A stretch of 22,744 nt of DNA, taken from Candidatus Woesearchaeota archaeon (lineage in GTDB: Archaea > Nanobdellota > Nanobdellia > Woesearchaeales > UBA10216). Numbering within the stretch: position 1 is the first letter of the stretch; every line of letters begins with the position of its first letter. The notes beneath the pieces are model-generated. The model was not told the DNA's origin. It worked only from the letters and a program-made list of their open reading frames with translations, and made no database searches. Shown piece by piece: positions 1 through 22,744 of the stretch. Where the stretch lies: the NCBI GenBank assembly GCA_016180085.1, contig JACPBX010000032.1:1-22744 (forward strand). Reading direction: 5' to 3'. Both the position numbers and the translations under genes were made by a program.

Positions 1-2
1 GC

Positions 3-92
3 ATACTGAAAACGCTCAAAAGCAAGCTCAAGCTTACACCGATAGGGCAAAGGCAACTGGAATGGCAAACAGAACGGAAGGAAAAATACTGA
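3..92 (+). CDS. Possible 3' end of an upstream gene running in from the window edge (ILKTLKSKLKLTPIGQRQLEWQTERKEKY*), perhaps a Hef/FANCM-type helicase
   Basis: Frame 3 is open from base 3 to TGA at 90-92 and overlaps the ERCC4 ORF start by 31 nt. Only 29 codons are visible, and frame 2 is also open to the edge, so the assignment is weak. Confidence 0.3.
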   Translation: MLKTLKSKLKLTPIGQRQLEWQTERKEKY

Positions 93-727
93 TATTAGCT
101 GACGTAAGGGAAAAGCATTCCGGCGTGGTCAAAGCGCTTTACGATGAAGGCGCGCTGATAGAGCTCAAAGCCCTTCCGATCGGGGACTTCCTTTGCAGCA
201 GCAGGGTGGCTGTTGAGCTAAAACGCCCAGGGGACTTTGTAAATTCAATAATAGACGGGAGGCTGCTTCAGCAGCTAAGGGAGCTCAAGGAGAACTTTGA
301 GAAGCCCGTGCTTATGATAGAAGGGAACGAGGAACAGGACCTGTACTCAATAAGAAACGTCCATCCAAACGCCATAAGGGGAATGCTGGCAGCAATAGCG
401 GTAAGCTACGGGATACCGATAATCCACTCAAAAAATCCGAAAGACACGGCAGGGCTTCTTGTTGCAATAGCAAAAAGGGAAAAAGACTCTGATGCCCCGC
501 AGCCATCGCTGCATCCCCAAAAGCCAGTAACGCTCTCGCAGCAGCAGGAATACGTCATAGCCTCCCTGCCGGGGATAGAAACAAAGCTTGCGAAGTCGCT
601 GCTGCAAAAGTTCGGCTCTGTAACTGAAATAATGAACGCGAGCGAGGAACAGCTCCAGAAGGTTGAGCTGATAGGGCCAAAGAAGGCCGCGGAGATAAGG
701 AAAGTTATTGAAGCAGAATACAGGTGA
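62..727 (+). CDS. ERCC4/XPF-family structure-specific nuclease with C-terminal HhH2 domain (nuclease part of Hef)
   Basis: Motifs D.RE, GDF...VELK...DF..SI.DGRL..Q...L, LMIEG, and HhH segments SLPGIETKLAKSLLQKFGS and KVELIGPKKA. The canonical ERK motif reads ELK here. Confidence 0.9.
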   Translation: MANRTEGKILILADVREKHSGVVKALYDEGALIELKALPIGDFLCSSRVAVELKRPGDFVNSIIDGRLLQQLRELKENFEKPVLMIEGNEEQDLYSIRNVHPNAIRGMLAAIAVSYGIPIIHSKNPKDTAGLLVAIAKREKDSDAPQPSLHPQKPVTLSQQQEYVIASLPGIETKLAKSLLQKFGSVTEIMNASEEQLQKVELIGPKKAAEIRKVIEAEYR

Positions 728-733
728 AAAGCG

Positions 734-1333
734 GTGTTGTATTACCTAAAGCCGGCTTTCAGGAGGTTTTTGAGTCCTCTTAAGATGACATTAATTAAGC
801 TTCATGCAAGCCCAAATACTGTAACGTATGCCGGCTTTTTTGTATCGGTTGTTATTAGCATTATCCTTTACGAGTCAAAAAACAGCAATGCGTTACTGCT
901 GCTAATACCAGTGCTTTCATTTGCAAAACTGGCCTTGAATGCCTTGGATGGAATGTTGGCTGAAGCGTACGGATCTGCAACAAAGTTCGGAGGGGTTCTC
1001 AACGAATTTTTCGACAGGCTCTCCGACACGGCAATATTTGTGGGGCTCTCGCTAATGGAAGGCGTAAAAACTGAGCTGGGCCTAATTGCAGCTTTGACAG
1101 TCCTTTTGACAAGCTACACAGGCATTGTTGGGAAAGCTTTTGGCGGTAGCAGAAAGCATAGCGGGATAATGGGAAAGACTGAAAGGATGGCTTTCCTGGC
1201 AACAACAGCGTTGATAGTCTACTTTACGAAAATGCCTGATTTGTGGAATTACCTCCTCTACTTTATAATAGCTGGCTGCACAATAACAATCGGGTTGAGA
1301 TTTTACGCTATAAGGAGAGAACTTTCAAAATGA
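734..1333 (+). CDS. CDP-alcohol phosphatidyltransferase, YnbA-like subfamily
   Basis: NALDGMLAE...G..LNE..DRLSD variant of the CDP-alcohol phosphotransferase motif; N-terminal Y.LKP.F...L.P and PN.VT; hydrophobic. GTG start. Confidence 0.88.
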   Translation: MLYYLKPAFRRFLSPLKMTLIKLHASPNTVTYAGFFVSVVISIILYESKNSNALLLLIPVLSFAKLALNALDGMLAEAYGSATKFGGVLNEFFDRLSDTAIFVGLSLMEGVKTELGLIAALTVLLTSYTGIVGKAFGGSRKHSGIMGKTERMAFLATTALIVYFTKMPDLWNYLLYFIIAGCTITIGLRFYAIRRELSK

Positions 1334-2262
1334 CGATTCAGTTCCATGGTCTTTGGCAACCTTTTATTTTGCGGGAAGCAGTTCAATATTTCATTGGAGT
1401 TTTCGTTATCTTTACAATAGGACTCTTTGGAATTTTGCTAGTGCGAAAAGGAAAAACAAGGACAAATCTATTTGAGATATACCGCACGTGGATAATAATG
1501 GCCATAGTTTATTCTGCTTCAATAATGCTTGGCAAACTGGTTTTTTTTGCTTTACTCGTCGTTATAGCTTCGAGAGGCGTGTCAGAATTCTTCCTCGCAG
1601 CGAGAATAGGGAAAAGCTATTTCGTTCTGACGCTAATCGCAGCCGTCGCGTCCATGGTTACAGCGCTATCATCAGAAAGGCTATTCTTTTACACACCAAT
1701 AATCTTTTTTTTAGCTGCGGTTGCATTGTCAATATTCGCATTTGATGCGAAAAAACAGCTAGGCAATGCTGCGTTAGCATTGTTTGCATTTATGTGGCTT
1801 CCATTTCAGCTTGGCTTTCTACTCATATTGACAAAGAATAGCCAGTGGCAGGCAATTCTTCTCGCTACAGCAACAGCCATAGCGCTAAATGACGTCTTTT
1901 CTTACGTTACAGGCAAACTTATGAGCTCCATTGGAATAAATCAGGGAAAAATAGCTGGAAAGATTAGCACAAATAAAACGTGGCTGGGAGCTGCGGGAGG
2001 ATTTTTGGGTGCTTTACTGGGACTGCTTATAATGGCTCTGTTGCTCCTTGACCTGTCCTTGGCAAAAATATTCGCCATAGCTGCCTCAATAGCCGTGTTT
2101 TGCAACATAGGCGGCTTTGTCAACTCGTTTGTTAAAAGAAATTTAGGAATAAAAGACTTTCCGAAGCTTCTGCCTGGCCATGGGGGAATTATAGACAGGA
2201 TTGACAGCCTCGCCACAACGGCCGTGTGCCTTTACTTTTTGCAACTTGCAGGAATACTTTAG
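1330..2262 (+). CDS. Phosphatidate cytidylyltransferase (CdsA/YnbB-like, CTP_transf_1)
   Basis: ND...Y..GK, IS.NKTW.G..GG, S.VKR.LGIKD...LLPGHGGIIDRIDSL. Start moved from 1243 to ATG 1330, which overlaps the upstream TGA (ATGA coupling). Confidence 0.9.
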   Translation: MTIQFHGLWQPFILREAVQYFIGVFVIFTIGLFGILLVRKGKTRTNLFEIYRTWIIMAIVYSASIMLGKLVFFALLVVIASRGVSEFFLAARIGKSYFVLTLIAAVASMVTALSSERLFFYTPIIFFLAAVALSIFAFDAKKQLGNAALALFAFMWLPFQLGFLLILTKNSQWQAILLATATAIALNDVFSYVTGKLMSSIGINQGKIAGKISTNKTWLGAAGGFLGALLGLLIMALLLLDLSLAKIFAIAASIAVFCNIGGFVNSFVKRNLGIKDFPKLLPGHGGIIDRIDSLATTAVCLYFLQLAGIL

Positions 2263-2269
2263 AGACCCA

Positions 2270-2629
2270 TTATACATCAAGAAGGGCTACAGCAATGGCG
2301 TAATCTCCTTCATGGGCAATACTGCACTCGCACAGCCTTACCTTATGCGTTAACTTATTTAAGACTTTAATAACAGGCTTTCCGTGATTATTTTTCAAAA
2401 TCCTGACATGATGCCAGGCAATTTTGCTGCCATAGGCTTTGACAAAAGCCTCCTTGACGGCAAAAAACCCTGCAAGGCTTTCATACCTTCTTACAGGGCC
2501 TTTACTGCCAAATTGCAGAAGCTCTTCCTCTGCAAAAAGCACATTGATCGAGGCAGGTGTTCTGGAAAGAACTTTTTGAAAGCGAGAGATATTGACCAGG
2601 TCAATACCAATTTTCAGCAAACAAAGCAC
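2270..2629 (-). CDS. acpS: Holo-[acyl-carrier-protein] synthase (AcpS-type phosphopantetheinyl transferase)
   Basis: IGIDLV..RF, LAG.FAVKEAFVKA, HGKP, SIAHEGDYAIAV. The true start may be TTG at 2620, 6 nt after GAGGTG. Confidence 0.92.
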   Translation of the reverse strand: MLCLLKIGIDLVNISRFQKVLSRTPASINVLFAEEELLQFGSKGPVRRYESLAGFFAVKEAFVKAYGSKIAWHHVRILKNNHGKPVIKVLNKLTHKVRLCECSIAHEGDYAIAVALLDV

Positions 2630-2638
2630 CTCACAAAA

Positions 2639-3055
2639 CTATCTAAGCCTGAGCACTTCCATTAAGTCAATAAGCTGAGTTGGAGGACTTATAGTAATTG
2701 CTAGCAGAACCATTATTGGAGTAAGCAGGAGGTACCAGCAAAGGAAATACATAAAGAGCCTTCTGGGCCTGCTTTTTATAAGGGCCACTTTCCTCATGTA
2801 AAACAATGCCCAGACCCAAACCGGGAATGCAATCATTATCAGGGCATGCGCCATGTTAATAGGCCCCAAAATCGGGGTTAGGAATAAAAGATTGCCACTG
2901 TTAACGGCAAAATAGCCAAGCCAAGGGAACAGCTTTACCATAAATGCCAAAACAAACATGCGCTTGGATTCACCAGCATAATTTGGTTTGGGTGCAGTCT
3001 TAATTTCACTCAGTTTTGCTTCTGATTTCTTCCTAATCTGTTTTTGCTTTTTCAT
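2639..3055 (-). CDS. Uncharacterised membrane protein, paralogous to the C-terminal domain of the 3065-3895 product
   Basis: Basic N-tail followed by about 3 hydrophobic segments; tightly spaced within the minus-strand run (9-nt gaps). Confidence 0.75.
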   Translation of the reverse strand: MKKQKQIRKKSEAKLSEIKTAPKPNYAGESKRMFVLAFMVKLFPWLGYFAVNSGNLLFLTPILGPINMAHALIMIAFPVWVWALFYMRKVALIKSRPRRLFMYFLCWYLLLTPIMVLLAITISPPTQLIDLMEVLRLR

Positions 3056-3064
3056 TCACAAACC

Positions 3065-3895
3065 TCAGATGCTAAATTGTGGACCGAATTTAAGCGCGAC
3101 AATTACCATTGGAGGCGTTAGCACAAGATACCAGCAGACAAAATAAAGAGCTTTCCTGGCTGCCGCATTTTTGATTTTATGAATAAAGGGCAGGGCTATG
3201 GCGGCCGATATCCATACGGGAAAAGCTCCGGTTATAAGAAGGTGAAGCATATTTAAGGGAAAAAGGAACGGCATTTGGATAATCCAGAAAAAGAATGGAA
3301 ACAGCTTTATGCCAAAAGCCAAGACAAGCATAGAAAAGCTTTCAGAGCCGGAAGCTTCTGGAGCTGGCAGCGACAAAGAAACTTCCTTCTTGTCAAGTCC
3401 GTGCTGAACTGCTTTTTGGCTGTAAAAGTCCAACCTTTTTGAAAATTCTTGGGAAGACATTGCGGGAGAGCCTTGAGAAGGGAAAGGGTTTGTAACTTCC
3501 GAGAAGAACTCATTAACAGAGTTAGTACGTGAAGAGAATGCCAGGATGATTGAAGAAGCAAGCAGCAGAAAGCCTAGAATAATTTGAACGGGTCCAAGAA
3601 AAATCAGCTGGCCATAATACCCGCTGAAGTAGTGCCCTGCCGCAGAGTAGAAAAGGAAAACCATTGAAAAAAGGATAGAAAGTATATAACCAAACTTTTG
3701 GTTTTTAATTATTAGGAAAAGGGGAATAACCCACAGCACCGGTGAAAGGGCACGCATTAAGTGTATGCCGCTCAATGAAGGGCCGCTGCTAAGCTGGAGG
3801 TAAATCTGAGGCAGGAAAAGCAGCAACCTGAGCAGGATGAACATTACAAATAGCTTGTTTAAAAGATTTAGCAATGGCTTATCATCCTCGCCCAT
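3065..3895 (-). CDS. Uncharacterised two-domain polytopic membrane protein
   Basis: About 4 N-terminal TM segments, a soluble linker, then a C-terminal ~88-aa domain alignable to the 2639-3055 product. Confidence 0.75.
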   Translation of the reverse strand: MGEDDKPLLNLLNKLFVMFILLRLLLFLPQIYLQLSSGPSLSGIHLMRALSPVLWVIPLFLIIKNQKFGYILSILFSMVFLFYSAAGHYFSGYYGQLIFLGPVQIILGFLLLASSIILAFSSRTNSVNEFFSEVTNPFPSQGSPAMSSQEFSKRLDFYSQKAVQHGLDKKEVSLSLPAPEASGSESFSMLVLAFGIKLFPFFFWIIQMPFLFPLNMLHLLITGAFPVWISAAIALPFIHKIKNAAARKALYFVCWYLVLTPPMVIVALKFGPQFSI

Positions 3896-3907
3896 CTTGA
3901 TTTACTC

Positions 3908-4675
3908 TCAAATAAGGAATTTAAAAAACTTTGCAAAACTGACCGCTTCCAGAGAGCTGGAAGGAACAAGTGAGGAAACCTCAAAAAGGATATAAGCAAA
4001 AAATGCCATGTAAACAAAAATCAGCAACAGGTAAGTCAGAGGGCGATGATAAAGCTTGCCAAGCAAACCAAAAAGAAACCACCCTATTGAATAGAAGACG
4101 GCATAAAACACCAGAAGCCTGAAAAGCCTCACTACCAGAGATATCAGAAGAAAAATCGGCAGATTGAGGTGTTTCTGACCGGCTGTGTAGGCAAAGACCT
4201 TGAAAGGCACATTAGTGAATGGGTGGTTCACGGTTTGCCAAGCATCCTTGCTAGCGTAGAGTTTATCAGTATATTCTATCATAGGACTAGTTATAAAAGG
4301 GGATGATGAAAGAATATTTGTTGCTGCTACAGGAGATATATGACCAACGGAGTATGCTATAAAACCGCCTACAAGCGTGCCAAGAACAACAAACAGAGGA
4401 AGCTTAAAGTTGATACGCCTGGGAATAAAAACGGCTGCAAAAATAACCAAGAAATCAGGGAAAACATACCAGTACACTGCTTCGGCTGCGGCCCACACTG
4501 AAACGAAAACAGCGCCATCCCTTGATTTGAAAAAAGAGTTAAAGAAAGAAGGACTGATACCTGCCAGCTGATGTAACCCTTTAATTTTTTTAGTTATAAG
4601 TGCAAACGAGAGGAAAAGCAAAGTAACTGGCAAGACAACCAGGACTATCGCGAGTAAGAGACTTGGCACGTTCAT
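3908..4675 (-). CDS. DedA/YqaA (VTT, SNARE-associated) family membrane protein
   Basis: WAAAEA..W.V.PD, LGTLVGGFIAY.VG, PF..VPFKVF...AG, F...S...R.FR pattern. Its ATG overlaps the upstream TGA (4672-4675). Confidence 0.75.
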   Translation of the reverse strand: MNVPSLLLAIVLVVLPVTLLFLSFALITKKIKGLHQLAGISPSFFNSFFKSRDGAVFVSVWAAAEAVYWYVFPDFLVIFAAVFIPRRINFKLPLFVVLGTLVGGFIAYSVGHISPVAATNILSSSPFITSPMIEYTDKLYASKDAWQTVNHPFTNVPFKVFAYTAGQKHLNLPIFLLISLVVRLFRLLVFYAVFYSIGWFLFGLLGKLYHRPLTYLLLIFVYMAFFAYILFEVSSLVPSSSLEAVSFAKFFKFLI

Positions 4676-5556
4676 AGCGACCTTACCACTTTTTCAATTT
4701 CATTAGTAATTCTCCTGTAATCAGAGCGATTGCCAAAAATAACAGGCTTGCCGAAGGTTACTGACACAACCCCATATTTTGGCATCACACTCCCCTTAGG
4801 CAATATTGAGTCTGTCCCTCGAATCCTGACTGGAACCACAGCAACATTCAACTTGGAAACTAGAAAGCCTATACCAGGCTTAAACCTTTGAATTTTCCCA
4901 TTCTGACTACGGCTGCCTTCAGGGTAAAATAAAACGTGCCATCCTTCATTAATGAGCTTTGCTGTCCGATGCAGGCTTGTGTAAGAATTTTTCCGTGAGA
5001 AAGGGTACGCGTTCACTAATAGGGAAATAAATGAACCAAAAAAGGGGTTTCTGTACATGTAATCCTCAGCTGCAGCTACTGCCGTTCTTTTCCGAAAACT
5101 GCCGGGCAGGCTTGCAAGAATGGCTACCGTGTCAAGGTGGCTTGAATGGTTGGCAACAAAAATAACAGGTTGGCCTTTTGGAATAATCTGGAGAGCTTCT
5201 TTGTTAGTTGTGAGAACTTTCATTAAAAATCCAGCCAAAAAGAAAACGGTCCTTTGCAGGATAAAGCGGGCTGGTAATGCCATTGAACTGTGACACCACG
5301 CCCACACATACCGTTCTTTTTGCTTGCTACCAAATGGCAACTCCAAAAGCCGGGCAAGATCTCCAACTGAGGTGAATTTATTAATACGCCTCTCATCTAT
5401 CAAATTCCCAAATTCCTGCTCAATCCGGGCAACAAGCTCAATCCTATGCAGGGAATCCATTCCTAAATCGTTAACAAGAGAAGCTCTAGACTTGATTCTC
5501 CTGGCAGGAACTTCAAGAATCTGGGTCAAGATTCTACGCAATCTTCTGTTCTGCAT
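4672..5556 (-). CDS. Fusion of acyl carrier protein (N-terminal) and PlsC-like lysophospholipid acyltransferase (C-terminal)
   Basis: ACP motif LGMDSL...EL...IEQEFG with the phosphopantetheine Ser; acyltransferase blocks NHSSHLD, PFSR, YPEGSRS, FKPG, VPV.I.G. Confidence 0.92.
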   Translation of the reverse strand: MQNRRLRRILTQILEVPARRIKSRASLVNDLGMDSLHRIELVARIEQEFGNLIDERRINKFTSVGDLARLLELPFGSKQKERYVWAWCHSSMALPARFILQRTVFFLAGFLMKVLTTNKEALQIIPKGQPVIFVANHSSHLDTVAILASLPGSFRKRTAVAAAEDYMYRNPFFGSFISLLVNAYPFSRKNSYTSLHRTAKLINEGWHVLFYPEGSRSQNGKIQRFKPGIGFLVSKLNVAVVPVRIRGTDSILPKGSVMPKYGVVSVTFGKPVIFGNRSDYRRITNEIEKVVRSL

Positions 5557-5586
5557 TTTAATAAGGAAATAGCAAGTTTTAATTAG

Positions 5587-5600
5587 TTTATATATTTAAC
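5587..5600. promoter_or_regulatory. Candidate bidirectional TATA region between the ACP-acyltransferase operon and the NlpC/P60 pair
   Basis: TTTATATATTTAAC lies in a 63-nt AT-rich gap, about 20-30 nt from both start codons (5556 and 5620). Confidence 0.55.
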
Positions 5601-5619
5601 ACTACAATAGAAACAAAAA

Positions 5620-6204
5620 ATGGGTGACCTGGGCAGTTTAGTGAAAAAACTGGTGGAAGGAGATATACTTGTGGTGAGTGAGAGAGGGCTGAAGCACGCC
5701 GTAAACAGGTTTTTTGGCAGGAGCAAGTGGCACCACGTAATGCTATACATAGGCAAAGGCAAAGTCCTCGAGGTAACTCCGAGGAAAGGCTGCCACATAT
5801 CAAAGCTGGACCTGGCAAGGGGCAGCTACAAGGCATACAAGGCTGTAAGATGCAGGAAGCTTGCTGCTGAAACAAGGAGGAAAATAGCTGCGGCAGCAGT
5901 TAAACTGTTCCTGGGCAAAAAGTTCGACTGGAAACAACTGGTTAAAGTCTTTTCCAGAAGACTCTTGGACTGGAAAGGCAATAAAAGCCGTGTGGAGAAG
6001 CACGGATACGGAAACGATATTAAAGGCCTTATCTGCTCAAACCTTGTTGCAATAACATACCACATGACAGGCCATGCCATTGGCAGCAAGTGGGCACCGG
6101 AGTACATAATGCCAAGGGACTACGACATGCTGGGAACGGCTGGCGGGTTTGAAGTGGTGTTTGAAAGAAGGCTGGAAAGCGGAAGGGGCAAAAATGCGGC
6201 TTAG
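5620..6204 (+). CDS. Permuted papain-like NlpC/P60 enzyme (YiiX/YebB-like), copy 1
   Basis: GDILVV...SKWHHVMLYIG (His) precedes LICSNLV (Cys), the permuted His-then-Cys order; G..FDW; ends P.DY. Confidence 0.82.
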   Translation: MGDLGSLVKKLVEGDILVVSERGLKHAVNRFFGRSKWHHVMLYIGKGKVLEVTPRKGCHISKLDLARGSYKAYKAVRCRKLAAETRRKIAAAAVKLFLGKKFDWKQLVKVFSRRLLDWKGNKSRVEKHGYGNDIKGLICSNLVAITYHMTGHAIGSKWAPEYIMPRDYDMLGTAGGFEVVFERRLESGRGKNAA

Positions 6205-6784
6205 ACCTGAAATGAAAAGGCTGAGAGACGCCCACAACATCCTCAAAAGGCTTCGGGAAGCAGACATCATCCTCGTAAGCGAGAAAGGGCTGCTACATGA
6301 CATCAACAGGATGCTGCAAAGGAGCAAGTGGCACCACGTAATGCTATATATCGGGAATGGCCGCACAATCGAAGCCACCCCGAAAAAAGGCGCCCACATA
6401 TGCGACCTCATGTATGACCTGACAGAAAAGGAATACTTTGCCTACAAAGTCCTAAGGAATAAAAGGCTCACCAAAGCGCAAAGAAAGAAAGTGGTCAGCA
6501 TGGCACTGAAATTCTTTCTTGGCAAAAAGTTCTCCTGGGGGCAATACGCCAGAATCGTGCTTGGAAGGACGCTGCACTGGAGAAACGAGGGAAACAAAAG
6601 CCTCGTATGCAAACCTGGGCACAGGTGCAGCATGGAAAACGTGGCATGCTCCAACATGGTGGCAATGGCATATTACGAGGCTGGCCTGCCTGTAACCGAG
6701 CGCTACATGCCCGAGTACGTTGTGCCAAAGGACTATGAAACGTCAAAGGCGCTTTCCGTAGTTTCTGAAGGCAGAATAAAATGA
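6194..6784 (+). CDS. Permuted papain-like NlpC/P60 enzyme (YiiX/YebB-like), copy 2
   Basis: ADIILV...SKWHHVMLYIG, LGKKFSW, ACSNMVAMAY...G, VPKDY. Start moved from 6149 to ATG 6194, overlapping the end of copy 1. Confidence 0.82.
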   Translation: MRLRPEMKRLRDAHNILKRLREADIILVSEKGLLHDINRMLQRSKWHHVMLYIGNGRTIEATPKKGAHICDLMYDLTEKEYFAYKVLRNKRLTKAQRKKVVSMALKFFLGKKFSWGQYARIVLGRTLHWRNEGNKSLVCKPGHRCSMENVACSNMVAMAYYEAGLPVTERYMPEYVVPKDYETSKALSVVSEGRIK

Positions 6785-6998
6785 TGCAGAACTATCAGAA
6801 ACAGATTGATGAACTGTTGAAGCAGTACAGCTGATAAAGGTTTTAAAAATGGCACAAATAAGATTCTAAGCACTACAACCAAAGAGTTTACTGTGAGCTA
6901 AACTTTAATTAGAATTTCATACTCCTAATGCAAAACAGTTCAAGGTTGTGGTTCAGAGGAGGCTACTCTGAAAACTTCGCCACACCCATACTTATTTA

Positions 6999-8207
6999 TT
7001 ACATTATTGGGTTGCCGCGGCACGACTGTAACCCTAATTTTCGTCGTTCAAGGTATGTTGGTTCATGTAAAAGTTTATATAAGTCGTTCATCGTTATGTA
7101 ATCCCAAATGTGCGATATTCCGAATTCTTTTCTGATGTCTTTGCCACTCGGATAATGCCCGCTTGAGATTTCTTTTTTCATATAAGTCAGAATATTTTCA
7201 ATAGCGGCTCTGAAAAGGCATTGGTCGAGTTTAGGGTTTCTTCTTCCTCCAATTTTATTCAATGGAGGAATTATGTTGGCTTCCTTGTAAATATCCAAAA
7301 CAGATTTAAAATAAGACCTAGTGTCTAACTTTAAAGCCTTATTTATGTCATGAACGTACACTTCTCTTCCTTTAATTAAATTTTCTTTAAGGTAGTCTAC
7401 GATGAGCTTTTTCTTTCTTACTTTTTCATCAGTTTCTTCATGGACTGAGGAGTCTCTTATATATTGAATTTTTTCGATTTGATCATTGCTTAAAAGCGGG
7501 AGCACATCTTCATAGAGCTTAATGCTGATACCACTAACGCCGCTAATTTTACTCTCTATCTTTGATGTTGTGGTCATTAGAATAATTTCGTGAAATCCTT
7601 GCTTAAGAAACTGTTGAAGTTGTTCAACATTCTTCTTTTTAATAGGCTCGTATTTGTTGAAGGCTTTAAGTTCTACTCCAATTAATCTTTCATTAGTATC
7701 TAAAGCAACCATATCAACGCCTTGCTCATGAATATCATTTATTTCTAATATGCTGAGATCTAACTTATAAAGAACGTCTGCAATTAGTTTGGTAAAGATT
7801 AAAGCTTTGTTACCTTTTAGGTCCTGACTATTTTTCTGTATGTATTTAATACCGGCCTGCAAATAAAATTCTTTAATACTTCTAAAGTAAGTATCCAATC
7901 TTAATTTGAATTTTTGTTCTATAAATCTTCTTGAAGGGTAATGACCTTTTTTGACCTCATTTTTCAAATAATTCAGAAGGTCTTTTCTTACGTGAACATT
8001 TAATTGTTTAGACCTGTGACGGGGGAACTTCAAAAAATCGACATTCAATTGCGAATAGATATCTTCCATATAAATGCCTTTTTGAAAGGCAAACTTAGTT
8101 CTAAGTTCTCTACAAGTTGGAAGATTGCCTTCTTTTACTCTACTTTTGACATAATCTACTATTTTCCGTTTAATTTCTGCCGAACAATTTTTTTCCATTT
8201 TCTTCAT
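6999..8207 (-). CDS. Mrr-like PD-(D/E)XK restriction-endonuclease-fold protein flanked by four helical repeats
   Basis: Central GVD-x13-ELK...V.QL...IILMTTS resembles the Mrr catalytic domain; two ~48-aa repeats lie on each side; AT-rich (hand counts of 30% GC on lines 7321 and 7681). Confidence 0.7.
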   Translation of the reverse strand: MKKMEKNCSAEIKRKIVDYVKSRVKEGNLPTCRELRTKFAFQKGIYMEDIYSQLNVDFLKFPRHRSKQLNVHVRKDLLNYLKNEVKKGHYPSRRFIEQKFKLRLDTYFRSIKEFYLQAGIKYIQKNSQDLKGNKALIFTKLIADVLYKLDLSILEINDIHEQGVDMVALDTNERLIGVELKAFNKYEPIKKKNVEQLQQFLKQGFHEIILMTTTSKIESKISGVSGISIKLYEDVLPLLSNDQIEKIQYIRDSSVHEETDEKVRKKKLIVDYLKENLIKGREVYVHDINKALKLDTRSYFKSVLDIYKEANIIPPLNKIGGRRNPKLDQCLFRAAIENILTYMKKEISSGHYPSGKDIRKEFGISHIWDYITMNDLYKLLHEPTYLERRKLGLQSCRGNPIM

Positions 8208-8215
8208 CTCTGAAA

Positions 8216-8368
8216 CCTCAATCTAACGTTGAAATTTCTCACGCTTCTAACTGAGAAATCTCTCGTTTAGTGAGGAGGACGCTGAGCGAAGCTGCCTAAT
8301 TGCTTTTAGGCGTTAGCCGACCCTGCTTTGCAGGGGAAAAGCATAATTTGGCAGCTCTGCGGTCCTCC
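8216..8368 (-). ncRNA. Candidate structured RNA / 5' leader of the nuclease gene (unknown family)
   Basis: Nested stems 8274-80/8362-68, 8291-96/8350-55, 8301-07/8337-43, 8309-11/8316-18, 8321-26/8330-35, plus a second hairpin with 8234-41/8252-59. A minus-strand TATATAAA lies at 8396-8389. Confidence 0.5.
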
Positions 8369-8388
8369 GAGCCTTTATGAAGAAGTAG

Positions 8389-8396
8389 TTTATATA
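8389..8396 (-). promoter_or_regulatory. TATA box driving the structured leader and nuclease gene
   Basis: TATATAAA on the minus strand, 21 nt upstream of the first base of the terminal GGAGGAC stem. Confidence 0.55.
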
Positions 8397-8411
8397 CCCT
8401 CGCCGGGCACC

Positions 8412-8427
8412 TGTCCAGTGTCCAGTG
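8412..8427 (-). repeat. CACTGGA heptamer tandem motif (CACTGGACACTGGACA)
   Basis: 15/16 identical to 11157-11172 on the plus strand. Confidence 0.7.
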
Positions 8428-8453
8428 CTAATTACAAAAAAAATGTAAAAAAT

Positions 8454-9311
8454 TCAAAATTTCATTTCTTTTAGTCTTTTAATGCGAATATCAAGTGGGG
8501 GGTGCGTTGAAAACAACGATATTAAGCCATGCCCCTTCAATGGGTTTACAATAAACAGGCTTGCTGTTGCCTCGTTGCCCATGCCCATTTTGTGATGCAG
8601 GGCTGCCTTGTCAAGCTTGGCCAGGGCAGAAGCCAAAGGCTCTCCATCCTTTATCGTTGTTGCGCCGCTGTGGTCCGCAAGGAACTCCCTTGACCTTGAG
8701 ATGGCAAGCTGCAAAATCATGGCTATAATTGGGGTAATTATCGCGAGGGCAAGAAGTGCGATGGCATTGCTACCTCCCCTGTTGTCATCGCGCCTGCCGC
8801 CACCAAATATCGCGGCAAACTGGGCCATGTGGGCCAGGTAAGAGATGACGCCAGCTATTGTTGCTGCAATTGTTGTGACAAGAATATCCCTGTTCTTTAC
8901 ATGACTGATTTCATGGGCAATAACGCCTTTAAGCTCCTTATCTGTGAGAAGCTTCATGATGCCCTCTGTGCAGGCAACAGCAGCATGCTTCGGACTGCGG
9001 CCAGTTGCAAACGCATTGGCAGCCTCTGTTGGAATAATATAGACCTTTGGCTTAGGAATGTTTGCAGCTGCAACTACCTCGTCAACGATTTTGTGAAGAT
9101 GAGCATAAGATTTTTTGTCAGCAGGCTTTGCCCTGTACATTGCCAAAACAATCTTGTCAGAGAACCAGTAAGCCCCAAAGTTCATAAGGACTGAGAAGAT
9201 AAGGGCAACAAACAGCCCGGTCTGGCCGCCAATCAGCCTGCCAACTACCAAAAGCAGACCTGTAAGCAAGCCAAGCAGCAGCACTGTCTTTATCTGGTTA
9301 CCAAAACCCAT
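8454..9311 (-). CDS. htpX: Protease HtpX (M48 zinc metalloprotease)
   Basis: NAFATGR.P..A.V..T.G, HEISH (HExxH), ISRSREFLAD, LFSTHPP...RI. Confidence 0.96.
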   Translation of the reverse strand: MGFGNQIKTVLLLGLLTGLLLVVGRLIGGQTGLFVALIFSVLMNFGAYWFSDKIVLAMYRAKPADKKSYAHLHKIVDEVVAAANIPKPKVYIIPTEAANAFATGRSPKHAAVACTEGIMKLLTDKELKGVIAHEISHVKNRDILVTTIAATIAGVISYLAHMAQFAAIFGGGRRDDNRGGSNAIALLALAIITPIIAMILQLAISRSREFLADHSGATTIKDGEPLASALAKLDKAALHHKMGMGNEATASLFIVNPLKGHGLISLFSTHPPLDIRIKRLKEMKF

Positions 9312-9511
9312 GTTTCGAGGAAATGTTGATGAGGTTTAAAAAGGTATCGCACAAGCTTTTACCGCACATCGAGATAGTTTATACGAATATTTTCGATGCT
9401 GTTACCGCTACCATAAAGATTATTTTATAAAATATATTTTAAAAACACAGCAAAGTATTTATACAGATTTTATCAGAGAGAGGCAGAGGGTTGAAGGGGG
9501 TAAGCAGTTAA

Positions 9512-10090
9512 GTGATTTCGAAATCTCAGAAGAGTCGCGGAAATGGGCACAGGAATGCGGCAGAGTATAAGGCTGCGGGCAGGCCAAAAGTAGGGCTCCA
9601 TCCTGAAATTGCAGAAGCTGTCAGGACAACAGCCGGGGAAGACGCCCTAAAGCTCGCCGGCATACTTGCAAGCGGAAAAAACCTGTCTGAGTTTAAGCTG
9701 GTGAAAAAGGCAAAACTGGACATACAAAGGACCAGAAACATTCTTTACAAGCTTCACAGCAATAACCTTGCTGATTACAGGAGGGTGAAGGACAACAAGA
9801 GCGGGACGTACGTGAGCTACTGGACATTCAACAGGCTGGTGGCGAAAAAGCTCTTTTCAAGGATTCGGCAGGAAAAGCTGCAAAGGTTCAGGGAAAGGTT
9901 GGAAGAAGAAGCGAGCAACATAAATGGCTATTTCATCTGCCCTGCAGCGTGTGTAAGGGCAGACTTTACCACGGCAGTGCAGACAGGATTCAAATGCGGG
10001 GAATGCGGCCAGCTCCTGGAGCAGGAAGACAACACAAGGACAATCGATTTTCTCAGGGAAAAAGTCAGGGAAATGGAAGCTGTAGCGTGA
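9512..10090 (+). CDS. tfe: Transcription initiation factor E (TFE / TFIIE-alpha)
   Basis: Winged-helix R.ILYKL...NL..Y.R.KD...G....YW, then a zinc ribbon (F.CP..C...F..A....F.C.ECG..L...DN). The GTG start is uncertain. Confidence 0.9.
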   Translation: MISKSQKSRGNGHRNAAEYKAAGRPKVGLHPEIAEAVRTTAGEDALKLAGILASGKNLSEFKLVKKAKLDIQRTRNILYKLHSNNLADYRRVKDNKSGTYVSYWTFNRLVAKKLFSRIRQEKLQRFRERLEEEASNINGYFICPAACVRADFTTAVQTGFKCGECGQLLEQEDNTRTIDFLREKVREMEAVA

Positions 10091-10092
10091 CC

Positions 10093-10200
10093 CCTTTTTT
10101 TTCGCAAAAGAAAAAGCCAATGTCGGCAAAGACCGACAAGCCAGCATCGGCAGTAGCCGATGCGTATTGGTCCAAGACCAATATTTCCCTCTCCGGGAAA
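10093..10200. repeat. Array of back-to-back inverted repeats downstream of tfe
   Basis: Hairpins at 10093-10116 (imperfect), 10121-10138, 10144-10163, 10165-10183 and 10184-10200. Confidence 0.8.
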
Positions 10201-10275
10201 GCGTCAATGGGAAAAAGAAAACAACAAAAGCGATAAGCATTTAAGCAACCTCTTTTGCAGATTTCTTTTCATAAA

Positions 10276-10389
10276 ATGATTAAGTGCGACAAGTGCAATT
10301 TTCTGCTCACTGTGCTTCGGGTGCACAAGAACAGGGCCTTCTGCGAGAACTGCAAGGGATGGATAGCCTGGACTATCCTGGTTGAATAA
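10276..10389 (+). CDS. 37-aa zinc-ribbon microprotein (not in the ORF track)
   Basis: MIKCDKCNFLLTVLRVHKNRAFCENCKGWIAWTILVE*; two CxxC pairs; AAGCATTTAAG about 30 nt upstream; paralogue 200 nt downstream. Confidence 0.75.
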   Translation: MIKCDKCNFLLTVLRVHKNRAFCENCKGWIAWTILVE

Positions 10390-10475
10390 AGCCCGGCCAA
10401 CCCATTTGCATTCTTTCTGAAATTGCTGCAAGAAGTATTTAAGTAGAACAAATAGCGGAGAAATAAAGCTGGAGC

Positions 10476-10649
10476 ATGATTAAGTGCGACAAGTGCGGCT
10501 CGCTGCTCACATTGTTCAGGGTGTATAAGAACAGGGCATTCTGCGAAAAGTGCAAAGCGTGGATAGGCTGGGTCATATACAGCGAGAGGGTGGAAGATAT
10601 CAAATATTGCGTAGAGTGCAACATTAACCACGCGAAACATTCCAAATAG
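10476..10649 (+). CDS. 57-aa zinc-ribbon microprotein with an extra CxxCxxxHxxH tail (not in the ORF track)
   Basis: MIKCDKCGSLLTLFRVYKNRAFCEKCKAWIGWVIYSERVEDIKYCVECNINHAKHSK*; AAGTATTTAAG about 30 nt upstream; GGAG immediately before ATG. Confidence 0.8.
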   Translation: MIKCDKCGSLLTLFRVYKNRAFCEKCKAWIGWVIYSERVEDIKYCVECNINHAKHSK

Positions 10650-10671
10650 CCCTTTTTATTTTAGCCGAACT

Positions 10672-11046
10672 TCAGAAAAGCCTTGCTATACCCTCTATCT
10701 GCCGCAGCTTAGTGTTTTTGAAAAGAAAGTTTCTTAGTGCGTTATCAACCTTAACACCAAGTCGCTGCAGAAGCGTGTTAAGCCTGCCGTAAAGCTTTTT
10801 CCCCTCTTCGTCTAGGTCTGTAAGGATGGCAGCCTCTTTGTGGCAAGCCGCAACCTCCTCGGCAACAGCAAAAATCGGCTTCTTGCCGAGAACAAATATC
10901 CTGCCACTGCCAACGCCGATTTTGCCAAGCGCGGCTTTGTCCTTTTTACCCTCCACGATTACTGCAGCACCATTGTCGGATATTTTTCCCAGCATACTTT
11001 CAACTGCCGCTGTTATTTCAACTGCTAAAGAAGCTGAAGCCATCAT
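10672..11046 (-). CDS. Small Toprim-domain protein (RNase M5 / small primase-like family)
   Basis: VIVEGKKD..AL and ILTDLDEEG (E and DxD Toprim motifs). Confidence 0.88.
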   Translation of the reverse strand: MMASASLAVEITAAVESMLGKISDNGAAVIVEGKKDKAALGKIGVGSGRIFVLGKKPIFAVAEEVAACHKEAAILTDLDEEGKKLYGRLNTLLQRLGVKVDNALRNFLFKNTKLRQIEGIARLF

Positions 11047-11080
11047 TGAGAAGTGAGGGTTGGTGATTTAAATACATTTT

Positions 11081-11172
11081 CACTGGACACGCTCGTTGCT
11101 ACGAGCTATCCAGTGGTATCGCTTTCCGATTGACCGCTTTGCCAAAGGGGTCATGCCACTGGACACCGGACA
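11081..11172. repeat. Intergenic hairpin/repeat cassette between the divergent Toprim and primase promoters
   Basis: CACTGGA/TCCAGTG stem (11081-87/11109-15) enclosing GCTCGT/ACGAGC; a TGACC...GGTCA hairpin at 11131-11153; CACTGGACACCGGACA at 11157-11172. Confidence 0.75.
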
Positions 11173-11217
11173 ACAGCGGGGAAGTTATTTAAACGGAAAA
11201 GCTGCACCCATTCCAGA

Positions 11218-12627
11218 ATGATACACCTAAGCACCTCGCTGAAGTATTACAAAAGGGAGAACGTGCAGAAGGCCCTGATTGAGCACGGCAGGGACAAGGA
11301 AGTGGCTGCCAGGTTCAATGAGCAGTTCGGCAAAAGACCTGACATACTCACATACTCCGGTGATGTTCTTGAGCTTGCCAAGCAGGGCGCAACGTCCTTC
11401 CACTGCTCTGAGGAGCTATGGACCAACCCGCTGCTGTTGCAGCCGCAGATGCAGAAAAAAGAGCTTGACAAAATGAGGAAAGGGTGGGACCTCCTTCTGG
11501 ACGTGGATACAGACTCAAAAGACAAGGAAACCGGCTTTGAATACTCAAAAATAGCCGCAGACCTGATAGTCAAAGAACTAAAACTGCACGGCATAACAAG
11601 CGTAACCACGAAGTTTAGCGGCAACAAGGGGTTCCACATAGCAGTGCCGTGGGAAGCATTCCCGAAGGAAATCAACGGGAAAGAAACAAAAGACCTGTTT
11701 CCTGAAGCACCAAGAAAGATAGCCGCATACTTGAAAGAGCGCACGATAGCAGAGCTCGGCAGGAGGATACTGCAACACGAAAAAGGAAACTACAGGGCAA
11801 TAGCTGAGAAAACCGGCAAGGATGTCAAGGAATTCGCATATGTAAAGGCTGTTAAGGGAGGAATGGAGAGCGAGAGGAAGCTGGAGTTCAACGCAGAGCC
11901 ATTCCTTGTAGTTGATACGCTGCTCATATCATCAAGGCACATGTACAGGATGCCCTACTCGCTGCATGAAAAGTCCGGTCTGGTATCATTGCCCGTAGAT
12001 GTTGGCAACATAATGGCTTTTGACAAAAAAACGGCTTTGCCCGAAAAAGCAGTTGTGGGGCAACAGCAGTTCATGCAAAGGGCAACGGCAAAAGAAGGGG
12101 AGGCACGCAGCCTTTTCATAGCAGCATTTGACTTTGGGAAAACGTTAACAGTTAAAGTCGATGAGGAAAAGAGCGGCAGCCTTAACAGGGAATACGATGA
12201 AGTGGAAGGCAAAATCCCAGAGCAATACTTCCCGCCATGCATAAAAAAGATGCTTGAAGGCGTTGAGGATGGCAGGAAAAGGGCGCTGTTCGTTTTGATT
12301 AACTTCCTAGGCAGCTGCAACTACGGCAACGAGGAAATTGAAGCAGAAATAAAGGAATGGAACTCAAGGAATAAAGAGCCGCTGCCGCAGCTATACCTGC
12401 AATCGCAGCTAAGCTACGCGAGGCAAAAAGCGGAGAAAGTCCTGCCTCCAAACTGCAGCAACGCCAGCTACTACAAGGAGCTCGGCATAGAGTGCACGGC
12501 AGAATGCGGCACGTGCAAAAACCCGGTAGCGGAGGCCAAGCAGATTTACAGGAGAGCGATGAGGGTGGCAACCGAGCTTAAGCAACCAAAAAAGAGAGGG
12601 CGAAAAAAAGAAGACAGTAACCTTTAA
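11218..12627 (+). CDS. priSL: Fused archaeo-eukaryotic primase (PriS catalytic domain plus PriL C-terminal Fe-S domain)
   Basis: WDLLLDVD, KFSGNKGFHI, SRHMYRMPYSLHEKS; C-terminal FPPCI..ML.G..DGRKR, PPNC, C..EC..CKNP. Confidence 0.88.
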   Translation: MIHLSTSLKYYKRENVQKALIEHGRDKEVAARFNEQFGKRPDILTYSGDVLELAKQGATSFHCSEELWTNPLLLQPQMQKKELDKMRKGWDLLLDVDTDSKDKETGFEYSKIAADLIVKELKLHGITSVTTKFSGNKGFHIAVPWEAFPKEINGKETKDLFPEAPRKIAAYLKERTIAELGRRILQHEKGNYRAIAEKTGKDVKEFAYVKAVKGGMESERKLEFNAEPFLVVDTLLISSRHMYRMPYSLHEKSGLVSLPVDVGNIMAFDKKTALPEKAVVGQQQFMQRATAKEGEARSLFIAAFDFGKTLTVKVDEEKSGSLNREYDEVEGKIPEQYFPPCIKKMLEGVEDGRKRALFVLINFLGSCNYGNEEIEAEIKEWNSRNKEPLPQLYLQSQLSYARQKAEKVLPPNCSNASYYKELGIECTAECGTCKNPVAEAKQIYRRAMRVATELKQPKKRGRKKEDSNL

Positions 12628-12630
12628 ATA
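12623..12630 (+). promoter_or_regulatory. TATA box for the rps13 operon, overlapping the primase stop codon
   Basis: TTTAAATA contains the TAA stop (12625-27); the predicted start of about 12653-56 coincides with the first stem of the leader. Confidence 0.6.
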
Positions 12631-12655
12631 CCACCCGCTAGTTTCTCCTCTATAT

Positions 12656-12731
12656 TCGCCCGAGTTCTGGGAAGAGCGATTGAGGGCGACAAAGCGGTTC
12701 TTCTCAGATGACCTTTTTTCTAAAAAGGTCA
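12656..12731 (+). promoter_or_regulatory. Candidate structured ribosomal-protein leader (H-type pseudoknot plus 23-nt hairpin)
   Basis: TCGCCC 12656-61 pairs with GGGCGA 12684-89; 11-bp stem 12667-77/12697-12707; hairpin 12709-12731. Confidence 0.6.
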
Positions 12732-12751
12732 ATCAAAAACTACGAATTAAA

Positions 12752-13285
12752 ATGGAACAGGAACCTCAAACACAGGAACAGTTCAAGCACATCGTAAGAA
12801 TTGCCAACACTGACATAGATGGCAACAGGAAGCTAGTTGATGCTCTCAGAAAAATAAAAGGAATTGGGTTTGCTGTTGCCAATGCAGTATGCCACCTTGC
12901 ACAGGTTGATGCAATGAAGAAAGCAGGGTACATGCTGCCGGAAGAAGTAAAAAAGGTTGATGACATAATCGCAAATGCCAGCAGCATGGTTCCCGTATGG
13001 ATGCTGAACAGGAGAAAGAACCTCGAAGACGGCATTGACAGGCACATGGTAGGGGCAGACCTGACATTTGCACAGGAAAGCGACATAAGGTTCATGAAGC
13101 AGATAAGGAGCTACAAGGGAGTGAGGCACACTATAGGCGCGCCTGTGAGAGGCCAAAGGACGAGGTCAAACTTCAGGAAGAACAAAGGAAAGGTCATGGG
13201 CGTGATAAAGAAGAAGGAGGCTGCGCAGGCAGCAGCCCCCGCCAAGGAAGAAAAGGGCAAGGGCGGAAAGGAAGCCAAAAAATAG
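12752..13285 (+). CDS. rps13: 30S ribosomal protein S13 (uS13)
   Basis: FKHIVRIANTDIDG, L..IKGIG, WMLNRRK...G.D.H, Y.G.RH..G.PVRGQRT. Start moved from 12680 to ATG 12752. Confidence 0.97.
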   Translation: MEQEPQTQEQFKHIVRIANTDIDGNRKLVDALRKIKGIGFAVANAVCHLAQVDAMKKAGYMLPEEVKKVDDIIANASSMVPVWMLNRRKNLEDGIDRHMVGADLTFAQESDIRFMKQIRSYKGVRHTIGAPVRGQRTRSNFRKNKGKVMGVIKKKEAAQAAAPAKEEKGKGGKEAKK

Positions 13286-13307
13286 ACTGAGGTAATGGCA
13301 GCGCAAA

Positions 13308-13919
13308 ATGGGAGACCCTAGAAGGTTCGGAAAAAAGTTCGCAAGACCATTCAGGCTCTGGGATGAAACCAGGATAGCTGAAGAGAAAGACCTGCTAAAA
13401 GCTTACGGCCTGAAGAATAAGAACGAAATATGGAGAACGGAGACAATGCTCAGAAGATTCAAGGGCCAGGCAAAGAACCTGATAGCGATGAAAGGCCCTC
13501 AGGCTGAGAAAGAGAAGCAGCAGCTTATTGCCAGGCTTATATCGCTCGGCCTCACAAGCCAAACGGCAGACCTTGACACTGTGCTGGGGCTCACGATAAA
13601 CAACCTGCTGGACAGGAGGCTGCAGACCCTCGTCTTCAACAAGAAACTCGCCAGGACAATAGCACAGGCAAGGCAATTCATAGTCCACGAACAAATAACA
13701 GTAAAAGGCAGGAAGACTGCTGTGCCATCCTACCTCGTGAAAAGGGATGAGGAAGATGCCATAACGTTTGCGCCAGAATCGCCGCTGGCCAGCGAAACTC
13801 ACCCTGAAAGGGTGATTAAACAGCCAGGAACACCAACCGATACTGAAGCAGCACAGGAAGCCAAGGAGATTGTGGCAAAGGAAGAAACAGAAGCAATAGC
13901 ACAAAAGGCAGGGAAATAA
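13308..13919 (+). CDS. rps4: 30S ribosomal protein S4 (uS4)
   Basis: MGDPR, YGLKNK.EIW, LDRRLQT.V....LA....QARQFIVH. Confidence 0.97.
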
Positions 13920-13920
13920 A

Positions 13921-14319
13921 ATGGAAAGGGAAAAAACACGATGGGGAGTTGCCCACATATTTTCGTCATATAATAACACAATCATACACATAACAGACGC
14001 GACAGGCACGGAAACGCTTGGGAAGGCATCGGGCGGCATGGTTGTAAAGGCGGACAGGCTTGAAGGCTCGCCAACAGCAGCAATGGCTGCAGCGAAAAGG
14101 GCGGCAGAACAGGCAATGGACAAGGGCATAACAGGCATTCATGTTAAAATAAAAGCCCCAGGAGGGCACAACGGCCCGAATACGCCGGGGCCAGGCGCGC
14201 AGGCAGCAATAAGGGCACTGTCAAGGATGGGCCTGAGGATAGGGGTAATCGAGGATGTTACACCGCTGCCTCACGACAGCTGCAGAAAGAAAGGCGGCAA
14301 ACGGGGAAGGCGGGTATAG
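13921..14319 (+). CDS. rps11: 30S ribosomal protein S11 (uS11)
   Basis: [51 protein letters not shown]. Confidence 0.98.
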
Positions 14320-14367
14320 GAAGGAAGAATACAAAACAACAGCGGCTGCTGTAAAGGTGAAAATCAA

Positions 14368-15171
14368 ATGGTTGAAATCGAGGTTGTAAAGGCGGACAAG
14401 AAGGGCAACAAGCTTGCAATACTGCTTAAGAAAACCGATGCCTCATTTGTAAACGGCGTAAGGCGGGCAATATTGGAAAACGTGCCAACAATGGCCATAG
14501 AAGATGTTGAGATAAGAAAAAACAATTCAGTGCTCTACGACGAGGTAATAGCGCACAGGCTGGGCCTTCTCCCGCTTACAACAGACATAGAATCTTACAA
14601 CCTTCCTGCAAAATGCAAGTGCAACGGCGAAGGGTGCGCAAGCTGCCAGGTCAAGCTCACGCTTGAAGCAGAAGGGCCGGGCATAGTCACAGCATCGGAA
14701 ATAAAATCAAAAGACCCCAAAATAAAGCCCGTATTCCCGGAAACACCAATAGTAAAGCTGCTCAAGGGGCAAAAGATAGAGCTTGAGGCGACAGCAATGC
14801 TGGGAACAGGAAACATGCATTCAAAATGGAACCCTGCGCACGTGTGGTATAAGCATAAGCCAGTAGTGAAGATTGGAAATGTTAAGGAGCCATACAGGGT
14901 CGTGGAGGCATGCCCGCCAGGCGTGTTTGAAATAAAGAACGGGAAACTGGCGGTGAATGAGGAAAAGCTGCTGGTGACAGACCTTGCAGGTCTTGCGGAA
15001 GAAGCGAGCAACGGAGAAGTAACATTAGAGAAATCGGACGACTTCGTCATGTTCATTGAAAGCTTCGGCCAGCTTGACTGCAAAGAGATACTTGAGCAGG
15101 CTGTAAAGGCGCTTGATGAAAACACAGAGGAGTTTGAGAAGCTGCTCAAAGAGGCAGAAACCAAGGAGTGA
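14368..15171 (+). CDS. rpoD: DNA-directed RNA polymerase subunit D (Rpo3)
   Basis: N.VRR.I...VPTMAIE.V....N.SVLYDEVIAHRLGLLPL, C.C.G.GC..C, IVKL..GQ...LEA. Confidence 0.97.
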   Translation: MVEIEVVKADKKGNKLAILLKKTDASFVNGVRRAILENVPTMAIEDVEIRKNNSVLYDEVIAHRLGLLPLTTDIESYNLPAKCKCNGEGCASCQVKLTLEAEGPGIVTASEIKSKDPKIKPVFPETPIVKLLKGQKIELEATAMLGTGNMHSKWNPAHVWYKHKPVVKIGNVKEPYRVVEACPPGVFEIKNGKLAVNEEKLLVTDLAGLAEEASNGEVTLEKSDDFVMFIESFGQLDCKEILEQAVKALDENTEEFEKLLKEAETKE

Positions 15172-15196
15172 CTGCACGCAGCATACCACTCGCATC

Positions 15197-15338
15197 GCGG
15201 GGGTGGCAGAGCCTGGTCAAATGCGCTACCTTGAGGTGACCCTTTTAAGAAAAGGGTCAATCCAAAAACGGCAAAATAAGCCGTTTGCAAAAGGGTAGTC
15301 CCTTAGTGGGTGCGCGTGTTCGAATCACGTCCCCCGCA
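15197..15338 (+). tRNA. tRNA-Leu(GAG) with a 56-nt intron at canonical position 37/38 (15237-15292)
   Basis: Acceptor GCGGGGG/CCCCCGC, discriminator A, D-loop GAGCCTGGTCAAA, anticodon stem CTACC/GGTAG, anticodon GAG at 15233-35, long variable arm, T-arm GCGTG-TTCGAAT-CACGT; CCA not encoded directly. Confidence 0.92.
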
Positions 15339-15413
15339 TACCAGCACACAGCAATAATTGCCATAAAAATTACCGAAGGGAAGGACCTCACGGCTGTTGT
15401 AAACGCTGAAGCG

Positions 15414-15674
15414 ATGAAGCTGAGAAGGCATGCAGGTCTAAGGCACAGGCCGCTCGAGAGCAGCGGAAACTACGTTGTGCTTAGAGCGGGCAGAGGTTAC
15501 GTGCTTGAAATTGTCGCGGCACAAACGCAAGAAGCTGGAGTTATGAGGCTGACAATCAACGGCACAGGAACTGGTGCAACGCCGAAGCATGTTACAGACG
15601 CCTTGCAGAAACAAGGCTACACACGATTCGCCACACAACCTGTGCAGTTAGCTGCGATGTACACACTAGGATAA
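15414..15674 (+). CDS. Hypothetical protein inserted between tRNA-Leu and rpl18e
   Basis: Open frame ends 1 nt before the rpl18e ATG. The track start (15285) lies inside the tRNA intron; the first ATG after the tRNA is 15414, and an alternative start near 15355 is possible. Confidence 0.55.
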   Translation: MKLRRHAGLRHRPLESSGNYVVLRAGRGYVLEIVAAQTQEAGVMRLTINGTGTGATPKHVTDALQKQGYTRFATQPVQLAAMYTLG

Positions 15675-15675
15675 A

Positions 15676-16035
15676 ATGAGAACCGGACCGACCAACGTAA
15701 ACCTGAAGAGCCTGATAGGCGAGCTTAGGAAGAAGGCCTATGCGGAGGACATCCCGCTATTTGAAAGGCTGGCAGAGGACCTTGAAAAGCCGACAAGGCA
15801 GAAAAGGGAGGTCAACCTTTCGAAGATAAGCAGGCACGCGAAGAAAGGAGAGCTTGTTGTAGTGCCGGGAAAGGTGCTTGCGTCAGGAGAGCTCAGCCAG
15901 AGCGTGACAATCGCAGCATGGAAATTCTCGCAGCCAGCGCTTGAAAAGATAACAAAGGCCAACGCGAAAGCAATAACAATCAACGAACTCATAAAAAACG
16001 GCTTCAAGGGAACAACAGTCAGGATTATAGGATAA
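15676..16035 (+). CDS. rpl18e: 50S ribosomal protein L18e (eL18)
   Basis: LA..L.KP.RQ..EVNLSKI.R, VVVPGKVLASG, VTIAAWKFS..A..KI. Confidence 0.96.
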   Translation: MRTGPTNVNLKSLIGELRKKAYAEDIPLFERLAEDLEKPTRQKREVNLSKISRHAKKGELVVVPGKVLASGELSQSVTIAAWKFSQPALEKITKANAKAITINELIKNGFKGTTVRIIG

Positions 16036-16042
16036 AAACAGG

Positions 16043-16552
16043 ATGACAATGGCAAAAGCAAAAGAAAAGCCGGATGGCGCGGGGAAGGCGGCGGGAAAAA
16101 CCATTATTGACGCCACAAACCTGATACTTGGCAGGCTCGCGGCAAAGGCCGCGAAGCAGGCGCTGCAGGGAGAAGCCGTAACCGTGGTGAACTGCGAAAA
16201 AGCGGTCATAACAGGCGACAGGGAACAGCTGCTTGATAACTATGCTAAAAAGTTTGATGTCGGACAGGTAAACCAGGGACCATACTTCCCGAGAAGGCCC
16301 GACATGCTTGTCAGAAGAACGATAAGAGGCATGCTTCCGAGGAAAAAACCGAAGGGCAGGACGGCATTTGCAAGAATTGAGTGCTACGTTGGCGTGCCAT
16401 CGCAAATAAAGCAGGAAGAGATTACGTCACTGCCGGAAGCAAGCGTGGAAAGGATTAAAAAAGCCGCGCATATGACGGTAAGTGAGTTGTGCAAACATCT
16501 GGGATACAAGGATTCAGGATATACTGAAATAGTAACAGCGGTTAAAAAATAA
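16043..16552 (+). CDS. rpl13: 50S ribosomal protein L13 (uL13)
   Basis: IIDA...ILGRLA..AAK..L.GE.V.VVNCEK.VITG, GPYFPRRPD.L.RRTIRGMLP.K. Confidence 0.97.
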   Translation: MTMAKAKEKPDGAGKAAGKTIIDATNLILGRLAAKAAKQALQGEAVTVVNCEKAVITGDREQLLDNYAKKFDVGQVNQGPYFPRRPDMLVRRTIRGMLPRKKPKGRTAFARIECYVGVPSQIKQEEITSLPEASVERIKKAAHMTVSELCKHLGYKDSGYTEIVTAVKK

Positions 16553-16567
16553 GAGAAATGAGATAAC

Positions 16568-16978
16568 ATGGCGACAGGAAAGGTTGTTGTTTTATCCGGA
16601 AAAAGGAAAAGCGCGGTAGCCAAAGCCGTAGTCCGGGCAGGAACAGGGAACGTAACCGTAAACAACAAGCTGCTGGACCACTATGAGCCCCTGATTGTGA
16701 GGATGAGGCTGCAGGAGCCATTGCTCCTTGCCGGGGATAATGCCGCGAAAGTTGACATAGAGATTAACGTAAGGGGAGGAGGCATAATGGGCCAGGCAGA
16801 GGCTGCAAGGCTTGCAATGGCAAAAGGCCTGGTTGCTTTCCTCAAGGACAAAAAACTCGAGAAAACATTCCTTGAATATGACAGGCACCTCCTTGTGGCG
16901 GATGTGAGAAGGAAGGAAGTCAGGAAGCCCAACAGGCACGGAAAGGCAAGGGCGGCCACACAAAAATCGTATCGTTAA
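16568..16978 (+). CDS. rps9: 30S ribosomal protein S9 (uS9)
   Basis: GKRKSAVAKA, V.GGG..GQAEA.R.A.AKGL, YDR.LLVAD.RR.E, ARA..QKSYR. Confidence 0.97.
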   Translation: MATGKVVVLSGKRKSAVAKAVVRAGTGNVTVNNKLLDHYEPLIVRMRLQEPLLLAGDNAAKVDIEINVRGGGIMGQAEAARLAMAKGLVAFLKDKKLEKTFLEYDRHLLVADVRRKEVRKPNRHGKARAATQKSYR

Positions 16979-17000
16979 TGCTGTGAGGTGCTAAAACAAA

Positions 17001-17198
17001 ATGATAATCCCAATAAGATGCTACGCGTGCGGGAAGCCAGTTGCGCATTTGTGGGCTGAATTCAACGAAAGGGTCGCCAAAGGCGAAGACCGCAAGAAGG
17101 TAATGGACGAGCTCGGGCTTGAAAGATACTGCTGCAGGGCACTGTTCCTCGGGCACATAGACCTGATAGACGCGGCTGCGGAATTCAAGAAGGCTTAA
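17001..17198 (+). CDS. rpoN: DNA-directed RNA polymerase subunit N (Rpo10)
   Basis: MIIPIRC..CGKPV, MD.LGL.RYCCR..FL.H.DL; GAGGTG SD upstream. Confidence 0.97.
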   Translation: MIIPIRCYACGKPVAHLWAEFNERVAKGEDRKKVMDELGLERYCCRALFLGHIDLIDAAAEFKKA

Positions 17199-18534
17199 CA
17201 GCCATAACATCTTCTTTGAAGAAAAGATGCGAGAAAAAAGGGTACCTAGACTCGCCATTCCAATCAACATATAAGCCGGACATTTCAACGACTTTGCTAA
17301 GAGGGTAAGCGCTGAACATAGCAGAAGGACTTGCCTGCTTAACCATGCGTTCCAGCTCTTGCCTTGCGGCCTGCCCGTACACCATAACATGAATTTCCGG
17401 CCCTTTTGAAATAATGCCGTGAAGCCCTCTTTTAGTCGGCACACGTGCAAAAGCGGCAATAGGCTTCCCAGAGGGAACAAGGCCAAGACCAACGCATTTG
17501 CTCTCCTGTTCGGACACGAAATTGCTCAATAAACCGTCTAATCCGGCATGATTTTCAGGAACCACACAATAGGATACATTGCCCATTTCCTCAAGAGTAA
17601 GTTGAATAAGACTCATTATGTAACTTAATTTCTCAATCTTCATCTCAACAAGCCTCCGCGTCCCTCTAGATAAGCTTTCGCCAGTGACTGCCCCGAAAAG
17701 CAAGCTTCTCACAGGACTCCACGGCTTTGATACGTGACCATAGAGAGCTGCTGAACAGTTTTCAACAGGTGTGCTCACAATACACAAATCATTGGCCTGT
17801 AATGTTCCTCCTGTACCGACAATCTCTACCACAATATCGGCAACTCCTCTTGAAATCGCAGATTCTGTTTCTCCCTGGCGTTCAAGAATGTAGACTAACG
17901 GGCGACTTTCGGCTTTCTTCTTACTTCTCCCAGTGACTTGGATGAAATCGCGAGCAACTCTTCTCAGAGTGGCTTCACTGCCTAACTGTCGTGCATAATC
18001 CGAAAGCAACCCAGACTGCAAAAGCGCTTCGGCAAGAGCATACGTAGCTATATTTATGTATTTTGTGACGCACGTTACACCATGACCAGAACGCTCTAAA
18101 AATGCGGCTAAGTTTTTTACAGGCAGTTGATCAAAATCGCTCTTCCTTACTGCAACTGCAACCTTACAAAAGCCGTAACCTAGCCTTAAGAGAGGTTGAA
18201 TAACGCCTTGTGCAGTGGGTTCGGCAGTAGGACCTCGCAAAGAAAACTCCCACTCGCTTCGCCAGTCTTCTCCAAAAATTGCCAAATCAACTTCTTCTTC
18301 AAGCGATGGGAAGACGTGAGAAGTTAGCATGATTGAACCATCCTCCTGCCTTATGATTACGGGCTCTATTTCCGCATCATTCAAACATTTCGGGCGTTCT
18401 TCCTCTTTTCCAGGCTCATAACCTTCAAGGCGAAAACCGGCAGCTTCGAGAAATAATTTGGTATTGAACCTATCAGGGCTATTGTATCTTCCTTTCGGTA
18501 ACCCGAATCTTATCAAAGGCTTCTGCCCTCCCAT
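17185..18534 (-). CDS. hisG: Divergent, enlarged ATP phosphoribosyltransferase (HisG-like)
   Basis: LPKGR, VDLAIFGED, L..LGYG.CKVAVAV, TKY.NI, GETE..I..GVADIVVEIV.TG.TL.ANDL, C-terminal HisG_C-like tail. ATG 18534 is preferred over TTG 18555 (449 aa). Confidence 0.65.
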   Translation of the reverse strand: MGGQKPLIRFGLPKGRYNSPDRFNTKLFLEAAGFRLEGYEPGKEEERPKCLNDAEIEPVIIRQEDGSIMLTSHVFPSLEEEVDLAIFGEDWRSEWEFSLRGPTAEPTAQGVIQPLLRLGYGFCKVAVAVRKSDFDQLPVKNLAAFLERSGHGVTCVTKYINIATYALAEALLQSGLLSDYARQLGSEATLRRVARDFIQVTGRSKKKAESRPLVYILERQGETESAISRGVADIVVEIVGTGGTLQANDLCIVSTPVENCSAALYGHVSKPWSPVRSLLFGAVTGESLSRGTRRLVEMKIEKLSYIMSLIQLTLEEMGNVSYCVVPENHAGLDGLLSNFVSEQESKCVGLGLVPSGKPIAAFARVPTKRGLHGIISKGPEIHVMVYGQAARQELERMVKQASPSAMFSAYPLSKVVEMSGLYVDWNGESRYPFFSHLFFKEDVMAVKPS

Positions 18535-18557
18535 CTGCCGGCGGGAGTGAAGCAAAG

Positions 18558-18565
18558 TTTAAAAA
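18558..18565. promoter_or_regulatory. Palindromic TATA box probably shared by the divergent hisG-like gene and leuS
   Basis: TTTAAA at 18558-63 lies about 25 nt from both ATGs (18534 and 18589). Confidence 0.55.
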
Positions 18566-18588
18566 CACTCTGATGCTCTCAGGCTCTA

Positions 18589-21309
18589 ATGACTGATGCC
18601 GAAGTTGACTTCAACAAGATAGCCAAAAAGTGGCAGAAGAAGTGGGCAGATTCTGGAATATTCAAAGTAAGGGAAGAACCGAAGAAAAAGAAGTTTTACT
18701 GCCTGGAGATGTTTCCCTATCCGTCAGGCGCAGGACTTCACATGGGCCACGTCCGGAATTACGCCATTGGCGATTGCCATGCCCGATACAAGAGAATGCG
18801 GGGATTTAACGTTCTTTACCCTATGGGCTATGATGCATTCGGGCTGCCGGCAGAGAATGCCGCCATCAAGAACAAGATTAACCCGAAGAAGTGGACAGAG
18901 GATAATATGGCCCTGATGAAGTCACAGCAAAAACAGCTGGGCTTGAGTTATGACTGGGACAGGGAGCTGGCAACTTGCTACCCCGAATACTACGGCTGGA
19001 ACCAGTGGATATTCCTCAAAATGCTTGAAAAAGGGCTGGCCTACAAGAAAAAGGCGTTGGCAAACTGGTGCCCAAGCTGCAAAACTGTTTTGGCGAATGA
19101 GCAGGTTGTTGACGGGGGATGCTGGAGGTGCCACAGCCCTGTTGAGCAGAAGGAGCTTGAGCAGTGGTTCCTTAAAATAACGGCATACGCAGACCAGCTC
19201 CTTACAGATCTCGACAAGCTTGGAAACTGGCCTGAAAGAGTCAAGGTAATGCAGAAGAACTGGATTGGAAAGAGCGAAGGCGTAACGACAACCTTCAAGG
19301 TAAAGGACATGGATATCAAATTCAGCGTTTTTGACTCTGTCCCGCAAACCTTCATGGCCCAGACGTTCACCGTAATAGCGCCGGAGCATCCTGCCGTAAA
19401 GGAGCTTGTCAAAGGCACCAAGCATGAAAAGCAGGTCATGGAATTCGTTGAGCGCATTAAAAGAAAAAAAGCCACTGACAAGTTCGACATTGAAAAGGAC
19501 ATGGAAGGAATTTTCACAGGGCGCTATCTCGAATACCCGCTGGCCGGAGACAGGCTTCTGCCAATTTGGGTTGCCTCCTTCGTCGTGTACGAATACGGGA
19601 GCGGAGTGGTTAACTGCAGCGCGCATGACAAGCGCGACTTTGACTTTGCCAGGAAATATGAAATTCCCCTGCATCCCGTAATGCACCCACCAGATGCAAA
19701 GGAAGCGGAAAAAGTGCGCAACCTTGAATACTGCTACTACAAGGACCCCGAAGGCATTCTGGATGAGCCTGCTAAATTCAAGGGCAGAAAGTGGGGAGAT
19801 GTGCGGGAAGACATCGTCAGGCATCTCGAAAGCACAGGCTATGGCAAGAAGGAAGTTAATTACAAACTTCGCGACTGGCTCATCTCAAGGCAGAGGTACT
19901 GGGGCACACCTATTCCGGTTGTTTACTGCAAAAAGTGCGGAATTGTGGGAGTGCCTGAAAAAGAGCTGCCGGTTATGCTTCCGGAGCCAGAGAAAGTCAA
20001 ATTTACAGGCGAAGGCAATCCTCTCGACAGCTGCGGCGAGTTTGTTAACGTAAAGTGCCCGAAGTGCAAGGCTGATGCAAGGAGAGAAACAGACACGATG
20101 GACACTTTTGTAGACAGCTCATGGTATTTCCTCCGTTATTGCAGCAACAAAGAACAGAAAATGCCGTTTGACCAAAAAGCTGCTGAATACTGGATGCCTG
20201 TGGACCAGTACATTGGAGGGATAGAGCATGCTGTGATGCACCTCCTTTATGCGAGGTTCTTTACAAAGGTGCTAAGGGATTTGAAGCTGGTTGATGCGGA
20301 TGAGCCATTCAGCAACCTCCTGTGCCAGGGAATGGTGCTGAAAGACGGGGCAGTGATGAGCAAAAGCAAGGGCAATGTCGTTGACCCGAGGACGATAATA
20401 GAAAAGTTTGGACCGGATACCGCAAGGCTGTTCATACTGTTCATGGCCATGCCTGAGAAAGAGCTCGAGTGGTCGGACAAGGGCGTGGAAGGGAGCTTCA
20501 GGCTGCTAAGGAAGATTTATTCCCTGGCAACGAAGAAGCTAAGTTACGGCAACGGGAAAGGGCTGTTATCCAAAGACAAGCAAGTTCTGAGCAAGACTCA
20601 CTCGACGATAAAGAAAACAACAGAGATGGTTGAGGAATTCCGGCTGAATGCTGCAATAGGGGGCGTGATAGAACTGGTAAACGTGCTTTCAAAATACAGC
20701 GAAGGGGAAGTCAACAAGGAAGTTTACAAAGAGGCACTGCTGAATCTGACGTTGCTTGCCGCCCCATTTGCACCACACATTGCAGAGGAACTGTGGGAGA
20801 TCCAAGGCCGCAAAGGATTTGCCTCATTGCAGAACTGGCCAGAATACGAAGAAGAGAAGATAGACAAAGAAGCGGAAGCGATGGAACAGCTTGTCCACAC
20901 AACGCTTTCGGATTTCGAGACTGTGCTGCAGCTGGCGAAGATAGAAAAACCAAAAGAAGTTGTGCTCGTTGTAGCGCCAGGCTGGAAATACGAGCTGTTC
21001 AGGATACTAAAAGAGGAGCTAAAGAAAACGAGGGACCAAAGAGCTTTGATAAACACCTGCCTTGCAGAAAAGGACATTAAGCCCCACGGCCAAGAGGTGG
21101 CAAAGATTGTGCAGGCAGTGCTGAAGGACCCAGGGAAGCTGCCACAGATGATACTTGGGAAGGAAAAAGAGCAGGAGGCCTACGCGGCAGCAAAGGAAAC
21201 AATAGAGAAAGAGTACGGCGCAAAGGTAAAGGTTGAAGATGCTGAGAAGTCAAAAGAGCAGAAGGCGAGACAGGCAATGCCCGGGAAGCCTGCGATTGTT
21301 GTGAGGTGA
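18589..21309 (+). CDS. leuS: Leucine--tRNA ligase, bacterial-type core with an archaeal-type C-terminal domain
   Basis: MFPYPSG..LHMGH (HIGH), WLISRQRYWG.PIP, YIGGIEHA..HLLY.RF, VMSKSKGN (KMSKS); C-terminal A.PGKPAIVV. Confidence 0.97.
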   Translation: MTDAEVDFNKIAKKWQKKWADSGIFKVREEPKKKKFYCLEMFPYPSGAGLHMGHVRNYAIGDCHARYKRMRGFNVLYPMGYDAFGLPAENAAIKNKINPKKWTEDNMALMKSQQKQLGLSYDWDRELATCYPEYYGWNQWIFLKMLEKGLAYKKKALANWCPSCKTVLANEQVVDGGCWRCHSPVEQKELEQWFLKITAYADQLLTDLDKLGNWPERVKVMQKNWIGKSEGVTTTFKVKDMDIKFSVFDSVPQTFMAQTFTVIAPEHPAVKELVKGTKHEKQVMEFVERIKRKKATDKFDIEKDMEGIFTGRYLEYPLAGDRLLPIWVASFVVYEYGSGVVNCSAHDKRDFDFARKYEIPLHPVMHPPDAKEAEKVRNLEYCYYKDPEGILDEPAKFKGRKWGDVREDIVRHLESTGYGKKEVNYKLRDWLISRQRYWGTPIPVVYCKKCGIVGVPEKELPVMLPEPEKVKFTGEGNPLDSCGEFVNVKCPKCKADARRETDTMDTFVDSSWYFLRYCSNKEQKMPFDQKAAEYWMPVDQYIGGIEHAVMHLLYARFFTKVLRDLKLVDADEPFSNLLCQGMVLKDGAVMSKSKGNVVDPRTIIEKFGPDTARLFILFMAMPEKELEWSDKGVEGSFRLLRKIYSLATKKLSYGNGKGLLSKDKQVLSKTHSTIKKTTEMVEEFRLNAAIGGVIELVNVLSKYSEGEVNKEVYKEALLNLTLLAAPFAPHIAEELWEIQGRKGFASLQNWPEYEEEKIDKEAEAMEQLVHTTLSDFETVLQLAKIEKPKEVVLVVAPGWKYELFRILKEELKKTRDQRALINTCLAEKDIKPHGQEVAKIVQAVLKDPGKLPQMILGKEKEQEAYAAAKETIEKEYGAKVKVEDAEKSKEQKARQAMPGKPAIVVR

Positions 21310-21313
21310 AAAT

Positions 21314-21814
21314 TTGGTTCAGAAAGTGGAAGAACTGGAAGTTCAAATTACACAGAATTACTATCCTGAACTTGGGGCAAAAGTCGGGCAGCTAATAAGA
21401 GAGAAAGAAATAAGAATGGGGCCGATGGCTACCGAACTCGCCCCATTTTTAAGAATGGCTCCAACTACCCTATCTCAGTTTCAGTCTGCAATCAGAAGCG
21501 GGCATATCTTAGGACATTCTCGATTAAGAGTTTCATTAGATGGTTATGTGGAATATGCCATGAGACTTGACAGGACGGCAGCGGTGCTCTTGTACGTTGG
21601 TGTTCCTCCCAACGACCCATGTTTGAAACAAATAAGAAGGGACCACCCGAGATTCAGATATCCTCCACTGATGTCAATACCTCAACACGGTATTTTACAG
21701 TTGCAGTCTTGCAGGGAAGCGCTTGCCATGCTTGATAAGATATCTGCGCTAACTCCGGAAGACCGGAAGGTTATAGCGATGGTTGTTGATGAAAAACTTC
21801 AGCAGTATCGATAA
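21314..21814 (+). CDS. Hypothetical protein
   Basis: 166-codon ORF; TTG start 4 nt after a GAGGTGA SD that overlaps the leuS stop; fills the gap before the NAD kinase gene. Confidence 0.65.
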   Translation: MVQKVEELEVQITQNYYPELGAKVGQLIREKEIRMGPMATELAPFLRMAPTTLSQFQSAIRSGHILGHSRLRVSLDGYVEYAMRLDRTAAVLLYVGVPPNDPCLKQIRRDHPRFRYPPLMSIPQHGILQLQSCREALAMLDKISALTPEDRKVIAMVVDEKLQQYR

Positions 21815-21846
21815 ATAGATAAAGCCACAGGCAACCGTAAAGCCAG

Positions 21847-22635
21847 ATGAAAATAAGAAAAGTCCTTGTAGTTTATTATGCAAGAAACTATGGTACACTG
21901 ACGGCTTTAAAACTGGCATTGGGCAAAAACAAAATAGCCGCTTCTTACATTAAAAGGGAGGGCGAATCAGCAATAAAAAAAGCCGCCCTTAAAGCTGATT
22001 GCGTTGTTGTTGTTGGCGGCGATGGCACGCTGCTCAGGGCATCGCACTTAATAGAAAGCACTCCAGTCCTTCACGTAAGCTCCAATTCAAACGTAAACGA
22101 AGCATTCTTTGCAAGGGCAACAGCAAAAGACATAGGCAGGAAAATAAGGCTCATTTCCAAGGGAAAATATAAGCTGCTGCCGCTGCTGAGGCTTGAAGCC
22201 GAAATCAACGGAAAAAAGCTCCCATTCAAAGCCCTTAACGAAGTCTATGCCGGGAGCAAAACGCCGTATCACACCGCCCGGTATAAGCTAATAATCGGCA
22301 ACAAGACAGAGGAGCAGAAAAGCTCCGGAATCCTTATTTCTACCCCTGCCGGGAGTTATGCCTGGACAAGAAGCGCAGGAGGGAGAACCATGCCATTGAC
22401 AGCAAAAGAGGTGCAGTTTGTAGTGAGAGAGCCGTATGTTGGAAGGCTCACAAAGCCGAAGATGACAAAGGGCGTCCTAAGCAGCAGCCAGAGCATAACG
22501 GTGATTTCAAACATCTGGGAAAGGCACAAAGGCGAGGTCGTGATTGACTCTTATAAGAAAGAATTTAAGTTTGACAAGGGAAGCAGGCTTGTTGTGAAGG
22601 CAGCCAGGCAGCCGCTAAACCTGGTTACTTTCTAA
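21847..22635 (+). CDS. nadK: NAD(+) kinase
   Basis: GGDGTLL, LNE, G..ISTPAGS.AW..SAGG. Confidence 0.9.
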   Translation: MKIRKVLVVYYARNYGTLTALKLALGKNKIAASYIKREGESAIKKAALKADCVVVVGGDGTLLRASHLIESTPVLHVSSNSNVNEAFFARATAKDIGRKIRLISKGKYKLLPLLRLEAEINGKKLPFKALNEVYAGSKTPYHTARYKLIIGNKTEEQKSSGILISTPAGSYAWTRSAGGRTMPLTAKEVQFVVREPYVGRLTKPKMTKGVLSSSQSITVISNIWERHKGEVVIDSYKKEFKFDKGSRLVVKAARQPLNLVTF

Positions 22636-22660
22636 AAACGAAAAGAAGCGGGAGACTCGC
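22632..22660 (-). terminator. Possible terminator of the minus-strand RNA
   Basis: GCGAGTCTCCCGC short hairpin followed by TTCTTTTCGTTTTT on the minus strand. Confidence 0.35.
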
Positions 22661-22664
22661 ATAA

Positions 22665-22744
22665 GGGTGGATTTAGCCTGCACCTACAGGTTGACTCAAC
22701 TATCACTCCTCTCCGCTACCCCACAAGCGCAGACACTTACGATG
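22665..22744 (-). ncRNA. Probable 3' part of archaeal SRP (7S) RNA, truncated by the window edge
   Basis: The minus strand reads CATCGTAAGTGTCTGCGCTTGTGGGGTAGCGGAGAGGAG...CCACCC, which by recall resembles the segment following helix 8 in archaeal SRP RNAs. Helix 8 itself would lie beyond the edge. No ORF; followed by a hairpin and T-rich tract. Confidence 0.5.

Follow-up and report, generated by a model that had tools for sequence, protein, structure and literature searches.

The ynbABCD operon of E. coli is largely uncharacterised, and of its products YnbB alone has been studied: it carries out CDP-diacylglycerol (CDP-DAG) and GlcNAc-PP-DAG synthesis but does not substitute for CdsA (PMC6362211). 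A fuller form, ynbA-ynbB-acyltransferase-ynbC-ynbD, is found in Citrobacter, Serratia and Snodgrassella, and in Omnitrophota, Bipolaricaulia and Obscuribacterales ynbA and ynbB accompany a gene for an adenylation-ACP-acyltransferase protein, in some cases together with EamA-like, DedA and hydrolase genes. In the LplT-Aas system of E. coli, ACP is the acyl donor when a lysophospholipid is re-acylated after flipping (PMC11416262). In archaea, PlsC/PlsY homologues from DPANN, MG-II and Asgard bins have been read as horizontal acquisitions (Coleman et al. 2019, PMC6431249). Here, we analysed a stretch of 22,744 nt (the window) from a groundwater DPANN (Woesearchaeota-type) archaeon, whose same-genus relatives carry the NCBI label Candidatus Woesearchaeota. 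It contains a seven-gene island that an earlier note on this DNA had put forward as a candidate for an undescribed system. Judged from its gene families, the island is instead an archaeal variant of the bacterial ynb module and no new kind of system, since bacterial ynbA-ynbB usually adjoins an acyltransferase gene and sometimes an adenylation-ACP-acyltransferase fusion or DedA. Its peculiarities are a missing adenylation domain, an AcpS of its own and two orphan membrane proteins.

A precise insertion into an archaeal contig

The archaeal setting of the contig is confirmed by markers elsewhere in the window (ERCC4/XPF, TFE, primase, S13/S4/S11 and RpoD). In a blastn comparison with the same-genus genome G005, window positions 1-729 and 5610-6782 align to adjoining DNA, which delimits an inserted island of 4,880 bp at 730..5609. 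Four same-genus genomes, one of them with a DNA identity of ~90-92%, have the XPF gene directly joined to an NlpC/P60 pair and lack the island; besides G005, XPF stands next to NlpC1 in G003, G006 and G008. The GC content is 42.3% in the island, 48.7% in the genome and 49-50% in the flanks, and the island lies at the 1st percentile among 4.88-kb windows of the genome. The GC counts given in the earlier note (36.7%, 36.7% and 51.7%) are exact for those 60-nt lines but overstate the contrast. Its proposal of horizontal acquisition is supported by the precise insertion relative to the four same-genus genomes, the deviating GC content and the nearest relatives of YnbA and YnbB, which are all bacterial.

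The lower GC content and the bacterial affinities could also be expected if bacterial DNA had been attached to an archaeal contig during assembly or binning. However, the DNA on either side is archaeal and continues the synteny of same-genus genomes, and Logan per-run contigs from SRR12113431 (window 394-5715) and SRR12113383 (539-5715) cross both junctions at 100% identity, which makes such an artefact exceedingly unlikely. Since the assemblies from two runs bridge the junctions in this way, the island is not the chimeric bacterial join that the earlier note had named as a possible refutation; its sequence is identical across the assemblies from five runs.

The seven genes and their relatives

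As first described, the island holds seven adjacent genes in two convergent, closely packed runs (734-5556): all seven frames are open, with intergenic spacings of -4 to 12 nt. The plus-strand run encodes YnbA-like and YnbB/CdsA-like proteins, and the remaining five genes form the minus-strand run. The first gene (734..1333, plus strand; CDP-alcohol phosphatidyltransferase family PF01066, 36.7 bits) encodes a YnbA-like protein of 199 aa that shares 32% identity with E. coli YnbA across 177 of its 199 aa (E 6e-27); its best named matches, at 44-48% identity, are from Omnitrophota and Bipolaricaulia. The YnbA family motif N-x2-D-G-x2-A-x9-G-x3-N-E-x2-D-x3-D is intact from residue 69, and N69, D72, G73, A76, G86, N90, E91, D94 and D98 are conserved in the 11 sequences compared. 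The protein departs from the canonical motif D-x2-DG-x2-AR...G-x3-D-x3-D, with Asn in place of the first and third Asp and Glu in place of the Arg. Because the whole family has Asn at two of the four aspartate positions of the motif, YnbA is by its sequence an atypical and not a canonical CDP-alcohol transferase, and its chemistry may therefore differ from ordinary alcohol phosphatidyl transfer. Its top NCBIfam match is archaetidylinositol phosphate synthase, but assignment as an archaetidylinositol- or phosphatidylinositol-phosphate synthase was rejected on the scores (111 bits against a cut-off of 180, and 79 against 170) and on the departure from the canonical motif. The ynbA stop overlaps the co-oriented CTP_transf_1 gene, ynbB, by 4 nt.

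Translation of ynbB (1330..2262, plus strand) probably begins at the ATG of position 1330 and not at the GTG of position 1243; with the ATG, the protein has 310 aa, in agreement with its bacterial counterparts. YnbB scores 138 bits against PF01148 (CTP_transf_1; cut-off 24), retains the C-terminal CdsA signature S-x2-KR...KD...HGG-x2-DR-x-D at residue 266 and is 28% identical over 272 aa to YnbB of the Omnitrophota operon. It was rejected as a housekeeping CdsA equivalog (NF008635, 59.9 bits against a cut-off of 385). A tree with E. coli CdsA as the root places it among YnbB-type proteins, in a group (SH-aLRT 95) with the YnbBs linked to adenylation-ACP-acyltransferase genes; its own branch is very long, at 4.6 changes per site. 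The genome holds one CTP_transf_1 gene only, its sole CDP-OH transferase is YnbA, and neither YnbA nor YnbB was found in 59 related genomes.

At the other end of the island, the minus-strand gene at 4672..5556 encodes a 294-aa ACP-acyltransferase fusion without an adenylation domain. Its ACP domain (PF00550, 46.1 bits, cut-off 20.8) carries DSL from residue 34, with the serine at residue 35, and is the only PP-binding domain of the genome. The acyltransferase domain (PF01553, LPLAT/GPAT, 80.3 bits) has HX4D and EGTR-type blocks, with NHSSHLD at 136, FSR at 186, PEGSRS at 212 and VPV at 241. It falls short of the PlsC subfamily (TIGR00530, 61.4 bits against a cut-off of 102.95) and matches the NCBIfam acyl-[ACP]--phospholipid O-acyltransferase with E 7e-16, far under the equivalog cut-off. 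An Aas-type acyl-ACP synthetase/acyltransferase was likewise rejected, as the protein begins at the ACP domain and PF00501 was not found in the 82.8%-complete genome. Since the acyltransferase domain groups, with weak support, apart from the acyltransferases of ynb-linked adenylation-ACP-acyltransferase proteins, the island may be a mosaic. The AcpS gene (2270..2629, minus strand) encodes a holo-ACP synthase scoring 64.2 bits against TIGR00516 (cut-off 59.8) and 51.8 bits against PF01648 (cut-off 25), with the motifs IGIDL, which includes the Asp near the N-terminus, and VKEAFVKA, which includes KEA. It is 33% identical to the AcpS beside the adenylation-ACP-acyltransferase gene of the same-genus genome G007. 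The island genome and the 59 relatives searched in the same order include 10 with AcpS, mostly adjoining such a gene, so that ACP and AcpS, described in the earlier note as generally absent from archaea, are not unique to this genome. The catalytic motifs of the island proteins are intact in sequence, and the degenerate residues that the earlier note had considered as a refutation were not seen.

The three other minus-strand genes encode membrane proteins. Two orphans, of 138 aa with ~3 TM helices by hydropathy (2639..3055) and of 276 aa with 4+3 TM helices (3065..3895), belong to no family that we could find; the smaller has no Pfam or NCBIfam match and is paralogous to the larger protein's C-terminal domain; the domain that the two share spans ~100 aa and is 43% identical. 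A search of 1.84 billion representative proteins with the 276-aa protein recovered only the protein itself and this paralogue; the 276-aa protein yielded no atlas lead, and its AlphaFold model (pLDDT 59) is not usable. The third (3908..4675), of 255 aa, has no Pfam match even at E 10. The Omnitrophota ynb operon, however, encodes a PF09335 VTT/DedA protein that resembles it at 27% identity (E 4e-13), and PF09335 is also the family of the DPANN proteins that the island protein matches; it is thus classed as a divergent DedA/VTT-family protein through intermediate sequences only. In P0123, a DedA/VTT domain is fused to an acyltransferase, adjoining YnbA- and YnbB-like genes. Finally, the island brings an AT-rich spacer (5557..5609), a candidate two-way archaeal TATA region that might act as a promoter; it is missing from G005, where 11 nt separate the XPF stop from the NlpC1 start.

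We also surveyed the YnbA loci of 185,579 species genomes. The best 80 loci are all bacterial, and among them YnbB is adjacent in 74, an acyltransferase is adjacent in 55, an adenylation domain is present in 7 and DedA in 5. The Omnitrophota operon combines adenylation-ACP-acyltransferase, YnbA, YnbB, EamA-like, VTT and hydrolase genes. Among the species searched, the island was found in one only. A metagenome contig carrying P0002 has the identical seven-gene order at 45-53% protein identity, also without an adenylation domain, so that the layout is conserved in a second lineage; no version of the module other than this one has the two orphan membrane proteins. The expectation that the genes would co-occur elsewhere was thus borne out, by this contig and by the ynbA-ynbB-acyltransferase(-DedA) operons of many bacteria.

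Proposed lipid salvage and its alternatives

The earlier note had suggested searching the rest of the genome for lipid genes. The assembly is 82.8% complete, so that a missing match does not prove a missing gene; in it, we found no AMP-binding (PF00501) acyl-activating enzyme, no PlsY or GpsA N-terminal domain, no CarS or GGGPS and, by tblastn, no PlsX, FabH, FabD, FabZ or FabI. Of genes resembling fatty acid synthase (FAS) components, one for a FabF-like KAS and two for FabG-like SDRs were the only ones found. Taken together, we give a probability of roughly 0.55 to the reading that the recently acquired island is a streamlined archaeal ynbA-ynbB-acyltransferase(-DedA) module that most likely salvages or remodels lipids from other cells. 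Salvage is preferred over de novo synthesis because an acyl-activating enzyme, a glycerol-phosphate acyltransferase and a complete FAS were not found. In this scheme, AcpS would place phosphopantetheine on the fusion's ACP domain, the one client that is visible for it in the genome, and the fused LPLAT-type acyltransferase would move an ACP-borne acyl chain to a lyso-glycerolipid such as lysophosphatidate. The resulting phosphatidate would react with CTP to CDP-DAG via YnbB, the atypical CDP-alcohol transferase YnbA would pass the phosphatidyl group to a polar acceptor, and the lipid or its lyso precursor would cross the membrane via the DedA/VTT protein; the orphan membrane proteins may deliver the acyl or lyso-lipid substrate or present it. 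From the protein families and motifs, the island probably acylates lipids, activates them with CDP, transfers their head groups and flips them; the particular route from lyso-PA via PA and CDP-DAG to phospholipid is predicted from family membership only. Several observations weigh against the salvage reading: an ACP-loading enzyme (AMP-binding, PlsX, FabD or FabH), PlsY and GpsA were not found in the 82.8%-complete genome, YnbA has Asn at two Asp positions, the YnbB branch is very long, the acyltransferase grouping hints at a mosaic, and YnbC and YnbD, partners in most bacterial operons, are missing.

Among other products, the module might make an MPIase-type sugar-PP-diacylglycerol anchor, with YnbB and YnbA coupling CDP-DAG to a sugar-1-phosphate and DedA flipping the product. 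E. coli YnbB raises the MPIase level, is assigned GlcNAc-PP-DAG synthesis together with CdsA and does not support bulk phospholipid synthesis (PMC6362211); the Asp-to-Asn changes of YnbA would suit a non-standard acceptor, and bacterial operons include DedA and an EamA-like half transporter as partners that resemble flippases. We nevertheless regard such an anchor as rather unlikely, given that the island lacks a glycosyltransferase or sugar-phosphate gene and that the usual partners YnbD (PAP2 and DSP phosphatase) and YnbC (lipase and methyltransferase) better suit a phosphatidyl-X-phosphate route. Isoprenoid lipids are a distinctly improbable substrate; on this reading, YnbB would replace CarS, and YnbA would use scavenged archaetidic acid in the manner of an archaetidylinositol-phosphate synthase. 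The failure to find CarS and GGGPS, the lack of a second CDP-OH transferase, the top NCBIfam match of YnbA and a weak CarS-like match of the corresponding YnbB from the P0002 contig all speak for it, but that top match is far under its cut-off, the YnbA and YnbB relatives are bacterial, 59 related archaea, in which neither protein was found, do without them, and an ACP-acyltransferase with AcpS is sensible for acyl chains only.

It is also conceivable, though unlikely, that the island arrived recently as cargo, does little or nothing for its host and is heading for decay, as might be argued from its presence in a single searched species, the missing acyl loader, the long YnbB branch and a composition that has not moved closer to the host's. 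This is countered by seven open frames with intact catalytic motifs, by the identical sequence in the assemblies from five runs and by the P0002 contig, where the layout without an adenylation domain is retained at only 45-53% identity, which argues for long purifying selection on the layout. It is tempting to speculate, at long odds, that the two orphan paralogues, of 138 and 276 aa, take the place of the lost adenylation domain as a membrane-embedded loader, transferring acyl chains directly from the phospholipids of a neighbour to the ACP arm. If so, a lipid-auxotrophic DPANN archaeon would make ester-linked or hybrid phospholipids by a self-contained, ATP-independent salvage.

Comparison with known systems

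The locus documents a clean, datable entry of a whole bacterial acyl-lipid operon into a DPANN archaeon, of which a sister genome keeps the empty site, and bears on how host-dependent archaea get their membrane lipids and on the permeability of the "lipid divide". A carrier-protein-dependent module that enters a lineage without fatty acid synthesis needs its own AcpS. The little-studied E. coli ynbA-ynbB is seen to be part of a broad bacterial module that normally includes an acyltransferase (lacking in K-12) plus YnbC and YnbD or DedA, which offers a testable framework for ynb genes of unknown function. With the E. coli ynb-type operon, the island shares the family motif N..DG...NE..D...D, an adjacent YnbB with translational overlap and an LPLAT-type acyltransferase partner. 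It differs in lacking YnbC and YnbD, in the ACP borne by its acyltransferase, in the added AcpS, DedA and two orphans, and in its archaeal host. The operons of Omnitrophota, Bipolaricaulia and Obscuribacterales are closer, with the nearest YnbA and YnbB, an ACP-bearing acyltransferase and a DedA/VTT partner, but in the island the AMP-binding domain is absent, AcpS and two orphans stand in its place, and the order is rearranged into two convergent runs. Gram-negative LplT-Aas (PMC11416262) follows the logic that is predicted for the island, pairing a membrane lipid transporter with an ACP-dependent LPLAT-type acyltransferase that re-acylates lysolipids. Unlike LplT-Aas, however, the island has no acyl-ACP synthetase domain, its transporter is of the DedA type and not the MFS protein LplT, and its acyltransferase is joined by a CdsA-like and a CDP-alcohol-transferase-like protein. 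As in the cases of Coleman et al. 2019 (PMC6431249), acyl-lipid genes of bacterial type are found in an uncultured archaeon, but in place of isolated homologues there is a whole co-transferred operon, whose insertion site can be dated and which includes a carrier protein and the enzyme that activates it.

Gene content and boundaries of the island

The window comprises all of contig C18 in a genome of ~1.0 Mb (45 contigs; completeness 82.8%) and carries archaeal informational genes encoding ERCC4/XPF, TFE, primase, S13/S4/S11, and RpoD. Since S11 and RpoD of same-genus genomes bear the NCBI label Candidatus Woesearchaeota, the earlier note was right to speak of a DPANN-like archaeon. Positions 734-5556 hold seven ORFs in two convergent runs, with intergenic gaps of -4 to 12 nt. 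The first encodes a YnbA-like CDP-alcohol transferase; the others are a CdsA/YnbB-family cytidylyltransferase, AcpS, two membrane proteins of 138 and 276 aa without a family (the orphans), a 255-aa membrane protein that is DedA/VTT-like through intermediates, and, listed last, a fusion of PP-binding and acyltransferase domains. For the cytidylyltransferase, the ATG at 1330 is the most likely start (310 aa); it overlaps the ynbA stop and gives a length equal to that of the bacterial counterparts.

The comparison with G005, a genome of the same genus with ~90-92% DNA identity in the flanks, reveals an empty site: window positions 1-729 and 5610-6782 align to it as one unbroken stretch, in which the stop of XPF is separated from the start of NlpC1 by 11 nt. 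The order XPF-NlpC1-NlpC2 is equally found in G003, G006, and G008, three further genomes of the genus, and the island is therefore the 4,880-bp segment 730-5609. The NlpC/P60 (YaeF/YiiX-like) pair at 5620-6784 might have belonged to the module or supplied its acyl groups, but this was rejected: the pair adjoins XPF in four island-free relatives and is an ancestral neighbor outside the module. The GC content is 41-44% in each of the seven genes and 42.3% in the island as a whole, compared with 48.7% in the genome, which places it in the 1st percentile among genome windows of the same size. The spot counts of 37% and 52% reported previously are correct for single lines but not representative of this difference. 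Elsewhere in the window, positions 6783-8490 are a second insertion relative to G005; the 402-aa gene there lies in sequence of 34.8% GC that has no alignment in the sister genome. The lowest GC in the genome (37-41%, contig C22, 64500-71500) probably marks a further foreign island.

A low-GC, bacterial-like segment in an archaeal contig could reflect a chimeric assembly. Both joins, at ~730 and ~5600, which the earlier note wished to see confirmed, are crossed at 100% identity by per-run Logan contigs (used here in place of read mapping) from two runs, SRR12113431 (394-5715) and SRR12113383 (539-5715); two further runs yielded contigs identical (100%) to parts of the island, and a fifth a contig with its gene layout. 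The junction-spanning contigs thus make a chimera very unlikely. These two contigs (L137 and L138) stop ~100 bp past the right edge of the island and 190-340 bp past the left, which may reflect strains with and without the island living side by side. Another possibility is that the island is intact in the assembly and decaying in function. Such degeneration of catalytic residues, which would have refuted the earlier reading, was looked for in the translations, and all catalytic motifs are intact: the DSL serine of the ACP domain, the NHSSHLD, FSR, PEGSRS, and VPV blocks of the acyltransferase, the Asp and KEA motifs of AcpS, and the CdsA signature of the YnbB-like protein. In YnbA, two Asp residues of the CDP-alcohol transferase motif, the first and the third, are replaced by Asn; because this substitution is conserved across the YnbA family, it is a family trait and not a sign of decay. 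Searches for a carrier returned no phage, viral-contig, or plasmid match and no integrase, and the island has no terminal repeats beyond a GAAA microhomology of 4-5 nt.

Relation to the bacterial ynb module and origin of the island

YnbA aligns over its full length with E. coli YnbA (32% identity), and its best named relatives are from Omnitrophota and Bipolaricaulia (44-48% identity). The best 80 YnbA loci among 185,579 species (one genome per species) are all bacterial (80/80). Neither YnbA nor YnbB was found in the 59 related genomes of the order searched. Among these 80 loci, YnbB adjoins YnbA in 74, an LPLAT-type acyltransferase is present in 55, YnbC in 51, and YnbD in 42, with ynbA-ynbB-acyltransferase-ynbC-ynbD as the most frequent order; an adenylation domain (7/80), ACP (5/80), and DedA (5/80) are less common. 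YnbC combines a Hydrolase_4 lipase with Methyltransf_20, and YnbD a PAP2-like domain with a dual-specificity phosphatase. The E. coli K-12 locus (L018, 7622-12202) consists of ynbABCD without the acyltransferase, a protein of ~214 aa whose gene separates ynbB from ynbC in, among others, Citrobacter, Serratia, and Snodgrassella (loci including L051, L059, and L071). Variants of the module carry either an adenylation-ACP-acyltransferase fusion or an acyltransferase plus DedA. On a high-GC bacterial contig, P0123 (L016, 1568-2713) fuses the acyltransferase to a DedA-like domain, which links the two activities; its gene lies 3' of YnbA- and YnbB-like genes and 5' of a methyltransferase gene.

In the YnbB tree, the island protein groups with the YnbBs of Omnitrophota, Bipolaricaulia, and Obscuribacterales (SH-aLRT 95), although its branch is very long. 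For the acyltransferase, the only firm pairing is with P0002, the corresponding protein of a metagenome contig of 5.4 kb (ERZ27297570 / SRR14366766) on which all seven genes of the island recur in unchanged order at 45-53% identity. This copy shows that the layout is old and, together with the ynbA-ynbB loci that include an acyltransferase, that the genes do co-occur elsewhere. Further seven-gene layouts were found neither in JGI metagenomes, queried with the DedA-like protein and the ACP-acyltransferase, nor among 300 genomes sampled from the phylum. The acyltransferase otherwise falls near, not within, a Woesearchaeota adenylation-ACP-acyltransferase clade and apart from the ynb-linked tri-domain proteins, with weak deep branching, a placement that leaves room for a mosaic origin of the island. 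The AT-rich spacer acquired with the island resembles an archaeal TATA region and is a candidate for one. Judging from these sequences, the module would be ultimately bacterial, and its immediate donor may have been another archaeon. Horizontal acquisition, as proposed in the earlier note, is well supported by the empty site, the low GC, and the bacterial relatives of YnbA and YnbB. Its claim of an undescribed system was too strong, as the island is a variant of the ynb module.

Bacterial-type PlsC and PlsY have been reported in DPANN bins and read as transfers (PMC6431249), and some Fab genes are also on record (PMC10936187). New here are an entire ynb-type operon in an archaeon, with the empty site kept in a sister genome, the operon's own AcpS, the loss of the adenylation domain, and two lineage-restricted membrane proteins. 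A search of 60 genomes of the order, the source genome among them, found AcpS in 10, and in same-genus and same-order Woesearchaeota it lies directly beside an 820-865-aa AMP-binding, ACP, and acyltransferase protein (L011, 7836-10633, on contig C13 of G007; also in G001, G009, G025, and G043). A 2021 survey did not find FAAL-like domains in archaea (PMC8460268).

The DedA-like protein and the orphan membrane proteins

DedA/VTT proteins are lipid scramblases or flippases. The assignment of the 255-aa protein to this family holds through intermediates, namely a PF09335 VTT/DedA protein of the Omnitrophota operon (E 4e-13) and distant DPANN matches that are themselves PF09335 proteins, but not by a direct Pfam match, which is absent even at E 10. 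A domain of ~100 aa is common to both orphans (43% identity). An exhaustive profile search of 1.84 billion representative proteins recovered only the paralogue, an atlas search gave no score above 0.78, no plasmid match was found, and a single-sequence AlphaFold model of the 276-aa protein reached a pLDDT of 59 and a pTM of 0.30, values too low for a fold comparison. The Omnitrophota ynb operon encodes, between YnbB and DedA, a 115-aa EamA-like half transporter with four TM segments (L029, 4965-5312), a second flippase-like partner of that operon, and no similarity was detected between it and the orphans. The orphans are restricted to the module version without the adenylation domain, where they may help to provide the acyl or lyso-lipid substrate.

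Acyl supply and proposed function

The ACP domain of the island is the sole PP-binding domain found in the 82.8%-complete genome; AcpS therefore serves this domain, and the entry of the module into a lineage without FAS explains why it carried its own AcpS along. By family chemistry, the acyltransferase would acylate a lyso-glycerolipid, YnbB would then form a CDP-activated lipid, YnbA would hand the phosphatidyl group to an unnamed polar acceptor, and DedA would carry a lipid across the membrane. E. coli YnbB makes CDP-DAG and GlcNAc-PP-DAG and does not substitute for CdsA (PMC6362211).

The weak point of this mechanism is acyl loading. In the genome-wide pathway search that had been suggested, an AMP-binding enzyme, PlsX, FabD, FabH, PlsY, GpsA, CarS, and GGGPS were not found, absences that are provisional because the genome is only 83% complete. 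The search did recover a FabF-like KAS and two FabG-like SDRs, along with two UbiA genes and a second small acyltransferase. The synthase (contig C14, 11941-13203; PF00109 and PF02801) is 40% identical to E. coli FabF, adjoins ribosomal protein genes, and is patchy in relatives (7/60 genomes searched, including the source genome); the SDRs lie on contigs C41 and C22, and FabZ and FabI were likewise not found. From the domains identified, the carrier for this lone synthase could only be the ACP domain of the island. Taken together, the absences point to a module that salvages foreign lipids. Ester or hybrid lipids, as proposed in the earlier note, would be a plausible product. Of the characterized systems, the re-acylation of lysophospholipids by LplT-Aas comes nearest in logic (PMC11416262).

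Follow-up and report, generated by a model that had tools for sequence, protein, structure and literature searches.

The 22,744-nt stretch of DNA analysed here (hereafter the window), from a very small symbiotic archaeon, carries at positions 4672..5556, on the (-) strand, a gene for a 294-aa fusion of an acyl carrier protein (ACP) with a PlsC-type acyltransferase (P0001). This protein was shown to derive, by secondary loss of a domain, from the AMP-binding (FAAL-like)-ACP-PlsC 'self-loading' acyltransferases, and the seven-gene island on which it lies was shown to have been laterally acquired. A preliminary description of this DNA had presented the protein as a stand-alone ACP-acyltransferase; the gene is indeed real, intact and devoid of an adenylation domain, but it does not represent a separate lineage, being nested in the AMP-fused family and located on a foreign island. 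It is a variant of the known AMP-binding-ACP-PlsC kind.

The open reading frame begins at the ACP domain with its DSL serine and runs into an intact acyltransferase, as had been described, with only 13 further in-frame codons before the upstream stop (an open frame of 307 aa). Both domains matched their Pfam families above the cut-off: aa 4–71 matched PP-binding (PF00550; 46.1 bits, cut-off 20.8) and aa 121–245 matched Acyltransferase (PF01553; 80.3 bits, cut-off 23), corresponding to 5344..5547 and 4822..5196 on the (-) strand, respectively. Within the ACP domain Ser35 is part of the sequence LGMDSL, and the catalytic core contains N136-H137-S-S-H-L-D142 (NHSSHLD) and P212-E213-G214-S-R-S (PEGSRS), so that motif I (HX4D) and motif III ((F/Y)PEG(S/T)R) of the PlsC/LPLAT (AGPAT) enzymes are both present. 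Across 66 aligned relatives S35, N136, H137, D142, P212 and E213 were invariant, with G214 conserved in at least 90% of the sequences. The equivalog level of TIGR00530 was not reached (61 bits, cut-off 103). An AF2 model (pLDDT 93.5, pTM 0.87) displays both a four-helix ACP fold and a PlsC fold in Foldseek comparisons, with TMt values of 0.81–0.86 and an rmsd of ~1.9 against bacterial ACP structures. The best match overall was PlsC of T. maritima (5KYM, E 2.7e-11), followed by GPAT structures; this closest structural counterpart of the acyltransferase part is a stand-alone enzyme that has no carrier domain, and it shares ~19–20% sequence identity with P0001. The predicted activity of P0001 is acyl transfer to a lysolipid acceptor.

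It had also been stated that in bacteria an ACP-acyltransferase pair is commonly the C-terminal part of larger AMP-binding fusions, which agrees with the presence of an AMP domain in 149 of 200 homologues covering both domains. Among the best GTDB loci matching across both domains, nearly all had an AMP domain, either fused or split directly upstream, and the two that had none were both situated at contig ends. The fused relatives are ~820 aa in length (range about 780–890 aa), have the order AMP-binding-ACP-PlsC and are spread over DPANN archaea, CPR bacteria and further phyla, usually adjoining a gene for AcpS (12 of 13 related archaeal loci). In PMC12820801 the context FAAL plus LPAT_AGPAT_like is noted, as is one FAAL from Woesearchaeota. 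P0001 resembles these AMP-binding (FAAL/ANL)-ACP-PlsC (LPAT/AGPAT-like) fusions in its ACP-PlsC module (30–42% identity over the full length) and in its association with AcpS, which adjoins the fusion in DPANN and many CPR loci. It differs from them in having no ~530-aa adenylation domain, with three membrane proteins and CdsA and CDP-alcohol transferase genes being found instead.

To place P0001 among its relatives, a tree was constructed with FastTree from 200 sequences. This tree grouped P0001 with a metagenomic homologue (P0002, 45% identity; samples ENA ERZ27297570 and SRA SRR14366766) with a support of 99, within groups of 20 and 79 sequences, mostly fused forms, that have supports of 87 and 97, respectively, the sister group including fusions from the same archaeal order. 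As this clade nests inside the AMP-fused family, the AMP domain was lost secondarily. The two proteins retain 46 of the 61 positions conserved in the fused forms, including every catalytic one. The maintenance of these positions and of a seven-gene order in two lineages with 45% identity indicates, as judged from sequence, that selection acted on ACP-PlsC once the AMP domain was gone. A survey of architectures without an AMP domain, as proposed in the preliminary description, showed that stand-alone forms do recur elsewhere, although some are merely split from an adjoining AMP gene: at two bacterial loci a 520-aa AMP-binding gene lies directly upstream of, and overlaps, a 302-aa ACP-PlsC gene. 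Other stand-alone ACP-PlsC genes from metagenomes were not accompanied by the three membrane proteins of the island.

Two other kinds of enzyme share parts of this architecture. In Aas of Escherichia coli a HX4D PlsC-type domain re-acylates lysophospholipid from an acyl-ACP thioester, and its gene is in an operon with that of LplT, a flippase which is a lipid-supplying membrane protein. P0001 likewise has a PlsC-type HX4D domain and a membrane protein encoded in the same operon. However, in Aas the PlsC domain precedes the ANL domain and a free ACP is borrowed, whereas P0001 has a fused ACP and no ANL domain; an LplT/MFS gene is absent here, and P0001 scored 29 bits against the Aas model NF005959 (cut-off 886), placing it outside that family. 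Matches of 1391–1514 aa with PF07993 and PF03015 domains (one from Anaeromyxobacter), which are presumably enzymes of the myxobacterial ElbD type for ether lipids (ANL-ACP-reductase-AGPAT, ~1400 aa), possess a C-terminal ACP-PlsC part ~30% identical to P0001, which itself lacks their ANL and reductase domains.

The island spans ~4.8 kb (734..5556, both strands) between the gene for Hef and a pair of NlpC/P60 genes, and consists of genes for a phosphatidylinositol-phosphate-synthase-like transferase, a CdsA-like protein, AcpS, three membrane proteins and ACP-PlsC. Its GC content is 42.6% compared to 48.7% for the genome, a value as low being found in only 1.3% of 4.8-kb windows. In four congeners the order is Hef-NlpC-NlpC-HtpX-TFE with nothing between Hef and NlpC. 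The right edge of the island is an AT-rich intergenic region of 63 nt (5557..5619), a presumed promoter with no coding remnant, which leads from ACP-PlsC directly into the conserved neighbouring gene. The contig of P0002 carries these seven genes in an identical order. On this contig they are flanked by partial genes of 68 and 71 aa, the strands of which would be compatible with a Hef/NlpC insertion site.

The ACP-PlsC gene belongs to a tightly spaced run of five genes (intergenic gaps of -4 to 12 nt) of which the last, as had been noted, encodes AcpS. This AcpS-type holo-ACP synthase (119 aa; 2270..2629, (-) strand) matched PF01648 with 51.8 bits and TIGR00516 with 64.2 bits (cut-off 59.8). 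The ACP domain of P0001 was the sole PP-binding match in the genome, and 4'-phosphopantetheinylation of its Ser35 is predicted, with no other client of the co-operonic AcpS found in the genome. The retention of AcpS in a genome with a single ACP argues that the phosphopantetheine thiol arm is in use. Convergent with the operon lies a CdsA-type CDP-diglyceride synthase-like gene (1330..2262, (+) strand; PF01148, 138 bits), the ATG of which overlaps the stop codon of the gene upstream. The latter encodes a CDP-alcohol phosphatidyltransferase (734..1333, (+) strand; PF01066, 36.7 bits) resembling archaetidylinositol- and phosphatidylinositol-phosphate synthases (NF040950, 111 bits, under the cut-off of 180).

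Between ACP-PlsC and AcpS are the genes for the three membrane proteins. The first (255 aa; 3908..4675, (-) strand) has ~6 hydrophobic segments by hydropathy, and there is a 4-nt overlap between its start and the stop of ACP-PlsC. It had no Pfam match at E<=10, the DedA/VTT family (PF09335) included. Embedding-based comparison with Atlas gave values of 0.91–0.94 to unnamed clusters, one of which has VTT_dom in 10% of its members, a weak lead towards a DedA/VTT-like identity; a single-sequence AF2 model was unusable (pLDDT 55). The second, an orphan of 276 aa with ~7 hydrophobic segments (3065..3895, (-) strand), had one homologue among 5.8 billion proteins, namely P0337 (52% identity) on the contig of P0002, with no counterpart in 29 relatives, GTDB contigs or JGI metagenomes and no lead from Atlas (0.78). 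Its C-terminal ~100 aa are paralogous to the third protein, an orphan of 138 aa (2639..3055, (-) strand), with 39% identity (alignment A2) and an intragenomic match of 63 bits. Within the hydrophobic segments of the 138-aa protein, residues N, H, C, W, Y and T do not vary. All three accompany the AMP-less form in two of two cases and were not found within ~10 kb of 13 AMP-fused loci. Pfam searches of the membrane proteins at E<=10 were negative. As none has a recognisable family or fold, a role for these proteins is suggested by co-occurrence in two loci only.

No AMP-binding or fatty acid synthesis (FAS) domain was detected in any ORF of the window, in agreement with the preliminary description, and a frameshifted adenylation-domain remnant upstream, which would have spoken against it, was not found by tblastn with 120 AMP-binding domains (E<=10), the sole match being an ACP overlap within the query cut itself. 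The search for an acyl-ACP synthetase elsewhere gave a similar result, with neither PF00501 nor the 120 tblastn queries revealing an ANL enzyme in the genome, which is 82.8% complete. Weak repeated tblastn matches on contig C44 were dismissed as chance; they lie inside a 649-aa ORF which, by its sequence, is presumably a DNA ligase. The site occupied in congeners by a full AMP-ACP-PlsC cassette is contiguous and empty here, with two convergent genes 1 nt apart (contig C31). Searches of the same genome for PlsX, PlsY, FabD, FabZ and FabH were negative, and those for the PlsX and PlsY families thus revealed no G3P acyltransferase. The genome likewise yielded neither patatin nor a member of the archaeal DPCK family (DUF359).

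As an adenylating enzyme is missing from both the island and the assembled genome, it is proposed that the arm is charged without ATP. AcpS would place a phosphopantetheine arm on Ser35, and this arm would deliver an acyl thioester to the adjacent HX4D active site, where the PlsC domain would esterify either lyso-phosphatidate or a lysolipid. Conversion of the product to an inositol-phosphate lipid by CdsA and the CDP-alcohol transferase could follow. The least certain step is the charging itself, which may take place through exchange of acyl groups with acyl lipids that are already present and probably come from the host. PlsC working in reverse on the tethered thiol could charge the arm; the three membrane proteins could also do so, or could supply lipid. 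Charging of the tethered thiol by ATP-independent acyl exchange, possibly aided by the three orphan membrane proteins, is a plausible reading of the loading step, if one held at somewhat less than even confidence. The fuller proposal, in which PlsC, alone or with these proteins, acts as an ATP- and CoA-independent 'tethered-thiol transacylase' moving acyl chains from host phospholipid to its own arm and then to symbiont lysolipids, is more speculative and on balance doubtful. We know of no tethered phosphopantetheine described in such a role in LPLAT reversal; reverse LPLAT activity has, to our knowledge, been described for CoA-using eukaryotic enzymes and not for an ACP-tethered bacterial or archaeal PlsC. 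PMC5485470 (citing Yamashita 2001 and 2003) gives a precedent in which the reversal of an LPLAT forms a thioester from phospholipid. The CoA-dependent transacylation treated in that text (the reverse and forward reactions of the AGPAT family) and tafazzin offer an analogy only, namely an ATP-independent acyl thioester from phospholipid (PMC5485470); these eukaryotic systems use free CoA or no cofactor, whereas P0001 has a tethered ACP.

Because the genome is only 82.8% complete, an ANL acyl-ACP synthetase or FAAL could lie in the ~17% that is unassembled and act in trans, ACP-PlsC then being one half of a split system. Split forms are known from the two bacterial loci above, and further genera of this family do have stand-alone ANL genes. 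In those split forms, however, the ligase adjoins ACP-PlsC in the same operon, while none is present in the operon here or on the contig of P0002. Furthermore, a stand-alone ANL gene was found in none of nine congeners, the only ANL genes of which are those of the fused cassette, and the emptiness of the intact cassette site together with the negative search with 120 AMP domains makes a ligase in trans unlikely.

A similarly low likelihood is attached to an ACP that is no longer an acyl donor carrier and has a structural or regulatory function. The PlsC domain would then use, for example, scavenged acyl-CoA, as PlsC-family enzymes can, or would act like tafazzin, a member of the PlsC superfamily that transacylates without a cofactor. 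Chain T of a complex I assembly intermediate (7ZKQ_T) ranks fourth in the fold search; this intermediate contains tafazzin, the chain being unnamed in the search output. Against this, neither Ser35 nor the ACP motif around it varies, and both copies of the island keep a dedicated AcpS without another visible client.

The genome also contains, on contig C14 outside the window, an intact FabF-type ketoacyl-ACP synthase (KAS), the lone FAS-type gene found (387 bits to KAS II of Bacillus subtilis; NF005589, 457 bits, cut-off 387; Cys/His/His motifs kept). FabF requires an ACP. No PP-binding domain other than that of P0001 was found, so that the fused ACP might serve as carrier for a minimal or unconventional condensing system which makes or extends acyl-ACP and hands it to PlsC. 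This was judged improbable. The 83%-complete genome yielded no FabD, FabH, FabZ/FabA or PlsX, which leaves FabF without a complete type II FAS set, and the gene is isolated among ribosomal protein genes. Two SDRs considered as FabG fell below the FabG equivalog cut-offs and are generic. FabF was also rejected as a general partner of fused ACPs, with no co-occurrence across 401 genomes of the phylum: KAS was present in 17 of these, only two of which, the congener G367 and the genome studied here, had an ACP-PlsC-type gene as well.

The preliminary description had pointed to the two neighbouring NlpC/P60 enzymes as candidate loaders. These permuted (YaeF/YiiX-like) proteins would strip acyl chains from phospholipid as Cys-thioesters and pass them to the ACP. 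Their genes diverge from the operon across the 63 nt, the permuted NlpC/P60 group includes the LRAT/PLAAT acyltransferases, and in G367 a homologue lies ~2.4 kb upstream of the AcpS-AMP-ACP-PlsC cassette. However, the Pfam matches of the pair reach the gathering score marginally at best, and its GC content of 49% is typical of the genome and not of the island. As the four island-free congeners keep Hef-NlpC-NlpC, followed by HtpX as the ancestral order, the neighbourhood is incidental; the enzymes are ancestral residents of the insertion site, present in congeners with no ACP-PlsC at all (G406 and G407). Synteny and GC content together rule the pair out as a co-transferred component of the system, and its action as loader is considered quite improbable. 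Slightly less probable still is a decaying, truncated cassette without function, for which the island edge 63 nt upstream of the start codon and the lack of a detected loader could be cited, but in both copies, which are 45% identical, the ORFs are full-length, every catalytic residue is present, the translational coupling is kept and the order of the seven genes is complete, and the terminal branch of P0001 is of ordinary length (0.53; median 0.56).

DPANN archaea and CPR bacteria are mostly unable to make lipids, and the compact cassette of AcpS and FAAL-ACP-PlsC occurs patchily in their reduced genomes. One lineage has swapped this cassette for a foreign island on which the acyltransferase retains its carrier arm with no visible means of charging it, and to which the obvious local candidates, the NlpC/P60 genes, adjoin by accident of insertion. 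P0001 is small and is predicted in silico to fold confidently. Should the unassembled part of the genome prove to encode a ligase, the case would be an ordinary one. If the reading as a tethered-thiol transacylase is instead correct, the island would amount to a self-contained cassette for retailoring lipids, one that moves between DPANN archaea and takes the place of the ATP-dependent FAAL-ACP-PlsC scavenging module. An arm charged without ATP would represent a new use of a carrier protein and would provide an energy-poor symbiont with a cheap means of remodelling stolen lipids.

The ORF at 4672–5556 (minus strand) encodes a 294-aa ACP-PlsC fusion (P0001) with a PP-binding domain at residues 4–71 and a PlsC-type Acyltransferase domain at residues 121–245, both well over the Pfam cut-offs. 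The motifs LGMDSL (Ser35), NHSSHLD (H137, D142) and YPEGSRS are present, and Ser35, N136, H137, D142, P212 and E213 are invariant across an alignment of 66 sequences. An AlphaFold model built from this alignment (pLDDT 93.5, pTM 0.87) resembles the T. maritima PlsC 5KYM in its acyltransferase part (E 2.7e-11) and bacterial ACPs in its N-terminal part (rmsd ~1.9). The intact DSL serine and acyltransferase motifs read from the sequence in the preliminary description are thereby confirmed, as is the AcpS gene placed in the same run, which closes a tight operon at 2270–2629. This operon begins with the ACP-PlsC gene, followed by genes for membrane proteins of 255, 276 and 138 aa and then AcpS, in which neighbouring genes overlap by up to 4 nt or are separated by at most 12 nt. 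No PP-binding domain other than the fused ACP was found in the assembled genome (1.0 Mb, 45 contigs, completeness 82.8%, contamination 0.5%), of which the window is contig C18. The DNA of the window is archaeal; its genes include TFE and a Hef-type ERCC4 nuclease as well as an S13-S4-S11-RpoD-L18e-L13-S9 cluster and a fused PriS-PriL primase (11218–12627, plus strand) with the small- and large-subunit domains in a single 469-aa protein; a LeuRS gene with the PF13603 editing domain lies at 18589–21309 (plus strand). The genomes ranked within the same order act as a single DPANN group, and a Candidatus Woesearchaeota record holds a related gene (L086). No member of the archaeal dephospho-CoA kinase family DUF359 was detected in this genome or in six relatives, so the CoA needed by AcpS may have to be scavenged.

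Homologues were collected from 1.84 billion representative sequences, scanned in full with HMMER, and from two indexed searches. The closest relatives of P0001 are overwhelmingly proteins of ~780–890 aa with the order AMP-binding, PP-binding, Acyltransferase, to the C-terminus of which P0001 corresponds. Among 200 homologues covering both domains, 149 were AMP-fused, 37 were contig fragments and 14 were short forms starting with Met. At the best 80 loci of GTDB species genomes, each match spanning ACP and PlsC had an AMP domain upstream, either in frame or as an adjacent overlapping gene, with two exceptions, both at contig ends. The expectation that this pair is commonly the C-terminal part of AMP-binding fusions was therefore borne out. 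These loci belong to Chloroflexota, Patescibacteria/CPR, TM6, Omnitrophota, Acidobacteriota, Planctomycetota, Spirochaetia and DPANN archaea. Within a 401-genome sample of the phylum, the long form is present in 14 genomes besides the source genome, with full ORFs of 731–846 aa verified in 12 of them; that of G234 is interrupted by a contig end and G244 has an open frame of 834 aa. AcpS adjoins the fusion at 12 of the 13 loci examined, and the kind already known is accordingly a self-contained module of AcpS and a FAAL-like-ACP-PlsC protein, FAAL-like referring to the AMP-binding domain. This module looks designed for activating a free fatty acid, keeping it bound to a carrier of the module itself and transferring it to a lysolipid as an ester. 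In architecture the module is a relative of Aas of E. coli, but P0001 scores far below the cut-off of the Aas equivalog model. One paper mentions a FAAL with LPAT_AGPAT_like context as well as one FAAL from Woesearchaeota (PMC12820801); no functional study was found in the searchable literature. It should also be noted that cassettes of AcpS and the fusion are frequently found in genomes of CPR/Patescibacteria, TM6 and DPANN (L024, L071, L078–L102), and that the same fusion occurs without adjacent AcpS in the free-living Acidobacteriota and Spirochaetia. Stand-alone PlsC-like genes of ~200–235 aa recur as tandem pairs in many related DPANN genomes (e.g., G346:C2:54304–55515 and G274:C33:38785–40006), and the source genome has one of this type (206 aa, C4:4044–4664).

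No trace of a frameshifted adenylation domain was found upstream of P0001, where the frame is open for just 13 codons past the ATG and the next gene begins after 63 nt; 120 AMP-domain queries also gave no match in the genome. PF00501 had no match in the assembly, with 17% of the genome unseen and a control detected in 12 of 14 reference genomes, and neither approach revealed a conventional acyl-ACP synthetase. Three congeners (G367, G401 and G408) do encode a long fusion, which represents a different lineage of the family given its identity of just 34–38% to P0001. Two convergent genes flank the AcpS-fusion pair of G367 (C13; L034:7836–10633); their orthologues are 1 nt apart on contig C31 (1–2080) of the source genome, so that the genus-type cassette is truly absent there rather than hidden by an assembly gap. 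The cassette is a clean presence/absence polymorphism within one genus. The fusion without an activating domain is real, and the negative evidence is stronger than could be known from the window. A ligase encoded in the unseen 17% would offer a simple source of acyl groups; however, the cassette site is contiguous and empty, and no stand-alone ligase of the ANL adenylating superfamily was found in nine congeners, whose only ANL genes are the fused cassette, which makes this explanation unlikely.

The protein retains the thiol-arm machinery, and the assembled genome contains no recognisable loader. It is proposed that AcpS would convert the ACP domain to its holo form, and that the tethered phosphopantetheine, in place of CoA, would be loaded without ATP by exchanging acyl groups with acyl lipids already present, which is the favoured route. 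The arm would then pass the thioester-bound acyl group to the HX4D site of the same polypeptide, and the product could enter the adjacent CdsA-like and PI-phosphate-synthase-like enzymes. Such loading is chemically precedented, as CoA-dependent transacylation has been ascribed to AGPAT-family acyltransferases running in reverse and then forward, with acyl-CoA formed from phospholipid without ATP (PMC5485470). The proposal as a whole, loading by exchange included, is tentative and stops somewhat short of being probable, and novelty of the loading step is only inferred. That the ACP domain no longer carries the acyl donor is as doubtful as the hidden ligase. PlsX, PlsY, FabD, FabH and FabZ/A were not found in the 82.8%-complete genome. 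The reported absence of adenylation and FAS genes held for the window, and that of the AMP-binding domain also for the assembled genome, which outside the window does carry one FAS-type gene, an intact and typical FabF (KAS II) alone among ribosomal protein genes on contig C14 (11941–13203, minus strand; L039:997–2259), which scores 387 bits against B. subtilis KAS II, passes NF005589 and keeps its Cys/His/His motifs. An intact FabF in a genome whose only PP-binding domain found is the fused ACP could indicate a FabF-linked route. However, 17 of the 401 genomes have a lone KAS gene of this type, and these genes do not track ACP-PlsC genes, the two overlapping just in G367 and the source genome, and this minor alternative is improbable.

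Loading by acyl exchange was also weighed against involvement of the neighbouring tandem permuted NlpC/P60 (C92-like) pair (5620–6784, plus strand). Four congeners share the order Hef-NlpC/P60-NlpC/P60-HtpX-TFE-Toprim-primase, with Hef directly followed by the NlpC/P60 pair, and it is exactly at this junction that the source genome has an insertion of seven genes (734–5556). Each of the seven has a GC content of 41–43.5%, with flanks at 49–50% and the genome at 48.7%, and only 1.3% of the 4.8-kb windows of the genome are as low; by composition and position, the island is evidently foreign. A Mrr-like nuclease gene of 32.8% GC (6999–8207, minus strand) is a further insertion seen in this genome only; it separates the second NlpC/P60 gene from HtpX, which are directly adjacent in the congeners. 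The pair is kept directly after Hef in at least four congeners (L064–L067, identity 44–79%) and is therefore a stable genus-level feature independent of any ACP. Two of these, G406 and G407, have the pair and no ACP-PlsC gene was found in them, so it is neither an island component nor ACP-dependent. The partnership in acyl loading suggested earlier was not borne out; the NlpC/P60 genes are incidental neighbours in an ancestral order and are very improbable loaders. A lone NlpC/P60 homologue lies ~2.4 kb upstream of the AcpS-fusion cassette of G367.

A survey of ACP-PlsC proteins lacking the AMP-binding domain showed that some stand-alone forms recur (P0243, P0204 and P0244) and that others (P0248 and P0311) are merely split from an AMP gene immediately upstream; two bacterial loci have a 520-aa AMP gene overlapping a 302-aa ACP-PlsC gene by 14 nt. 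In its bacterial context, P0243 is preceded by AcpS with no ligase close by, and no ligase was seen within the contig stretches around P0204 and P0244. On the ENA contig of P0244, a gene for a patatin-like phospholipase comes 430 nt after the ACP-PlsC gene, which hints at a possible deacylation-reacylation unit. Two further stand-alone forms are located at contig ends. The AMP-less architecture is therefore recurrent but rare. A tree of 200 ACP-PlsC modules paired P0001 with P0002, a metagenomic homologue of 296 aa and 45% identity (support 99), within a 20-member group (support 87) and a 79-member group (support 97), both mainly AMP-fused; the neighbouring clade includes fusions of three same-order genomes. 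The tree was rooted at its midpoint, and the nested position rests on the breadth of fused forms to both sides. The 5.4-kb P0002 contig carries the same seven genes as the island, namely ACP-PlsC, 252-aa, 276-aa and 138-aa proteins and AcpS, then convergent CdsA-like and CDP-alcohol-transferase genes. P0001 and P0002 both retain 46 of 61 positions at least 80% conserved among fused forms, with catalytic residues unsubstituted. By its place in the tree the AMP-less form is derived; two copies this diverged yet intact and syntenic indicate selection and speak against a recent pseudogene, and gene decay is the least probable explanation.

The three membrane proteins had no Pfam match, even at E ≤ 10. 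A search of 5.8 billion proteins gave a single homologue of the 276-aa protein, encoded on the P0002 contig; 29 relatives, the GTDB contigs and the JGI metagenomes yielded none, the contig scans being pattern-based and of limited sensitivity. The 138-aa protein duplicates the C-terminal domain of the 276-aa protein, N, H, C, W, Y and T being invariant within hydrophobic segments, and the 255-aa protein gave a weak embedding-based lead to DedA. As these proteins accompany the AMP-less form in both cases and their genes were not found near any of the 13 AMP-fused loci, we infer from these two loci that they are the best candidates for compensating the lost AMP domain or for delivering lipid. P0001 belongs to a known but so far uncharacterised family as a variant that has lost a domain, and it is carried by a mobile island.

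Follow-up and report, generated by a model that had tools for sequence, protein, structure and literature searches.

The window analysed here is a stretch of 22,744 nt from Candidatus Woesearchaeota archaeon (GCA_016180085.1, contig JACPBX010000032.1, positions 1-22,744, forward strand). On its minus strand, htpX, which encodes an M48 peptidase, is followed by a promoter, a strongly structured leader and an AT-rich ORF, with a decayed piece of htpX behind them. In the direction of the genes, the features are:

8454..8491, minus strand: last ~12 codons of htpX, AT-rich and divergent from close relatives; approximate left edge of the insertion
8431..8453, minus strand: T-rich spacer with runs of T6 and T8, read directly, after the htpX stop codon
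8412..8427, minus strand: tandem heptamers CACTGGA-CACTGGA-CA, then TGCCCGGCGAGGG (8409-8397); a lineage-typical promoter-upstream motif, detected by TRF
8389..8396, minus strand: TATA box TATATAAA, read directly
8274..8368, minus strand: domain 1, a 95-nt irregular rod of P1, P1b, P2 and P3, from RNAfold and covariation
8368-8362 with 8280-8274, minus strand: P1 of domain 1, GGAGGAC pairing with GTCCTCC, from reading and folding
8218..8273, minus strand: hairpin 2, from folding; inner stem GAGATTTCTC/GAGAAATTTC at 8262-8231, basal stem reaching an SD-like GAGGT
8207..8219, minus strand: ribosome-binding region, from alignments; GAGGT at 8219-8215, 7 nt before the ATG at 8207
8196..8198, minus strand: second ATG, the start codon conserved in the family, aligned with the start of all other cassettes
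6999..8207, minus strand: ORF of 402 aa, or 399 aa if counted from the conserved ATG, 33% GC; a homing-endonuclease-type gene
6909..6975, minus strand: decayed original end of htpX (last ~62 nt), reading ...PPL..LE..RSMKF* and beginning 24 nt past the stop codon of the ORF; marks the right edge

Several observations define the edges of the insertion. DNA homology to the htpX genes of three related genomes ends at ~8491, and the HtpX C-terminus reads ...LDIRIKRLKEMKF in the window versus ...LEARIQRLRSM(K/R)F in its kin. Because the last codons are AT-rich and divergent, we read them as a replacement 3' end brought in with the cassette. The presumed native end lies on the other side of the ORF, where the remnant aligns with the htpX 3' end of a congener (local alignment score 44; 0 of 500 shuffles as high) and includes a 12-nt exact match, ATGAAATTCTAA. 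In five congeners the site is empty: htpX and the NlpC/P60 gene are separated by ~20-35 nt, the covariance model of the leader (R1, below) finds no match there, and both the RNA and the ORF are missing. Promoter, leader and ORF in the window therefore make up one 1.5-kb insertion (~8491-6976). A preliminary description of this DNA, made from the sequence alone, had proposed that the RNA might be a guide, antitoxin or scaffold for an Mrr-fold nuclease, or else an independent host ncRNA behind which the ORF had inserted. A single promoter-leader-ORF insertion set against empty sites makes the former unlikely and excludes the latter.

Signs of mobility are found at other loci as well. A second cassette, on contig C11, carries an exact 16-nt repeat of a tRNA-Ser 5' end on its flanks, and some other cassettes adjoin tRNA genes. 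Two other candidates for a duplicated target end, one at contig C25 and one involving the SRP54 3' end on C11, gave gappy, unconvincing alignments (3 and 14 of 300 shuffles were as good).

Fold and promoter of the leader

The leader is far more stable than expected from its composition. RNAfold assigned the minus strand from 8368 to 8218 a minimum free energy of -64.4 kcal/mol, compared to -43.8 +/- 3.7 for 200 dinucleotide shuffles, none of which was as good (z = -5.5). All of the stems named in the preliminary description are present at the expected minus-strand positions and are reproduced by this fold. Besides P1, domain 1 of the window copy contains GCTGCC/GGCAGC, TGCTTTT/AAAAGCA, CCCTGC-AAA-GCAGGG and GGC-TAAC-GCC, arranged as a rod with two conserved internal loops and a forked tip (P4 and P5). 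The three-way junction described earlier is real in this copy but does not extend to the family, since many tips are single hairpins or carry insertions. Hairpin 2 was likewise found as described: it occupies 8273-8218 and stops 8 nt short of the ATG at 8207; its CCTCA/TGAGG stem competes with the GTCCTCC strand of P1 for two bases. What we could not uphold is the portrayal of the element as GC-rich: at 47% GC, the leader matches the genome mean of 48.7% (~0.49), and it is the ORF (33%) that is AT-rich. By eye, no K-turn or bulge-helix-bulge motif was seen in the internal loops. A 12-codon ORF within the leader (ATGCTTTTCCCC...TAA) was rejected as coding, as it is absent from other copies, in which the pattern is one of pairing covariation.

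The sequences preceding the leader are also shared among its copies. Oligo-T is a termination signal in archaea, and from this the T-rich spacer at 8431-8453 is likely to be the terminator of htpX. The CACTGGA motif lies upstream of 86 of 117 leader copies, is invariant across the four copies in this genome and also precedes at least 10 unrelated genes there. A TATA-like box is present in 93 of the 117 copies; measured from the alignment column used as the first paired base, it mostly starts 24-36 nt upstream. With this spacing, transcription is predicted to start near the foot of the first helix, which supports, at the level of a predicted start, the earlier proposal of a discrete structured RNA beginning where the TATA box would have it begin. 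The only conserved TATA box lies upstream of the whole leader, and no second promoter was seen inside the hairpin.

Conservation, distribution and downstream genes

The preliminary description had called for a covariation analysis, and across more than 100 related copies compensatory changes turned out to maintain the fold. RNAalifold by itself picked out no more than the outer helices, since the tip is misaligned, and we therefore supplied the structure by hand from the window fold. With this structure, 89% of cells were paired in an alignment of 33 copies, and 23 of 52 pairs showed double changes (0 of 500 shuffles equal). Among 79 copies from other genomes, 38 of the 52 pairs had double changes, in 506 cells (again 0 of 500 shuffles equal), and slid controls, which favour structures taken from a member sequence, were 36-51% paired. 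Covariation was detected in P1, P2, P3 and P4. All 10 pairs of the hairpin 2 inner stem also had double changes, and the basal pair of this hairpin occurs as CG (27), UA (26) or UG (12). Conservation of sequence is concentrated in the rod: the family consensus CGCAnAnCtgCnAAAT...TTTT...AAAA...TTAnGcAGnTnnGCTnA reaches 90% conservation or more, and the internal loops, CGCA/GCUnA and AAAU/UUAnG, are invariant. The tip is variable, being a single hairpin or replaced in many copies and tolerating insertions of 48-60 nt.

We searched for the leader with R1 and with a sequence pattern. Within the family, R1 identified ~38 copies, carried by 17 of the 25 genomes; across the order, 21 of the 151 genomes sampled contain the leader, representing 20 of 144 genera (records named Woesearchaeota or Nanoarchaeota). 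A pattern scan of 185,579 species returned at least 116 stretches; 78 of the 80 matches that were listed and tested proved to be true R1 matches, and these 78 come from records that, apart from some apparently mislabelled ones, bear the names Woesearchaeota, Nanoarchaeota or Nanoarchaeia. A viral origin was considered and set aside, as the two IMG/VR matches to the pattern do not fit R1 and hence arose by chance.

None of these copies corresponds to a known RNA. Rfam 15 gave no match across the whole window at the gathering threshold, and up to E = 10 the region 8100-8500 yielded a single chance match, to PyrG-leader, outside the element. ARAGORN found nothing, and at 18 other loci the leaders had no Rfam match, with only flanking tRNAs scoring. 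The author of the preliminary description had been unable to place the RNA in a known class and had suggested an Rfam search; this search bears out the failure, with no housekeeping RNA, HEARO or other family recovered. We also found nothing relevant in the literature on RNAs associated with homing endonuclease genes (HEGs) in archaea or DPANN. With more than 100 copies, strong covariation and no Rfam 15 match, the leader qualifies as a new RNA family with good support.

The genes behind the leader are of one type but of several folds. The 402-aa protein in the window has four wHTH-like repeats around a Mrr_cat-like PD-(D/E)xK core (Pfam: Mrr_cat, E = 0.0023; LexA_DNA_bind, 1e-4), and two homologues that also stand behind the leader reach 22.7 bits for Mrr_cat, over a cut-off of 21. 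Such proteins are rare in this position. Of 66 downstream ORFs surveyed, 40 contain LAGLIDADG_3 and only 2-3 are Mrr-like; a few others are Vsr-like (Phage_endo_I/DUF559) or carry the HNH-associated repeat (HNH_repeat). Their GC content is 0.23-0.42, mostly 0.26-0.39, compared to 0.49 for this genome. Among the copies examined, we found no leader without an endonuclease-type ORF directly downstream, and apparent orphans proved to be followed by ORFs with a non-AUG start or a frameshift. The association is with free-standing genes, and none of the four leader copies of this genome lies at any of its five intein-borne LAGLIDADG regions. One ORF family can stand behind different leader subtypes, and one subtype before different ORF families, indicating modular shuffling.

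These data bear directly on the proposed partner RNA. The case for it, or for an unrelated host ncRNA beside a landed ORF, consists of adjacency, strong structure and the analogy to HEARO/omega-RNA and ToxI. However, the same leader precedes LAGLIDADG, Vsr-like and HNH-repeat proteins, and the genome encodes the 402-aa protein once but the RNA four times (79-85% identity; 1-Mb genome). No variable guide-like segment was found at either end of the RNA: both ends are conserved and are base-paired or form the SD, and it is the helix tip and the hairpin 2 loop that vary. ToxI-like tandem direct repeats (a unit of ~36 nt upstream of the toxin gene) are absent, TRF finding just an A-rich 9-mer and 2.3 copies of the promoter heptamer, and no IscB or TnpB (RuvC-type) gene lies beside the leader, where the ORFs are LAGLIDADG_3, Mrr_cat, HNH_repeat or Phage_endo_I/DUF559. 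The RNA does occur in relatives independently of this ORF, but not independently of this class of ORF. As it is missing from empty sites and never stands alone, a host ncRNA fares no better, and we consider both ideas exceedingly improbable. We conclude that the element is a conserved 5' leader that travels with its own promoter before many unrelated selfish nuclease genes in Woesearchaeota, which are tiny DPANN archaea. Judged by sequence comparison, promoter and leader are the constant module, and the nuclease ORF, mostly LAGLIDADG and here Mrr-like, is interchangeable.

Possible functions of the leader

Some of the pairing data count against a leader acting as the sense-strand RNA. In the core helices, A.C or C.A cells outnumber G.U cells by 65 to 10, so wobble pairs give no preference to the sense strand; a surplus of G.U (62) over A.C (23) is seen solely in the basal stem of hairpin 2. 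The reverse complement is also the more stable strand in free folding (115 of 119 copies) and on the consensus structure (68 of 78). These observations could reflect selection on the opposite strand, either for a cis-antisense RNA against the HEG leader, as in IS10 or IS200, or for single-stranded or cruciform DNA, and cis-antisense RNAs do often control transposase and toxin genes. We nonetheless find this reading very hard to defend. The conserved promoter, fixed spacing, SD and ATG are all on the sense side, and the antisense side, which lies within non-homologous ORFs, has no conserved TATA box. R1 scores 24-33 bits on the reverse strand, compared to 130-194 bits; the basal stem of hairpin 2 shows a sense-type C-G / U.G / U-A series; and mismatches are mainly pyrimidine-pyrimidine on the sense strand. 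Since the cassette edges fall outside the element, a DNA structure would have no apparent role in recombination. The excess stability of the antisense strand may reflect an A-rich composition, and strand assignment from G.U and A.C counts and folding energies is contradictory and likely to be confounded by that composition.

The position of the leader favours a role in cis. Across copies, the SD and ATG lie at a constant distance downstream of the leader. In the main clade, the 3' arm of hairpin 2 extends into the SD (AAAACUUUGGAGGU), which has a median predicted unpaired probability of 0.19, and the AUG is open. Distant, weak homologues before IS200-like TnpA genes have a hairpin 2 of AUCACCU/AGGUGAU that buries the SD fully. 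In the family to which the window copy belongs (f1), the consensus SD falls outside the hairpin and is about half accessible (unpaired ~0.44-0.5), and occlusion is therefore not universal. In the window copy, AGAGGT at the family SD position (8212-8207) has decayed to AGAGAT, and the same G-to-A change created the ATG at 8207. The predicted unpaired probabilities are 0.37 for GAGGU, 0.41 for this first AUG and 0.73-0.74 for the conserved AUG at 8198-8196.

Taken together, these results lead us to favour, with a probability of roughly 60%, the view that the element is a portable cis-acting 5' UTR of a mobile free-standing HEG cassette that limits or gates expression of the nuclease. The translational control element that the preliminary description had offered as one option thus stays the best reading, with a median SD accessibility of 0.19 in the main clade and 0.37 in the window copy. 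The cassette would consist, in order, of the replacement htpX 3' end, the T-rich terminator, the CACTGGA and TATA promoter, the ~170-nt leader, the SD and ATG, and the AT-rich nuclease ORF. The start site, co-transcription and processing are predictions; transcription would begin at the first base of P1 and, because of this, the 5' end would be buried in an irregular rod of ~40 bp, which could shield an AT-rich mRNA with little translation from decay that depends on the 5' end. Hairpin 2, lying against or over the SD, would keep translation of a potentially toxic nuclease low or gated. In the window copy, the new ATG, 9 nt upstream, would use the GAGGU in the base of the hairpin; given the mutated family SD and the new ATG, this copy may be more tightly repressed, or it may be decaying.

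The invariant internal loops suggest a further step, in which a common host factor or ligand reads the rod and sets the state of hairpin 2. As a weak promoter or SD would be enough for plain down-regulation, a leader that simply limits expression leaves the deeply conserved rod unexplained. A possible, though unlikely, alternative is that domain 1 is an aptamer or protein-binding operator, riboswitch-like or r-protein-leader-like, with hairpin 2 as its expression platform. Such a sensor would switch all free-standing HEGs of a cell together, and it would refine the portable cis-acting 5' UTR without excluding it. Conservation peaks at nucleotides in or beside the internal loops, which are kept in many families of the order, and the helices covary, an aptamer-like feature of domain 1 that is necessary but not sufficient for a riboswitch. 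The tolerance of the tip for replacement and long insertions is also in keeping with a sensor, as peripheral elements of functional RNAs accept both, and coverage of the SD by the adjoining hairpin varies among copies. Because the same module precedes unrelated proteins, any binding factor would have to be host-encoded or a small molecule. Against a sensor, no conserved mutually exclusive pairing was found: the candidate anti-SD switch, in which CCUCC of the P1 3' strand would pair with the GGAGG of the SD, is not kept in copies where P1 is GGGCAC/GUGCCC or GGGAAC/GUUCCC. The conserved part is, moreover, a rod, neither a junction nor a pseudoknot, and we know of no ligand or protein candidate for domain 1. 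In its boldest form, which we offer as speculation and would bet against, domain 1 is a new archaeal sensor RNA (a riboswitch or a host-protein operator) through which one signal gates every free-standing homing endonuclease gene and some transposase genes of a Woesearchaeal cell, a "master leader" captured and exchanged by recombination among unrelated folds.

Domain 1 might instead act in trans. Among 78 copies from other genomes, 44 have a P1 3' strand that ends in T5 or longer. This run comes right after a very stable hairpin, and domain 1 is a closed, self-contained fold; U-tract termination, or processing, could release it as a stable trans-acting sRNA of ~95-100 nt, with HEG mRNA made by read-through only. 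Yet the window copy and the rest of f1 lack a T-run at this position (CGTCCTCCTCAC), and the window copy has no oligo-T anywhere between leader and ORF. Where the U-run exists, it is paired to the 5' A-run within P1. Elsewhere in the genome there is no target complementarity, just the four copies and matches to the promoter motif. We regard such an sRNA or attenuator as improbable.

Comparison with known systems

The closest parallels to a portable cis-acting 5' UTR come from T4-type phages, in which the HEGs I-TevI/II/III, segB, mobE and seg43(25) are controlled by hairpins that sequester or adjoin the RBS (PMC2988022). As here, a stable RNA structure lies just 5' of a homing-endonuclease ORF and covers or abuts the SD (PMC2988022). 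Both are selfish nuclease insertions beside conserved host genes, and some T4-type genes also have their own promoter. Unlike this leader, the T4-type hairpins are short and gene-specific and involve a choice between upstream and hairpin-internal promoters, whereas here a ~170-nt two-domain leader with its promoter, conserved internal loops and no internal promoter that we could see forms one homologous family over unrelated folds.

The arrangement at htpX has a counterpart in fungal mitochondria, where mORFs carry a replacement C-terminus for the host gene and leave the native end behind (Allomyces atp6; Glomus atp6, atp9, cox2 and nad3) (PMC3630166). The foreign 3' end, endonuclease ORF and native 3' remnant are the same, but the mitochondrial mORFs generally share the reading frame or the transcript of the host gene and have no dedicated promoter-leader module.

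Three other systems share part of this architecture. The IS200 tnpA 5' UTR contains a stem-loop that sequesters the SD, and both leaders thus use a hairpin to bury the SD of a DNA enzyme from a mobile element; our leader even has weak homologues before IS200-like TnpA genes. IS200, however, is bacterial and has one small hairpin and an antisense RNA, with no counterpart of domain 1. HEARO/omega-RNAs of IscB and the omega-RNAs of TnpB are also large, conserved structured RNAs beside mobile-element nuclease genes. Those RNAs are guides with a variable guide segment, bound by one RuvC-type protein family; this leader lies between promoter and start codon, before protein-only homing endonucleases of several folds. 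The E. coli ompA 5' UTR, a portable mRNA stabiliser that acts against RNase E, has one hairpin beginning at or near the 5' end and another beside the RBS, and works, as this leader would, on heterologous coding regions. It is a bacterial single-gene element and not a dispersed family, so the likeness is one of architecture only.

For the window itself, the notion of an Mrr nuclease with a guide or partner RNA falls away. More broadly, R1 provides a sequence handle by which DPANN genomes can be searched for free-standing HEG cassettes and the sites that they target; the archaea of this order are, to our knowledge, known from metagenomes only, with their gene regulation almost wholly uncharted. 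The leader family also shows that regulatory module and nuclease evolve as separate, recombining parts. Should the rod bind a ligand or a host factor, the family would reveal how nuclease expression is coordinated by a host or by the selfish elements. Structured leaders restraining HEGs were known before from T4-type phages, in short and gene-specific form only; what appears to be new is a single homologous ~170-nt RNA that forms, with its promoter, a portable module for expressing LAGLIDADG, PD-(D/E)xK and HNH-linked nucleases, as it apparently does for IS200-type transposases too, throughout a DPANN order.

The leader and its promoter in the window

On the minus strand, the leader RNA lies between a promoter and the start codon of an AT-rich nuclease ORF:

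8454-9311, minus: htpX (M48 peptidase; Pfam 3e-35), whose stop codon opens the region
after the htpX stop codon, minus: two T-runs (sequence reading)
8397-8427, minus: copy of the promoter motif, directly upstream of the TATA box
8427-8412, minus: CACTGGACACTGGACA (sequence reading)
between CACTGGACACTGGACA and the TATA box, minus: TGCCCGGCGAGGG (sequence reading)
8396-8389, minus: TATA box TATATAAA (sequence reading)
8368-8274, minus: closed 95-nt domain 1, ~20 nt past the TATA box
8273-8218, minus: second long hairpin (hairpin 2), then GAGGT
8207 and 8198, minus: ATG downstream of GAGGT and a second in-frame ATG
ending at 6999, minus: AT-rich 402-aa ORF, downstream of the leader

All of the stems listed in the preliminary description are present, and RNAfold returns the same structure with a minimum free energy of -64.4 kcal/mol. 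Dinucleotide shuffles of the leader (n = 200) averaged -43.8 +/- 3.7, and none of the 200 folded as well (z = -5.5). The element had also been called GC-rich, which does not hold: it has 47% GC, compared to 48.7% in the 1.0 Mb assembly and 33% in the 402-aa ORF, so the contrast is due to an AT-rich ORF and not to a GC-rich RNA. The neighboring genes for TFE-alpha and a fused PriS/PriL primase (Pfam) indicate an archaeal host.

The promoter motif consists of CACTGGA repeats (CACTGGACACTGGACA) followed after 2-4 nt by TGCCCGGC(T/G)AGGG. Together with a TATA box, it also precedes at least 10 unrelated genes of the same genome (G000), including Bro-N-like, toxin-antitoxin-like and tRNA genes as well as homing-endonuclease gene (HEG) cassettes (contig positions C36:11946, C36:13713, C15:44964, C42:31056, C33:9674, C5:5149, C3:255, C1:472, C21:2332 and C41:1660). 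A CACTGGA-type motif lies upstream of 86 of 117 leaders, order-wide. This motif appears to be a promoter-upstream element or a regulator site specific to the lineage, and the cassette promoter is generic. A GGACAT(T/C)CCGGAAAnTTTTC element often lies ~25 nt upstream of it. At C36:13713-14010 (plus strand), a copy of the motif precedes what resembles the 5' part of a tRNA (GCGCCGCATAGCCTAGCGCAAGAGGTTGAGATCCGG), then a second TATA box and a tRNA-like gene whose T-arm region seems to contain an extra segment; neither tRNA-like segment is called by ARAGORN.

TATA-like boxes are present in 93 of the 117 leader copies, starting mostly 24-36 nt before the column taken as the first paired base. Because archaeal TATA boxes are centred near -26/-27, this spacing predicts that transcription starts at the base of helix P1 in domain 1, at about G8368 in the window, in line with the preliminary description.

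An order-wide leader family with a conserved fold

This RNA defines a new leader family found across the order; in Woesearchaeota it is the constant module of free-standing homing-endonuclease cassettes. In line with the preliminary description, it corresponds to none of the catalogued RNAs: a search of Rfam 15 gave no match at gathering over the whole window, nor did Rfam on the leaders of 18 other loci, and the sole match up to E = 10 within 8100-8500 was a chance PyrG-leader outside the element. ARAGORN found no tRNA or tmRNA, and ToxI-type repeats were not found at the leader.

In its own genome, the element has four full copies by BLAST, with 79-85% identity, on contigs C18 (the window), C11, C25 and C36; the 402-aa protein occurs only once. 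The alignment of these copies starts 35 nt before the CACTGGA repeats and takes in the TATA box, the two RNA domains, the Shine-Dalgarno sequence (SD) and the ATG, after which similarity stops. A covariance model (R1), built from 33 copies with a hand-set structure, found about 38 copies in 17 of the 25 genomes of the family; of 151 genomes sampled across the order, 21 have copies (20 of 144 genera). One of the 21 is an unpublished genome (G155), whose locus L075 is one row of the leader-copy alignment A3 and also exemplifies a non-AUG start; no claim depends on it by itself. Scanning a degenerate pattern of the conserved core over 185,579 species, one genome per species, returned at least 116 stretches, and 78 of the 80 tested among the matches listed are true R1 matches. 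Among those listed, these matches come from records named Woesearchaeota, Nanoarchaeota or Nanoarchaeia, apart from a few with apparently wrong labels (Methanosarcinales TPA bins, one Aminicenantes, one Micrarchaeota). In IMG/VR the same pattern gave only two chance matches, neither of which fits R1.

The leader structure is under selection, and compensatory pairs, which the preliminary description had suggested as a check, are found in both alignments. Across 33 copies, 89% of cells are paired and double changes occur in 23 of 52 pairs (105 cells), a result reached by 0/500 shuffles, with slid controls 38-52% paired. The 79-copy alignment from the pattern scan, among the matches listed, likewise has 89% of cells paired, with double changes in 38 of 52 pairs (506 cells; 0/500 shuffles; slid controls 36-51%); the consensus structure for both sets of counts was taken from the window copy, and positions fixed by the search pattern could not vary in alignment A4, which was fitted to the model. 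Run unaided, RNAalifold found P1, P2 and the hairpin 2 inner stem; 13 of its pairs are compensated.

The conserved rod comprises P1, an asymmetric loop, the 2-bp P1b, P2, a near-helical AAAU/UUA segment and P3, with nucleotides at least 90% invariant in CGCA, AAAT, TTTT/AAAA, TTAnGnAG and GCTnA. The tip of domain 1 is variable: the three-way junction described at the outset, with its two hairpins, is present in the window copy and its genus, whereas most other copies have a single hairpin. Several copies contain extra hairpins of 48-60 nt. Three leaders of different genomes (L035:1489-1712, L037:1489-1713 and L041:250-475) share a ~48-nt two-hairpin insertion (ACATCAAAAGC...CTCTGAC) in the AAAU/UUA internal loop, and hairpins of 50-60 nt are inserted at the tip of L036 and in hairpin 2 of L023. 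Such insertions may represent small mobile hairpin elements.

Wobble pairs give the sense strand no support. A.C/C.A cells are commoner than G.U in the core helices (65 compared to 10), whereas in the hairpin 2 basal stem the balance is reversed (G.U 62, A.C 23), with a clean C-G / U.G / U-A series. Additionally, the reverse complement is predicted to be more stable in 115 of 119 leader copies, and of 78 copies among the matches listed, 68 give it the better score on the consensus structure. Mismatches on the A-rich sense strand are mainly between two pyrimidines, and the asymmetry may stem from compositional and mutational bias. Since neither wobble counts nor folding energies favor the sense strand, we retain a small probability that the element acts as an antisense RNA or at the DNA level. 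However, the sole conserved promoter, SD and ATG are all on the sense strand, and R1 scores 24-33 bits on the reverse strand compared to 130-194 bits.

Downstream genes and mobility of the cassette

A HEG-type ORF is always associated with the leader. Every copy with sufficient downstream sequence has an AT-rich ORF beginning at the aligned ATG (GC 0.23-0.42, mostly 0.26-0.39), and four seeming orphans have either a frameshift or a start other than AUG, such as TTG. An apparent TTG or ATA/ATT-type start stands in place of the ATG at L075:1449-1530 (minus), L137 and L154, and the L124 cassette ORF is frameshifted. By Pfam, most ORFs encode LAGLIDADG_3 (40 of 66 in a broad set). Mrr_cat is found in the window ORF and its homologues L016/L099, Mrr_cat_2 once, Phage_endo_I/DUF559 at L021, and the 'homing endonuclease associated repeat' at L048 and L081; two ORFs are 23S-rRNA-IVP proteins, and several proteins have HTH matches only or no match. 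Diverged leader homologues (R1 40-50 bits, weak but significant) precede IS200/IS605-type TnpA genes at L080:1501-1673 and L083:282-426 (both minus). Because LAGLIDADG, Mrr, other nuclease and TnpA ORFs all follow the leader, the RNA belongs with free-standing selfish genes for DNA enzymes as a class and not with the Mrr fold, and we reject the proposal that it is the partner RNA of an Mrr nuclease. The other LAGLIDADG_3 domains of G000 lie inside open frames of 644-1305 aa (C20:15083, C22:20887-21396 and 133073, C29:42801-43304, C15:49551-50168), none at its four leader copies, and are probably inteins in host genes.

Promoter, leader and ORF move as a unit. In five congeners (G016, G013, G020, G012 and G019), htpX and a convergent NlpC/P60 gene are ~20-35 nt apart, compared to 1.7 kb in the window, and R1 with filters off finds no match at this empty site; we reject the alternative of an independent host ncRNA behind which the ORF inserted. 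DNA homology to most relatives ends ~35 nt before the htpX stop, and the last 12 htpX codons in the window are AT-rich, unlike those of its kin. The original htpX end (its last ~62 nt) persists in decayed form at 6975-6909, 24 nt past the nuclease stop, and reads ...PPL..LE..RSMKF* (alignment score 44 against G016; 0/500 shuffles as high). The same arrangement occurs at mitochondrial endonuclease ORFs, where the insertion supplies a substitute gene end and the native one is left behind (PMC3630166).

The C11 cassette (leader plus LAGLIDADG; L002/L032) lies between two copies of an exact 16-nt direct repeat, TGCCGGGATCGCATAA (C11:5504-5519 and 6512-6527); the second of them forms the 5' end of a tRNA-Ser(GGA) gene that contains an intron. 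tRNA genes adjoin 3 of 18 other cassettes. In several cassettes they are located at the 3' end of the HEG ORF or overlap it (L100:7505-7590, L095:6352-6442, L104:4207-4310), suggesting that homing often targets the ends of tRNA genes. One ORF family can follow different leader subtypes and one subtype can precede different ORFs; leader and nuclease thus recombine as modules. The htpX/NlpC-P60 spacer is a variable spot in relatives: without a leader, L053 (G015:C36, 1034-2295) has a 385-aa ORF whose N-terminal motif looks to be of the FAD/NAD-binding type, and L059 (G017:C123, 415-1497) a 349-aa ORF of normal GC.

Proposed control of the message

The earlier suggestion of a translational control element stands in a wider form, that of an order-wide cassette leader, for which we infer the following mechanism. 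A 5' end held in structure is a classic means of mRNA protection, as in the ompA 5' UTR. By sequestering the mRNA 5' end from +1, the rod would protect it from 5'-end-dependent decay, which could be useful to a ribosome-poor, AT-rich message. Conservation of the loops is deeper than stability alone explains and points to a common reader of the internal loops, a host protein or ligand. Among the matches listed, 44 of 78 copies elsewhere have a P1 that ends in a run of at least five T, a possible attenuator in those copies; the window copy has no such run. No alternative pairing of riboswitch type was found in the leader, and a candidate CCUCC/GGAGG switch fails in copies with a different P1.

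Hairpin 2 would govern how ribosomes reach the message. Its 3' arm extends into the SD in the main clade (AAAACUUUGGAGGU), where the SD has a median predicted unpaired probability of 0.19, with the AUG open; in the TnpA-linked variants hairpin 2 is AUCACCU/AGGUGAU and the SD is completely buried. In f1, the leader family that includes the window copy, the SD is just 3' of the stem and predicted to be about half open. The window copy has a decayed family SD (AGAGGT to AGAGAT), a change that created ATG 8207, and this start may use the GAGGU in the stem base (predicted unpaired probability 0.37). The SD-occluding leaders resemble those of I-TevI, segB and mobE, and the f1 leaders, with the SD beside the stem, resemble that of seg43(25) of Aeromonas phage 25 (PMC2988022).

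Follow-up and report, generated by a model that had tools for sequence, protein, structure and literature searches.

Intrastrand-triplex repeats have so far been described from bacteria, as BoxC, the PIT elements and TMECO, with ITxF classes II and IV (Holder et al. 2015, PMC4666352, where the work of Hoyne et al. 2000 on bacterial triplex repeats is cited). Within archaeal tRNA genes, transposed bulge-helix-bulge (BHB) introns have been described from the Thermoproteales; according to the summary in PMC4090602 of the work of Fujishima et al. 2010, their mechanism is unknown and is thought to act on DNA. A third point of reference is the REP elements with their RAYT transposases (REPtrons), together with palindromic elements derived from IS200-IS605. 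A 2026 survey of Asgard archaea tested several routes by which tRNA introns might arrive and supported none of them, and the growth and origin of archaeal tRNA introns is an open question on which the repeat described here bears. We analysed a stretch of 22,744 nucleotides (the window) from contig JACPBX010000032.1 of a Woesearchaeota genome that is 83% complete (G000 in the following; G002-G008 are among its congeners). In an earlier note on this DNA, three hairpins had been taken for copies of a miniature, REP-like mobile palindrome or for a structural signal. They belong to a directional repeat of which we found no published description in the literature, and which we consider, with considerable reservation, to be a non-autonomous mobile DNA element.

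Results

The window contains exactly three matches to TGACC-N13-GGTCA, at 11131-11153, 12709-12731 and 15237-15259, where 0.01 are expected; none of 100 dinucleotide shuffles of the window reaches three. Hereby, the hairpins agree in position and letters with the earlier note, with 10-nt arms and a 3-nt loop, and so does the tail ATC(C)AAAAAC shared by copies 2 and 3. The length of exactly 23 nt given there describes the three copies in the window and not the family, in which hairpins measure 21-29 nt, and the single mismatch of copy 1 is present, but the G.G pair is a C.C on the minus strand and is conserved across the whole subfamily. Copy 1 (11120-11156, minus strand) comprises a GCA flank at 11154-11156, the hairpin at 11131-11153 and the tail ATCGGAAAGC plus G at 11120-11130, and lies between the divergent promoters of a Toprim-like gene and a primase gene. 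Its subfamily, with a CCTTT arm and a GGAAA tail, is present in 7 genomes. Copy 2 (12709-12740, plus strand), with its hairpin at 12709-12731 and the tail ATCAAAAAC at 12732-12740, is separated by 12 nt from the ATG at 12753, within the long 5' leader of the uS13 operon. Copy 3 (15237-15269, plus strand), with its hairpin at 15237-15259 and the tail ATCCAAAAAC at 15260-15269, forms the first 33 nt of the intron of a tRNA-Leu(GAG) gene and shows 97% identity over 38 nt with the intron start of another tRNA gene (G000 C3:26801). At gathering score, no Rfam family was found in the window.

The repeat unit is directional and about 36-38 nt long, consisting of the GCA flank, the hairpin, ATC and an A-rich tail. 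Its outer stem has 5 bp (TGACC/GGTCA, with the variants AAACC/GGTTT, CAACC/GGTTG and TGACC/GGTTCA), followed by an inner pyrimidine/purine stem of 4-6 bp and a loop of 3-4 nt, and the tail after the ATC linker is a purine tract that mirrors the purine arm. A strict census yields 37 copies in this genome and 45 in congener G008, with none in reversed-genome controls; copy counts are taken from this strict detector, a looser one having given 9-11 matches on reversed genomes. The dispersed nature of the repeat proposed earlier is thereby confirmed, and the possibility that only the three copies in the window exist is dispelled. Of 9 congeners, 7 contain the exact TGACC-N13-GGTCA pattern, which has 0 matches in the controls. 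A first pattern search had made the family appear restricted to the genus, a status that had to be revised when a relaxed scan found similar modules in other DPANN and in Altiarchaeota MAGs; in the same scan they were absent from 60 sister genera of the order. This patchy spread over distant phyla suggests transfer of a defined element.

The arms of the hairpin remain paired in 97.7% of cells, with compensatory change at 5 of the 10 pairs. Double-sided arm changes number 31 compared to 7.1 in shuffles (0 of 500 shuffles as high), a covariation that rests on a handful of independent changes because the subfamilies have expanded, and no one-sided changes of the G-U type were found in the stem. 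The tail covaries as well. Among 95 copies from 7 genomes it mirrors the 5' arm in 28 of 29 cases at position k1, in 35 of 35 at k2 and in 19 of 25 at k0, and the T-to-A correspondence between arm and tail holds in at least 59 of 60; the k0 position violates the mirror rule in the ATCC subfamily, copy 3 included. The combination of TTCTT with AAGAA is found on five different outer stems, and within the subfamily with the C.C mismatch it is the arm forming the purine strand on the T-rich strand that the tail follows (17 of 17). The tail shows no conserved antiparallel Watson-Crick pairing with the arm. Read along the T-rich strand, the order is Hoogsteen pyrimidine tract, pyrimidine arm and purine arm, which corresponds to the class IV layout with T.A-T and C+.G-C triads. 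In class II the order is pyrimidine arm, purine arm and reverse-Hoogsteen tract, the class IV order being found on the other strand. The tract order of classes II and IV, as defined in PMC4666352, is present in the alignment and in the 95 copies, and the third tract follows the triad code against the purine arm, with tracts of 5-6 triads only and a second loop of 8 nt, 5 of which are paired in the outer stem; the ITxF search asks for 6 or more triads in the stem and for a second loop that is short (PMC4666352). As judged from the sequence pattern, the structure includes the tail, which repeats the arm in mirror order and carries the putative code of an intrastrand triple helix. According to our best reading, the repeat acts at the DNA rather than the RNA level. 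The stem lacks G-U changes, the A-rich strand goes into RNA in most copies, a purine-motif triplex being unable to form in RNA (PMC4666352), and copy 1 lies between two divergent promoters and is therefore probably outside both transcripts.

Within a single genus of groundwater Woesearchaeota, the family has recently expanded and undergone turnover. Copies are gained and lost from species to species, and the empty orthologous sites that the earlier note had proposed to look for were found: the primase spacer of copy 1 is without the repeat in G002, G003, G005 and G006, and the position of copy 2 is empty in G003, G005, G006 and G008, while G005, G007 and G008 carry a copy at another position of the uS13 leader. 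In G008 the ROK and S14/S8 spacers each contain a copy, and in G000 both are empty. Membership in the REP/RAYT kind is not supported. In this 83% complete genome a search that covered the three families Y1 (PF01797), TnpB and RVT_1 gave 0 matches, and Y1/HUH (PF01797) occurs in only 2 of 10 genus genomes without tracking the repeat. The Y1 gene of G005 belongs to an ordinary IS200-type unit that has GC-rich hairpins of its own at the ends, the Y1 genes of G002 have no copies of the repeat beside them, and the repeat has no GTAG-type head. The REP/RAYT reading was thus rejected, with the Y1 transposase absent or unlinked, as were a retro-element reading of the A-rich tail (no RVT_1 in this genome) and a viral or plasmid donor (0 repeat matches in viral contigs). 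A regular target-site duplication was not found, 71 of 83 copies being without a flanking direct repeat of at least 7 nt; variable flanking repeats of 10-20 nt are present at 5 of 83, and target duplications are irregular, sometimes 12-38 nt long, with partial inverted flank copies. Neither the fixed-length duplication nor, among Y1, TnpB and RT, the related autonomous element with matching ends that define a MITE is therefore seen.

The link to tRNA introns suggested in the earlier note holds as a tight association. Copies that touch tRNA genes make up about 45% (18 of 37 in this genome, 20 of 46 in G008), and the other 19 and 26 have no tRNA association at all. At tRNA genes the hairpin is flush with the exon end and the tail points away, at 5' splice sites, some 3' splice sites, 5' leaders and 3' trailers. 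In introns at position 37/38 and in the T-loop, the hairpin begins at the first intron base; for many of the 38 tRNA-associated copies the location is a leader or a trailer instead of an intron, and most tRNA genes are without a leader or trailer copy. In leader copies a TATA box is placed 22-24 nt before the hairpin, the TATA-to-start ruler of the genome being 22-23 nt. Exact exon-end abutment and fixed TATA spacing look more like function than passive survival, which counts against the reading that we prefer below. Other copies occupy mRNA leaders and operon spacers, and a few lie in frame in tolerant protein loops. No match to RNase P RNA or Pop5 was found in the genus, and a HARP-type PIN_5 protein is present. 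The single EndA (205 aa; gene at G000 C40:45896-46156) falls in the alpha4 size class, which has been linked to disrupted tRNA genes in DPANN (PMC5829648). For trimming of leaders and trailers by the splicing endonuclease through a true BHB the geometry is unsuitable, since both bulges would lie opposite one another at a single end of the acceptor stem; this route was rejected, and it is unnecessary given that HARP-type RNase P is present.

The tRNA-Leu(GAG) gene of the window (15197-15338, plus strand; ARAGORN with intron option, RF00005) is composed of a 5' exon at 15197-15236, an intron of 56 nt at 15237-15292 in position 37/38, and a 3' exon at 15293-15338; it begins 25 nt after the rpoD stop codon and has no TATA box of its own. 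When joined, the exons give the same sequence as the gene of congener G004, which lacks the intron, confirming that copy 3 starts at the first intron base; removal of the intron gives a canonical tRNA and EndA is present, as for an archaeal BHB tRNA intron. In the 3' half (15266-15293, plus strand), a helix read from the sequence joins 15266-15272 with 15280-15286, its first 4 nt being the end of the repeat tail. The central-helix strand GCAA at 15287-15290 pairs with anticodon-loop nucleotides 32-35 (15231-15234) in 3 pairs and one A.G mismatch, and the 3' bulge AA^G (caret at the intron end) follows at 15291-15293. At the 5' site, as read from the letters and an MFE fold, the hairpin follows directly and the 10-nt tail is unpaired opposite, so that the BHB motif is relaxed relative to the full hBHBh' form, in which a 4-bp helix separates two 3-nt bulges and further helices flank them. 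The ending (T/G)C(A/G)A-NN^G is found in all introns of the genus and in the mini-introns of 12-22 nt of sister genera, which at the 37/38 site have either no intron or such a mini-intron. Hence the 37/38 intron of tRNA-Leu and its 3' half are older than the repeat, and the mini-introns at the same site imply that the repeat enlarged an existing tRNA-Leu intron. With regard to tRNA-intron evolution, the outcome at this tRNA-Leu is more modest, an older mini-intron having been enlarged and no new intron founded.

Discussion

We favor, as somewhat better than an open guess, the reading that the module is a mobile DNA repeat, structure-coded and non-autonomous, which is retained at places of transcript trimming. 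Copies are kept in non-coding DNA or in RNA that is discarded, i.e. in introns, leaders, trailers, mRNA leaders and operon spacers. The repeat may spread as DNA, in the form of a folded single strand that is handled either by a trans-acting factor or by replication template switching; its preferred sites, or the only ones at which it survives, may be single-stranded loops and stem ends in heavily transcribed genes. Inside introns, the hairpin would replace the intron-side helix beside the 5' splice bulge, so that the splicing endonuclease would still cut between 37 and 38, while leader copies would be transcribed from the first hairpin base and removed by protein-only RNase P. Co-option as promoters of leaderless genes is probable for some copies of the (C/T)AACC type, and at the tRNA-Leu gene of the window the repeat replaced the loop of the older mini-intron.

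An RNA-processing signal, in which the hairpin caps the exon end, positions a nuclease (splicing endonuclease, protein-only RNase P, RNase Z or another) at tRNA ends and splice sites and is kept by selection, is unlikely. It would account for the abutment of the hairpin, tail outward, at all four kinds of tRNA cut site, for leader promoters placed such that the predicted RNA starts at the first hairpin base, and for the processing enzymes found in the genus (HARP-type PIN_5 and a single EndA of 205 aa, with no match to RNase P RNA or Pop5). However, over half of the copies lie away from tRNA genes, most tRNA genes have no leader or trailer copy, and the same tRNA does without the module elsewhere (intron-less in G004 and several sister genera, or with mini-introns that lack the hairpin). 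Moreover, the geometry at leaders and trailers is not bulge-helix-bulge, the stem shows no G-U substitutions, and a triplex with the mirror tail is ruled out by the orientation that most copies have in RNA (PMC4666352).

Quite unlikely is an enzyme-free instability motif, i.e. a hairpin- and triplex-prone sequence that stalls replication and is copied by template switching or repair, with the tRNA link reflecting tolerated scars. No transposase of the families searched (Y1, TnpB) tracks the repeat, duplications are irregular and sometimes long (12-38 nt), flanks are partly copied in inverted form, and bacterial triplex motifs have been linked to local rearrangement (PMC4666352). Against this stand the precise, recurring unit boundaries including the GCA flank and an ACG end, about 40 dispersed copies in subfamilies that are conserved across species, the precise exon-end placement, and the distribution over distant phyla.

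We regard as improbable that the repeat punctuates transcription, either as a portable promoter (the AT-rich centre of the hairpin serving as TATA and the tail as -10 to -1) and/or as a T-run terminator, and spreads by bringing expression signals. Gene starts do cluster 22-34 nt from the hairpin centre with a mode of 26, the canonical distance being about 27, and the centre fits the TATA profile of the genome. Four copies lie at exactly 26 nt, all (C/T)AACC with AAG or AAC loops, and their orthologues keep the spacing though the spacer sequence differs; insertion has left five genes with their 5' coding end or start codon in duplicate, and divergent spacers are preferred over convergent ones by 9:1. 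Yet TGACC matches the A-rich BRE poorly, many copies have loops (GCG, GGC) that disrupt the TATA, for most copies no gene lies at ruler distance, tRNA-intron and in-frame copies have no use for a promoter, and bacterial PIT elements are without promoter or terminator activity (PMC4666352). T5 runs inside 7 of 17 intron copies cannot be efficient terminators and, together with the 9:1 ratio, led us to reject the terminator role; an ATGA stop/start overlap after the module, considered as translational coupling, was dropped as not significant. The operator of a dimeric DNA-binding regulator, finally, would explain the perfect 10-3-10 palindrome with invariant outer half-sites but is very improbable, because the inner half-sites vary while remaining complementary and the third tract covaries with them, copies lie within tRNA introns and coding frames, and copy numbers and turnover are those of a repeat.

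Beyond the mobile, structure-coded repeat that we prefer, the module may be a vehicle of tRNA-intron gain and growth in DPANN archaea, a doubtful but possible view in which a triplex-folding single-stranded DNA element would insert at exposed loop and stem-end positions of tRNA genes and would be rendered harmless by its own hairpin, which would supply the helix for the splicing endonuclease. If true, domesticated insertions of a single new class of mobile element, possibly one with enzyme-free transposition, would underlie many of the long tRNA introns of archaea. Since the 36-nt unit can be traced between intergenic positions on the one hand and introns, leaders and trailers of tRNA genes on the other, and since orthologous sites are filled in some close relatives and empty in others, the question of intron arrival becomes testable.

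Compared to the transposed introns of the Thermoproteales, as far as they are described in PMC4090602, the shared unit here is only the first ~33 nt of the intron and carries the triplex code, it is not confined to tRNA introns (19 of 37 and 26 of 46 copies, more than half, lie outside tRNA genes), and the tRNA-Leu copy entered a pre-existing mini-intron. With the REP/RAYT systems the repeat shares small imperfect palindromes in many intergenic copies, directionality, a conserved short 5' flank and the lack of a regular target duplication; palindrome and copy number agree with the imperfect palindromes of 20-40 nt that are typical of REPs. Unlike them, it has no cognate Y1, its flank is GCA and not the tetranucleotide GTAG, and the third mirror tract has no REP counterpart. 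A likeness in pattern, with no sequence homology established, also exists to the bacterial triplex repeats, which are also short, dispersed and intergenic, with a pyrimidine arm, a purine arm and a triad-coded third tract on one strand and the matching pyrimidine-type motif on the complementary strand, and which likewise combine local genome variability with no coding capacity and no known mobilising enzyme. In contrast to these G/C-rich elements, the present repeat is archaeal and A/T-rich, has only 5-6 triads, places an extra 5-bp outer stem of mixed sequence between the triplex part and the third tract, and has a conserved GCA flank; it is also strongly tied to tRNA cut sites and introns, tRNA not being mentioned in PMC4666352. 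As a sequence pattern, it would thus extend intrastrand-triplex repeats from bacteria to archaea and provide them with a biological context.

The hairpin family and its copies in the window

The three TGACC-N13-GGTCA hairpins described in the earlier note were recovered at 11131, 12709 and 15237 with the bases given there, and the three matches compare with 0.01 expected in shuffled sequence. Their gene settings likewise agree with that account. Copy 1, on the minus strand and with the tail ATCGGAAAGC, lies between a Toprim-like gene and a gene for a PriS/PriL-type primase, copy 2 has the uS13 gene downstream, and copy 3 is situated inside a tRNA gene downstream of RpoD. This tRNA-Leu(GAG) gene (15197-15338) carries a 56-nt intron after position 37; it was detected by ARAGORN with introns allowed, neither ARAGORN without this option nor Rfam reporting it, and its exons are identical in sequence to the intron-less gene of the congener G004. 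The window represents one entire contig of an assembly of 1.0 Mb in 45 contigs. Two details of the earlier description had to be amended. The length of exactly 23 nt is correct for the window copies, while the family as a whole spans 21 to 29 nt; the G.G mismatch of copy 1 is present, but reads as C.C on the element's own minus strand, and in this form it is kept in a subfamily of seven genomes.

A scan of the genome holding the window (G000) showed that the element is directional and has conserved flanks: GCA before the hairpin and, after it, ATC followed by an A-rich tract with C(G) at its end. Its outer stems define subfamilies, i.e. TGACC/GGTCA, TGACC/GGTTCA, AAACC/GGTTT and CAACC/GGTTG. 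Using a strict definition, 37 copies were counted in the G000 assembly and 45 in the whole genome of the congener G008, with none in reversed-sequence controls. Some copies contain a larger two-hairpin insert within the loop. These composite copies have a conserved insert in place of the loop, CCCAAGTCG..CGACTGGG followed by CCCAATCG..CGATTTGGG; they are located at C29:612, C35:13467, C35:18755, C37:8835 and C5:2291 of G000 and in the tRNA-Leu trailer of G004 (L020), and several adjoin tRNA genes.

Around copy 1, the 10-nt motif CACTGGACAC forms a direct repeat (11081-11090 and 11157-11166). Its complement, (G)TGTCCAGTG, directly precedes several other copies on their 5' side and also occurs elsewhere as tandem units; sites outside the window include C1:23536 and C40:35170 of G000 and C2:233260 and C3:16014 of G008. 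The motif may represent another repeat family or a binding motif. The primase/Toprim spacer of G005 holds a different two-hairpin repeat, which is bounded by this motif.

Within the family, the exact pattern was found in this genus only. With the outer stem left free, 60 further genera of the order gave a single stray match and nothing else. In a survey of 185,579 species genomes, MAGs labelled Micrarchaeota, Aenigmatarchaeota, Iainarchaeum, Nanoarchaeota and Altiarchaeota each contained several modules of a similar kind with different outer stems; there, too, they occupy tRNA exon ends, D-loop positions included. These modules could be homologous or convergent. Matches in Methanobacterium and Clostridia are probably unrelated palindromes, and some 'Methanosarcinales' bins, whose flanks are common with this genus, may be mis-binned.

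Placement at tRNA genes

About 45% of the copies touch tRNA genes by manual classification (18/37 in G000, 20/46 in G008), and they follow a consistent rule: the hairpin is flush with the exon end and the tail is directed away from it. The earlier note had linked the repeat to tRNA introns, and other introns bear this out, as those at position 37/38 and in the T-loop begin with the hairpin at their first base; in G008 introns with two copies, the second is inverted and abuts the 3' splice site. In 3' trailers the element begins 0-2 nt past the discriminator base, and in 5' leaders the hairpin ends one base before +1, with a TATA box 22-24 nt ahead of the hairpin or of the outer tandem copy. 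Genome-wide, the gap between the end of the TATA 8-mer and the ATG shows a sharp peak at 22-23 nt, and mRNAs are therefore mainly leaderless. By this TATA ruler, transcription of tRNA genes with leader copies should start at the first hairpin base.

Removal of such leaders would not require the splicing endonuclease EndA, encoded at C40:45896-46156 of G000, because a candidate for a HARP-type (protein-only) RNase P is at hand in the genus. A full-length PIN_5 protein, whose family identity as HARP is taken from PMC6380272, was found in 8/10 genus genomes, with the G000 copy outside the window at C9:6259-6801. None of the ten encodes a detectable archaeal RNase P RNA (RF00373) or Pop5 subunit (PF01900). 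Judged by these searches for the RNA and for Pop5, the organism may be a HARP-only archaeon; a 2019 survey found HARP absent from DPANN and, in Archaea, never without RNP subunits (PMC6380272).

A module serving as RNA-processing signal at tRNA ends and splice sites would account for the exon-end rule as well as for the promoter spacing. We nevertheless consider this role unlikely, since it leaves unexplained the non-tRNA majority of copies, the working module-free alleles and the DNA-type covariation of the stem. A literature search returned no published description tying such motifs to archaeal tRNA genes.

Turnover of the repeat

The earlier note had proposed to look for empty orthologous sites. 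Such sites exist: that of copy 2 in the rps13 leader is empty in G003, G005, G006 and G008, and in G005, G007 and G008 a copy occupies another position of this leader. None of the four congeners compared has an equivalent of copy 1. Where the surrounding sequence aligns well, G008 carries a copy in both the ROK-kinase and the S14/S8 spacer, and G000 has neither. Of 83 copies, five are flanked by direct repeats 10-20 nt long (about 0.5 expected), most copies having none of this kind; four of the five lie at 5' ends of protein genes, and three of these regenerate the start codon downstream of the module. The suggested REP-type origin by a TnpA-REP/HUH (Y1) transposase did not hold, as G000 lacks a Y1 enzyme and only two congeners possess one, in ordinary IS200-type units. 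Neither TnpB nor a reverse transcriptase was found in G000, and viral contigs gave no matches to the repeat. Enzyme-free spread via template switching during replication is a live alternative for the mechanism, albeit quite an unlikely one.

The uS13 operon itself has a canonical TATA box (12623-12630) and, about 4 nt past the predicted start, a 31-nt hairpin (12658-12688) whose sequence is almost unchanged in every congener examined. This hairpin may be a 5'-terminal leader structure, e.g. a site for ribosomal-protein autoregulation or a stabiliser; repeat copies follow immediately after it in G005, G007 and G008.

Copies at protein genes

Non-tRNA copies are intergenic, apart from a few in frame within genes. 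In tandem spacers they show a sense-orientation bias of 17:6 (p = 0.035). In four (C/T)AACC copies, all with an AAG or AAC loop, the hairpin centre lies exactly 26 nt from the ATG of leaderless genes, a spacing kept in orthologues, as would be expected of a portable promoter. However, TGACC makes a poor BRE, the genome's promoter profile showing an A-rich BRE at -36 to -33, and most copies are not at ruler distance. As a general account this reading is thus very doubtful; a promoter role has real support for a subset of copies, which we read as co-option. A terminator role is disfavoured by the 9:1 preference for divergent over convergent spacers.

The in-frame copies of G008 are found in an Ogt-like gene (C1:12334), with about 12 extra residues just ahead of the PCHR active-site motif of the methyltransferase, and in an ApgM-like gene (C5:15140), where the mutase loop ahead of the TADH motif is longer by 7 residues. 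The orthologous sites of G000 are without module-like sequence.

Age of the tRNA-Leu intron

The orthologous tRNA-Leu(GAG) gene downstream of rpoD was compared across the family. At position 37/38, four sister-genus genomes have no intron, four carry a mini-intron of 12-22 nt ending in TCAG-AA or GCAA-AA before G38, and three have an intron at another place in the gene. Within the genus, G004 is intron-less, and all remaining congeners possess an intron of 39-96 nt with the module at its start, its subfamily differing between species, and with the 3' ending of the mini-intron kept. The shortest, 39 nt in G002, consists of the module plus six bases. Hence the repeat is younger than the splice site, the strand of the central helix and the 3' bulge, and it replaced the loop of the mini-intron. 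The proposed link between repeat spread and tRNA-intron evolution hence stands as far as enlargement is concerned, but the repeat did not create the intron at tRNA-Leu. At other sites it is a possible founder of introns.

The segment from tRNA-Leu to the next ribosomal-protein gene (15339-15675; orthologous loci L017, L018, L020) is a variable slot, with about 330 nt common to G000 and G007, unrelated ORF-bearing inserts in G002 and G004, and repeat copies only in G005, G006 and G008. The leucyl-tRNA synthetase (18589-21309) scores 952 bits with the bacterial-type model TIGR00396, far above its cut-off, and below cut-off with the archaeal model, which suggests a bacterial-type enzyme.

Pairing and the mirror rule

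When 30 copies were aligned without gaps, 97.7% of the cells in the stem proved to be paired, and 5/10 pairs show compensatory changes. Double-sided changes number 31 compared to 7.1 in shuffles (0/500 as high); one-sided changes of the G-U type are absent, and the mismatches present are C.C, C.T and A.C. Covariation with the arms extends to the tail, a C in the 5' arm corresponding to a G at the equal ordinal tail position in the same reading direction: arms TTCTT, TCTTT and CCTTT are accompanied after ATC by AAGAA, AGAAA and GGAAA, respectively. The sample was extended by 52 loci from five other congeners, obtained by searches leaving the tail unspecified. Across 95 copies from seven genomes, the rule is obeyed at the first position in 19/25, at the second in 28/29 and at the third in 35/35 cases, and arm T corresponds to tail A in at least 59/60. 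The TTCTT and AAGAA combination occurs with five different outer stems, and antiparallel pairing of the tail with the arm in Watson-Crick style is not conserved. Such a relation constitutes a mirror repeat and cannot arise by templated copying. Stem covariation and the mirror-rule tail disfavour a protein operator.

A triple helix is encoded in this way, by a mirror-symmetric purine tract beside a duplex. Members of the C.C-mismatch subfamily have a tail that tracks, in 17/17 cases, the arm serving as purine strand on the T-rich strand, which argues for a pyrimidine-type triplex on that strand. Compared with the intrastrand triplex motifs of bacteria (BoxC/PIT/TMECO), the A-rich strand has the class II and the T-rich strand the class IV order (PMC4666352). 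Because the A-rich strand is the one transcribed into RNA for most copies, and purine-motif triplexes are unable to form in RNA (Holder et al. 2015, PMC4666352), the triplex code probably acts in single-stranded DNA.
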